A DNA stretch of 63,537 nt, counting the filler, from Dicyema japonicum (Eukaryota > Animalia > Dicyemida): the NCBI GenBank assembly GCA_011109175.1. It is 9 parts of 9 records of this genome, joined end to end, with 100 filler letters (N's around TTAATTAATTAA, not from the genome) between each part and the next. Parts side by side here need not be neighbours in the genome. Positions count along the whole stretch, not along the records: positions 1 to 13,537 come from RDEW01000028.1; 8 more parts are not named here. One strand, given 5' to 3'. The notes beneath the pieces are model-generated. The model was not told the origin of the DNA, did not search any database, and worked only from the letters and a program-made list of their open reading frames with translations. Position numbers and translations under genes: made by a program. Shown piece after piece: positions 1-63,537 of this stretch (its first letter is position 1; every line of letters starts with the position of its first letter).

Positions 1-698
1 TGGAAATCATTTGGACTCCTACTGGAATCGCCCAATCAGCACCGACGCGCTTGTTTGCTTTCGGGGGCTTCCCCTGAGAGCGGAGCTTGGCTAAACGCCA
101 TCCCAAATGGAGCTCTGGGCATCTTTGTTGATAATGAATGCGTTAGAAGTGGTATCTCTTTGCGGCTGGGACTGAAAGTATGTGTACCTCACCCGTGCCG
201 ATGTGGCATCCTGATAGACTGCTATGGCCTGCAAGAAGAGCTCTGGCAGATCTCCAAGGCACAAGGCTCTGAATGAGATTGTCAAGCGGGTTATGGATGC
301 TGCTGGATACTCGGCCATTCTTAAACCGGTCGGGTTATGCAGAAGTGACGAGAAACGACCGGACGGGATGACCATATTTCCTTTTGAGCCCGAGAAACCA
401 CTTGTTTGGGACGTGACATGTACAGACACGTTCGCCCCGAACAATCTCTACGAGTGCGCTTCAAGGGCTTGCTCTGCAGCCGTAAAAGCGGAGAAGGACA
501 AACTCGAAAAATACGTCGACCTTCCCGATAATGTCAAATTTGTTCCCCTTGCTATGGAGTTTCGGACGTATCGGAAACCGGATCACCTCATGCACTGAAA
601 TTCTCCGTGAACGACGCTGGTTATTTGAGCGAATTTCGCTCGAAATTATGAGAGGGAACAGCCAGACAACGGTTGATAGTGCTTGTACTTACGGATAA
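1..698 (+). mobile_element. CRE-clade-like non-LTR retrotransposon, 3' part (zinc knuckle + restriction-like endonuclease), degenerate
   Basis: Translations give GAWLNAIP..RSGISLRLG..PHPCRCG..GRSPRHKALNEIVKR..KRPDGMTIFPF..LVWDVTCTDT and, after frameshifts, RRWLFERISLEIMRGNS..*. This is the C-terminal RLE signature (RPDG..WD.TC) of CRE-type elements. Confidence 0.85.
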
Positions 699-879
699 TT
701 CCATCTCCTCGAACAGCTTTATTTTCAACATATAAGACGAAATTAATCCTAGGCGTATAAGACACATTCATTGGTCTAGACTTCAAGAGTTCATCACTTA
801 GTCCATGTTCACGGTAACAGTAGAAGGACTTATATCCATTTTGAAGATAAGTAGACATTTCGTGAACCTTACTACTGAT

Positions 880-1030
880 AACCATTTGGTTAACAAAAGG
901 GTGAACCTAGAATGACGCGATGGCTTTTCCAGAAGATTGGGCTCGCGATTATGAGAGATAACTCCCATTCGTGCTCAAAACCTGTAGGTAATAATGGAGA
1001 CCGGTCATAACAACTATATTTAACAATATT
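880..1030 (+). mobile_element. CRE-like element, extreme 3' end (second subfamily)
   Basis: Reads GEPRMTRWLFQKIGLAIMRDNSH. The DNA aligns by eye with the reverse complement of 57835-57960, including the 3' UTR (agacc.gtcataacaact). Confidence 0.75.
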
Positions 1031-1132
1031 TGATGAAAAAGTTTTACTTGGTTAACTGATCTTATATTGTTTGTAAAATTATGAAATTGAATTATGTTAC
1101 TACGTAATATTCAAGTAATAATTAATATAAAG

Positions 1133-1335
1133 TAAGGCCGAGCCATCGGGAGCTGTTGGTCCAACAACGGCTGAGTTCTTGCGCGAACTCTGAGGAATGC
1201 TTGCCAGAAAGAAAAGGGATCAACGAGAAGGGTTATGGCGGAAACAAAAGATTGGAATGGTCATCCTCCGAGGAAACTCGTTCTCGATCCACGCAGCCGA
1301 ATTCCTCAACTAACATTTGTTTCTTTGTTAAATAA
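1133..1335 (+). mobile_element. CRE-like element, extreme 3' end (third subfamily)
   Basis: Reads LARKKRDQREGLWRKQKIGMVILRGNSFSIHAAEF*. The DNA closely matches 43325-43520. Confidence 0.8.
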
Positions 1336-2190
1336 TTGTCTTTAATTTGATAACAAAAAGTAAAGTCAGAAAAATAAAAACAGCAAGAAAGAATCTCATC
1401 ATATTGCACATTTAAACAAAATTTGGCTATCAAATAGCTCCAATTCATATAAAAATAAACAAATACAAAATTTAAAAATTTTGCTCCCATTGAAATTAGA
1501 AGACATTTATGTATTAATTCACGATTCGAATTATTCAAATTAATTTCACACTTTTTTAATAAAATAGGTTCAAAACACGAATACGTAACTATATTTGTAA
1601 TATTGCAACTTAGAATCTTGTTATTTATATTTCCACGAATGTCTCTTTGTTATTGTTATCCTAGTATTTTGGTAAATGTAATTTCTCAGTTCATTATTTT
1701 ATATTCATTAACAAACAAAAACGTATTAAATGTGGATGCCAATGAGTAATCCATATTTTGATTATTTTTATTATTTGTGAGAAAATAAGATTACGTACCG
1801 CAGCAATAAGAGAGAATCGATATTTATAGTTGTAAAACAGAAAATTCAAATCTGACTGGAACGTGATTGTAAAGCATTCGATTTTTTTTCAAAACATAAA
1901 TAAGCAACTATATTTTGGTTATATTGCATTACTCGATTCTAATTATTTTTTATTTTATGCTCTCGCTCCAACACCTCCTTTGTCTACAATATAATAGCAG
2001 CCTGATTGAATTGTTTTAAGAATATAAAACCTGCAAACTTAATCGATCCACTTTTGGGATCCTTTTTGTGCAACACGTATTATCTCAATTTTACTTTTCA
2101 CGAAAACAGTACTTTTTCTCCGTCGTTGAGAATGAGTTAATATAGACGATTTTTACTAATGCAAAAATAGACGATGCAATATCATGGTGC

Positions 2191-2382
2191 AACTTATATC
2201 ATTATCCTTGCCTACTAATCATTTATGTGATGATCAATTATTATTTTTTTCTTAACTCACTTCGCGAAATTATCCGCTACTTTTTGAACTTATATCATTA
2301 TCCTTGCCTACTAATCATTTATGTGATGATCAATTATTATTTTTTTCTTAACTCACTTCGCGAAATTATCCGCTACTTTTTG
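2191..2382. repeat. Exact 96-bp tandem duplication
   Basis: 2191-2286 is repeated at 2287-2382. Confidence 0.9.
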
Positions 2383-2419
2383 TATTTCTACGTCCGAGAC
2401 TGTCTTCATTTCTTTCTAA

Positions 2420-3340
2420 AATAGAACTATTCAAGAAAATTTGAAACAAACACGGGAACTTCACAAGGAGACTCCCTTTCTCCTCTACTATTCACGATTT
2501 ACCTGGAAGCTGTTATGAGGGAACTTAGATCGTTATACCAAGGAAAGGCGGAAGAAGTGATCTACGCGGACGATGTAGACCTAATTTCTGAAGACAAAGA
2601 AGTTCTGGAACACCTATTCGAAAAAGCACCAGATGTACTAGGGAAATGGTTTCTTACTGTGAACAGAGAGATAACATAACTCACAGAAATAAGAAGGATG
2701 AGTAACATCCTAGAAGAGAAGTAAAGAAACTCGGTTCATCAATGGGAGTAGCGAAGATAATTTACGTATGAAAACTCTAGCCAATGATGCGTTATATAAA
2801 CTGAAGAATCTATAGCTCAATCAAAGAGGTATCGAAAATGAGAATCCTATTAAACGACTCATTCATAAAATCCGTACTTTTATATAACGCTGGAACTTGT
2901 GAGACCTCATCAGCGGATATGAAAAAACTAGACTCGTTCCACAGAGGTCAGCTGAGAAAAATAACAGGAACTACTTGGCCTACGAGAATATCTAGGAATG
3001 CTTTATATAAGAGATGCAGCACTAGACCTATCAGATTATAAGTACTGGAATCCCGATGGAAGCTCTTCGGACACGTGCTGAGGATGAAATTAACATCCCC
3101 ATCGAACATATCTATGGAAACATGCTATGTTAGTCAAGAAGGCCGCTATCGTGGAAGACCTAAAACAACACTGCCAATAGTTTTACAAAAAGACCTGGTC
3201 ATATTAAAAGAAATTTAAAAACTGCCGACGATCTTGACACTATGAGAGCCTTTGCTAGGAACAGGGAGCATGGAAAAGTATGACATCTGACATTATTTCT
3301 GTTGCTTCACATGCGGGGCTCTCGTGAAGTGCTTAAATAA
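2420..3340 (+). mobile_element. RTE-like LINE, 5'-truncated RT and C-terminal relic
   Basis: Reads TGTSQGDSLSPLLFTIYLEAVMREL..IYADDVDL..LLYNAGT..LDSFHRGQLRKI..RWKLFGHVLRM..RGRPKTTLPIVL, with several stops and frameshifts. Confidence 0.85.
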
Positions 3341-4031
3341 TAATTACTATTTAGCAGAGATTTTAATCCCCCACGTGTCACTTTTTTAAAACAGCTTTTG
3401 TTTCGCCACTAACATAAGCTTCTAAATGATTAGTTTTTGTTTCTCCACTTTTATTAAGCTGGTCAAATTTCCTGTTGTAGAGTATTGAGGGGAAAAACAA
3501 TATACTAATTTGAAATTACAGCAGTGACACTATTCCATTGAAATAGAATCAAATAACACATTCGTACGTCATTCCAAAACAGATTTCCTTAAGATAAAGG
3601 ATTATGGTTGATTAAAGCTAATTTAAACGGTATGACAAGTCTAATGGATTGTGTGTGGATTTAAGTTAGTTTAGTTAATACACGTCCTCGTTGCCAGTAA
3701 ACAGTTTATGGTTTTGCTTGTGCCATGTTTTCGCCTATTTTTGTCGCTGGTCGACTTGCTCGCCTACTGATTTCGTCCAGATCATCTGCATCCATCAATC
3801 GGCTCCCAATCACAACATAACCTCCACAAGTGTCCTGGGAAGACAACCTCGGCGTGGATTTAAAGACTATCAATATTTAGTAAAAATTCTATGTATTGTC
3901 TAGAATCTAAAAAATAGTGTTTTGAATAGTATAAATATATAAATAATTAATAAATATATTTAATTAAAATAAATAATATTGGTTAACCAGAAAAGTAATA
4001 AAATGGTATAAACTAAACATAATTATATATT

Positions 4032-6674
4032 ATGACATCATACAACGAAGATTGGTTAATCCAAATATTAGAGGAGTACAAAATAAGCAAGAATGCCACC
4101 TGTGAGGAAATTGTGAAAGCCCTTCAGGAAAATCTGAATGAAATAAAAAAGAAGCTGACGTCTGAATACAGCACAAATGAAAAGAGTGATGGTATTTTTG
4201 GGCTGAAAAAGTCCCTTAAAAGGAGAAATAATGTAATTGAGCAATTAAAATATGAAATGGACAAAATAGATGATTACATAATAATAATCGAGGGAAGACT
4301 GGAAGTTGATTTGTGCATTAAACGTACATTACAGTCTGATCTGGTAGAGCATAGGGGGAAAAACATAATGCAGCTCATCGAAGACCATAGTCAGAGAATC
4401 AGCAATCGTTTGAAGTCACAACTGAAAGTATCAATATAATAATTTCAGGCAAAAGAAGGACTACTGAACATGTTTGATCATCTTAAGGACAAAAAATCAC
4501 AGGAAGAGATGAAACAACTGTTAGAAAATGTGACCTCAAAAATTGAAGTGCTCAGAATCCAAAAGAAGATATTGGAGAACCACATGGGTTGAGATGGGCC
4601 ATAACTAAAGACAGTCAGGATCTCCTAAACAAGGATGAATACAGGTTTTACGTGCTCAGTCATCACCTCCGCATCGAAGAGAGAATCTTCACAGGGGCTA
4701 CTCGAGCTCTTGAGGTTATCAAAAACTCAAATAAAAAAAGTCTTGATATTGTAACCTGTCTGTTTTATTAGAGGTTAATGATAGTCTAAAAAAATGTGCT
4801 CAGAAACTCAACTTATTGAAGATATCTGTTAATAAACTGAAACTCAAGATAAATTGTGACGAACATGTTAACTTTGAAAACCTATTCAGTAAGGCATTCC
4901 GATTAACGGGGACACTTTTCATAAAGTTCACGTTTTAATGACTTTCAGCATTAAAAGAGTCTACTGTTTGCTAAGTTGTTCATTTTGTCAAGAGCTAATT
5001 CTGAAGTCATCAGGAGTTCAGTCTTCTAAGCTTACCCCTAAGAAGGAAACCAAACCAAGTCATGAGTTATTTGAGTTTAGAATCAGTCCACGTGGCTTTG
5101 TGGGTTGATGGAAAAGAGGTAGGTCGTACACCCTCAGTAATCCCGTCAGAATCATGTTTTAATGAGAAAATCCAAATACGTGTCAATAATGTATGATCAC
5201 TTTTCATGTAAGGCTAGGGAGATTGAGTTACAAGTGTGCTACACAGAAGCGGATGTAACGTGTGGACTTGTCTACATGCCACTGGAGAACTTTATTAATG
5301 AGAAGATTACAAAGGTACCTCATCTAGAGCCTCGGGGGAATATAGAAGCCAATGTCTGTTTCTGTTTTAGTCGCAGATTCGGTTTTTAAACCCTCTTCTG
5401 TCCAAAAAGTGCAACTTGGACAGGAAAAAGGCGATTCGAAAGGGACTGAGATTGAGAGGACCATTTGGAGTCAGCTTTCAGCTTAAAGACGAACAGAATC
5501 GTAAAAGTGATTCATTCCCGAAGGACTCAAGAAGTAGTGAAGTTCTAACCATGGACAATTACACAATAACTGCTCTATTGGGGAAGGGTAGTTTCGGAAA
5601 AGTATTGGTGTTGTTTATGGAGGTGTTTCTGTGTTGTGAAAAGTCAAGTGATAAACTATATGCCATGAAATGCCAGAAAAAAAAAGATTTCCTCGCCAAA
5701 AATGATATTGATACCCTCAGATCTGAGTTGAGTGTGTTGAGGATGGGACGAAACAACCAATTTATAATACATTTGTACTCTTCCTTTCACACACTGGTGT
5801 ATGCCTGGGGTTAACTTAGAACCACGTGTTCTTCATGTTGGAGTTTGCTTCAGGAGGGGACTTGATGACACTCATTCAATGCAAGAGGTTCTCATACAGA
5901 CAAACACAGTTTTATATAACCTGTGTTTGCCTGGGACTTAAATTTTTGCACGAAAACGATGTGATGTACAGGTTTCCGTGGTTTTCTCATTTCAGAGATT
6001 TAAAACTCGACAATTTAATGTTATGTGAGGACGGTTACGTTAAGATCACCGACTTTGGACTGTGTAAAATCAACATCCCCTATGGAGTCTATACTTCCAC
6101 TTTCTGTGGGACTCCTGAATTTATTGCCCCCGAGATGTTAAATAGGATTAGTTACTCCCGTTCGGTAGATTGGTGGCAGATTGGAGTTCTCTTGTTCGAA
6201 ATGACAATAAAAGAGGTAGTCCTCATGGTTAGTATAGCCTCCATTTTTGGGAGATGACGACGAGGAAACATTCCATGCCATTCTAAATGATCCTCTGATA
6301 ATCCCCGACAATACGGAAAAAAACGTGCAGGACCTTATCATCAAACTGTTGAGGAAACAGCCATCGACTCGTCTGGGGAACTCTCAGGAGGACGCTAAAG
6401 ATGTTTTAAGACATCCGTACTTTGAGGTGATTATTATCCGATCATGCTAGTCCATAAATATTGAGACTATCATTAGCAAGGAGTTCAGACCTCCCTTCAT
6501 CCCGATAAAAGTTTATTTGTGAATTTTATGTTGCAGAATTCTATATCAAACATCTCCAACTTTGATAAAGTGTTCACCTCCGTGAAACCCACACTATCGA
6601 TCCCCCCAGGAAAACTGAGTGAAGAAGATCAGAGCCTGTTCGAAGAGTTCAACCTTGATTCCCTATTAACTTAA
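4032..6674 (+). CDS. PKN: Protein kinase N (PKN/PRK; 3 HR1 repeats, C2-like domain, AGC kinase), about 781 aa, 14 exons
   Basis: Splicing 13 GT-AG introns (4428-4448, 4588-4610, 4751-4773, 4926-4948, 5059-5080, 5191-5212, 5354-5376, 5602-5622, 5797-5819, 5972-5995, 6216-6237, 6427-6450, 6511-6536) gives one open frame ending at TAA 6672-6674. Motifs: HR1 (QLKAKEGLLNM; HHLRIEERIFTGA), C2 (AREIEL..LEPRG..FLNP), GKGSFGKV, YRDLKLDN, DFG, TSTFCGTPEF, NFD tail. The intron 3 boundary is ambiguous. Confidence 0.9.
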
Positions 6675-6736
6675 TTTATTCCCCAAGAATAACTTAAAAA
6701 TAATATCTTTGTTATTGTGAGTAATGTGAGCATTAT

Positions 6737-7559
6737 TTAATCACGTGTCTCAAACACTAATGGAGCTATGTAAGGGGAATGACGGATTCCAAAGCTGAAT
6801 TCTGGGGCTGCAGTCTTAACAGTATTTAACTATAAAAATAATATATTACTACTTTGTTTGGATAGTAGGTTGAGGGGCTTGGTATCTGGGTGGCATCCAT
6901 TGGGGGGAGGTTACGACTTATTAAACTATATACAGGTGCCTTCCGTTTGTAAATATTACTATCCGTTGAATTGTATGTCCCTGGTCCAGGACTCTAAACA
7001 TGCCAATTCAAGTTACTCTATGTTGGCTGTTGTCTCCCGTTATTCTTGATCCCAATGAGTAGCATGGAGCTTGTTTATACTTACTTTCGAAGCATTTTCC
7101 AAGGACAGAATTCAGTTTGTATGAATTTGAAGCTAAATTAACTTGTATAGTCAAACCCGGGTTAGAATTCCCTTTCCTATCCATTTTCCTGATCCCAAAT
7201 GAGTGAGCTGGAGATTTGTGGTACAAAATGTTGTTTATTTCAAAGGAATAGGCATTTGGTGCCGGAGTCTTATAAAGGGTCAAATCCTTCATTCGCGAAT
7301 ATAGCGAAAATTTAAATCCCTCTTTCTTTCCCATATTTGTAACTTCAGGTTTAGGGTAATAGCAGGGGCCAGGACTGTACACTGAGTCACATTTTTTCGT
7401 TCTCTCCCCGAAACTGTAGCAAGGCCCCTTTGAGTAGTTACTTCTTATGTCATGTTTGGTGGAACCGATTAGGGAAGGTAATTGATATTTTGGTCCCGGA
7501 CTGGGATACATAGCAGCAATAGGGCCACGGGGCACAGTTGTGTGATAACTTTCCGCCAT
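6737..7559 (-). CDS. ODF3: Outer dense fiber protein 3 / SHIPPO1 (CIMAP1) family, sperm-tail PG-rich repeat ciliary protein, 4 exons
   Basis: Reads PRGPIAAMYPSPGPKY, repeated SPGP..Y / P.YS motifs, and C-terminal APEFSFGIRHSPYIAPLV. Introns at 7133-7156, 6994-7016 and 6830-6852 restore the frame to TAA at 6737-6739. Confidence 0.9.
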
Positions 7560-8544
7560 TTAATAAACTCATTATATGATTATTTATATGTTCTTTAATG
7601 TCATAGAAACAGCAGTTGATAATAACCACGATTATGCAATTTTTGTTAATTTAATCTCAATGTTCGATCAATTATTGACCTTCTCAAGTTTACATCATAA
7701 ATCATGGCTTTTACTTCCCCACTCTATTTACTAGGCTTAATCTCTGCCAAGTCCATTCTCGCCTTTATTCGTAAAGAGTAAGTTGACTCAATAGATTTAC
7801 TAATGTGACGTATAATCGAACATCTCTATTCCCAATCATATATATTTAAGATAATCTCCGCGAGAGATTACAAGGAAATATAACATTAGTTAAGCATTAC
7901 AATCGATTAATTTTGTTATTATTAAGGACATGTAGATTCCAGATTATCCTACAAGTCCTCTTTTATCATGCACAAGGACCTGGAACTTGGGACCACATTA
8001 CGTTTCCTTTGTTCAGAACTTTGAGTATTCAATGTCTCCTGAATCCGTCACCTCGTCCATGCTTATAGGAAAAAAATAACTTCTATCCGTCGAGAAGGTA
8101 AATAGACATTCAGTGCATTAGAGGTACGTTACCACCTCAACCGCCTGGCCACTTAGTTTGTATCATTTATAAAGATGACTACGTGAAACTTGAAAATTTT
8201 TATTTCAATAATTTTATACTAGAAAACTAATTAACATCTAATTAGGAGTAAACAAAGCTTAACATCTTCTTTTGGCTCCAGGATTGGTCATTTCCCAAGA
8301 TCTTTTTCTTCGATCACTCGTCTCTGGCTTATTGTTCGACTTTTCAAGCACGTTATCAGTCTCAGTGGGGATCATTTCATAGTCCTCGGTTTTATCAGAA
8401 ATATTATGAGGATATGTATTCTCATTCAAAGCTTTGTCATTAAATTTCCATTTCTCCGTCTCATGATCAGGAAAATATAAATCATCTGGAAAATTTTCGT
8501 TATCTTGAGTTTTAATTCCATGTTTATAGTCAACACAAATATTT

Positions 8545-9620
8545 TTTTAATTTTTTAGTGTAATGGTCTTTTGTAATATTTGGTGACGATTCCATCCCAG
8601 GTTAAAACAACGGGGATAATTGTAACTTTCGCTTCGTGCAATAAAGCCAGTTCGCTTGCTAAAAGATCATACTTGTGGAATTTTTTAATTTCAACATTTT
8701 TCAAATTTTGTTGTGAAGTGAGTCCAACTTCAATTAGTGTTATCTTTCTCCTTAATTTGTCCATTACGAAAATGTCTGGTTTATTGTTCATAATCTTTGT
8801 ATCAGTAGTTATAGTTGAGTCAACTCTGATCTCAACAGCTTCATTAGCCACTACAGATTGGACCGAATGGTTCTTCAATTTCTTCGACTGGTTGATTCCG
8901 AATTGGCGACACAGATGCAGATGAATACATTTTATTACTTCATTGTGTCTCTTCAAATAATCACTGTTAAGCATTCGTCCGCATCTGGTTGCCAGATGAT
9001 CAACTGATTTCTTTGCAGAGTGGCAGTGACTGCAACTTGCTCCACCAGTTTCAAAAAACAAATTACGGTCTTGAACCAAACACAATGTTCCTTCCGAGCG
9101 TGGAGAATTGTTCCCGTGCATTAACCATGTGGAGAATTCCGTAATGTCCGTATCTGTTTCTTGGAAGCATTCAAAGAGAGTTGAATGCAAAGACTTCCTT
9201 TTTATTTGTTCAATTAGGTATTCATTTTGTAATCCTATAATTTTAACATTTAGGCTCTCTGGTTGTTTGTTCCATTTGTAATAATTTTAACCGAGTTAGG
9301 AATTCTATGATTGTGACCATATGTGTTTTTTTATTTAATGACCAGTAGAATTCCTGCTTTTTTTGAACACCAATAGGATTTTTTTTCCAGATCCCTGAGA
9401 AACTGAAAAAGCATACGTTCGCTCTTATGGGTTATAGAGACCAATCCTCTTCCTAGTCTGTTCCTTGGCATATAAAGTATTTCTTTATTAGAAGGTTTCA
9501 GATGAATTCGATGACTTGTAAGTATCCCGCGTATTTTTTTTATCAATGTTCTCGAATTCGTTCTGGAAGTAAGATCTATGTCTGTCCCAAAAAACACACA
9601 TGTTATTCCAGTGGCCATGG
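8545..9620 (-). mobile_element. R4-like (RLE-clade) non-LTR retrotransposon, 3' part: RT thumb, CCHC knuckle, RLE endonuclease
   Basis: Reads HLKPSNKEILYMPRNRLGRGL; C-x2-C..HLATRC..RHNE..KPDIFVMD..LIEVG..KYDLLA. An A-rich tail follows near 8545. Confidence 0.88.
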
Positions 9621-9699
9621 ATGGCTTTAATCAAAGAAAGAAATCGTCCTAAAAGTGAGGGGATACTTTTACCTGAAGTGAGCCTCCGCTAAGGAATTC

Positions 9700-10560
9700 A
9701 AAATACAGAGAACAAAACGGACACGTGTTTTAAGGCGTTAAACCACAATCAGTAGACAGCGGAAGTCTGGAAAATAATTCGTAACATTGTGAGGACAGGA
9801 AAAGCCATCCGAAGACGACGACAACAACCAACCTTGGCAAAATACTAAAAGCTCACACAAAGACTACATAAAAGTGGACACACCCACTAAGAAAACCGTA
9901 AACGGATGTCATCTTAATTTTCTGAATAAAAAGTGAAAAGTTAATACATTTAATCCTATCATACTCTTAACAAATCTGGTCAGATCTATGCACAGTATGT
10001 ATATGTAAAGCCTTCTACTCCCATGAAATATCTTACTTGGAAAATATTTCAGATGGACATTCCTCCAAACTTTAAACTCTAGTCTGTAAACTTTCTTAGT
10101 GACAGGAGGGGGTGAGTCTGCCTTGGGAACATTCGATCAGTCTCTCGACTATTTCCTAATGAAGTACCAGGGTTCACCACTTTCCAAGCTACTATTCGAA
10201 TTATTCTTGGCTGATATTCGGATACAGAATAGAGAAAACAATATTCTCTCAGCTTATGCAGACGAAATCGTTTTAACATCTTGCGATCAAAATGAAAAAA
10301 ATCCTAGGAGTGATGTGTTTCTCGTGGCATGTTAGAAATATGCTAAACAAATATAAAAAATCAACGGAGCTATAAAAAACGGGAAACCATCCCGTACTAA
10401 AAACGCTCTCAATGCATTTCCTATGATGTTTCTTTACTCTCAATGCATTGGGTCTTGGATCTCTTGGAATAATCAGAAAATCAGTATTACACAGAAAGGG
10501 CATTTGGGGTGACAGAGAAGTACTCTACGAACCAAAAGAACATGATGCCGATACCTTTGA
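9700..10560 (+). mobile_element. Degenerate LINE reverse transcriptase relic
   Basis: Reads NFLSDRR..QGSPLSKLLFELFLADI..AYADEIVL (RT core QG..LS and YADD-like motifs), broken by stops. Confidence 0.6.
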
Positions 10561-10861
10561 AGATCCTAATCCGAAGGAATAGTGGAGGAGGCCTGATCTA
10601 ACGTGATCAGGAGAAACCCCAATCCAAATTTGTCGGGATCACTTTGTTTTTTTCGGTTTAACTGTAAAGATTTTACAATCATTGTTTTCCCTTATTGCTT
10701 TAAAAATTCATGAATCTTTTCTCAGGGAATGTAGCACTATTGATTTATAAAATCATTGAGGTCTCTCGGGGATCTCAGGAGATCTTTCAAGAAACGCCGA
10801 AAACACGATTCAAAAAATGAAGATTTGAATTTATTATGCTATTAAATTATTAGTTTGTTAA

Positions 10862-12641
10862 TTAAAATTTTTTGGCTTGCAAATTATCGTCTGATAAAAA
10901 CTAATTTTACAAAATTGTACCGCCATGCTAATTATAGGAATCGTAGACGTTGTGGCAGTACCAGTAGTCGTTGAAGGATTTGTTGAAGGATTCGTAGAAG
11001 TTGTGGTAGTAGTTGTCGAGGGAATTCTTCTTGAAATCGTAGATGTCGTTGTAGTAGTTGTTGAAGGATTTGTAGAAGTTGAAATAGTAGTTGTCGAGGG
11101 AATTCTTCTTGGAGTCGTAGATGTCGTGGTAGTAGTTGTTGCAGGATTTGTAGAAGTTGTGGTAGTAGTTGTCGAGGGAATTCTTCTAGGACTCGTAGAT
11201 GTCGTGGTTGGAGGAGTTTTCTTGAATGTAAAAATAAAATACCGTTTTGCATATTAGAGCGATTTCTACGCTGGCTAGCATAGAACATGTGTTAGAAATA
11301 TATATAAAGTTGACAAGACCAGGACTAAGTGAAATACAGGTAATACGTTTTAGCTAGACAACTCACCAAGGTATAACCAATAGGACAACTCCCGGTAACG
11401 TATTTTGATGATGTCGAGGCAGGTCTAAAGTATTTGGTAATTACATAGTATTTTGGGACAGGAAGACAGGTGATATAATTCTAAAATGAACAAAATAAAC
11501 TAACATAAGAATTTCTGTTACTCTTACAGTATCCTCTATAGTAGAGAGGATTCGAGTTGATGGCAAAGCAGTTTTCCATAACATAACCACTGGGACATCT
11601 CTGAGGAGTTTTTGATATCTTGGGAATAGTTTTTGGGACTTAATTACAACCAATAATACGTATTGCGATCCCGAGGACGGTTATTCTCCTAAGTCGTGCC
11701 TTGATTTGACAATTTTTGTGTAATGACATAAGAATAACGTAAAATTTAGTGGGGTGAGCCCTAAAGATGATTTCCAAATAAGCCTGGTATATATCGAGCA
11801 TCCAACGATGAAGGAATCGTATTTTTTGGTAGCCAACTCCTTCTGATTAAATAGTCTCCCCATGACCTGCGTATTGAGTGTACATTCGGCATAAAGCAGC
11901 TTAAATTTATAATTTTACCATATATGTTCTACTAACAGTTCTATATAGTCCATTACACGTGTTTCCAGAGACGTAAGATGATATGCGCATTTTATGTCTG
12001 GGAATTCTGCAAACCCCAATAATATAGTTTGGTGGACAGGTTATCTTTATCCTTAATTTCCTCGATTTCTCCAGTTTTCTATATTTAGCGTTTTCTTAAG
12101 TTTGGGTAACACACGTACTCCGACAAGTGACCTCGAATGTGACAGCATATGAGTTTTTTTTTTGTGTTAATTTGCAGCTATCACTTTTCATTGAAACCGT
12201 ATATTTATCATATGAACTCAACCTTCCCTTACATTAAGGAAACCAACCAGCTGTGAATCCTACAATCTGTGACCACGGATCCAACAGGACACGTGAGTAT
12301 TCCATTTTTGGCAATTTTTCTATATACAGTTACCACGTAATCAGCTATGGGCACACACGTGGCGATAGCCTATTGGATATTAGATACTTTACCTTAGTTT
12401 TTCCTATTCCATTGCTTCTTACTTGGCATAAGTTTCCTTGGACGTATGATCCGTAGGAGTAAGACTTATGGTTAGGACGACAGCTATTAATGTGGGAGTT
12501 CAATGGACAAAATGCTGTCGATATGTCGCCCCTAGTTCGTACCAGTCTCCCATATATAGTTAAATGAGCATCGCAAACTAATTTATGCTTAACATTACTT
12601 GAGAAAAGTAAGGAATGTACTATAACTCCTATCATTATCAT
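10862..12641 (-). CDS. Putative secreted protein: signal peptide + six PCSK9-CHRD/resistin-like Cys modules + Thr-rich mucin tail
   Basis: Signal-like MIMIGVIVHSLLFSICDA. Modules start CPLNSHINSC, CPVGSVVTDC, CPPNYIIGVC, (K)KYDSFIVGC, CPSGYVMENC, CPIGYTLVSC. Introns at 12578-12598, 12370-12392, 12223-12247, 12095-12118, 11900-11918, 11761-11783 (GC-AG), 11639-11659, 11481-11504, 11325-11346, 11221-11242 link them in frame to RRIPSTTTTTTSTNP repeats. Splicing around module 4 and at the last exon is uncertain. Confidence 0.7.
10985..11215 (-). repeat. 78-bp (26-aa) coding tandem repeat, about 3 copies, Thr/Ser/Pro-rich
   Basis: The anchor gtcgagggaattcttct recurs at 11015, 11093 and 11171. Confidence 0.9.
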
Positions 12642-13537
12642 TTAAACCATCTCCCGTTTATAAATTCAGTAAAATCCCAGAATGTATTGATTAGAGACTT
12701 GACAATTTGGATACTTTAATTTTAAAAATAATTGTTATTACAAGTATATACAGATGTTCTTAACACTTTCAGTCTTGTTTTGGTTAACTTATCATAATTC
12801 CTATCATCTGTATACTCAGGGATTAGTAAATCTTCCTCTGTGTTCTCTAGTCAGATTCCTTTCATCCAATTTCCTGAGCATTTACGACAACCATTATGAT
12901 AGAATAGATCTGGGTGCGTATAGAGCTTATTTGTGGGGGTAGAGTTATTTATTCATTTTTATAACAAAATTGTTCTAAACGGGAATTTTCAATTATGCAC
13001 CATAAATTATAATGTTAGGTCAAAAGCTTTAGTCAAAAACACCTACTTGTAAGTAATAATTTGCCACGTGGATAGCTGTAACAATTTTATTAAACATTAG
13101 TATTTGTTTAAGCTATTTTCTACCTTGATAATAGTTTTTTGTTTATATAACTGTACTTCCTATAAGCATATTGTTTGATACCCACGCATATGGCTTTGCT
13201 CTACAAATTTATACACGACTTGTTCTCAGAAAAGAAATAAAATTGGGAACCACGACTTCTTACTCATACCAAATGTCTACTAGCCAAAGTAGCGTTTTGT
13301 TATTTTGTAAAGTGACCACTCTTTACAGGTGATTGATCCCTAATCCTAGTTTCATTTATACCTCAGTAAAGCGTATTTTCGACCTCGTCTAACTAATCAG
13401 CACCCACAAACCGTCGAAAACTCAATAGTGAGGACCAGGGGTTTCCAAAAATAATCAGGTCATCGCCCCTTTTAACAAACTTTTACAAAATATCGCCCAC
13501 CGAGAAAACCTATAAGGTAACGAGTTGGAAATAAAAA

Positions 13538-13637
13538 NNNNNNNNNNNNNNNNNNNNNNNNNNNNNNNNNNNNNNNNNNNNTTAATTAATTAANNNNNNN
13601 NNNNNNNNNNNNNNNNNNNNNNNNNNNNNNNNNNNNN
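13538..13637. other. Artificial contig-joining linker (44 N + TTAATTAATTAA + 44 N); the same linker is at 24199-24298, 28099-28198, 31142-31241, 45188-45287, 47875-47974, 59091-59190, 61124-61223
   Basis: The same 100-bp structure with a six-frame stop core occurs eight times. Confidence 0.97.
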
Positions 13638-13689
13638 CGCTTGATTTTTGGTCCAATTTGTGCTTCTCTGACTGTCCTCAGCCAACGAA

Positions 13690-14030
13690 AGACCCGAACT
13701 CTTTTTTCAATGGGAAAGTTGTAGATACCTCGTCTGCAACCTGTGTGGATGGCCTCTCCCCTTACAACTTTGAACTTGTGTCAACTCACCAGGATCAGCC
13801 TCGGAAAGTGTCGAGGCCCTTAAGAAAAAAAATGAGAAAGTCTCGGTTGAAATTTCTTAGTGAGACATCAAGAGTCATTAGGAGCAAATCACTAACCCTG
13901 CTGAACTGCATTGGATGCTTATCGAGAGGAAGAAACAAATAAGCTATAGTGGTGTGCTTATTTAGCAAATTTCTTTACAAATCTTGAAAGAAACGAGTGA
14001 CGCCGCCTTCAGTGAATGCCAAACCAGAGC
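13690..14030 (+). mobile_element. CRE-like element 3' relic
   Basis: Reads FFQWESCRYLV..PGSASESVEALKKK..ETSRVIRSKSLTLLNCIG..QISLQIL, parallel to 58600-58870. Confidence 0.6.
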
Positions 14031-14630
14031 CTATAAAGGGACTGACGAGACAAAAAAGTTAAGAAAATTAGTTAGCATGACTAGTTTATTTTAAAGATAA
14101 AGTGTAAGTATGCTATTATAAAAAATACTGTAAATTAAGTGATGGGGGAAGTAATATTAAACGGTAGGGCATGCCAACCGACTTCTACCCCGACAGTCAC
14201 CCCAAAATAATCCGTAAACACAGGGTCATCACGAAAGATGTGACAGATACTTTAGTGCAATTTTTGAAACCTCGAATGAGATTTTCTATAGTTCCGCCAA
14301 CCTTGCACATTTTTCCTTCCAACTATAGGACATTTTTCCTTCCATGGGAGGACTTATCCTGTAAGCAAGCTTTAGAGGAAAATTTCGCGTTTTCTCAAAT
14401 TTCTTGAGGATAGAGTCTTTCTTTTTCGAATCGTACCATCCTTCTAAAGCAATGGTTCTTAACGAAGACGCTGGAACATATTAGAGGGGCGCTGGAATTT
14501 TAATTTTTTTTAATTATTATAAATATTTTTTTTTGTTTTAATTAATTTTACTTTTCTTGTGTGTACTTTTCTAAAAAATTATTTACTGATATATTTATAA
14601 ATATTTTCTAATTTTATTTAATATTTTATA

Positions 14631-14880
14631 GATTGTGATAAAAAAGTAAAACGGGAACCCCCGTGGTGGGGAAAATTTGATGGCTCTTATCGTTCCTGGC
14701 TCGTTTGATTGCGGGAACTGGGATTACCTAACCCTCAAGAATGTCAAATCATCTTGATTGTGATAAAAAAGTAAAACGGGAACCCCCGTGGTGGGGAAAA
14801 TTTGATGGCTCTTATCGTTCCTGGCTCGTTTGATTGCGGGAACTGGGATTACCTAACCCTCAAGAATGTCAAATCATCTT
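14631..14880. repeat. Exact 125-bp tandem duplication
   Basis: 14631-14755 is repeated at 14756-14880. Confidence 0.9.
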
Positions 14881-14889
14881 AAGATTTTT

Positions 14890-15400
14890 CATCGTGAGAA
14901 ACTTGATGCAGATGTTATCAAGAAACCTCATACTACTGGAGAGTCCTTAATATTATCAGCTGTCAAAGAAATACTTGATTCAATGGTTGATGAAATGGCA
15001 TTTGATTTTGACGAAACCTTACTTCAAAGATAGAGTATCTGTGATGTTATGCGCAAATACGTCTGGAAATCATAAATTAAATCCTTTATTGATTGGAAAA
15101 TTAAAATGCCACGTGTTTCGAAAAAAATATGATTATCNNNNNNNNNNNNNNNNNNNNNNNNNNNNNNNNNNNNNNNNNNNNNNNNNNNNNNNNNNNNNNN
15201 NNNNNNNNAGAAGTCAATTTCGCTCCTTATAGATAATTGTCCCTTTCATTGCTTGGCATCGAATTTGGAAAAAATTAAAATAATGTTTTTTTCCTAAAAA
15301 TGCTACAGAATTAATTTAGCCAATGGATTTGAAAATATAAAACATTTAAGGTTTACTTTAATAGTCAAAAATTGGGATATCTGGGAATCGAATTTTATTT
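14890..15400 (+). mobile_element. Adjacent hAT (Buster/ZBED-like) and pogo/Tigger DDE-1 transposase scraps
   Basis: PHTTGESLILSAVKEI (hAT Buster type), then KDRVSVMLCANTSGNHKLNPLLIGK and DNCPFH..FFPKNATELI*PMD (pogo DDE-1). Confidence 0.7.
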
Positions 15401-16289
15401 TGATAGAATTTAATAGTTTATACTTTTTTGAAAAAATTTTTTATTTGTAATAAAATCAAATTTAGTTATTTTCAACGGCGAGAAATTTTTCTAATGACTA
15501 TTTTAAAATTATTGATTAAATTCTGAAATTTGCCGCAAAAAATGCTGGAACCAAAAATTGCAAATTTGGAAAAGTTTACTGTATATTAAATGTAGTTATG
15601 TTGTTGCGGAATTAATNNNNNNNNNNNNNNNNNNNNNNNNNNNNNNNNNNNNNNNNNNNNNNNNNNNNNNNNNNNNNNNNNNNNNNNNNNNNNNNNNNNN
15701 NNNNNNNNNNNNNNNNNNNNNNNNNNNNNNNNNNNNNNNNNNNNNNNNNNNNNNNNNNNNNNNNNNNNNNNNNNNNNNNNNNNNNNNNNNNNNNNNNNNN
15801 NNNNNNNNNNNNNNNNNNNNNNNNNNNNNNNNNNNNNNNNNNNNNNNNNNNNNNNNNNNNNNNNNNNNNNNNNNNNNNNNNNNNNNNNNNNNNNNNNNNN
15901 NNNNNNNNNNNNNNNNNNNNNNNNNNNNNNNNNNNNNNNNNNNNNNNNNNNNNNNNNNNNNNNNNNNNNNNNNNNNNNNNNNNNNNNNNNNNNNNNNNNN
16001 NNNNNNNNNNNNNNNNNNNNNNNNNNNNNNNNNNNNNNNNNNNNNNNNNNNNNNNNNNNNNNNNNNNNNNNNNNNNNNNNNNNNNNNNNNNNNNNNNNNN
16101 NNNNNNNNNNNNNNNNNNNNNNNNNNNNNNNNNNNNNNNNNNNNNNNNNNNNNNNNNNNNNNNNNNNNNNNNNNNNNNNNNNNNNNNNNNNNNNNNNNNN
16201 NNNNNNNNNNNNNNNNNNNNNNNNNNNNNNNNNNNNNNNNNNNNNNNNNNNNNNNNNNNNNNNNNNNNNNNNNNNNNNNNNNNNNNNNN

Positions 16290-16670
16290 ATCCATATATA
16301 TTTTTAAATACTTGGAAGCGATCGCGTCCCAGGTAATAACAATCGGAAGTATTTTTACTTTGGCTTTATAAATTATTTCTAATTTACTTGCCAGAATATC
16401 ATATTTATGAAGTTTTTTAACTTCAACTGCTTTTAAATTATCCATACACGTCACTCCAATCTCTATTAGCCATATCTGGTTTAATTTTTTGTCGTATAGA
16501 AAAATTTCCGGCTTGTTATATTGAATTTATGATTCGGTAGGGATAGTAGTCTCAACTCGTATATCAACACGGTCGTTGTTAATTACGGTTTAAATAGAGT
16601 GAGTCTTTCACCTTTTTGATTTTTTGAATCCAAATTTTCTTCATAGGTGCATGTGTATACATTTTGGAAT
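16290..16670 (-). mobile_element. R4-like RLE retroelement, endonuclease fragment
   Basis: Reads KCIHMHL..DIRVETTI..NKPEIFLYDKK..LIEIGVT..KLHKYDILA; same family as 8545-9620. Confidence 0.85.
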
Positions 16671-16680
16671 CCAACTATTC

Positions 16681-17547
16681 CCCTATGCGGCCTTCGGCCG
16701 CGGTGTGTTTGCTTCTTATTTTAAGTTGAAAAACTTTTTATACAATTTTTAAAATTTTATTAACCAAAAATTTAAACTAATCGTGTGAGTCTACTAATGT
16801 GAATGGAATCAATTTCTGTTCCATTTTCATCTTTTAACACACATAAATTATTTTTTTTGTCGACGATATAAAATTTCTCTGAAGATATTTCATCGTGAAG
16901 AGGATATTTCCTATTATTCACATTTGCGTCTCTATCATGTCGGATAATAACAGAATCTCTTCCATTTTCATCTTTTAACACACATAAATTATTTTTTTTG
17001 TCGACGATATAAAATTTCTCTGAAGATATTTCATCGTGAAGAGGATATTTCCTATTATTCACATTTGCGTCTCTATCATGTCGGATAATAACAGAATCTC
17101 CGACATTTATATCCTCTTCGTCGAATTTCCATTTCCTTTTTTTAGACATTTTCGCTCCTGCTTTTTCTAAATTTTCTACTACATTATTTCTCTGTTCTAA
17201 TATTGCAACTGTATTTTTTTCTGTAATGTCTTCGTATAGTATTTCTTCATTTATATCGTCTGCAGTAAACATTTCAAGTGATTTAATTTTATTATGAATT
17301 GTTTGGTTTTTAGTAATTCTCATAAACACGTCAAATGGTTTGTGTTTCGTAGTATCATGTTTTGTTGTGTTATAGTCATACACAATTTTCTTAATAATAT
17401 CCAAATATCTCCCAAATGTTCCATTCGTAGCACTTTTAGCCGATATCCATCTTTTTATAGATTGATTGAATCTATATAATTAAATTTTTCTTAAGCGACC
17501 TTTCCACCTGGCCTTGAATCCAAGGTGCTCTTGGCCTGCCGAAAACT
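16681..17547 (-). mobile_element. Ginger-like retroviral-type integrase element, 3' part (with a 141-bp internal duplication)
   Basis: Reads GRPRAPWIQGQVER..YNTTKHDTTKHKPFDVF..VGDSVII..IHISRL: the integrase catalytic E region plus an SH3-like tail. No RT or LTR seen. Confidence 0.75.
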
Positions 17548-17548
17548 N

Positions 17549-17850
17549 ATATTGTGATGCTGTGATCATGGTCAATTTTATCCATAATTTGCCTCAGCGT
17601 AATGAAGTGATTGATATCATGATATTTAGAAATATCATGTTTTATGTCATTTGATAATTTTAACGGTCTTGCAGAGCCTATTCTTCTAGACAGGGATTCA
17701 TTATTTTGTATTTTTGAGTGTATTTTTTGCACCGCCGATTTCGAAATCTTGTATTTTATGGCAATAAATTTTTGCGAAAGTCCATTACTTAAATCTTCGG
17801 CAATTAAAGTTTTCTCCACTTGCGACAAGTGTTTCGGCATTCAAGTGCTT
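17549..17850 (-). mobile_element. Tc1/mariner transposase N-terminal HTH fragment
   Basis: Reads GLSQKFIAIKYKISKSAVQKI..RRIGSARPLKLS..ITLRQI (paired-like HTH and GRPR-type linker). Confidence 0.7.
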
Positions 17851-19058
17851 ANTTAATCTATTAAATATTAAAACAAAAATATCCGGATAACCATACATCT
17901 GTAATTGTAATCTATATATATAAAATAGAAACACTATTTAGTTTATTTGTTTATTTGTATGTATATACTTATTGATTTTTCAAAAACATTCGAAATTAAG
18001 TGGTTACAAGTGAGATTCCACTTTTAAACCACGCTCCCCAAATTAAAAAAATTTCTGCATTTTGGATAAAAAGAACAACAAGCATGTCCTCGACTTACAT
18101 GATGAGGTCCCTAAAACCTTCCCGCCAAAAAAATTAAAAAAACATTTTCTGCATTTTGGTTAAAATGAACAACNAGGAGGTTTTCTTTAAATTATTCATT
18201 TTTAGGAGATTCCCCATTTCATAGATATCGTGGGATTAAAGGATCGAACAACTTCATTCCCGAAAAAGAGACTGGAGATAAGGTAAACTCAAATTATTCT
18301 AAATTGTAGATAAGGATTCAAACGGAATATGCTACCAATCCTTCACTTGCACTCAAGAAATTCGAAAGTCCAGAGAAGCTTGTACAATAAGTGAAATCCT
18401 TCGCATAATATGGTCAAAGTTCAAATGGACGATGAAACTACTAAGAAGACACTTATCAAAAGAATTAAAAAAATTAAATAACATAATTTGTCTTGATTGT
18501 TTGTTAATAAAAAAACTAGTTCTTAAAAAAATCCTAATTAAAAGAGAAAAATTTGTAACTCAACCATACTATGATTTTTTGATGTTTAAACAATAATGTA
18601 GCGAACCTTAAATTTCCTTCCAAAATGTATAAAATACAGTTCTCCTATAAAATATAGATTTCTGACTTACAAATTCACGTAAATTTCTGCGTTTTAATTA
18701 TTTATGAAGCATTTTGAATTTTTCTTATTTGAAAAAAATAGCAATTCAAAAATTAAAATATTATTTTTAGTTAAGAAATCGTTTTTAAAGCACAGTCTAG
18801 TTCGTATTAATTTTTAAATTTTATCATCGAAAATATTGACATCCAATTCCATTTCTTAGTATTTGTCATTTTATAATATTTATTTTGACAAAGTCGATTT
18901 TGAAATTGAATTCGAATATTTTTTTGAATTTTTTTCTAAGTCCATAAGTGTAACGACCTAGGCTCGGTAACACCCTAGGCTCGTGACATATTAAGAGNAA
19001 GAAATCGTTTTTAAAGCACAGTCTAGTTGGCATTAATTTTAAATTTTATCATCCAATA

Positions 19059-20483
19059 TGTGACATGGGCAACCAGGCCCCTATGGGCAACCTGTCCATT
19101 TACGTGTTACTATGGCAACTACTTAACAAATTATTACTAATAACTTTAAAAATTAATAGATATTTAATTGTTATTTCTTTAAACGAGACATCAACACCGA
19201 TTTTTTTTCACCATCTGAAAATTCGACCTATACATGAGTACTTGGATTCGAATTTATCCAACATTAAAGCTGGATTCGTTCCGTAATCCTTTGCAATCCG
19301 AACCTTAATGAGATTAAAAGTTAATTTACTACTTTATCCCCTATGGCATAACTGTATTTACTACAATGCACGCCCATTTTCCTAACCTCTATACATGAAT
19401 ACTTGGATTCGAATTTATCCAACATTAAAGCTGGATTCGTTCCGTAATCTTTTGCAATCCGAACCTTAATAAGAGTAAAAGTTAATTTACTACTTTATCC
19501 CCTATGGCATAATTGTATTTACTATAATGCACGCCCATTTTCCTAACATGTGATCTAGGGTTATTAGGTCTGCCGTGGATCTGTTGAATTTTGAACTTTT
19601 CACAGAGAACCCGAATGTCGGTATTTTTGAATTCTGTCCCATTGTAGAATCTGACATGGACCATTAAGATAAAATAGGGACTTGAGATTTTTTGAAACCT
19701 CGACTCCTGACTTATTCATTAGTAGCCTAGCAAAAGCAAAACTAAAATAATTATAATTATAAAACCGAACTTTTCAGATCAATAAGGTCAATTTGAAATC
19801 GCTCATTCGGAGCAGAGGCGAAAACATGATTAGTTTCATCTACGGTCTAAAACATTAATAAAACAGACTTAACTTTAAGTGGAAGAGAAAGCTTGCAGAC
19901 ATCGATCGCACTCTGAAATGACTTTTCTTATGACCTCACTTTTCACGATAAATTAATGCCGGCGACAGAGAAATTCAATTTTGTTGACGCCTCTGTGAGA
20001 CATCAAATGTAAAGAACGAGCATGGGTCTCCATCTCTGCCAGACAGTCAGAAGGAATTACTAGTTTTTCAATTTCCCCTTTCAAATAAAGTCTATGGATT
20101 AAAACAGATTAATACTTATAATTTTTTTGACAAAAATGGGAAGCTTTTTCAGCTAACCGGCGTCGGCCTCGGGCATTCATATCCGCCGGGAATATCCCGA
20201 TTAACGCTTCCTTAATTTGATTGTATTCGGAAATGTTTCTGACGTAACCCTTAAACCCAGACATAATCAACTGTCTGAAACCACGCTGTTAAAATTAATA
20301 CACTTTTGGGTAGGCCATTTTTAAAAAGATAATTCAATTGCAATTTTTAATTAGAATTATTGGTTTATCTACACTCATCCATATATGAATTGCTATATTC
20401 AATATTTAATATTTTTTCTGCGGTTGTCATGGATACACGTAAATGGACAGGCTGCCCATAGCGACATGGTTGCCCATGTCACA
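19059..20483 (-). mobile_element. Ginger/TDD-type DNA transposon with 49-bp TGT...ACA terminal inverted repeats and a decayed HHCC-DDE integrase
   Basis: The TIRs at 19059-19107 and 20435-20483 match at about 44/49 nt, with flanks caata / taata. Internal minus-strand remnants read HLMSHRG..CDRC, ERFQIDLIDL, NGTEFKN, HGRP, IGDKV. Confidence 0.85.
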
Positions 20484-20495
20484 TAATATTTATNN

Positions 20496-21700
20496 CAGTG
20501 TTCCCTCTAAGCGAGTGGTAGCTATGCGCGCTGGGCACACTGCATTGTGCAGCGTTATAAAGTGACGTGTGCAAAAAATTTTAGGGGGGAAAATTTTACA
20601 ACTAAAAAACCAATGGTTAAAAAAAATAGGTCTAGTCAATTGGATATTCTCTTCTGTTTTTATTTTGTATCCAAAATTTGTATACTCGATCAAGATCCAC
20701 TGTATGCCCACTTGTTAAATAGAACTTGATTCGCATGATCATCTCCAAATGGTCAATCTCAAGTCTATTACGAAGTTTCGTTTAGATACAGTTCATCAAA
20801 CTAAATCCACGTTCAGCATCAGCACTCGACGCTTGAAATGTGCCACAAATATCCACAAATGTCGCAATGGCTAAAAATTTCTTCTCCGCTAGTACATAGT
20901 AAATTACATCTCCAAATGTTTTCAAAGCACCAGAGTGCAGTTTTTCTTTTAAAATAAACTTGAGATCTGTATATTCCGACTGCAGTTTTATGAGTGCGAC
21001 TTCTGAAGAGAGTAAATTTTCATAGTTTTTCGCTAATTTAATTATCTCCTCTTTTCCAAATTCAAAGTTTGTCTGATTTTGAATTGCTTGAGTGTTAAAT
21101 GCTGCCCATTCTCTTAATTCGTCAGCTGGAAATTTTTTTTGTAAATGCAGATAAACATGCTCGATAAAGCATAGGATTTCATCTGTATTTGTATCTCCAT
21201 AACCAGTTGTTGATAACAACATCTTCGCACTGTCACTTCAGTAAACTTCATTTCCATCCAAATATTGAGATTTCAGCTTCGAAATTTTTGCTCTGGCAAA
21301 CTGTACAGCTTCTATAATCTATATACAGTTTCTTTGTAAAACTGTGCATAAATCTGCTAATTCAGCCAAAACTTCATTTAAGACAGTTAAAGCAACATGA
21401 ATAAGGAGATATTGAAGTTGTTTTAAGCAATATTTTGCAATCGGATCATTATCATCGTCAACTTGTTTCATGAAATATTCAATTAAAATTGTGTAGTTTT
21501 TTATCAAGGCTTTAACAGCAAAATGTCGAGACATCCATCTCACTTCATTTAGTGGCTTAAATGAAACAACATCTTCAACAACAACATTAGCCAGCTCCTA
21601 AAATGCAGCTTATTTATACTTGATCGATTGAAAACAGTATAAACAGTCCGGAGTAATATCTCAATATTTTTCACAAGATTNAACAGAATTTTAGACGCAA
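20496..21700 (-). mobile_element. hAT transposon 3' half (ZNF862-like transposase, hATC dimerisation motif) with terminal repeat
   Basis: Reads SFKPLSEVRWMSRHFAV..TFQASSADAERGFSLMN..TKLRNRL. A hAT-type end, CAGTGTTCCCTCTAAG, starts at 20496. Confidence 0.85.
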
Positions 21701-23038
21701 TTAATGCTCAGGGGGGTCATACTAAATTTTGAACTACCATTGTTCTCTTTTTTATTTTGTTTGAAAAAAATTTGGTTTAAATACATATTAAAATCTTTGA
21801 CGTTTGGATTTTTATAAAAGGCAAAAGTTAAGATTAAAGCTTGAAATTCGATTTTTTATTAAAAGAACTTAAGCATTATATAGAAAGAAATTGAGAAATT
21901 GGCTGTTCCGTTTTTTATTTGTATCGCTGTATAATAAGCATTTTGGTTACGGATATATCTGTGCTTTCGTCCACAATGAGTGTATGGAACCGAGACTCTC
22001 TANTTAATATATATAATAAGCATTTTGGTTACGGATATATCTGTGCTTTCGTCCACAATGAGTGTATGGAACCGAGACTCTCTAATTTCCTGCATACATA
22101 TNNNNNNNNNNNNNNNNNNNNNNNNNNNNNNNNNNNNNNNNNNNNNNNNNNNNNNNNNNNNNNNNNNNNNNNNNNNNNNNNNNNNNNNNNNNNNNNNNNN
22201 NNNNNNNNNNNNNNNNNNNNNNNNNNNNNNNNNNNNNNNNNNNNNNNNNNNNNNNNNNNNNNNNNNNNNNNNNNNNNNNNNNNNNNNNNNNNNNNNNNNN
22301 NNNNNNNNNNNNNNNNNNNNNNNNNNNNNNNNNNNNNNNNNNNNNNNNNNNNNNNNNNNNNNNNNNNNNNNNNNNNNNNNNNNNNNNNNNNNNNNNNNNN
22401 NNNNNNNNNNNNNNNNNNNNNNNNNNNNNNNNNNNNNNNNNNNNNNNNNNNNNNNNNNNNNNNNNNNNNNNNNNNNNNNNNNNNNNNNNNNNNNNNNNNN
22501 NNNNNNNNNNNNNNNNNNNNNNNNNNNNNNNNNNNNNNNNNNNNNNNNNNNNNNNNNNNNNNNNNNNNNNNNNNNNNNNNNNNNNNNNNNNNNNNNNNNN
22601 NNNNNNNNNNNNNNNNNNNNNNNNNNNNNNNNNNNNNNNNNNNNNNNNNNNNNNNNNNNNNNNNNNNNNNNNNNNNNNNNNNNNNNNNNNNNNNNNNNNN
22701 NNNNNNNNNNNNNNNNNNNNNNNNNNNNNNNNNNNNNNNNNNNNNNNNNNNNNNNNNNNNNNNNNNNNNNNNNNNNNNNNNNNNNNNNNNNNNNNNNNNN
22801 NNNNNNNNNNNNNNNNNNNNNNNNNNNNNNNNNNNNNNNNNNNNNNNNNNNNNNNNNNNNNNNNNNNNNNNNNNNNNNNNNNNNNNNNNNNNNNNNNNNN
22901 NNNNNNNNNNNNNNNNNNNNNNNNNNNNNNNNNNNNNNNNNNNNNNNNNNNNNNNNNNNNNNNNNNNNNNNNNNNNNNNNNNNNNNNNNNNNNNNNNNNN
23001 NNNNNNNNNNNNNNNNNNNNNNNNNNNNNNNNNATATA

Positions 23039-24198
23039 CAGTAGCGTGCAAATGTTCCGGACCACCCAATTATTTTTCAATTCTATGTATATTTGGCAGC
23101 TACGGCTTGACTTTCTTAGACAAATTTTAATATTAAATGAATAAATAACTTTTGCACTTTTTCTTTTTCCATAAAATTTTACAATATTGAATTTTTAGCA
23201 GTCACTAAATTTTGACCCGTGCATATGTTCCGGACCACTCATTAATTTAATATATATTTCACACGTTAAATGCTTCGTTTAGTTTCGGTAACCGTGCCTC
23301 AATTATCACTCTGTATAAACTTGAAATGTCTTAAAGAAAAATATCATTATGTGTTGGAATTTTCAAGTCTACGGTTCAGAGAACTCTAAAAAGATTTTCT
23401 ACATGTTCTATAATTCAGGATAAACCAAAATCTGGAAGACCCAAGAAGTTATCAAAAAGAAATGAACGAAATATTGTTTATCGATCAAAAATGGATCCTT
23501 CTAAAACAGCCAATCAAATTAGATCAGATCTCAATTTATCATTATTCGTTTCTGNAAAAAAAATGCGACCACTTCGACAAAAGTACCAAATATTGTTTAT
23601 CTATCAATAATGGATCCTTCTAAAACAGCCAATTAAATTAGATCGGATCTCAATTTGTCATTATTCGTTTCTGTGAATACGATAAAACGATGTTTAAGGT
23701 CCAATAATCTTCATGGTAGAATAATGGTATAAAAACCGAAACTTTTAAAAACAAATTTGAAGTCAAGATTAGACTGGTGTATTGAAAAACTTAGATGGGG
23801 ATTTGAAGAATGGAGTAATGTAATTTTTTCGGATGAATGTCGAATTATGTTATTTCCAAATGTTAGAAGATATGTTAGAGGACCAGAAAAATGTAGAAAT
23901 GAGAAAAAATATTCATCAGAAACTGTAAAGTTTTCTCCGAATATCTTGGTATGGAGTGCTATCACTTCAACTGGAAAAAAAGCATTGGTTTTGAGTATAA
24001 AAAATGTTGATTCTAATGAATACCAAAGAATTCTCGAAGAAGGATTAGAAAATATAGATTTTCAAAATATGATGTTCCAGCAAGATGAAACGCCATGCCA
24101 CAAATCGAGATCCACCATTCAATATCTTGATCAGAAGAGAGTTAAATTACTTGAAAAGTGGCCGAATCATCACCGGATTTAAACATTATTGAAAACCT
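23039..24198 (+). mobile_element. Tc1-family transposon, left end plus most of a DD34E-type transposase (degenerate, truncated by the contig end)
   Basis: TA|CAGT terminus at 23037-23042. Reads KSGRPKKLS..WSNVIFSDE..VWSAIT..FQQDETPCH..W..PDLNIIENL. Confidence 0.88.
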
Positions 24199-24329
24199 NN
24201 NNNNNNNNNNNNNNNNNNNNNNNNNNNNNNNNNNNNNNNNNNTTAATTAATTAANNNNNNNNNNNNNNNNNNNNNNNNNNNNNNNNNNNNNNNNNNNNAA
24301 AAAAAAGTTATTTGTTATGAAAAAATCTC

Positions 24330-24640
24330 AATTATGCCCTTGCACGCAATGGGTGTTACTTCTCATTATCGCGAGCCCAATGTTTTTAAAAATCTATCGC
24401 GTCATTCTAGACTCATCCCTCGGAGTCCTGCAAGTCGTCCGATTATTCTGATAAACTTAGAAATGATCGGGCCAATAACTCCAGACGTATCAAAGGAGAT
24501 CGGGCCACGGTAATTCCTTCTGTTCAAATCTTCAGAAGTGTTCGCTGCGCTGGTACCTGCACACAATGATGAGTTAAATAAATTCGCTTTAGAGTAAGTG
24601 TTCGTGTACATTGAATTCGAAGTGAGACACCTTTCTTGGC
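24330..24640 (-). mobile_element. CRE-like element 3' relic
   Basis: Reads SSLCAGTSAA..PISFDTSGVIGP..IGLAIMRSN; the DNA resembles 57900-58050. Confidence 0.7.
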
Positions 24641-26959
24641 TTCATGTCATGATCTTTAAGACATTTTAATATTACTTTTACCTAATTATTTATTTTTCAA
24701 CTCATCTAACTTTACTCGCCTCAAAACCACACTATGAAGACTAATTGATGCATGGAAAACCCAAAAACTACTTAACAGGGTAATATCTTCTAATCGAGTT
24801 ATTACAATAAGACATCACATGCCTCTTCTTTTTGAAAGATCCCATTAACGTAACCACATTACGTTTACATCACCGATTGGAAATGCTCAGTCCACATAGC
24901 ACAATGATAATCAAATTTCGAATGTAGGCCATGTCCAAATTTAATCGCGACCTATATACATAATATATTAGTTCATTCAAATATTTTAGTTCATTGAAAT
25001 ACATAATATATTAGTTCATTCACTAACATGGACTCAATTCTCAAACATGCTTAGTGGAATTAAATCCCACCCATATGCTTTATTGCTACTTCAAAAAATC
25101 GTGATTTTATTTCTTGGTGGCACAGTACAGTGATTTAGTGCATCTACCTTAAGTATCTAGTGCAATCTTCAATACCACGGTCCACTTCTATACTTCAGCC
25201 AACTGCTTGCATTGCCTATGGAACTCTTCACTGGAATCGTTGAATCTAAGTCAAGGTATGTTCCTTACCTCCTTTTATATTTTTGTTGTACGAGTCTGTA
25301 AACGATCCAATTCCACAGTGAGGTATTCACTTTTAAAGGCGTCACGCAAAAAAATTAAGAAGCATTGTAAATGCGTGGACCCTGATTAAAAAACAGCAAA
25401 ATTCGAAACCAGAACAATCCGGATTTTTCTATGTTTTATGACACTACATCATGCTTTGCACAGAGTAAATCACACAAGTTACACAGAAGATATAAGATTC
25501 CTTGTTTCTTTAGTTTATTCTCAGTTATTATTAAGACTTCCATCTTCTTCGCTAAAAGCAACCAGCTTGAAGGCCCATTGTGTTCTCCCGAAACTATGTA
25601 ATTGTCAATAATTAATCGATTCCCATACTTATAACAAATTTCCCATGAGGATCTATTATCATGAGATATTTTCATTTATACCTCAATTTGAATAAGAAGC
25701 TCTTTGAAACAGGAGTTGTATCGGTCAGGTAAACACAAGAGCGTGGGAATTTTTTTTAAACCCCAAGACCACAAAGAAAGAATTAAAATTGCCGATTTTT
25801 AATTATATTTTTTTGACCTACTTGGTTGAAAGCTCTCATGCTATAATAAGTACCTTATATCTTAGTTCAATCGATGCGCTGCACCGCGACCCAACTCTCT
25901 CAGAAAAGACCCAACGTCATCACGGCATCAAAAAAGCATCAAAAAGAATTATTTTATCTTTCTGACATTAATGTATGAATAGTTAGATATTTACGAAGAT
26001 GAGGTTGATGTATCTCCAAACTAAATTTATTATCTAGATTCATCAAAGAGAGAATCCTGAAGAGCAACCAACAATTTCTCCATCAGGTTTTATACCATAT
26101 TACTTCTTATAAATTTACATTTCATGGAACGAAAATTTAGTGACTTATATTTTTAGATTGTACTAGAAAAGGTTTAATGACNGATGAGGTTGATGTATCT
26201 CCATACTAAAATTATTATCTAGATCCACCAAGGAGAGAATCCTGAAGAGCAACCAACAATTTCTCCATCAGGTTTTATACCATATTACTTCTTATAGATA
26301 TACATTTCATTGTACAAAAATTTAATGACTTATATTTTTAGATTGTACTAGAAAAAATTTAATAACTGATTTTTACAAATAGCTTCAAAAAAATTCGGTC
26401 GCAATCATCAGGTTCAAATTATTATTTTGCATAGATTACGCAATCATATACAAGAGGTTTAGCGACCTATTATTTACCGTAGATTGCAGAAAACCTTAAA
26501 GAACTTGTATAATGTGTCATTATTCCCCGAGGCTGTCAATCTTGATCAACAATTGGTATAATGTATGATTACTATTTCTTATTTAGTGCTAAAGGACATA
26601 CATATTGTCTAATATTTAATTAATCTTCTTGTCTCTAAAAAAACTTATAGAAAAATAATCAACGACTGACAACTCTATAGAACTTCCAACCATCCCCTAT
26701 CACATGTTTTATGTTTGAATAATTCCATAAGTTATGATTATACAGTAAACTCTTTAAATATGCCATTTGAAATTTGCCAATTCTGAAATTTGCCAATTCT
26801 GAAATTTGCCAAAATTTACCAACATTTTAAAAAAATATTAAAAGTTTTAAATATTTTAAAAAATTTTAAATATTTAAATAATTTAAAGCAAGCATGGGTT
26901 GTATTGTTCCTGTGGGAGGCTGCACCAGATTTTTAATTGCTCAAAAAGTTGAAACATTG

Positions 26960-28098
26960 CAGTATGACGAAACCAATAAATCAACTTAATGTCAGACGAT
27001 ATGCAACAGATTTTCTTCTATTTCTTATCCATGAAGGAGGATGGTTTTCCNGTAAAAAAAAAAAAAAAAAAATTTAAAGCAAGCATGGGTTGTATAGTTC
27101 CTGTGGGAGGCTACACCAGATTTTCAATTGCTCAAAAAGTTGAAACATTGCAGTATGACGAAACCAATAAATCAACTTAATGTCAGACGATATGCAACAG
27201 ATTTTCTTCTATTTCTTATCCGTGAAGGAGGATAGTTTTCCAGGTACACTCTAATTTTGTGTGGTGATGTTGAATCCAACGCAGGCCCTGAAATCAACAT
27301 GGTCCAGATCAAAATTAACGGAATGCGAAACAAGGTTCTGGAAGTCCGTCACCTACATAATAGAAATGAAATTGAAATTGCTCTAGTCCAAGAGACAAAG
27401 CTCCAAACAAACATACTAACATCAACCTTTCCCGGATACTCCGTTAACCGTAAAGACAGAAACATTACGTATGATGGATGACTAATGACACTAACAAGAA
27501 ATGGAATTCAATATGAAGATATTNGTGTGGTGATGTCGAATCAAACCCAGGCCCTGAATTCAACCTGGTCCAGATCAATATTAACGGAATGCGAAACAAG
27601 GTACTGGAAGTCCGCCACTTACATAATAGAAATGAAATTGAAATTGCTCTAGTCCAAGAGACAAAGCTCCAAACAAACATACGAACCCCAACCTTTCCCG
27701 GATACTCCGTTAACCGTAAAGACGGAAACATTACGTATGATGGAGGACTAATGACACTAACAAGAAATGGAATTTAATATGAAGATATTTCAAACAAAAT
27801 CCGGAAATTCTATCGAGAAGACGACCCTTTTGAACTAATTGGCACAAGTATTAGAATTCCCAGGAAAACTATAAATAATTTCAATGTATATATCCCACCT
27901 ACTAGCTCCTGTCCAAGTGAGTATTACCCTAACCCCTAGAATTTCTCAAACCTCAAAAACGTACTACTAGGTGGTGACATCAACGGCAAACATCAATTAT
28001 CATTGGCTTATATCAAATCTAACAATTTTCTCTACATATAGAAGATCATTATACTCTCCCAAAATCAAATTATTTGGATATGAAATTCCTATGAATAA
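26960..28098 (+). mobile_element. APE-type LINE ORF2 start with a 2A-like motif and the endonuclease N-terminus (two overlapping copies around single Ns)
   Basis: Reads CGDVESNAGP / CGDVESNPGP, then QININGMRNK..ALVQETKL..RKD..GGLMTL..NVYIPP..GGDINGKH. Confidence 0.85.
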
Positions 28099-28198
28099 NN
28101 NNNNNNNNNNNNNNNNNNNNNNNNNNNNNNNNNNNNNNNNNNTTAATTAATTAANNNNNNNNNNNNNNNNNNNNNNNNNNNNNNNNNNNNNNNNNNNN

Positions 28199-29417
28199 TG
28201 AATGACTTGGACTAACCTTGATGACTTCCTGGGCACACAGACTGCCAATGACTGCGTCCATGGGGCAGAGACGTCCTCCACAGTAAATAAGGGAATTGGT
28301 TGTGGAGGACACGAGTGGAAGGACTGAGCGAGGACTTGGAAGGCACGAGCATCAGCCTGGTGTCGAATGTGAGAATACCTCATCCCTGACTGAGGGCATT
28401 CGGTGATAAGTGTGGACGAATAATTCGAGAGTGCGAAGGCGGAATGAGTGGAGGCATATTGTGAGGGACAGTCGTGCAATGGCAGTGAGGAGGGAGTTCT
28501 ACAATGAGAGGGGGGCGTACGAAGGACATGAGGACGGGGACTTTGACAGCCCTCACTACTCCTCCTCCCTCGTACTTGCCGAATGAGGCATCGATGGAGA
28601 AGGACGAACTGCCTGAATGATGAGTGGTGGTTACTGATGACTCGGATTGGCATCGGGGGGTGCTCGTTTATTCCACTCATTCCCTAACTTGGGAAAACGT
28701 GACGAGACTGTGGTCGTCCAAGTCGAGAGGGTGGTCGTCGTGGACTAGGACGACTCCATTCTACACACTCAGAGAGGACAGTACTTGGTCAATACACGTC
28801 ACGAGAGAAGGGCGAGGGACAATCCCGTGGTGTCATACACAGTGAAGGCCTCTCCAAAGTCGCAGAATATTTGTCTGGGAATGAGAGGACTGACCAACCC
28901 AAACACACCCAACGAATTACACAAAATGAAGAGAATATTGGCGTGACGACACCACTCATTTATTCGGGCGGCCTCCCCACTCATTTGGATGTTGTCGGTG
29001 ACCACCACCATGCTATACTCACTCAACACTTGCTCCGTCAACTCCCCCGTCCTACACTCCACCACCACGTTCTCGTTCAGTTCTCTCAACCGTCCCACAC
29101 ACGCACTCGCTCTGTTCTCCCCCACACTCCCCGCGTAGAACTATTCTCACACTACTCACTCTCACTTGGCTCGACAGGTCCTCCATTCCCGTCATCCCCG
29201 TGTCCTGCACACACACCACCCCAATCCCCGCCAGGATTATATTCTTCGCTATCTCCACCCCAGTCCCCCCATTCCCGATATCAACACCCGCGCACTACTC
29301 ATTTTCCGCATTGCTTGGTGCCCCAGAACATATCTACCATATTCAACATCGCTCACACAGTTGCCGTGAATACAGTCCCTCGTCTATTTCTGTCTTCATT
29401 CGTTTAGCACCACTCAT
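28199..29417 (-). pseudogene. UBA1: Ubiquitin-activating enzyme E1 (UBA1), 5' part, introns intact but several frameshifts
   Basis: Reads IDEGLYSRQLYVLG..GLGVEIAKNIILAG..DLSSQFY..QIFCDFG..CPMDAVIGSLCAQEVIK. Introns at 29334-29358, 29141-29165, 28875-28898, 28761-28784, 28613-28634, 28499-28520, 28357-28378. There are at least 4 frame breaks; sequencing error is not excluded. Confidence 0.8.
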
Positions 29418-29689
29418 CTATTTTAGTATTAACAATATAGCTTATCATTCACAACACAACTACTATAGCCACACATCAACATTACATTTCATCACTCCTT
29501 TCTCATTTTCAAATTTTGGTTTACCACTCTATTACAGTTCAAATTAAATAATTTTGTATTACCATTAAATTTGTTGTTGTGGTGTGTGCATGTACAAACA
29601 GTTAAGGAAAACGAAACCTATGGGCCTTCCTGCAGATAAAAATAGTTTGAAAAAGACAGGACCGTCGCCTGTGGGGCCTCATAATGCCA

Positions 29690-30184
29690 CAAGAGCTAAT
29701 TCTGTTAATGAAGATCTGTTGGTGATGCTGCTAAAACAAACTTGCATTCTCTTTCTGCGATCATTGGAAATGTCAATGGTGTCTCTGAAGGCGAATGGGT
29801 GTCTCAGATTGCCCTTGCCACGAAGCAAAGACTTGGAAGAATGCCAAGAGGTGGCTGGAACCTTGTCCTGGAGAAGTTCAATGAGAAGTACTCGGCAAAG
29901 TGCTCCAGTTATGCCAACTAAAGAGCATGGCTAGACGGAATAACAAGGTAGATGCGACTCTTCCAGAGTGCAAGATGACGTGGAAGTAGAAATCTCCAAT
30001 TTCAGACATTGCCTAGAGGAACTCAAATTCCAAATTGTGAAAGTCCAGTCTATTCAGAGAGACTCTCGAAAGCCAACTCCAAAGGTGCAGCGAAGGATGG
30101 TGAAAACTGATATCCTGGCTGGATTAAATTCTGCAATTTATCATATTACAAAAGATGATCCGCCCCAAGATATTAATCAAATTA
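29690..30184 (+). mobile_element. R4-like RLE retroelement, N-terminal region relic
   Basis: Reads EWVSQIALATKQR..PRGGWNLVLEKFNEKYS..RKPTPKVQR; homologous to 40730-41340, which leads into an RT. Confidence 0.75.
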
Positions 30185-31141
30185 CAGTAAAGTCTCTCGA
30201 ATCCGCCAATTTCGGGGATCGGCAAAAATCTGGCGGATTCGAGAATTTGGCGGATTCGAGAGACTGATTGATTTTTTCATCCATTAATAATGTAAAGCAA
30301 AAAAATTATTCATAACAAAATAAATCAGTAATTTTTGATTTGTTTTTTTAGAGTTCGGATCATTGAAGTTCCAAGCTTTTCAATGGATTCGAGATTTTCG
30401 ACATCGAAGAATTCTTCTTGATTATAGAATTCTTTTAATTTATTTAAAGCTTGAAAAGCCTCGTTAAAAGTTACACCTTTCTGACTTTCCTCTAGGTGTT
30501 CTTCACTATCAATTTCTTGTTCTATTGTCTCGGAATCATTCAAATCAAATTCTTCATTTTCATTGTAATCAATTTCGATATAAAGTTTCTCTTCTGAAGG
30601 ATCACTTATGTTCATTTTTTCTAGAATATATTCGTAATTTTCAATGACAGGGTTTTCATAATTTATACTTTCAATGTTTTGAATTCATTTTGCGTGTGTG
30701 AAGCATTTGAATATTTTGGAACTATCAATCTTGTTCCATGCATAAAGTGTGAAATAGTTATATGATTTAGTTCATTATTCCTGGTCTCCGAGAATTTTTG
30801 TCCTCTTAGGAGGGCTTTCGCTAACACACCATCTGTTTCATCCGAGGGGTCTTCGCAAAATTAGTTTGCCATTTCGGCCAACTGACTGGTTGCCGTAATG
30901 ACTTCTTCTTGAGATGTATGGATGCCATGCCATAATGTGTGAATAATATTGCATCTTTTAAGTTTAATTTTTTTGTATGCAATATAAGGTTTTATCCCAG
31001 CTTCAATTTTCTGAATAATATTTGAAAATTTAAGAGAATTGAAATTGCATTTGTACGATTTAATTATACCCTGGTCCAGTGGTTGAAAAAACGACGTTGT
31101 ATTCGGTGGTAGAAATATTATTTCAATGTGGTTTAATCATT
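30185..31141 (-). mobile_element. pogo/Tigger transposon 3' half with its terminal repeat
   Basis: Reads IIFLPPNTTSFFQPLDQGIIKSYK (DDE-1) and an acidic C-terminus. TA|CAGTAAAGTCTCTCGAATCCGCC end at 30183-30207. Confidence 0.85.
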
Positions 31142-31241
31142 NNNNNNNNNNNNNNNNNNNNNNNNNNNNNNNNNNNNNNNNNNNNTTAATTAATTAANNN
31201 NNNNNNNNNNNNNNNNNNNNNNNNNNNNNNNNNNNNNNNNN

Positions 31242-31640
31242 ATCACAAGATTGAGTCACTTTCTTTCGGCGGCACTTTTATCACCAGAGTAGATGTTAAG
31301 GGACGTTCTTTAGAGGTTTCTCGGGGTTCCTTCTTAGAGATGATCTCCCAGACATGGTCTATCAACTGATAGTCGGTGGTTATCTGTTCCATGAAGTTCT
31401 TCCATCATAAATACAATAAAACCTTGAATTTTCGGTCACTGACGGGAAGGTTTTCTATTTTTTGGATCATTTCTAGCATTGATAGGACATTTGGGTGGAC
31501 TCTGAGATTTCTTTTGTAATCGTTGATATTCTTGGATATTTTATTTGTCATTACCTTGAGAATTAACTCCCGTCCGTGTCTTTTGGCACGTTTTTTAGCA
31601 CCAGAGTAGCAGTTGTGCTTTCGTCCTGCAAAATGACTTG
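31242..31640 (-). mobile_element. R4-like RLE retroelement N-terminal relic
   Basis: RKPSRQ*PKIQ..LIDHVWEIISKKEP resembles the RKPTPKIQ region of 29968-30180 and 41260-41340. Confidence 0.5.
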
Positions 31641-32980
31641 AATTATATAAATTTAATACTCGAACTTTGTCTTACATTCAATGCAAAAGACAAATTGAAA
31701 TTTACAGAAACGGTAATGGTTTTTTATATGTCTTCGTGTTAAAAGTATTCCACATTCAGAACAAACAAAGTCACACACATACATTCAAATTAGCAAATTT
31801 ATAAAATTATTTTATTAAATTTAAATCTACCATTATTCATTCAAATTTATAATTTAATATTTAAATTATAGGTCGTCGAAACATTCCTATTCCCTCTACG
31901 CGATTACAGAGGATTAATGGAGTAACATTCGACTCTAATTGCCGGGATCACGTGATTAGCTAGTTTGGTGTTACTTTGGTCTTTGGGAATTTTTTAATTT
32001 AATATACTTCCTACTTATCCGACATATCACAACATCGGGTTTCCAATCACCCATTTCATCTATCATGGTATTAAGTAGACAAGTGGTACGAGGAGGTTCC
32101 TATAACTTGTCAAGGACATGTATCTGCCTTTGAAATAAATACACAATGGACATTAATTAACTCTTAACCTCTTTCCAGTATATCACGATTATTAAATTCT
32201 CTCATTTGATTGAATTATCTGGAGAAGCCGTTAGAGTATATGGACTTAAACGCTTTTTTACAACATGGCAAATCAAATTAATAATAAATAATATACTTGG
32301 TAACCTCTCCCTCATTGTATATAAAGAATTAAATATAACCATAACTTTATCTCGGCAAAATACATAACTAGAAAACACAAAACCAGTTTTTTCCAGAGAA
32401 CAAGCATCCAAAAAAGTCTGATTCATTCTTGAACATAGCATATTTCTGAATGGAAAAGAATTCAGAGATTTCTTTGCTTGCATTAATTCTCTAAAATTAT
32501 TTCGAACTACAGATCTTACTTGTATCTTTCTATAACAATTCACTATTACTTTATTTATAAACCCCGGATACACCGAGAAAGAAGTTAAAGTAAACAACTA
32601 ATTAAGTGTATCCAGTTTACACTTCCACAGAAACAGAGTCCATCCGGAATCAACATTACATGCAGTTGTGGAAACCTCTCCAGTGGAGTGGGGGAGAGCA
32701 GATGATCCTTTTTCGTGCCGGCCGGCGCCACCTAGATAGGTGGATCACATGACAGCACTCTAATAGGAAGAGAGGGAGGAACAGACGAACAAAACTGAAA
32801 TTTCAACCAATTAGCCACAAAGCACCACATGGCGCCACGCGGCTATTATTTCTTGATAACACATTGACTAACTTTATACGATATGGTTTTTCGCACAGGC
32901 CGGGACACATNNNNNNNNNNNNNNNNNNNNNNNNNNNNNNNNNNNNNNNNNNNNNNNNNNNNNNNNNNNNNNNNNNNNNN

Positions 32981-35900
32981 TTGATAACTGCTTTAGAGCA
33001 TATCAAGTCAATTAACACGTAGGTTAAATAACTTATTACATAATGAAATCAATAACATAATAAAATAATTGGATAGAAAATATAATCTTTCCAAGTCACA
33101 AATAGTGACGAATAATTAGTTATCGTTGATCATGTAATAATCTTGAATCTCTCGAATATAATACATCTTGTTGAAAAAACGTAAATTGCATAACGATCAA
33201 GTAGGTTGAATAACTTATTACATAATAAAAAATCAAGAATTGCAAATGGTTTTATTATTATGTATATAACTTGTAATGCAAACCATAACTATGTGGGATC
33301 TATATAGTATGACAAAAAAGTGCAACAAGTCACAAGTACCTTTAGTAGATTATGTAATAAGATTATGTAATAATCATAATTATCTAATCTAAGCCTAACC
33401 CTTATTCATCACAATAATATTGATAACTGCTTTAGAGCATATCAAGTTTATTAACACGTAGGTTGAATAACTTATTACATAATGAAACCAATAACATAAT
33501 AAAATAATTGGATAGAAAATATAATTTATCCCAAGTCACAAATAGTGTGAATAACTAGATATCGTTGATCATTAATGATCTTGACCTCTCAAATAGAATA
33601 CATCTTGTAGAAAAAACCTAAATTGCATAATAATAAACAAGTAGGTTGAATAACTTATTACATAATAAAAAATCAAGAATTACAAATGGTTTTATTATTA
33701 TGTATACAACTTGTAATGCAATCCATAACTATGTAGGATCTATATAGTATGACAAAAAAGTGCATCAAGTCACAAGTACCTTTAGTAGATTATGTAATAA
33801 GATTATGTAATAATCATAATTATCTAATAATCATAATTATCTAACCTAACCCTAACCCTAAGCCTAAGTTAACCCTAACCCTAACAATTATTCATCACAA
33901 TAATATTGATAACTGCTTTAGAGCATATCAAGTTTATTAACACGTAGGTTGAATAACTTATTACATAATGAAACCAATAACTTAATAAAATAATAGGATA
34001 GAAAATATAATCTTTCCAAGTCACAAATAGTGACGAATAACTAGCTATCGTTGATCATGTAATAATCTTGAATCTCTCTAATAGAATACATCTTGTTGAA
34101 AAAACGTAAATTGCATAACGATCAAGTAGGTTGAATAACTTATTACATAATAAAAAATCAAGAATTTCAAATGCTATTCCTTAATACGTACAAAACATGT
34201 AATGCATACCATAACTATTTCCCAAAAAGTGTAGTATGAATAAAAATTACATCAAGTCACAAGTACCTTTAGTAGATTGTGTAATAATCATAATTATCTA
34301 ACCTTACCCTAACCCTAAGCCTAAGCTAACCCTAACCCTAACCCTTATTCATCACAATAATATTTATAACTGCTTTAGAACATGTCAAGTCAATTTACAC
34401 GTAGGTTGAATAACTTATTACATAATGAAATCAATAACTTAATAAAATAATTGTATAGAAAATATAATCTTTCCAAATCACAAATAGTGACGAATAACTA
34501 GATATCGTTGATCATGTAATGATCTTGAATCTCTCTAATAGAATACATCTTGTTGAAAAAACGTAAATTGCATAACGATCAAGTAGGTTGAATAACTTAT
34601 TACATAATAAAAAATCAAGAATTTCAATTGCTATTCCTTAATACGTACAAAACATGTATTGAATACCATAACTATTTGCCAAAAAGTGTAGTATGAGTAC
34701 AAATTGCATCAAGTCACATGTAGCTTTAGTATATTGTGTAATAATCATAATTATCTAACCTAACCCTAACCCTTATTAATCACAATAATATTGATAACTG
34801 CTTTAGAGCATATCAAGTCAATTAACACGTAGGTTGAATAACTTATTACATAATGAAATCAATAACATAATAAAATAATTGTATAGATAATATAATTTAT
34901 CCCATGTCACAAATAGTGACGAATAACTAGATATCGTTGATCATGTAATGATCTTGACCTCTCAAATAGAATACATCTTGTAGAAAAAACCTAAATTGCA
35001 TAATAATAAACAATTAGGTTGAATAACTTATTACATAATAAAATATCAAGAATCACAAATGGTTTTATTATTATGTATACAACATGTAATGCAATCCATA
35101 ACTATGTGGGATCTATATAGTATGACAAAAAAGTGCATCAAGTCACAAGTACCTTTAGTAGATTATGTAATAAGATTATGTAATAAGATTATGTAATAAT
35201 CATAATTATCTAATAATCATAATTATCTAACCTAACCCTAACCCTAAGCCTAAGTAAACCTTAACCCTAACAATTATTTATTAGAATAATATTGATAACT
35301 GCTTTAGAGCATGTCAAGTCAATTTAAACGTAGGTTGAATAACTTATTACATAATGAAATCAATAACATAATAAAATAATTGTATAGATAATATAATTTA
35401 TCCCAAGTCACAAATAGTGACGAATAATTAGCTATCGTTGATCATGTAATAATCTTGAATCTCTGGAATATAATACATCTTGTTGAAAAAACGTAAATTG
35501 CATAACGATCAAGTAGGTTGAATAACTTATTACATAATAAAATATCAAGAATTACAAATGGTTTTATTATTATGTATACAACATGTAATGCAATCCATAA
35601 CTATGTGGGATCTATCTAGTATGACAAAAAAGTGCATCTAGTCACAAGTACCTTTAGTAGATTGTGTAATAAGATTATGTAATAATCATAATTATCTAAT
35701 AATCATAAGTATCTAACCTAACCCTAACCCTAAGCCTAAGCTAACCTTAACCCTAACAATTATTCATCACAATAATATTGATAACTGCTTTAGAGCATAT
35801 CAAGTCAATTAACACGTAGGTTGAATAACTTATTACATAATGAAACCAATAACTTAATAAAATAATAGGATAGAAAATATAATCTATGCCAAGTCACAAA

Positions 35901-36392
35901 TAGTGACGAATAACTAGCTATCGTTGATCATGAAATAATCTTGAATCTCTGGAATAGAATACATCTTGTTGAAAAAACCTAAATTGCATAACGATCAAGT
36001 AGGTTGAATAACTTATTACATAATAAAAAATAAAGAATTTCAAATGCTATTCCTTAATACGAACAAAACATCTAATGCATTCCATAACTATTTGCCAAAA
36101 AGTGAAGTATGACTAAAAATTGCATCAAGTCACAAGTACCTTTAGTAGATTGTGTAATAATCATAATTATCTACCTAACCCTAACCCTTATTCATCACAA
36201 TAATATTGATAACTACTTTAGAGCATATCAAGTCAATTAACACGTAGGTTGAATATCTTATTACATAATGAAATCAATAACTTTATAAGATAATTGGATA
36301 GAAAATATAATCTATGCCAAGTCACAAATAGTGACGAATAACTAGTTATCGTTGATCATGTAATAATCTTGAATCTCTCGAATAGAATACAT
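32981..36392. repeat. Complex satellite, about 7.4 units of 428-501 bp, each ending in a degenerate (CCCTAA)n telomere-like tract
   Basis: Unit starts (ttgataactgctttag) at 32981, 33420, 33906, 34363, 34791, 35292, 35778, 36206. Tracts such as ctaacctaaccctaaccctaagcctaagttaaccctaaccctaac lie at 33841-33885. Confidence 0.95.
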
Positions 36393-36449
36393 TTACAGGG
36401 ACATATGTGCGTTTTACTCATGTTTTACAGGGACATATGACTCACTTTC

Positions 36450-38685
36450 GTCGTCATATCTGACGTTTATTGGTGGAGACTGGAATGTCATAGTTGGTAA
36501 AGTCGGAATGGGGAGACTTGTATAGATCACATGCTCGCAATCGTCTAAATTCCACTGGTGTCTCATTGATTCAATTCTGCGAATCCTACAACTTATTTAT
36601 TACGAACACTGCTTTTGAACACCCAGCAAGACATAAAACTACATGGACTGGTTCACGACAGGACAAAAATGGCAACTTGATTAAAATATATAATCAAATT
36701 GATTATATATTGAGCAGAAGAAGGAACAAAAACCTAATACGAAACTCGAGATCATACGATGGGCTTCAAACATCAAGTGATCACAAATTGGTGATCACCC
36801 GGTTCTTTTTGGGAAGTTTGTACAAACCTGGAAAATATGGAAAAACGGAATTCGAAAGATTGGATACAGAAACTCTAATAAGCAATGAAATAAAGATGAA
36901 AGAGTATGGCGAAAAACTCAGAAAGGAATTATGCAAGATGAATACAAACAATAGTGCACAGGATTTGTGGAATGACGTTGGAGTTGCAATGAAGAATACC
37001 GCGTCGTTGGTTTTGGGGACTACTCACAAAAACAAATTCAAATATAACACCGAAGAAATGTCATACTTATTTTCAGAAAAAAAGAATTTGAGGATTAGAA
37101 TTAATAATTCAAATATATTGAGTCTAAAAAAAGAGCTAAGGATAGTTCGTAACTCAATTTTAACAAAAATCAAAAAACTTCAAAAATATCAAGTAAAAAA
37201 GGAAGTGGAGGAACAGGTCGATGAAATCAAGAAATATAAGAACGGATCCAAAATGTTCAAAACCATTCGGATTATTAGCAAAAAGAAACGACCAGGGAAT
37301 ATTGTTATTCACGACCAACATGGACGATCAGTATTGAATGTTATTGAAAAGCGAACATAGTCTCTTCACACTACTATGACATCTTTAACAATCAAGAAAT
37401 TGAAAACAAATCTCCAATAACATCAACGGCTCCACTGAACTGCCCCATTATTATCGCGGAAACTATTAAGGCAATAGGAAAACTAAACTACAGGAATGCG
37501 GCTGGTTTTGGTAATACAGAGTTAATAAAATGTGGACCCACAGAATTGGGTGAAATAATCACCATCATACATAATAAAGCATTTGAACACAAAAACTATC
37601 TTGGAATTGGAAGAGGAGGCTAATTCCAATACCAAAACCTGGGAAACCTAGAGGTCCCGCAAACAGTCTAAGACCAATAATTCAATTATCGGTCTTACGA
37701 AAACCTTCTATCATTGTATTAAATCGAATCAAAGGGAAAGTCGACAAATTCTGACAAAGCGGTTTCAGGGGAAAAAAATCAACCGCCGACATAGTATGGA
37801 CGCATAGATGGTCTGGCAAAAATATGTCAGAAATACAAAAAATGCATAGAAGTTCTGGGGATCGACATGAGTCGTGCATTCGACTCTGTACACATGGGAC
37901 TACTGATTAACATTCTGAATACATTTCCAGACACGGATGATGTTAGAATTATTTCCTTGCTCCTAGAAGATACTCACCTGGCTGTCAAAATCGGAAATAC
38001 CGCTTCCAATTTTTTTAAACCACTCGGGGAGTTCCACAAGGGGATTCGTTGTCTCCTATTCTATTTATTATTTATTTTGAGGCTGCACTGAGGGATTTCA
38101 GATTATCCATTAAAGGACAATTTTATAAGTTGATTTACGCAGACGATCTGGACTTTGTATCGGATGATTCTGAATTTCTTAAGTACATAAACGAACATTT
38201 TCCTAACATTTTCCAAAAATGGTTCTTGAAGATAAATACTGACAAAACGGAATTTACATCATTCAGCCGTGCAGAGAGGATATCCGACGAGACGTGGAAA
38301 AGACATAAGAAGGTAGGATCGCTCTTGGGGGACGAGGAAGATGTAGCTCGACGGAAAATCCTTGCATCTGGTGCTTTCAGAAGCCTATCTAAAATATGGA
38401 GTTCGGGAAGAAGACTTTGTGGAAAAATAAAGCTTATGATATACAAATACTTTGTTATGCCCATTCTAATATATAACTGTGGGACATGTGGTTTGTCTAA
38501 ACGAGCAATGGAGTCTATTGACAGTTTCGACCGCAGTATGCTTCGGAAGGCACTTAATATTCACTCCAAAATGAAGATCAAAAACGAACAATTATATAAG
38601 TTGAGCAAAACAGAACCTTTATCCATGGAAATCAGAAGATCGAGATGGAGACTGTTCGGTCACATTCTGAGGATGGACCTGGATG
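36450..38685 (+). mobile_element. RTE-like LINE (APE + RT), 5'-truncated, degenerate
   Basis: Reads FIGGDWN..NTAFEHPARHKTTW..NQIDYIL..SDHKLV, DMSRAFDSV, LSPILF..YADDLDF, RWRLFGHILRMD. Confidence 0.92.
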
Positions 38686-39470
38686 NNNNNNNNNNNNNNN
38701 NNNNNNNNNNNNNNNNNNNNNNNNNNNNNNNNNNNNNNNNNNNNNNNNNNNNNNNNNNNNNNNNNNNNNNNNNNNNNNNNNNNNNNNNNNNNNNNNNNNN
38801 NNNNNNNNNNNNNNNNNNNNNNNNNNNNNNNNNNNNNNNNNNNNNNNNNNNNNNNNNNNNNNNNNNNNNNNNNNNNNNNNNNNNNNNNNNNNNNNNNNNN
38901 NNNNNNNNNNNNNNNNNNNNNNNNNNNNNNNNNNNNNNNNNNNNNNNNNNNNNNNNNNNNNNNNNNNNNNNNNNNNNNNNNNNNNNNNNNNNNNNNNNNN
39001 NNNNNNNNNNNNNNNNNNNNNNNNNNNNNNNNNNNNNNNNNNNNNNNNNNNNNNNNNNNNNNNNNNNNNNNNNNNNNNNNNNNNNNNNNNNNNNNNNNNN
39101 NNNNNNNNNNNNNNNNNNNNNNNNNNNNNNNNNNNNNNNNNNNNNNNNNNNNNNNNNNNNNNNNNNNNNNNNNNNNNNNNNNNNNNNNNNNNNNNNNNNN
39201 NNNNNNNNNNNNNNNNNNNNNNNNNNNNNNNNNNNNNNNNNNNNNNNNNNNNNNNNNNNNNNNNNNNNNNNNNNNNNNNNNNNNNNNNNNNNNNNNNNNN
39301 NNNNNNNNNNNNNNNNNNNNNNNNNNNNNNNNNNNNNNNNNNNNNNNNNNNNNNNNNNNNNNNNNNNNNNNNNNNNNNNNNNNNNNNNNNNNNNNNNNNN
39401 NNNNNNNNNNNNNNNNNNNNNNNNNNNNNNNNNNNNNNNNNNNNNNNNNNNNNNNNNNNNNNNNNNNNNN

Positions 39471-40460
39471 TATCCATTATTAAAAGTATTTTTCTATCTT
39501 GTGAGAGAAAGTCGTCGTTAATCTTTGAAAGTCACATTTTGAAAATTTCTCTATTCATCCAGGAATTTATTGACGCTGCATATAAAATACCGAATTTTTC
39601 ACAATCAAAATCTATGTTAAAATATAATTAAGCAAACTTTTCATACAACGAAGTGATTTGTATCTTCCAATAACAAGGGGAATTAATTGATTTCCTGCTG
39701 CATTACAGCAAAGGAGAACTGTTAATTTTGTACCATGACATGTTTCTATAGATTCGACATAAGATCTTGAAGGAAATTTTTTAACATGCAAAGATGTTTC
39801 ATCATAGTTAAAATATTTTCATGACCAAAAGTTTTCAACAAATTATCGAATTGAAAGAAAAAATTTGCTAAATTACTTTTAACTGCTGAACTTTTTTCAC
39901 CACAAATGGCTTTAAAAACCAGATCATGTCTTTTCTTAAATCTGTCAAACCAACCGACCAAAAGTTTTCAACAAATTATCGAATTGAAAGAAAAAATTTG
40001 CTAAATTACTTTTAACTGCTGAACTTTTTTCACCACAAATGGCTTTAAAAACCAGATCATGTCTTTTCTTAAATCTGTCAAACCAACCGTTAGAGGCTTT
40101 AAAAGATGTTGAATAATTCGATTTGTCGATATTTTTTTCGCGATGTCTTTGATTAAAGTACCCGAAATAGGAAAGGAATGATCCCTCAAACAACGAAACG
40201 CATCAAAAGTTAATTTGTCAAGTTTTTTCAAATTGATTGACTTCATTAGAAACTGGTTCAACTTCATCTATTTGAACTAATCTTGAAATGACTGATCCGG
40301 TATTAATGAAAGAAGAAATGTTTTTTTTGATTCGGGAAATAGTGCCTTTGCTTATCTTGAATTTTTTTCAACTTCTCTTTCAGAGGAAGTTTGTAGACAC
40401 TTTGCAATTTTAATTTTTGTTTCAATAGAAATTTTGGAAAGCATTACACAAAGACAATTA
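39471..40460 (-). mobile_element. pogo/Tigger (CENP-B-like) transposase N-terminal half, degenerate
   Basis: Reads PISGTLIKDIAKKI..FKASNGWFDRFKKRH..ICGE (HTH_Tnp_Tc5), followed by an ENI..YDET-like first catalytic D. Confidence 0.85.
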
Positions 40461-40559
40461 TCAGGTGTTCAAAAATAATATTATTCAAAATAATGTCATG
40501 TAAAAAAAATGTTAATAATTTAGTTGTTGTGGTGTTGTACATGTCCGATTCTAATCCTA

Positions 40560-41880
40560 CCGAGAAATCGAATCCTATGGCCCTTCCTGCAAAATCAAAT
40601 AAAGAAGATAGTAGAAGCAGGACCGTCGTCTGGAAGCTGGATAATGTCACAATAACTAATATCAACATCGTTGGGAACATTGGTTCCCAAACGAACTTGC
40701 ATTCACTATCTGCCATTATTGAAGAGGTCCACTGTGTCTCTGAAGCTGAGTGGGTATCTCAGATTTTTCTTGCCACGAAACAAAGATTTAGAAGGATACC
40801 TAGAGGTGGCTGGAACCTCGTACTCAAAAAGTTCAATGAAAAGTACTCCAAGAGTTCCAGTCTATGTCAACTAAAAAAGATGCTAAAACCTGAAAATCGG
40901 AATAACAATGTAAAAGGAGGCGAATGTTTCAAAGTNNNNNNNNNNNNNNNNNNNNNNNNNNNNACTGTGTCTCTGAAGCTGAGTGGGTATCTCAGATTTT
41001 TCTTGCCACGAAACAAAGATTTAGAAGGATACCTAGAGGTGGCTGGAACCTCGTACTCAAAAAGTTCAATGAAAAGTACTCCAAGAGTTCCAGTCTATGT
41101 CAACTAAAAAAGATGCTGAAACCTGAAAATCGGAATAACAATGTAAAAGGAGGCGAATGTTTCAAAGTGCAAAATAATACTAATGTGGAAATTTCCACCT
41201 TCAGAAATTGCCTTGAGGAACTAAAAGTACAAATTGAGAAAATTAAGTCAATTCCGAGGGATACTCGAAAACCAACACCCAAAATTCAGAGAAAGTATGT
41301 CAGAGTTAATGTTTTGTCGGGACTAAATACTGAAATATATTCTATGTGTTGGAGAACCAGTTAAGATTCTTGATCATTACATTAAACCAACACCCAAAAT
41401 TCAGAGAAAGTATGTCAGAGTTAATGTTTTGTCGGGACTAAATACTGAAATATATTCTATGTGTTGGAGAACCAGTTAAGATTCTTGATCATTACATTAT
41501 GTATTAAAATATTCTACACTATTTCATAATTAATATGCACTACAGCTAATCTTTTCGATCCATTGGAGAATTTTGAAAGATTTGCGTCATATGACAATAT
41601 TATCTAAACTTATTACCAAATATGTTAATTCCATACTCTCAGATTTTTTGGATTAGTTTCGGCTATTATCTGACAATTAGCTGCCAACTAGAAAGCTTTG
41701 TCAGGGATATAATGAACAGGCACTTATTAATCAATGTTTAAATAAAGAGTATGGAAAACACCTTTTATTCTGCTTGGGTTGATGTGGAAAAGGCCTTTGA
41801 TTCTGTTGACCATGAATTTTATTTCATTTATTGGACTGTTCATGATTATCCCGTAGAAATCTTAACTGGACTCAAAAATA
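40560..41880 (+). mobile_element. R4-like RLE retroelement, N-terminus to RT motif A, degenerate
   Basis: Reads IPRGGWNLVLKKFNEKY..RKPTPKIQRK, then EQALINQCLNKEYG..AWVDVEKAFDSVDH. Confidence 0.85.
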
Positions 41881-41899
41881 TCGAAAATAAATAATAAAT

Positions 41900-44600
41900 T
41901 CCAATTCGCAATAAATATAATAACTTTTTTTATTTTATAACATGATTAAGCCCTCCAATTCGCAATAAATTGTGTTGTCTAGAATTGTCTAGAATAAAAA
42001 GTTATATTTTATTACATAATCTAATGATTACGAATCTAAAATCATTAGATTTTGTAATAAAAGATTCTACACTCTACTGCATCAGCTGTTGATTTTCTTT
42101 TTTAAAACTCAGTTTGACTTTCGAATGGGTATTCGTTCCAATACAACGTTCGTCCCATAGTGGAGAGAAATGCATCCGTCGCAATATAAGAAATTAACTT
42201 TTAAACATTATGACATGATTAAGAATCTCAAATAAACTCATGTAATTTGATAAGATGATGTAATGCAGATCAATTTTAAGTACTGTTGAATATTGAATAT
42301 ATGAATATATAACAAGAATCTCAACTGGAATAATTAATGTATATAGAATTTGTTATTTACATCAATTAGCTGATAGTTTTGATTATCCTTATTACTTCAT
42401 GAAATGAATATATGAATATATAACAAGAATCTCAACTGGAATAATTAATGTATATAGAATTTGTTATTTACATCAATTAGCTGATAGTTTTGATTATCCT
42501 TATTACTTCATGAAATGTCAAGAATCTTAAATGACACCAGCAAAATAGATAGAAGTTGTAATGCATATCAATTCGCAAGTTCTAGAATAATTTCAATAAC
42601 TCATGACATAACTAGAATCTTAATGACTTAATAAGGTAATATCAAAACGATAATAACTAATAAATTCATATTCGCAATATAATATCATAACTTTTAAACA
42701 TCATGACATTATTAAGAATCTCAAATAGACTCATGTCTTTATTTACTTCATGACATCTAGAATCTCAAATTATCTACAGTATTATAGATAGAAGCTGTAT
42801 TGCAATTCAATTTTCAAGTTGTCTAGAATAACTACATTAACTCATGACATAACAATAATCATAAATGGACTCAATAATGTCGATAATAATTAATTAATTC
42901 CAATTCCAAGTACAGTAGAGGCTGGGACTAGACGTTTGCCAGGAGCACCGATGCCGATGCGGGAAAACAGTCGATGCGAAAGGATTGCACCCGCTGTCCT
43001 GCAGAAGAAGCGCCGGAAGGGGACCACGTCATGCTGCTCTGAATGATGTGATCGTCAGAGCTCTGAAGGCTTCAGGCTTCCCAGCACAGCATGAACCAGT
43101 GGGTCTTGATCGAGGAGATGGGAAGAGACCTGACGGGATGACCCCTTTCCCCTTCACGTCTGGAAGATCTTTGGTCTGGAACGCAACTTGCATAGACACG
43201 TTCTCAAGCACGAACATTTTTTAAATCTGTTCAGACACCTGGAGCAACTGCTTCGACTGCGGAAAACCTAAAAATCAAGAAATATTCTTGCCTCGGGGAT
43301 CGCTACCGATTTACTCCTGTTGCGACCGAATCATCGGGAGCCGTTGGTCCAATGACGGCTGAATTCTTGCAAGAACTTGGAGGATTGCTTGCCAGAAAGA
43401 GAAAGGATCAACGAGAAGGGCTATGGCTAAGACAAAAGATTGGAATAGCCATACTCCGAGGGAACTCGTTCGCAATCCACTCAGCAGGCTTCCAAACTGA
43501 CATTTGTTTAATTGTTAAAAAAAATTTTTGTGCTAAAAAAAAGTACAGTAGAATAACTTTAATTACTTAAGTACATTAACAAGAATATCCCATAGACACA
43601 AATAATGTAAATAGAAACTGAAATAGACATCAATTAGCTAATTTATTAGAAAATCCTTATTATTTTATAACATGATCAAGAATCTCAAGTAGACACTAGA
43701 AATGTAGATAGAAGACGTAATATATTCCGATTAGCAGGATTTTTAAAACATCTTTATTTACTTCATGACATCAAGAATCTCAAATTGTCTACAGTATTAT
43801 AGAAAAAAGCTGTAATGCATTCCAATACGCATGTGTTGACTCATGACATAACAAGAATCTCCCATAGACACAAATAATGTAAATAGAAACTGAAATAGAC
43901 ATCAATTAGCTAATTTATTAGAAAATCCTTATTACTTTATAACATGATCAAGAATCTCAAGTAGTCACCAGTAATATAGATAGAAGCTGTAATGCATTCC
44001 AATTAGCAGGTTTTTTAGAACATCTTTATTTTCTTCATGACATCAAGAATCTCAAATTGTCTACAGTATTATGGATTGAAGCTGTAATGCATTCCAATAC
44101 GCATGTATTGAGAATAACTTCATTAACTCGTGACATAACAAGAATCTTAAATGGACTCAATAACGTAGATAATAACTAATAAATTCCAATTTTACGAACA
44201 GTAGAAAAACTTTTATTACTTCATAATATGAAATTTAATCTCCAATTGACAATAGTAATGTTCGATAGAAGCTGTAATAACATCAAAGAGTTAATCTATT
44301 TGAATATCCTAATTACTTTATAACATGATCAAGAATCACGAGTGGACCCCAGAAATGTAGATAGAAGCTGAAAGAGACATCAATTAGCTAATATATTAGA
44401 AAATCCTTATTACTTCATAACATGTTCAAGAATCACAAATGTACACCAGTAATATAGATAGATTGTGAAATAGACTTCAAGTAGCTAATAAATTAGAATA
44501 TCCTTAATACTTTATAACACGATCAAAAATCTCAAGTGGACAATAAAATGTAGATATAAGATGAAATAGACATCGATTAGCTATTATTTTAGAATATCAG
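41900..44600. repeat. Diverged AT-rich satellite with a monomer of about 95 bp
   Basis: The anchor caagaatctc recurs at roughly 95-bp spacing (e.g. about 43676, 43771, 43948, 44043, 44138, 44330, 44428, 44523), with recurring gatagaagctgtaatgca and ttattacttcat motifs. Confidence 0.8.
42920..43540 (+). mobile_element. 5'-truncated CRE-like insertion with a 12-bp target-site duplication
   Basis: Reads [49 protein letters not shown]. Short A tail; AAGTACAGTAGA at 42908-42919 and 43541-43552. Confidence 0.92.
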
Positions 44601-45474
44601 TTTATCTCTTTTGAAGAATCGCAGAATTTCTTTGAAGTTTTATTAAATTTTAATTTTTTGGTCGATGTATCCTGCCAAAACAATGTTGTTATTGACGACG
44701 AGAGGGAGGTTTTTTTCCTGTGTAGATGGCTTATTACCTCTGAATATTACCATGTGACATCTGAGAGTAAGTTGAAGTTTTGGAATTAGATAAATCTGCC
44801 AAATCGTTGGATCTTAATTGATTTAGAATTAAACTGGCTAATTATGTCGATTTGTTGGACAGAATCTACTCAATATTGGCTAGAAAATTGGATGATTTTT
44901 TGTACACTGTATTGTATTGCTAATCTCGTACAAATTTGGGAGTTTGCTAGCTGTTGTAGCACCTTTGATATTTATTGTATATTGGAAATGTACGAGAGAA
45001 TTGGACTGTGGATTTTGAGTGATGAATCTGAGATTGAGTGATGATTGCTCAGTAATAATTTGGTGTTGTAACCAAACCCCACTTTGATCAAATAACCATA
45101 TGGGATTTTGAGAATCTCTCCGTTTCCCCACCTTTACATTGCCTTTCCAAATACAGTCGAACCCCGCCCCAATAAAACTCCCGCCTTNNNNNNNNNNNNN
45201 NNNNNNNNNNNNNNNNNNNNNNNNNNNNNNNTTAATTAATTAANNNNNNNNNNNNNNNNNNNNNNNNNNNNNNNNNNNNNNNNNNNNGGTTTGGTATCAA
45301 CTTCCATCAATTTAGTAGAAGCCAACAGAAATTGTTTTCATATTTGAGAAAACAAACATACACCACGGCAAAGAATATAATTGTTTTTAATGTCAACACA
45401 AGAGAAAATAATTTATTTGTGAGAAAAATTAATATTTACCAAATAAAGAAAGTTAGTAATTGTTTGGTTATATT

Positions 45475-46061
45475 TTAATTACCACATACGTTCTTGCTTT
45501 TTCCAACTTGGTTACTTATTTCGATTTCTGGGTTGCTTGAAATGTCTATTACATTAAGTTTAAAATGAAAACCCATAATTTCACACAAAAATGGTCTTTT
45601 GTTACTACATTTCTGATCATTCCATTTTCCAACAGAAATCCATATCTCAACACAGTATTCATCGTAATGATTATTGGGTTCACCTGGATACCAATTAAAA
45701 AATGTCTGAATTTTAAAAATGTGAATCACTTGTTTATTTCCATAAGAATCAAAGAAATTGTTATTATTCTGGAAGTCATTTACTCCAATCCAAAAGTTTG
45801 CGTTTGCCTTGTTCATAAAATGTTCTCAAATAAATTATCTGTAGGTTTACCATGAATATAATTATTTGTGATTTGGCTGTCTATATTTGCGAGTGAGCCT
45901 TTCATTCCTCTACAAACTTTTTGTGCATCTTGTTGACACAGAGAATCCGTTACAAAAATATAACATTTTCCATTTAAACATTCTAAACTGAAATAAAATA
46001 AATTACGGTTCGAAGTTAGAGCATTTTGAACAAAAATTGATAGGATTAGAAAATATAACAT
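45475..46061 (-). CDS. Secreted C-type lectin domain protein (EPN/WND); 3' end uncertain
   Basis: Signal-like MLYFLILSIFVQNALT; C..KCY..AQKVC..GSLANI..FWIGVND..NWYPGEPNN..EYCV..WNDQKC..PFLCE. Introns at 45825-45850 and 45706-45729. Confidence 0.88.
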
Positions 46062-46507
46062 TTTAATTATTATTTTCTCTTGCTTCCAGTATTTAAACTA
46101 CATTTTTAATTAATGGTCATATTGTCAAGCAATTATGTTCCTATAAATAATGTATGTTGTTTATAACTGTAAATTACTGTTTTTATTTCTATTTTCATAG
46201 AAATCGCAAACTAATTAGTATAAGTCGTTTCTTATATCGAATGTCGATCATTCAACTCTGAATTTAGTTTTTCTTCCAATTCTTTTAAGGAGATGATTAC
46301 TAACTTGTATAATATTTATTACATTCTAAAACAAATCAGATGGCAGATTCAATAAAAGCGACAGAATCATATTTTTTTGGGTTATTTTAAATATTTGACC
46401 AAAAACTTAAAAAATTGCCCCAACAGGGAACAGGGATTGAGGTGACCAACCGAGCCTTAAGTTCAGCAAATTCTACACCAAAATATATTACTTCGCGCGC
46501 AATGGAN

Positions 46508-47771
46508 CGCCTGTTTAGACGAAGGATTGCCAAAGAAGGAACGCTTTCGCATCAGAAGTTTCTCGAAGATTTTCCAATTTGACGGAGAAAAAACTTTTAT
46601 TTTAGAAAAAGGGAAACTTTTGAGGTTTTTTGCAACTGACGAAGCTGAATTAAAGATGAAAACTATTGAAGTAAACGTATTGATTAGAATTTTAAGGCTG
46701 AGCACAATTCTAACCATTTTAAAAGAGATAAGCTTCTTACTCTATTATCATCTAAAATATATNATTAAGATTTATAAAGATTCCGCCTGTTTAGACGAAG
46801 GATTATCAAAGAAGGAACGCTTTCGCATCAGAAGTTTCTCGAAGATCTTCCAATTTGACGGAAAAAAAGCTTTTATTTTAGAAAAAGGGAAACTTTTGAG
46901 GTTCTTTGCAACTGACGAAGCTGAATTAAAGATGAAAACTATTGAAGTAAAAGTATTGATTAGAATTTTAAGGCTGAGCACAATTCTAACCATTTTGGTA
47001 GAGATAAGCTTCTTACTTTATTATCATCTAAAATATATGGAGTAAAAAGACAAGAAGTTTGTAAAGTTATCGGATAGTGTGTTTTTTGTCAGGCAAATTA
47101 AGTCATTTAATTTGCAGTCTAAACTGTTAATGGAATCTAAACCTCCCATTACACCTATAATTGCTTCTGCGCCACGGGACAGATATATCGTCGATCTCGT
47201 AGGTCTACGAAGATACTCGGAAATAAACGATTTGTTCTNCCGCTTGTTTAGACAAAGGATTGTCAAATAAGGAACGCTTTCGCATCAGAAGTTTCTCGAA
47301 GATCTTCCAATTTGACGGAAAAAAAGTTTTTATTTTGGAAAAAGGGAAACTTTTGAGGTTCTTTGCTACTGACGAAGCTGAATTAAAGATGAAAACTATT
47401 GCTTATGCGCCACGGGACAGATATATCGTCGATCTCGTGGATCTACGAAGATACTCGGAAAGAAACGATTCGTTTTCATGGGTTTGGCTTCCTATATATT
47501 TATAGAAAGATTGTCGTACTTATTGACTCTTTCTTCAAATTTGGTGTGGTTGAAACTGCCAAATCAAACAAAATCTGCGATTGAAATTTCCAATATCTTA
47601 CACGGAAAAAATGGCCATTTCTATTCTGTCAAAGATGAGGAAACTCAGGAAGAACTCACAAATATACACATATCAAGATTATCTAAATTAAAAAAATACT
47701 GATTTTTTGATTATAAACAAAATTAAACTAAGAATTTTTTGGTTACTCCGCGGGCGAAACCCGCATAGGGG
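46508..47771 (+). mobile_element. Ginger-like integrase element, fragmented with overlapping duplicate copies
   Basis: Reads PITPIIASAPRDRYIVDLVDL..LIDSFFKF (first catalytic D) and C-terminal IHISRL, as in 16772-17404. Confidence 0.75.
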
Positions 47772-47974
47772 TATTTTTAGGGCCAATCAGTTTAGTTTTT
47801 AAGAATAATTTAGAATCTATACAAAAGTTTAGTATTTAGTTTGGTATATAGGGACCTAAAAAGGCCCAGGTAGCNNNNNNNNNNNNNNNNNNNNNNNNNN
47901 NNNNNNNNNNNNNNNNNNTTAATTAATTAANNNNNNNNNNNNNNNNNNNNNNNNNNNNNNNNNNNNNNNNNNNN

Positions 47975-48250
47975 TTCGGTATAACGATACATATCAAACA
48001 TTGTATTTTTCCATCGACCATTGTCCAAAAATAGACAAGTTCCCATTTATCTTGAAACACTCTCTGTTCATTGTTCAAACTCCGTATCTTAGTTCCAGAA
48101 GAGGCACGTGACATTGACAAATAACATTTACAAATACTGCTGAAAAAAATTAATTAAATTTAAAAAAATAACAAAATTATTTTTTGTGTTTTATAGCAAT
48201 TAAATCGAGCCACACTTATTCTTATAAAGGTCGCGTGTTTGACACTCCTG
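47975..48250 (-). mobile_element. hAT (SPIN/GTF2IRD2-like) left end and transposase start
   Basis: TIR CAGGAGTGTCAAACACGCG on the minus strand at 48232-48250; reads EQRVFQDKWELVYF..QCLIC. Confidence 0.85.
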
Positions 48251-48391
48251 CCTTAAACAATCCAAATTTAGTACTTTTTCAAACATTTGCTATATTCTAG
48301 CACATCAGTAGGACAATAAATTTTACTAAAAACCCACGTGACCTACTCAGCAAACTAATTGAAGGAAAATAAACAAAAAAGTATTTAAAAG

Positions 48392-48871
48392 TCAGAATGC
48401 CAATTTCTTGATAAGCATATAAACCTTCAGGTCATTGTGGAAGTAGTGAAGGCTGTTATCGTCAGCAGATAATCTCATTAAGAGTCATCCGAAAGAGATG
48501 TACACAGAACTACATAAAACAAGGATTTATACAGTTTGGGGGAAGCGATTTCTCTTGCATTTCAATGCGGTACACTCTCCCATACATCACGTATTCGTAG
48601 GCATCAGCACGTGAGTTGGCGGGCAACGAACTGTAATCAGCTTTATGTGGAAGTCATCCTCTATGAGGGAAGAAGCGAGGAGGAGTCGGAATTTGTTGCC
48701 GAGTTCTAGGGGGTGCAACTGAGTGTTGATGTCCACAAGTAAGTATGACTTGAAGGACTCACTTTCACACCTACACCGAGTTACTGAGATTATAAAATAG
48801 TAATTACCGTTGTCAAACTTCTTTGGGTGGACTTCTGTAATGTCGAAAATATCTTCGTACAACGACCCCAT
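48392..48871 (-). pseudogene. POLR2H: RNA polymerase I/II/III shared subunit RPB8, full length but with two -1 frameshifts and a premature TGA
   Basis: Reads [12 protein letters not shown]|[49 protein letters not shown]. Introns at 48784-48807 and 48510-48532; lesions at about 48642-48644, 48538-48542 and 48485-48487. Confidence 0.85.
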
Positions 48872-48949
48872 CAGAACGAGTATTGTTATTCAAATATTCT
48901 ATTACTTATTTAATAAAAAATTATATTTTTATATATAATTATTAAATCT

Positions 48950-51590
48950 CTCTGGTTGAGCTGGTGACGTGGCTCTTGAACTCAATGTTTGGAATACACA
49001 GCATAAAGCCATTGGACTTCTCACTTTAACGTCAGGGGACTCTTTAGCGTTTGGAAACGGAAGGAACTGGTCGAGGATCTTTCAAAGAACAAGATTTCAA
49101 TCGCCTGCCTTCAGGAGACTAAACTAATCAACGGGATCAAAGAACAACATGGGAACTTTTTACTAATCTTCCTTCCAGGTGGAAACAAGCACTATGAGCT
49201 AGGATTTGCCGATAGGAATGATCTATCTAAGAGAGTCTGCCGCTATTACAGCGTGAATGGTAGAATCGGGGTTGAAACTGGATGACCTCAACCCGTCTAA
49301 AAAATATCTAACTATAATAAACGTTTTCGCTCCTCACAGTGGATGGCTTAATAAAAACCCTGAAGAGATTGATGACTTTTACACCAGTTTTTCTGCCGTA
49401 TTCTCCAAGTATGCTTTCTCAACATTAGTAATGATCGCAGGAGACCTAAATGCGAAAGCTGGCACCCAAGTTACAACCGATGAGACATTCATGTGAAGGC
49501 ACGGTAGGGGAAAAGAAATCTCTTCCGGGAACCCTACTAGCTAATTTCTGTCAAACGAACAACCAATTTTTATGCAATACATCCTTCATGCATCCAGCCA
49601 GACATTAATCAACGTGGTCGGGACAGAGAACAAATTCTGAAGGGTGAGTAATTAACATATACGACCAAATTGACTACATCATCTGCAGACAGAAGGATCA
49701 AGGGATTATATTTGATGCACGATGGTGGATCGATTGTCGACAGCGACCACAAAATGGTTATTGCTAGACTTACTCTAAAGAGATTTATGGTACTGCAAAA
49801 AACGAGATGGAAACACATTGGAATTACAAAACCCTAGTCTTTATAATTTGGAATCCTTAATCAGTCAATCAGAAGGGGCCCTAGCATTCAAAGAATATCT
49901 GGATGCAGAACTAGAAAACATGCCTACAGATTTGCCGCCCAGAAAATCTTGGGATATTGTAAAGCAGTCAATACACAAAGGAGCCAGCCTGCATCTATTG
50001 AAAGAACATGAGAAAATCCCATCGCACTTTGGAAAACTTTTTAATCCTAGAACGAAAACTTTCAATCCTAGAACGAGAAAAATTGAATGAAGAAACGACA
50101 TCATATAAAGTTGAACTTGTGAGTTCCAAGTTGAAAAACAACAAGATTCCTGGCCCCGACGGACTTGGTGGTGAATTCTTCAAATATGGAACCCAAAAGC
50201 TGTATGAATACATCGCTAGGATCATGAATGAAATGTACTATTATGGTCACACGCTGACCCTGGGAGGGGTATCTTGATACCTATACAGAAGGTGAATAAA
50301 CCAAGAGCTAAGGTGGAGAACCTCCGTCCAGTTATATTAATGAATTCACTTCGGAAAATTCTGGCGAACATAACATTACGAAGGATGGAAAGACGCCTAG
50401 ATATTTTTCTGTCGCTATCTAACAGCGGATTCTGAAAAGAAAGATCCACTTTCGATGTTTTGTGGTCCCACAAGTGGAGATCTGCGGCCGTTCAAAATTT
50501 CAAAATGTCCACAAACATCTCGGAATCGACTCTGTCGACAGACGAAAGCTGATACTGGTTCTGGGGAGTTTCTTATACGCTTCCACTGTCAGAATGGCCA
50601 CCACCTTCCTAGCTGATACTTGGCTCACTGTTAGAGTCTGGGGAGCCTTGTCTCGCCGATTTGAGACGACTGTTGACACTCCACTAGGGAGAATCATTAT
50701 CACCTATCCTTTTTGTCATATACCTTGAAGCTGCTTTACGGGAGTCAAAACCGATAATGGGTGAAAAGATAAACATTATTGCGAATGCTAACGACGTAGA
50801 CTTTATTTCAACGACAAAATACCACTCACTCGCTTGATGGAAGATGTGCCTAGAAGACTAGAGGAATGGTTCCTAACAGTAAATCCGGACAAGACTGAGG
50901 TAACTGAACTCAAGAGGGAAGAAACGAGGACGGAAGAGCACTGGCGCAAGTGCAAAAAGTTGGCTCCCTCCTAGGAGACAATGAAGAAATTACAAGAAGA
51001 AAAACCCTAACACAAACTGCCCTCTCCAGACTGAAGAACACCTGGCTCCACAAAAAAGGCTTTTACATTATAACAAAAACTCGATTATAAAATTCGCTAG
51101 TGAAATCCATATTACTGTATAACGCTGGTACCTGGGCCTGCTCAAGAAATAAACTGAAGAGGCAATGCGTTTCATAGAAACCAACTACTGCATATGATGT
51201 TCGAAAGAAATGATACGAAGATGTTATCTAATCTTCTTTATAGAAGGACGAAGACCTCTGAAATTTCTAATGAAATTCTGGATACACGATGGAGGCTTTT
51301 AGGCCATATTCTGCGACTGGACCTAGATTCCCCCGCTAACGTAGCCGTATGGATTACTTCATGTTGGAAGCCCCCCGTTTCCGTGGTCGCCCAAAGACGA
51401 CACTGCCAGTCGTTCTCGACAAGGACCTCAAAGAAATCGGACAGCATCTTGGAAGTGGAGAAGATCTCGACTGGTTGCGCACTGCGGTTTTGAATAGGAG
51501 TAAGTAAATGAAATTAACTAGTGATTTGCTAACTCGTGTTGCGCATGCTTTTTCAAGTTCTATGACATAGCGATAACTGCTAATAATAAT
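48950..51590 (+). mobile_element. RTE-like LINE, near full length (APE to 3' TAA-repeat tail), degenerate
   Basis: Reads ACLQETK..INVFAP..AGDLNAK..DQIDYII..SDHK; PGPDG..LRPVILMN; RWRLLGHILRLD. (TAA)n tail at 51581-51592; a weak possible TSD, taaatct, at 48943 and 51590. Confidence 0.9.
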
Positions 51591-51999
51591 AAATCTACGG
51601 ACGACAACATTCACCAAGCTACTCAGGTGGAAGTAATAACAGTTAGCTTTTTTAGCAAAGCACGAAATCTTATGGATACGGATCCAGAATGGGTTATTAC
51701 CAAGTCACTCGGATTTTTAAGGGCAAATTTTATTTGACATCCGTCTCTGTAATTGGTGTGACTAAGTCTATGTACCTTCAATCTGCATTTACCCTTTTAG
51801 GGCAAGGTCTATGAGCGATTGACTTGGGAGTCGAATCCCGAATCTTCAACGTTGTCCTCTTCATCATTTAGTTGTGGCAAATTAAAAATAAATAACTTCT
51901 CAAAGTGCTAGATAAATATATAACTTCCAATAAAGGCATCTATTCAACTGGAAGTGATGAAAAAGATACTAAAAGTATTCTGAAGTAAAAATCGGAGGG

Positions 52000-52870
52000 G
52001 AGTTTTATCTCAGGGACATCATCATTTGGAGATGACGACCCAGTTTGGTAAAAATATTTACGATATTCCTAAGCTAATTCTGTGATATCCATGAAGTACT
52101 TCACTATTCTTCAGATCCCCAATCACTATGTGTGCAATGAAAAGATCTATCGTGAAAAGCAACAAGCATTCAAAGGGACTCTGGAGTCTAATTGACGTGG
52201 ATACATCATTATTCCTCTTAAAGAGCAGCCTCAACGTACAGGCTTGAATATGTCCTGAGGACTGCCTCCTTCACCCTATGCGACAAACTTGTAAATATTG
52301 AAGGGATCTTCCGTTCAACATAAAAGCGTATCTTCAATGTCCTGTTTGAAGAAACTTAGTGGTGTCTGGACGATTCCGTATGCAGTAAGTATTTTGAAGA
52401 TCTACTGGTGTCATTTAACTGACACCGCCGTGCTTGTTCGCTGTCGGTGGCATCTTCCGAAAGTGGAACCTGGCTTCCTAGTGAAGGTTTGTGAACCTTT
52501 CTGGATGATGAATGAAATCGTATTGGGATCTCATTACTTAGGTCGTGTGCCGCATCCATGTCGAGTAGCATTTCTGTTGATCTCCTAGACACATGACCTT
52601 GGACGTAGTTTTTAGATTTGCTTTGGGCGCTGTCGGACACCCTTCTATGCTCGAACCAGTCAACCTTTGCAGACGTGACGGGAAACGACCCGATGGGATG
52701 ATCATCTTCCCCTTTGAAGCTTGGACGTCATCTGCACCACACATTTGCCACTAGCATCCTAAATCAGAGTACTTCTAGAGCCTGCTCTGCTGGCAAGAAG
52801 GTTGAGAGATCAAAACGTGCAGCATACGCAGTCTTAACAGATGTTTTGTTTGTTCCTCTCGCAGGTAAAA
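52000..52870 (+). mobile_element. CRE-like element relic (post-RT region to RLE), internally deleted
   Basis: Reads [47 protein letters not shown]. Confidence 0.7.
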
Positions 52871-54179
52871 AATTCAGTTCCCCTGCACCCCCGAATTACT
52901 GGATTGTCTAGGGAATCTGATTTCTACACGCACTAGAAATCTCTAAGAAAACATGGTTCGAAGAAAATCTCATTGAATATCTTACATCCCTACCACACGT
53001 CCTTAAGTCCTTACAATACGATTGAGGATGTCCTCCGGACTAACTCTGGTGCTTCTGTTTAGTTTTGAGCATTCTGCTCTTAGAATTCTCGAGATTGTCG
53101 TAGAAAGGGGTATCTCGTTGTTACCATATTAACAACATCTGTTATTTTGTGGAAGGAATTCACTTTCGTGAGTACCCCCACTTGTTTTAAAACGGAGAGA
53201 AATGTCGTTCGAAGTTATTCCTAGTTGGAACCCGTGCTGCTCAAGGCGTTATATTCAAGAGGATCGCGACCATTTAGATTTGGTGGAATTCACTGCTCTA
53301 CCGATGTTTCTCGCTAGTGGCTTCCGATATGTTGGTCAGGAGGATGGTAAACTCCCTTCCCGACTTTTTAGTCGACCTGGACGTCGACCATGTACGGGAG
53401 ACTTGGAACTGTATTCTTTTTATCCTCTTTCTATCCTGAGATTCCAACGTGGAGAATGTTTTTTGTCTGAGTTTTTCAAAAATCTCTTAGTTATCAAACC
53501 AGCGCACCCATGCCTTCCTGTTGTCCCAGCTGGCTCAACTACATCTCAAGCGGAGAACCGGGAGCCGTTCTGAACGACTTGTTCTTTAAAATTGGAGTTT
53601 CGTAAGACATATTGAACCACGTGACGCACGCTAACAATTCAAGCTTTCTGGAGCCAAATAGAAGAGGAGGAACAGAAATAACAAACAAAATCTTCAAGTA
53701 GTCACAGCATCATCACCCGTTGCGTATGTTATGTGCCAGACAGTCGATTATGTTATACACGACTATCAAATTAAAAAAGAAAATTTTTTATTATTGACAT
53801 CTGTTGCGACCCCGATTAACTGACGTCTTTTTTGTTGGAGACCCATGACTTTGTCTTTCAAATTCAATTACCTTACTTATGAACCGGATTTGGCATGCAG
53901 TACTTTCCGAAGTGATCGGCTGGATCACCGACAAATTAAAAGGGAATACGTGGCCGTCAGGTGATCTCTCCTTCCTTAAGTAGTCGTCCCATCTTTGCTT
54001 GGTGTTCATCCAGAAAACTTACGCACTTCCTATATGCACAAAGCACTTTTGGGAATTTAGAAGTGTCAATAGGGCTCGCATTCTTCTCACAAGATTTTCG
54101 AAAGGAAGGAGAATTTTTGTATTGCCACAGTGACTGTTGCTTGAATAACATTAATCTTCTTTAGATTTGTATTCGACAG

Positions 54180-57100
54180 GTTTGTCCCCATGCACCATGT
54201 CCATAGCGTTGAGTTGAACCAGCCTTTGTAGTGTCCAAGAAGTGTTTTTACAAAGTTTAATTTCGCTGAGATGATATGACGTTGTTAACATCTTTTTAAT
54301 ATACCTCAAAATAAAGAAATATTAATTTTTATAAGAAAAGGGGATTTCCCCAGGAAAAAATTGTAAAAAGGACATTCTATAGTACTTAGAGTAGCAAAGT
54401 GGTCTTGTTCGAAGAGAACATGTATTACAAATATTAGGATACGATATGGTATTTTTAGTGGTTACGATGCCTCCGTAGGCGACTGACTCTCATGTAGCTG
54501 GACTTCTCAGTGGATAGTTTCATCCCTTTCTTGGTGCACCAGTCCTGAACTTGATCAATGAATGACTTGATTCTTCTTTCCGATAAAGTTGATTTCCCAT
54601 ACGGATCCGTAATCAGAATATCATCTGCGTATATCAATAGTTTGGTGTTCGCATCCGGTGGAATTGGGAAGTCTGACCAGAACACGTTGAACAGAAGTGG
54701 GCTCAAGACAGAACCCTGTGGAACTCCCCTCTTCAATATGAAATCTTTTGACATATTTGGTTCAACACGTACTCGAGAAGTCTGACTTGTAGGAAGTCCT
54801 TTATCCAAATGAAAAGTTTTTTTTGGATTTCAGCAGCTGCTAGCCTTGATAAGAGGGCTTCATGCCACACGCTATCAAAAGCATTGGACAGATCCAAGCA
54901 TACCAGGTTGACTAGTCTCTTGAATTCCAAACCTCTCAATAACATTGAATGCATCTGGTAGATGCAATCCATGCAGGATTTTCCAGGTCTGAAGCCACAT
55001 TGCTCTGCGATGAGGAAACCACTCTCTTCTATGTGGTCGTTTAGCCTCTTGAAGATAATTCGCTCAATAATCTTGGAAATAGAGCAGATGAGGTGATCGG
55101 CTTATAGCTGAGAGGGTCCCTCCCCGACATTTTCGGTTTCAAGATCATTCTGACTATGGAGGTTTTCCAGCGTTTGGGGACGTAGCCATAGTCTATGCTC
55201 GCGTTGAATAAATTCTTCAGTACGAGCAGTAGATCCTCTGGGCCTTCCTTGAACAATCTCATGCTAATATGGTCATGTCCAGGGGCGTTAGCTTTGCATG
55301 TTTTGATGCTAATCATGACGTCCTCTGTCGTTATCTTCATTTTAGTATCTTTGAGATCATCCAAAGAGTAGGTTAGAATTTTTTGTGAAGCATCTAACTT
55401 TTACCTTGGGATCAGCACCATCGGGTTGACCCCCTGAATGCGCTCTAGTTGCTTCTTAAAAAATATCTGGGGCTTCTTTCATAGAACATGATCAACCTTC
55501 TGGCTTGGTCAAAGAGATTTTCATGTCATTCATTTTCTGGCCAGTTATTCTTTCGTAGAACTTCCAGAACGAGGGGTCTTCGGTGTTTAGTTTGCTTGCC
55601 TCGACCCTCAAACATTGTTTTTGAGACAGTCTTGTTCCCTCTTCAATGGTTTTTTTGATTATCTTCAGTTGACCGGTCAATACAATTCAGTACATCCAGT
55701 CGACACATTTTCTGAGTTTGTTCCTCAGGCGGTTTCTTTCATTAATCATAGATAATGTAGAAGGGGAGAGATTGATGCTCTTCCCATAATTGGTCCTTGA
55801 GGGTCTCCTCCTTGCGTAAAGTAATAAGTATCTCTCCATCACAATTGAAAGGTCTATGTTGTTAATATTACTTCGGGAATAAGGTCCCTCCTTCCAGTTT
55901 TTAAGGTTTCTAGATATGTATCTTCTATAGTGTTCCCAATTTAGTCTTGATAGGTCCTGTAAACACATACTCCGTGGTGTCCGGAGCCAGGCTCAGTAAC
56001 ATCTCTTGGGGGATGTGGTAGCTCTTGATGTCCCACATGATCATCGGTCTCTCCACATAAGTGTAGAGCAGTGGTGACATCAGGAACACCCCAAGCATGT
56101 CTCCACCGTGGTGTGAGTAGTGATTCGGCTTCTCCGACGTCAAAATCTCGAAGCCAGTCTTATCATTCAATTTTCTTAGCCTGATTCCATTCTCGTTGGT
56201 TTTGAGACATCCATATTTAATGTTCTTAGCATTTAGATCTCCCACTAGTACAGACAAATCGTTTCTTGTGAAGAATTCTTCAATTTCTGTGGAGCACTTT
56301 CTGAGATCCTTTGAATACATTCTTCCAACGTGTATCCAACAGGCCACAGCATCTCACCTCGACGGAAACAAATTCACAATGTGTATTCATAATAACTTTT
56401 GGCTCACGTAGAACATAACTTTAGAACAATGTGGTTTCAGTACCAGCTTCTGCACCTTCGCCCCATGGTATTTCTATAGAATTATATCCCTGTACATTGT
56501 AGTGTTGGTCTTTTTCACCTTGGTCTCGTTGATCACCAGGATGTCATTCTTGGTTGACGACAGGAGTAGTGCCAGGTCATGACGCTTCTTCCTCAGGGAT
56601 CGGGCGTTCACCAGCACTATCTTCAGGTTTCTTTTCAATTTTCTTTTTGGTGTCCATGGCCAGGTCCACCATTCTTCGTAAATCCACCCCGAGTGTGCCG
56701 CTTAGTTCCTTCAGTCTTGATATTATTTCCTCCAGTTCTTTTGCAATTCTCCCTGATAACTTTTCGCAGGGTAGCCAGGCCGACTCTCGTGCAAGAGGAG
56801 CAGCTTCATTCTTGTTAGTCCTTGGGCTAATTATTCTTTTTTGGGCTGGCGGTTCCACTTTGTTGGGTATAACATTCATCTGTTTTGGTTCCGTATTGTT
56901 GATTAGGGATTTAACTTTCGCCTGGCCTTCATGAGCACAGGGCATCCTCCATATCTTGCACCGTGTTTTGTTGATCAGCGGTTAACACACGTAGGTTCAT
57001 GACCCGGATCCGCATTGCACCTGGGGGTGTCATGCTCTCCCGCGCAACGGAAGCATTTCTTCTTTCCCGTGCACTGGTATGCAAAGTGACCGACCTGCTG

Positions 57101-57370
57101 ACAGTTGTAGCAGATCGGCGGCCCTCTTCTCATTCTCTCACAAGAGATTTGTTCGTTCCGATGTAGAAGCCACAGCGTATTAGTGATGTGGCCTCCGATT
57201 TACTATATCGAGGCCTTCGCCATTGGCATGGCCTGCGATCCTCTGGTCATTCGGGTAACCTTCGTGACTGAAGGAGCCATCTCCTGGAGGTAGACCAAGA
57301 GGTCGTCCTCCTTCACCCAGAAAGGAAGGTTCCTGAGGACAATCTCAGACGGATTCAATTTCACAGAGTC
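54180..57370 (-). mobile_element. I/Jockey-group LINE, near full length: ORF1 (RRM-like + gag-type Cys-His knuckles) and ORF2 (APE + RT), degenerate
   Basis: Reads IVLRNLPFWV..CYNCQQVGHFAYQC..CFRCAGEH..C; VINETK..VGDLNAK..; APGHDHI..W..YKPI..; LDLSNAFDSVWH; GVPQGSVLSPLLFN..YADDI. Confidence 0.9.
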
Positions 57371-57829
57371 GTTGATAATATGATTTGGTTTTTTGCTTTA
57401 TATCTTTGTTCTAAATTTCTCTCGAAAATAGGAGAATATATATTTTTAACAACCCTGAATATTTCTAAAACAGTTTCTGGTCTGAGTGGAAGCATCCCTT
57501 CCAAGCATCATGTCTACCAATATCCGCCATTATAGTTAGGAAAAGAGGAATTTTTCTCTTGAGTTGTGTAGACCCCATAACGCCTCTAAGAAATTACTGA
57601 AAAGTCCAATTTGGAGTAAAAATCAAATAAATTAAAGACTCACTCTGCTGAGGGAGGCTAAGATCACCTGAATTTTTCAATTCTGGCTATTACGGTGTTG
57701 TTCTGATTCAATAAATTTAATTGAATCCAGAGATTACAAAACATGAAAAATAAAATTCCATTAAATTTGCGACATTCCATTTAGATTGCTATCTCATAGT
57801 GAGGAAAAGGGAGAAAAAATTTATTAACA

Positions 57830-58560
57830 GAAAGTAAAGTTGTTATGACAGGTCTCTATCACCTGCAGGCATTGAGCACACAATGGGAGTTACCTCTCAT
57901 AATCGCGACTCCAATGTTCTAGAAAAACCATCACGTCATTTTAGGTACACCCGTCCGCTAACCCCGCAAGCCGTTCGATTAACCTGATAAAATCTGACAT
58001 ACTCGGACCAATAACACCAGACGTCTCAAAGGAGATCTGCTGGAAAACGAACCGATCCACGATGACGTGGTACTCCTTTCTTTTCATATTAGAAGAAAGT
58101 GCTCGCTGCGGAACCCCCGTGCAACGATGACTTAATTAATTCCCATTGGAGAAAGTGTCAGTGCACGATGAATCCCAAGCAAGAAATTTCCCTCGGCTCT
58201 ATGGCATGGTTGTTACGCCATCCGGCCTTTTGCTATCACATCTATCAAGACCGACGGGCTTTATAAAACAAATAAACTCGCGTCTTCGATAGCTCTCATG
58301 ACAGTCACGTTTAACATGGTATGACGAGGGAATCTCCTGGAGCTCCGTCTGCATGACAGGGGGTGTAGTCCTTTCCTATCAACCATTCCACCACATCGGC
58401 ATCGGTGTTCCAAGTAAACGTCAAGGCCAAGCCAATAAGTTACCGTCAAGCAAAATACCAACTGCCCGTACCAGCAAGGCATTGAGCCAGGACCTAGAAT
58501 TCTCAGCAGACGCTGAAATTCAGACATGTGCGACGATGGGTATCCGCGGACCATTTAAGT
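57830..58560 (-). mobile_element. CRE-like element 3' part with 3' UTR
   Basis: Reads [54 protein letters not shown]; the 3' UTR matches 880-1030. Confidence 0.85.
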
Positions 58561-58599
58561 TCATTTAGCTTTTTTTCATGTTTTTCGGAATACCAAACC

Positions 58600-58870
58600 G
58601 TTCGCAGTCTACTGCTGCACAACTGCGTCAAGCACTAGGTACATCCAAGCATGTCTTGTTATGACAATTCATCTTCGAACCAGTGGGAGTCGAAACGACA
58701 GGAATAATAAGAAGCAGGTCACTGAATTTGCTAAACAGGATCGGCTCGCTCATCACGAAGAAGAAAAACTATAGGAGAGAAAGGAGCCGTAGAGCACATT
58801 TCCTTGCAAATCGTAAAGGGAAATGCGTTTTCAATTATGGGAGCAGCCAACAGTTGCTAACTGTTAGTTT
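58600..58870 (+). mobile_element. CRE-like element extreme 3' part (different subfamily)
   Basis: Reads FEPVGVETTGII..LLNRIGSLIT..ISLQIV.GNAFSIMGAA. Confidence 0.75.
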
Positions 58871-59190
58871 TTGTGACACATATTTACTTAAGAAAGTGTT
58901 ATTAAAGTGTAATCTGCTCATAATTGAGCGCATACTTGGTATCTTCATGTCGAAGGATTTCTTTCCTCTTTATCATCTTGAATTCTTAAAATGAGTAATG
59001 GACTCTGGAGACAACCAGTGCCTTGCCGGCATCTAAAAAAGATCCCTTCTTTAATACTTAAAGGGATTCAATTCCTTAACTCTTTAAGGTNNNNNNNNNN
59101 NNNNNNNNNNNNNNNNNNNNNNNNNNNNNNNNNNTTAATTAATTAANNNNNNNNNNNNNNNNNNNNNNNNNNNNNNNNNNNNNNNNNNNN

Positions 59191-59570
59191 AAGTTTTTCA
59201 CCGCAAACAACACAAAGTAGTAGTGGGCAATCCATGTCCCCAGTCCATGTGCAAACTAAAAGCAATAGAACTTTCTCGATACGATCGAACTTTAAGATAT
59301 GCACTGTCACAAGACTCCATTTAGACACACGCAAATTAAATTAATTCGTCTTGAAAAATTATTCTTTTGAAAAAACAATTAAAAAATTTTTTTGGAATTT
59401 CGCGGAACCCAGGTTGGAAACCTCTGCATTAGAATATCCTTGATGCGTCTGCTCATAGAATTATTAGAAATAGGAATTAAGTCGAGCTCAGCAGCGGCAA
59501 ATTAATTCGTTTTGAAAAAAGAATTAAAAAAAATTTTGGAACTTCGCGGAACCTAGGTTGGGAACCTCTG
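59191..59570 (-). mobile_element. hAT Buster-type (ZBED8/SCAND3-like) left end, present twice, plus transposase start
   Basis: TIR CAGAGGTT(T/C)CCAACCT(G/A)GGTTCCGCG on the minus strand at 59401-59426 and 59545-59570; reads TWTGDMDCP...CVVCGEKL. Confidence 0.8.
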
Positions 59571-60419
59571 ATTTAAAGTATCATCGTGAGCAAGTATTTA
59601 TCCACCAATGAGTATTCGTTAGAATTTAACGAGAAAAAAAAATTTCTTCATGGAAATACATGATCGCACAATGAAAACATGCGAGGACATGAAGAATGTA
59701 AAGAAACGGATCTTCTTAAATATTCGCCTGTTGCTTCCAAATGACCAAATCAGACAGAAATGCATGTTCCCAATTGGAGCTAGGATTTTTAGAAATACTG
59801 AAGAGCTAAAGAAGTTTTACGTTGCCTTCAGCCGTATTTGGGCAGAGTTTTCGTCATCCCATACTCTGTTATCGCAAGAGATTGGAATTTAAGATCAGAC
59901 ACTCAAGCGACCATCAAGATACATATCCATATGGACTAGGGCAAGAAGAAATAAGTACAAAGATTTAATAAATTATACAATTAGGCAGATATTCTAATAA
60001 AAATACGATTGTGTGATTATTAGATATATTCGGTGGTTTTGATTATCGAGAGCAGATTGCTTGTCTCAATATAGTCTGACAATTTCTGTTCACACACTTT
60101 GTAACCAAATACATAAATCGAGGATGTAATTTATGACAAACGTCTTTCCATAACCACTCATCTGGAATGTACTTCTTGTGTATAAACTTGGCGACCTCTT
60201 CAAAGAGATAACCAAATACATAAATCGAGGATGTAATTTATGACAAACGTCTTTCCATAACCACTCATCTGGAATGTACTTCTTGTGTATAAACTTGGCG
60301 ACCTCTTCAAAGAGATGAATTAATATGTATTTTTTTTGTAAGGTAACAATTTATTGAAGAATAAAACCAAATAGTTAAAGGCTACTGGCTCCTCTCAGGA
60401 TTGAGAGCGCATTTCCCCT

Positions 60420-61123
60420 TTTATTGTGGTGTTGTGGTGTATTAGCCGTTCTACTTTTTGGATTGAACATGACAATGGAAAAGGATCCGAAACCAACACC
60501 GAAACCCAAAGAGCATATTTCTCGCACGTCTATCCCCTGCATTATCTGTGGAGAGGCAAACAAGAGGAAATATAGTATCCAATGTTCCCGTTGCCCAAAT
60601 TTTGGACACCTTGGGTGCAACAAGCTGACAAGACGGACTGCTCAGTGTCTCCCAAGTTGGTCATGCCCCACATGCCTTGGGAACCCCACAAGGCAAAAGG
60701 AACCGCTCTCTGGTTCAGTCCTGGACCTATTTAACACGGACGAATGTTTACGCCGCCTGAACCGGCTTGTATCAGAGAGGGTTATCCCACTCAGAATCCC
60801 AAAGTCGGTGCGCCTAGCAGCTGCCACGTGTCTCTCAAAACTAATCACCAAAGCAGTCAGTGACAACACCCAAGAAGCTTGGATGCGCCTTCTCTGCTTT
60901 GCACCTCTAGTCCTCGGATCACATCCGACCGAACTGAAGGAACGGAATGTCAAGTCAATCATCAAAAGGAACGTTTCTAAATACGAAAGTATCAACCTGG
61001 CGGATACACTGGAAAGCATTTCGACTTCTGTTGACTCACCCTCTTCATCCAGAACCAAGAAAAGGGATCTTCGCAGAGAAATAAACAAGAAGATCATGGT
61101 CGGGGACATTCGGGGAGCCCTAC
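60420..61123 (+). mobile_element. CRE-like element 5' ORF start with a PHD-type zinc finger; open frame up to the contig end
   Basis: Reads CIIC-x11-CSRC-x4-H-x2-C-x13-WSCPTC, then RIPKSVRLAAATCLSKLI..DNTQEAWMRLLCFA..KIMVGDIRGAL, typical of the pre-RT region of CRE-type ORFs. Confidence 0.75.
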
Positions 61124-61223
61124 NNNNNNNNNNNNNNNNNNNNNNNNNNNNNNNNNNNNNNNNNNNNTTAATTAATTAANNNNNNNNNNNNNNNNNNNNN
61201 NNNNNNNNNNNNNNNNNNNNNNN

Positions 61224-63537
61224 AATGTCCCGAACAATTCTTTATCAGATTCCGTGAAAATTAATGAAAAAATAATACCTTCTGTCCCTATACCAGCTGT
61301 TAGATACCAGTCTTTTTATTAATTTCTTAGTTAAAACCGGGAATTGAAACTGGCTCATTATCAATTTCAGTTGGAAATCAAAAAATAATGTTATATACAA
61401 GTTTGATAAAATATAATCTATGGTCGGAATTAAATTCAATCAACGCTTATTATCCACGGCATTATATTTATGCTGATAAAAATATTATCAAAAAATAATT
61501 TTATATACAAGTTTGATAAAATATAATCTATGGTCGGAATTAAATTCAATCAACGCTTATTATCCACGGCATTATATTTATGCTGATAAAAATATTCGTA
61601 AATTATTATGCAACCACATTCATAAAAAATTAGACGATATTTATTCGGGGTAATATTTCTAATCATTTCAAGAAACTGCGACATTTCTGAACAAACCTTG
61701 AAAATTAGAACGAATTTGTCTCCATTTAACACTGATTTTTTATTAACATTCGACATTCAATTAATACGGATTTTTCGTTCCATAGGACCTTATATAAGTT
61801 CAGACACTATTTTGCTCATAAAACTTGTTAGATTGTGTACAGATTTTCTTCAAAAGGTTTTATTTAAAAAATGTTATCGTTTTAGATTCAGAAATTAGAA
61901 GAACAGTGTCGTTTGTATTATGATATTATTACCCTTATTGATGAAACTATTCTACCTTCTCTATGCCTTGTCCAGCCAAATTCTGGTCTTGTGGAAAAGA
62001 TTTGGAGCCTCGTTTATCTTCTTCCTTCTCTAATTAGGTATATTTTATTCTATAAAAATAAATCGAATTAATCGGTTTTACTATCATTTTGAATTTATAT
62101 TAATATTTCAAGATATAATCTTTATGCTCGCTGGAATTCTCTAAATTTTACAAATTGTCCTGAGTTGAAAATGACTTACTCTATAGTTATGAAGCAAATG
62201 CAGTATCTTATAAGGTTTTTATTTTGTTATTTGTCAAAAAGGCGCCTAACAAAAGACAATGTTAAGATAATGGGCAGAAAAATTGGTAAAATCTGTTTAA
62301 CATCTCCTCTTACCGTAATGGACTTTGTATTATTTGTGTTTTTAATAATAATTTAGTTATTGACAAACGCTCTTAGATATGATAATCTCATTGGTCCAAT
62401 TATTGAGTGTCTAAAATTTGTGAACGGACTCTCTTTAGATATTTTAGCTTGTATTATATAGAGATTTTCTGAATTTATAGATTTTATTTTTGATATTATC
62501 TCACGTTCCGATGATTCTGTTATGATTGAAGGTGGCCAGCTATCAAACAAAGCCATCAGTTACTTTTTTAATTACTCATTCAATATTTAGTTTTGGCAAG
62601 TTTTACTGGAATGCTTTGCAAAAAATATAACCATGTAGATATTTCTCTAATACTACATCTTGTCGTCAAACAATTAGCTGCAGGGAATATGTATTTATCC
62701 TTTTTTATTTAAAGATATTCCTTACCTTTGTTGCAGGAGGTTGTTCAAAAAATGAGCGGAATTGATATTGTCGATGAACTAACTTCTGAACAAATGCAAG
62801 CCCTATCTGGTGGATTTTATCTTAAGCAGGAGGTATTTCTTTATTAATAAAATTTTAAAGTAAATTTAATCAGCTTTTGTCTCTAATAAATTTTATTTTC
62901 ATAGGTTGCATTTTCTAATCATGCACGAAATGCAAAAAAATTAATCGGACGGTTAAAGGATGTCGTTCTCGAAGAAAATTTATTTGTAACTATGTGCATC
63001 CAACTTGCACAACTTCGTGAAGAAATCCTCTATTTACCTAATTTCAATTATTTACATGTAAAATTGAAAGGGAAGTTATATGATCACGTTTAACTTATTT
63101 TTATATTATTTCTCAGTATCATGATACTCTTTATCAGTTCACTCAATTTCTGGATTTAATTTTGACACCTGAGCAGCATCATAAAGAATTTGTTCCATTA
63201 GAAAAGCTTATTTCAGAATATGGATTATCGCATGAAACGGCTTTCATGATAAATCGTCTTTCTATTTGGAATGACGTTGAACATCAAATAAAAAAGTCGG
63301 AGTTTAATTCTGAAAATGTTTGATTATAATTTATTTACGTTTTAGAATTATTTACATGGTTTTCAGAGCTGTATTTCCCGCTTCATGTTGCATTTCGATG
63401 GTTTTAGGTACTAGAAAAAATAAACTAAAATAATTAAGATATGAATTATTTGCTGTTTTTTGGATGCTGACATTATACGATATTGATTTTCCGGAAGAAT
63501 TGTATATAAAGCAGATATCACGCATAAAAACTGATAT
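61224..63537 (+). CDS. THOC2: THO complex subunit 2, internal part (both ends missing); one exon interrupted by a 110-bp duplication
   Basis: Reads NQKIML..; ILPSLCL..RYNLYARW..RRLTKDNVKIMGRKIGK..YDNLIGPII..LLQEVVQKMSGI..KLKGKLYDHYHDTLYQF..FWMLTLYDI. Introns at 61650-61672, 61857-61885, 62038-62112, 62215-62241, 62327-62356, 62451-62480, 62559-62590, 62691-62714, 62833-62904, 63088-63116, 63318-63345, 63408-63438. Confidence 0.92.

What the first reader, a model, noticed from the sequence alone, without database searches (positions are those of the whole stretch)
10862..12641. Hidden secreted protein built from six PCSK9-CHRD/resistin-like modules plus a mucin tail, with no protease domain
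Seen: after removing about 10 micro-introns the minus strand encodes a signal peptide and six repeats of C-x8-C-x(13-22)-C-x(11-17)-C, e.g. STAFCPLNSHINSC..YGSYVQGNLCQVRSNGIGKTKAIATC and CPIGYTLVSC..NTC..ALIC, then 26-aa Thr-rich repeats and no clear TM segment. Known: PCSK9 C-terminal modules read like VACEEGWTLTGC..GAYAVDNTCVVRS..AVAICC, have C1-C6, C2-C5, C3-C4 disulfides, and three modules form one pseudo-threefold CHRD. Inference: these modules keep C2-C5 and C3-C4 and lack the C1-C6 pair, and 6 = 2 x 3 modules suggests a tandem double-CHRD receptor-binding head on a glycosylated tail, without a subtilisin domain. In a parasite this is a candidate adhesin or host-receptor ligand. I do not recognise this architecture, and the ORF track shows only shadows of it.
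Basis: partly seen in the sequence, partly recalled or inferred. Interest (0 to 1): 0.85.

Follow-up and report, generated by a model that had tools for sequence, protein, structure and literature searches.

The report
Secreted PCSK9-tail-like repeat protein gene
A gene split by about ten tiny (19-25 base) introns in a probable dicyemid parasite encodes a likely secreted protein made of five to six copies of the cysteine-rich module found in the tail of the cholesterol regulator PCSK9, followed by a threonine-rich mucin-like stalk; its function and its transcription are not shown.

Summary
The observation largely holds. On the minus strand, 12641 to 10858, removing 9-10 GT-AG micro-introns gives a stop-free reading frame of about 526 codons. 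A neighbouring kinase gene shows that this genome has 21-26 nt introns. The product has a hydrophobic N-terminus, five clear four-cysteine modules, one degenerate fourth module, and a tail of 26-residue Thr-rich repeats with no membrane segment.

The PCSK9 idea passes a blind test. A profile made only from window exon pieces, searched against 1.84 billion proteins, gave four hits. Three carry PCSK9 C-terminal (CHRD) modules, and one of them matches Pfam PCSK9_C3 at 7e-34.

An independent CHRD profile scores the spliced head at 34 bits, against a maximum of 11 bits in 4,000 shuffles. A profile-profile comparison gives 96% probability. The four cysteines align with PCSK9 Cys2, 3, 4 and 5; the Cys1-Cys6 pair is absent.

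Several claims are not supported:
- All modules resemble CHRD module 3, so no "2 x 3" pattern appears.
- No sequence match to resistin was found.
- No RNA evidence could be obtained, and the spliced protein could not be folded.
- The adhesin role is conjecture.

Protease-less CHRD arrays already exist unnamed in databases, so this is a divergent variant of a known domain, not a new fold.

The parts
12393..12641 (-). Exon 1. It holds the start codon, a hydrophobic signal-peptide-like N-terminus (codons 1-16) and module 1 from Cys1 to 11 residues past Cys3.
   Evidence: Open frame. Hydropathy. BLASTP to P0003 gives 41% identity over 44 residues, E 4e-4.
12370..12392 (-). Intron 1, 23 nt, GT-AG.
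   Evidence: Removing it joins the last strand and Cys4 of module 1 in frame. The module score rises from 12.9 to 20.3 bits.
12248..12369 (-). Exon 2. It holds Cys4 of module 1, the linker, and Cys1-Cys2 of module 2.
12223..12247 (-). Intron 2, 25 nt, GT-AG. A 16-nt alternative lies at 12228-12243.
   Evidence: The 25-nt choice scores 16.1 bits for module 2 against 12.6 bits for the 16-nt choice. It also fits the 21-26 nt intron range of the neighbouring gene.
12119..12222 (-). Exon 3. It holds Cys3-Cys4 of module 2.
12095..12118 (-). Intron 3, 24 nt, GT-AG. It contains an in-frame stop.
11919..12094 (-). Exon 4. It holds the linker and module 3 from Cys1 to past Cys3.
   Evidence: fragment E 0.0032.
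11900..11918 (-). Intron 4, 19 nt, GT-AG. A 37-nt alternative lies at 11900-11936.
   Evidence: Both choices score 12.9 bits, so the boundary is undecided.
11660..11899 (-). Uncertain region. It holds Cys4 of module 3 and then the degenerate module 4, which keeps only the Cys2 and Cys3 equivalents. The best-scoring path uses a GC-AG intron at 11761-11783. An optional in-frame 24-nt intron lies at 11843-11866.
   Evidence: There are 114 GT-AG paths and 1,384 when GC-AG is allowed. None restores Cys1 or Cys4, and the best score is 3.5 bits. Module 4 scores 5.7 bits.
11639..11659 (-). Putative intron 7, 21 nt, GT-AG. It contains an in-frame stop at 11642-11640, immediately after a Cys4-like strand.
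   Evidence: The other DNA sample reads TGA here, which is also a stop.
11505..11638 (-). Exon 7. It holds the linker and module 5 from Cys1 to Cys3.
   Evidence: fragment E 0.0056.
11481..11504 (-). Intron 8, 24 nt, GT-AG. It ends in an in-frame stop.
11347..11480 (-). Exon 8. It holds Cys4 of module 5, the linker, and Cys1-Cys2 of module 6.
   Evidence: fragment E 0.0017.
11325..11346 (-). Intron 9, 22 nt, GT-AG.
11243..11324 (-). Exon 9. It holds Cys3-Cys4 of module 6.
11221..11242 (-). Intron 10, 22 nt, GT-AG.
10858..11220 (-). Last exon. It holds the Thr/Ser/Pro-rich tail (26-residue repeats; the tandem array spans 10980-11208), a short C-terminus and the stop at 10860-10858.
10830..10835 (-). 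AATAAA hexamer 23 nt downstream of the stop, a possible polyadenylation signal.
   Evidence: Read directly. It could be chance in AT-rich DNA.

Best explanation
This is a single-copy protein-coding gene of an animal with ultra-short introns, most likely a dicyemid. After removal of 9-10 introns of 19-25 nt it encodes a protein of about 525 residues with three parts.
1. A signal-peptide-like N-terminus.
2. [quoted passage not shown]
3. A mucin-like stalk of about 93 residues, built from 26-residue Thr-rich repeats, with no membrane anchor.

Each intact module keeps four cysteines that align with PCSK9 Cys2, 3, 4 and 5. By analogy with PCSK9 these would form two nested disulfides (Cys2-Cys5 and Cys3-Cys4) that hold a small beta-sandwich. 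The third PCSK9 disulfide, Cys1-Cys6, is absent.

Shown: the open spliced frame, the module repeats, homology to CHRD modules, and the tail composition.

Inferred: secretion, the fold and disulfide pairing, O-glycosylation of the tail, and the role. The likely role is a secreted or surface-associated binding protein that displays an array of CHRD-type protein-binding modules on an extended glycosylated stalk.
For: Micro-introns of 21-26 nt are proven in the neighbouring kinase gene. They agree with published data: animal introns under 30 bp are known only from myxobolid myxozoans and Dicyema japonicum (PMC13644364).

The spliced frame is stop-free over 526 codons.

A profile made from six exon pieces was searched against 1.84 billion representative proteins and gave four hits. 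Three of them carry PCSK9_C matches in Pfam:
- P0003: PCSK9_C3 at 7e-34 and PCSK9_C1 at 1.5e-29. It also matches the solved PCSK9 CHRD at 5.6e-7.
- P0004: 32.1 bits against a cut-off of 31.3.
- P0001: 24.4 bits, below the cut-off.

P0003's own homologues are genuine PCSK9 proteins from fish, mammals and amphioxus.

A CHRD profile was built without any protein picked by the window's own profile. It scores the spliced head at 34.0 bits, E 1.4e-12 for a single target. The maximum was 11.3 bits in 2,000 shuffles that keep the cysteines in place, and 10.4 bits in 2,000 full shuffles.

hhalign of the five modules against the module-3 alignment gives 96.4% probability, E 1.1e-9, over 48 columns from Cys1 to Cys4.

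Splicing completes the modules in register.

The cysteines align with PCSK9 Cys2-Cys5. The spacing matches the published CHRD motif and pairing (PMC9113161).

Against a second DNA sample, the head carries 12 substitutions (5 synonymous, 7 non-synonymous). None creates a stop, shifts the frame, changes a cysteine or alters a splice dinucleotide of the model.

Read depth equals that of the flanks, so the gene is single-copy.
Against: No transcript evidence exists. The only runs found are unspliced and DNA-like, and no RNA run was listed.

The module 4 region has no unique splice solution. The best path needs a GC-AG intron and a 21-nt intron that removes an in-frame stop. The gene could therefore be broken or truncated there.

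Pfam's own PCSK9_C models did not hit any single exon piece at E up to 10. Neither exon 1 nor the exon-piece profile hit PCSK9 among solved structures.

One of the four database hits, P0002, is a repeat-driven false positive. E-values for repetitive targets are therefore inflated.

The signal peptide is judged from hydropathy alone. No structure was predicted for this protein.
Confidence: 0.7

Rival explanations
1. This is a decaying or truncated gene. It was once a six-module CHRD-array gene, and module 4 has since been damaged, losing Cys1 and gaining an in-frame stop after its Cys4 strand. The locus now yields a three-module product at most, or nothing.
For: An in-frame TAA lies at 11642-11640, directly between a Cys4-like strand and the conserved start of the next linker. 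The other DNA sample has TGA there. No canonical splice path restores module 4. The ratio of non-synonymous to synonymous differences (7:5) shows only weak constraint.
Against: Modules 5 and 6 and the tail remain open and well formed downstream, with correct GT-AG micro-introns. A 21-nt GT-AG segment removes the stop exactly. It also removes Cys4, whose partner Cys1 is already missing, so no unpaired cysteine remains. No frameshift or new stop appears between the two samples.
Confidence: 0.17
2. The locus holds two adjacent genes rather than one. The first would carry the signal peptide and modules 1-3. The second would carry modules 5-6 and the mucin tail.
For: The middle 240 nt (11660-11899) has no secure coding path.
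Against: The second half has no start codon followed by a signal-like segment upstream of module 5. The modules are evenly spaced, collinear and on one strand. A degenerate module still scores 5.7 bits in the gap.
Confidence: 0.06
3. The modules are an unrelated cysteine-rich repeat, or a chance assembly made by choosing introns, and the likeness to PCSK9 is a cysteine-pattern coincidence.
For: Per-module scores are low at 12-20 bits. Pfam models gave no hits on exon pieces. Many stop-free paths can be built when introns are this short.
Against: Shuffles that keep every cysteine in place reach at most 11.3 bits, against 34.0 for the real sequence. hhalign gives 96.4% probability, specific to module type 3, against 4.5% for type 1 and 0.2% for type 2. 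In a blind search of 1.84 billion proteins, three of the four hits were CHRD-module proteins. The signal is confined to this locus and strand.
Confidence: 0.04

Closest known systems
[quoted passage not shown]
   Same: The modules are about 50-70 residues with the same core cysteine spacing (C-x8-C, then a longer loop, C, then C). They share conserved features around the first two cysteines and before the third, and the last strand is hydrophobic. Homology is significant by profile and by profile-profile comparison. The spacing between modules, 20-26 residues from Cys4 to the next Cys1, is close to the 25 residues seen in a whale PCSK9.
   Different: There is no subtilisin or prodomain. Each module has four cysteines rather than six, because the Cys1-Cys6 pair and the terminal CC doublet are missing. 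All copies are of the M3 type, with no M1-type or His-rich M2-type module. There are five to six copies instead of three, and a mucin-like tail is added. Pfam models did not reach significance on single exon pieces.
Unnamed protease-less double-CHRD proteins P0003 (environmental contig) and P0005 (identical to a marine protist transcript), and the 320-residue Saccoglossus kowalevskii 'PCSK9-like' protein P0008
   Same: These are secreted-looking proteins made only of CHRD modules. P0003 and P0005 each carry six modules, seen as two complete CHRD matches. Module 1 of the window protein is 41% identical to a P0003 module over 44 residues.
   Different: These proteins keep all six cysteines per module and a clear a-b-c-a-b-c module order. 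They have no Thr-rich tail. P0003 ends in a hydrophobic segment that the window protein lacks.
Unnamed module arrays P0001, P0004 and P0040-P0042 (environmental long contigs)
   Same: They score highest with the window's five-module profile, at 41-69 bits. They have signal peptides. Their 'a' modules have the same four-cysteine pattern with a single terminal cysteine. They are tandem arrays without a protease.
   Different: Their modules alternate in a two-module period, giving 4, 6, 8 or about 14 copies. The 'b' modules carry extra cysteines. They have no mucin tail.
Resistin / RELM family (Pfam PF06954)
   Same: Published work reports that the PCSK9 CHRD modules resemble the resistin head structurally (Hampton et al. 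2007, as cited in PMC9113161). From my own knowledge, untested here, resistin also has a C-P-x-G-aromatic ... C stretch with eight residues between the cysteines.
   Different: No sequence match was found at any threshold. The N-terminal coiled-coil tail is absent, and so is the dense ten-to-eleven cysteine pattern. Resistin heads trimerise from three chains, not from tandem repeats in one chain.
Mucin-type stalk regions of secreted and surface glycoproteins
   Same: The tail consists of tandem Pro/Thr/Ser-rich repeats, 79% Thr+Ser+Pro over 93 residues.
   Different: The tail is short, with about 3.5 repeats. Glycosylation is not shown, and no anchor or further domains follow.

Membership tests
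PCSK9 C-terminal CHRD module family (Pfam PCSK9_C1/C2/C3) | Significant profile similarity to family members | tested here: met
   An independent family profile scores 34.0 bits against a shuffle maximum of 11.3. hhalign gives 96.4% probability, E 1.1e-9. The blind search returned family members.
PCSK9 C-terminal CHRD module family (Pfam PCSK9_C1/C2/C3) | Score above Pfam's own gathering cut-off | tested here: inconclusive
   Only single exon pieces could be submitted, because every module is split by an intron. None matched at E up to 10. The spliced protein has no reference and was not submitted.
PCSK9 C-terminal CHRD module family (Pfam PCSK9_C1/C2/C3) | Core cysteine framework Cys2-x8/9-Cys3-x18-25-Cys4-x11-23-Cys5 (PMC9113161) | tested here: met
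   Five of six modules have C-x8-C-x13-20-C-x11-17-C, aligned column for column with PCSK9. Module 4 keeps only the two inner cysteines.
PCSK9 C-terminal CHRD module family (Pfam PCSK9_C1/C2/C3) | Third disulfide Cys1-Cys6 (an N-terminal cysteine plus the terminal CC doublet) | tested here: not met
   No module has the CC doublet or the upstream cysteine. Four-cysteine variants also occur in P0001 and P0004.
PCSK9 C-terminal CHRD module family (Pfam PCSK9_C1/C2/C3) | Three different modules (M1, His-rich M2, M3) packed into one pseudo-threefold domain | tested here: inconclusive
   All six modules score best as M3 type and show no a-b-c periodicity, whereas the P0003 control does. One profile aligned modules 1-3 collinearly to a whole CHRD at 25.3 bits, but that profile included proteins selected by the window itself. 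Packing needs a structure model, which could not be made.
PCSK9 C-terminal CHRD module family (Pfam PCSK9_C1/C2/C3) | Beta-sandwich fold of each module | not tested
   The spliced sequence has no reference, so structure prediction and fold search were left out.
PCSK9 / proprotein convertases | Peptidase S8 catalytic domain with an inhibitor I9 prodomain | tested here: not met
   No such domain appears in the gene's exons. No other long open frame adjoins the gene.
Resistin / RELM (PF06954) | Sequence match to the resistin family, an N-terminal coiled coil and a ten-to-eleven cysteine head | tested here: not met
   No Pfam or solved-structure match was found. Even the well-conserved relative P0003 matches only PCSK9 among solved structures, not resistin.
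Mucin-like O-glycosylated stalk | Tandem Pro/Thr/Ser-rich repeats | tested here: met
   The repeat period is 78 nt with 2.9 copies and 91% matches. Composition is 51% Thr, 16% Ser and 12% Pro.
Mucin-like O-glycosylated stalk | Actual O-glycosylation | not testable with these tools
   This needs biochemistry or a dedicated predictor.
Secreted proteins | Cleavable N-terminal signal peptide and no membrane anchor | tested here: inconclusive
   Hydropathy of the first 11-residue windows is 2.3-2.45. No 19-residue window exceeds 1.54. No signal-peptide or GPI predictor was available.

The most novel reading that the evidence does not exclude
The head folds into two pseudo-threefold, resistin/CHRD-like assemblies (modules 1-3 and 4-6) held on a glycosylated stalk. 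The parasite would use it as an adhesin or ligand for a receptor on its host's epithelium. That would make it the first functional example of a PCSK9-type binding domain working without a protease in a host-parasite interface. In addition, two of its micro-introns (11639-11659 and 11481-11504) would be recently intronised coding segments that each still encode a Cys4-like strand followed by a stop.
Probability: 0.12. Interest if true: 0.7.

Novelty: new variant of a known kind. Interest (0 to 1): 0.5.

Why it matters
The PCSK9 C-terminal domain is medically important, yet its binding partners and evolutionary origin are poorly understood. It is usually discussed as a vertebrate appendage to a protease.

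This locus and the relatives found while testing it show the module as a free-standing, repeatable building block of secreted proteins. The relatives come from protists, a hemichordate and molluscs. In this parasite the module keeps only two disulfides and is combined with a mucin stalk.

Three uses follow:
- It gives a minimal natural version of the module for structure-function work.
- It is a candidate surface or secreted binding protein in a little-studied parasite with very few genes.
- It is a worked example of how genes with 19-25 nt introns escape open-reading-frame scans.

Tried and rejected
- Pfam scan of nine exon or frame pieces gave nothing except a chance 'CC domain' match at E 0.07.
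- ESM Atlas look-up of exon 1 gave a best score of 0.73 and no named family, so it was uninformative.
- A word-indexed protein search with exon 1 found no candidates. The length filter (46-145 residues) excludes full-length relatives.
- Solved-structure searches with exon 1 and with the exon-piece profile gave only chance GPR55 hits at E 0.8-8. Neither PCSK9 nor resistin appeared.
- MAFFT alignments that included the Cys3-Cys4 exon pieces misaligned them. The search profile (A5) therefore omits exon 3. It also uses one contiguous frame whose last five residues lie in what I model as intron 8.
- Read laying: the four runs are DNA-like, so they gave no splice evidence. A second run search restricted to RNA libraries listed none.
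- Rfam found nothing in the piece.
- An attempt to join two references in one call is not supported.
- Hit P0002 was rejected as a false positive. It looks like a translated tandem DNA repeat that matches only the C-x8-C stretch ten times.
- The 16-nt version of intron 2 was set aside in favour of the 25-nt version.
- The idea that module order mirrors M1-M2-M3 twice was rejected on module-type scores.
Full report
**What is in the sequence**

The 13.5 kb piece is animal DNA of about 36% G+C. It carries three recognisable features besides the target gene:
- a PKN/PKC-like kinase gene on the plus strand;
- a gene for a sperm-tail PG-rich (SHIPPO) repeat protein at 7008-7559 on the minus strand;
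- several unassigned open frames.

Aligning the kinase open frames to solved kinases shows insertions of exactly 7 and 8 residues and frame changes. Each corresponds to a GT-AG intron, of 21, 23, 24, 22, 24 and 26 nt.

Among animals, introns this short are reported only for myxobolid myxozoans and Dicyema japonicum, with splice signals reduced to GTa...AG (PMC13644364). Three observations point to a dicyemid: the ciliary-type SHIPPO gene, the G+C content (36.7% in D. japonicum) and the repeat-rich context (PMC6736024). This is an inference, because the organism's name is hidden.

**The gene model**

On the minus strand, an ATG at 12641 opens a frame with a hydrophobic start. Removing GT-AG segments of 23, 25, 24, 19, 21, 24, 22 and 22 nt, plus one GC-AG segment of 23 nt, gives a stop-free frame of 526 codons ending at 10858.

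Confidence in the introns differs:
- Eight are secure in position or nearly so.
- Intron 2 could be 16 or 25 nt. The 25-nt version scores better, 16.1 against 12.6 bits.
- Intron 4 could be 19 or 37 nt, and the scores do not separate them.
- The stretch 11660-11899 cannot be resolved. It allows 114 stop-free GT-AG paths, or 1,384 if GC-AG is allowed, and none restores a complete module.

An AATAAA hexamer lies 23 nt after the stop.

**The product**

- Residues 1-16 are hydrophobic, with windows of 2.3-2.45.
- Five modules follow with the pattern C-x8-C-x13-20-C-x11-17-C.
- Three of the linkers begin with (V/L)P, and two of these continue with an aromatic, beta-strand-like stretch.
- The fourth unit keeps only the two inner cysteines.
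- The tail has 93 residues with 51% Thr, 16% Ser and 12% Pro. It is built from a 78-nt (26-residue) repeat with 2.9 copies at 91% identity.
- No window reaches membrane-segment hydropathy.

**Is it more than chance?**

Four lines of evidence say so:
- The pattern CP-x7-C occurs five times in all six frames of the piece, and every one is in this gene.
- A PCSK9 module profile built from unrelated proteins was scanned over all 590 stop-free fragments. It picks five minus-strand fragments between 11328 and 12641 (E 0.0017-0.033), and nothing else scores below E 1.
- Removing intron 1 brings the missing last strand and fourth cysteine of module 1 into frame, and raises its score from 12.9 to 20.3 bits.
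- Against a second DNA sample, the head shows 12 substitutions (5 synonymous, 7 non-synonymous). None creates a stop, shifts the frame or changes a cysteine, and read depth equals that of the flanks.

**What the modules are**

Direct searches with single exons failed: Pfam, solved structures, the word-indexed search and the Atlas. Every module is interrupted by an intron, and pieces of 27-83 residues carry little signal.

I then aligned six exon pieces by reference (A5) and searched the profile against 1.84 billion representative proteins. Four proteins passed E 0.001:
- P0002 is a false positive, a translated tandem repeat that matches only the C-x8-C stretch.
- P0003, P0004 and P0001 all carry PCSK9 C-terminal modules.

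The Pfam and structure matches of these three are:
- P0003 matches Pfam PCSK9_C3 at 7e-34 and PCSK9_C1 at 1.5e-29. It matches the solved PCSK9 CHRD at 5.6e-7 over a full three-module alignment.
- P0004 reaches 32.1 bits against a cut-off of 31.3.
- P0001 reaches 24.4 bits, below the cut-off.

The family is a minute fraction of the library. The result is therefore strong corroboration, whatever inflation repeats add to the E-values.

Exon 1 aligns to a P0003 module at 41% identity over 44 residues, in register across three cysteines.

**An independent test**

P0003's homologues include genuine PCSK9 from amphioxus, fish and mammals. They also include a protease-less Saccoglossus "PCSK9-like" protein, mollusc xylanases with a CHRD, and foraminiferal and marine-protist proteins.

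I built a CHRD profile from these proteins only, leaving out everything the window's own profile had selected. It scores the spliced head at 34.0 bits, E 1.4e-12 for one target. The maximum was 11.3 bits among 2,000 shuffles that keep every cysteine in place, and 10.4 bits among 2,000 full shuffles. The reversed sequence scores -0.5 bits.

Profile-profile comparison of the five intact modules with the module-3 alignment gives 96.4% probability, E 1.1e-9, over 48 columns from the first to the fourth cysteine. The module-1 and module-2 alignments give 4.5% and 0.2%.

In the reverse direction, the window's five-module profile scores true vertebrate PCSK9 proteins at 13-15 bits in a single domain.

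**Cysteine framework**

In a joint alignment with a whale PCSK9, which has the same length as the human protein, the four cysteines fall on the second, third, fourth and fifth cysteines of each CHRD module. The first cysteine and the second C of the terminal CC doublet have no counterpart.

Published structures pair Cys1-Cys6, Cys2-Cys5 and Cys3-Cys4, with the motif C-x17-19-C-x8-9-C-x18-25-C-x11-23-C (PMC9113161). The pairing itself is inferred.

The degenerate fourth module lacks exactly the outer pair. Its first cysteine is replaced by Lys. Its Cys4-like strand lies inside the 21-nt segment that must be spliced out, because that segment ends in a stop. This is consistent with outer-to-outer pairing and with that segment being a real intron. 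It is equally what a damaged module would look like.

**What is not supported**

- **The 2 x 3 arrangement.** Module-type profiles give every module its best score as type 3 (20.3, 16.1, 12.9, 5.7, 12.2 and 15.3 bits), with no a-b-c repeat. The control P0003 shows a clean a-b-c-a-b-c pattern. The proteins that score highest with the window's profile (P0001, P0004, P0040-42) have 4, 6, 8 or about 14 modules in a two-module period, so arrays need not come in threes. A whole-CHRD profile did align modules 1-3 collinearly (25.3 bits), but it contained window-selected proteins. The question needs a structure model.
- **Resistin.** No sequence relation to resistin was detected.
- **Novelty of the architecture.** Protease-less CHRD proteins are not new to databases. 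P0003 and P0005 each carry two complete CHRDs, and Saccoglossus P0008 carries one.
- **Transcription.** There is no RNA evidence. The four runs holding the locus are colinear and unspliced, and none was listed among RNA libraries.

**How it probably works**

In PCSK9 the CHRD is a protein-binding platform. Its reported partners include CAP1 on M1/M3 and MHC-I on M2, and the domain is structurally like the resistin trimer (PMC9113161).

A signal-peptide-like start, an array of such modules and a Thr-rich stalk is the usual layout of an extracellular binding protein whose head is held away from a surface or gel by a stiff O-glycosylated region.

I therefore rate a secreted or surface-associated binding protein as the most likely function. 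The target is unknown. The host-adhesin idea is possible for a parasite that lives attached to host epithelium, but nothing here tests it.

**Verdict**

This is a real-looking, single-copy, intron-riddled gene for a divergent member of the PCSK9-CHRD module family with a reduced disulfide set and a mucin tail. Confidence is about 0.7 that it is an intact expressed gene of this kind. About 0.17 goes to it being broken in the middle, and the rest to other readings.

It is a new variant of a known domain family rather than a new kind of protein. Interest is moderate, at 0.5.

Noticed in passing
window 4030-6650 (+): A PKN/PKC-like AGC kinase gene. The kinase domain aligns to PKN1/PKN2 at E 3.6e-41. 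It is interrupted by GT-AG introns of 21, 23, 24, 22, 24 and 26 nt, which makes it a useful calibration set for splice signals in this genome.
   Followed up: partly
window 7008-7559 (-): A 183-codon open frame with sperm-tail PG-rich (SHIPPO) repeats, Pfam E 8e-12. It is a cilium- or flagellum-associated protein type, which argues for a ciliated host organism such as a dicyemid rather than a myxozoan.
   Followed up: partly
window 10626-10662: A short element with read depth about 10-15 times that of the flanks (409 against 30). Many contigs end or diverge here, so it is probably a high-copy dispersed repeat just downstream of the gene.
   Followed up: no
window 2191-2382: A perfect tandem duplication of a 96-nt unit (2.0 copies, 100% identity) in an AT-rich region.
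   Followed up: no
window 11481-11504 and 11639-11659 (-): Two putative micro-introns each encode, in frame, a Cys4-like strand (four or five residues ending in Cys) followed within two codons by a stop. They look like former coding sequence turned into introns, or the reverse.
   Followed up: partly
window 12573-12575 (-), codon 23: A lone cysteine lies 21 residues before the first cysteine of module 1. This is roughly where PCSK9 modules have their Cys1, but the partner (the second C of a CC doublet) is absent. It may be unpaired, or it may form an intermolecular bond.
   Followed up: no
window 55-600 (+), 8555-9190 (-), 9331-9618 (-): Open frames of 95-211 codons with no Pfam match. They may be remnants of mobile elements, since the published dicyemid genome is 49% repeats.
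   Followed up: partly
P0001, P0004, P0040-P0042; loci L002 and L003: An uncharacterised family of secreted proteins from long environmental contigs, built from 4 to about 14 alternating CHRD-type modules. One sits next to a Kringle-domain gene. It shows that CHRD modules form tandem arrays outside PCSK9.
   Followed up: partly
P0013, P0017, P0020, P0023 (molluscs): Glycoside hydrolase family 10 xylanases of gastropods carry a C-terminal PCSK9-type CHRD. I did not look for this domain combination in the literature.
   Followed up: no
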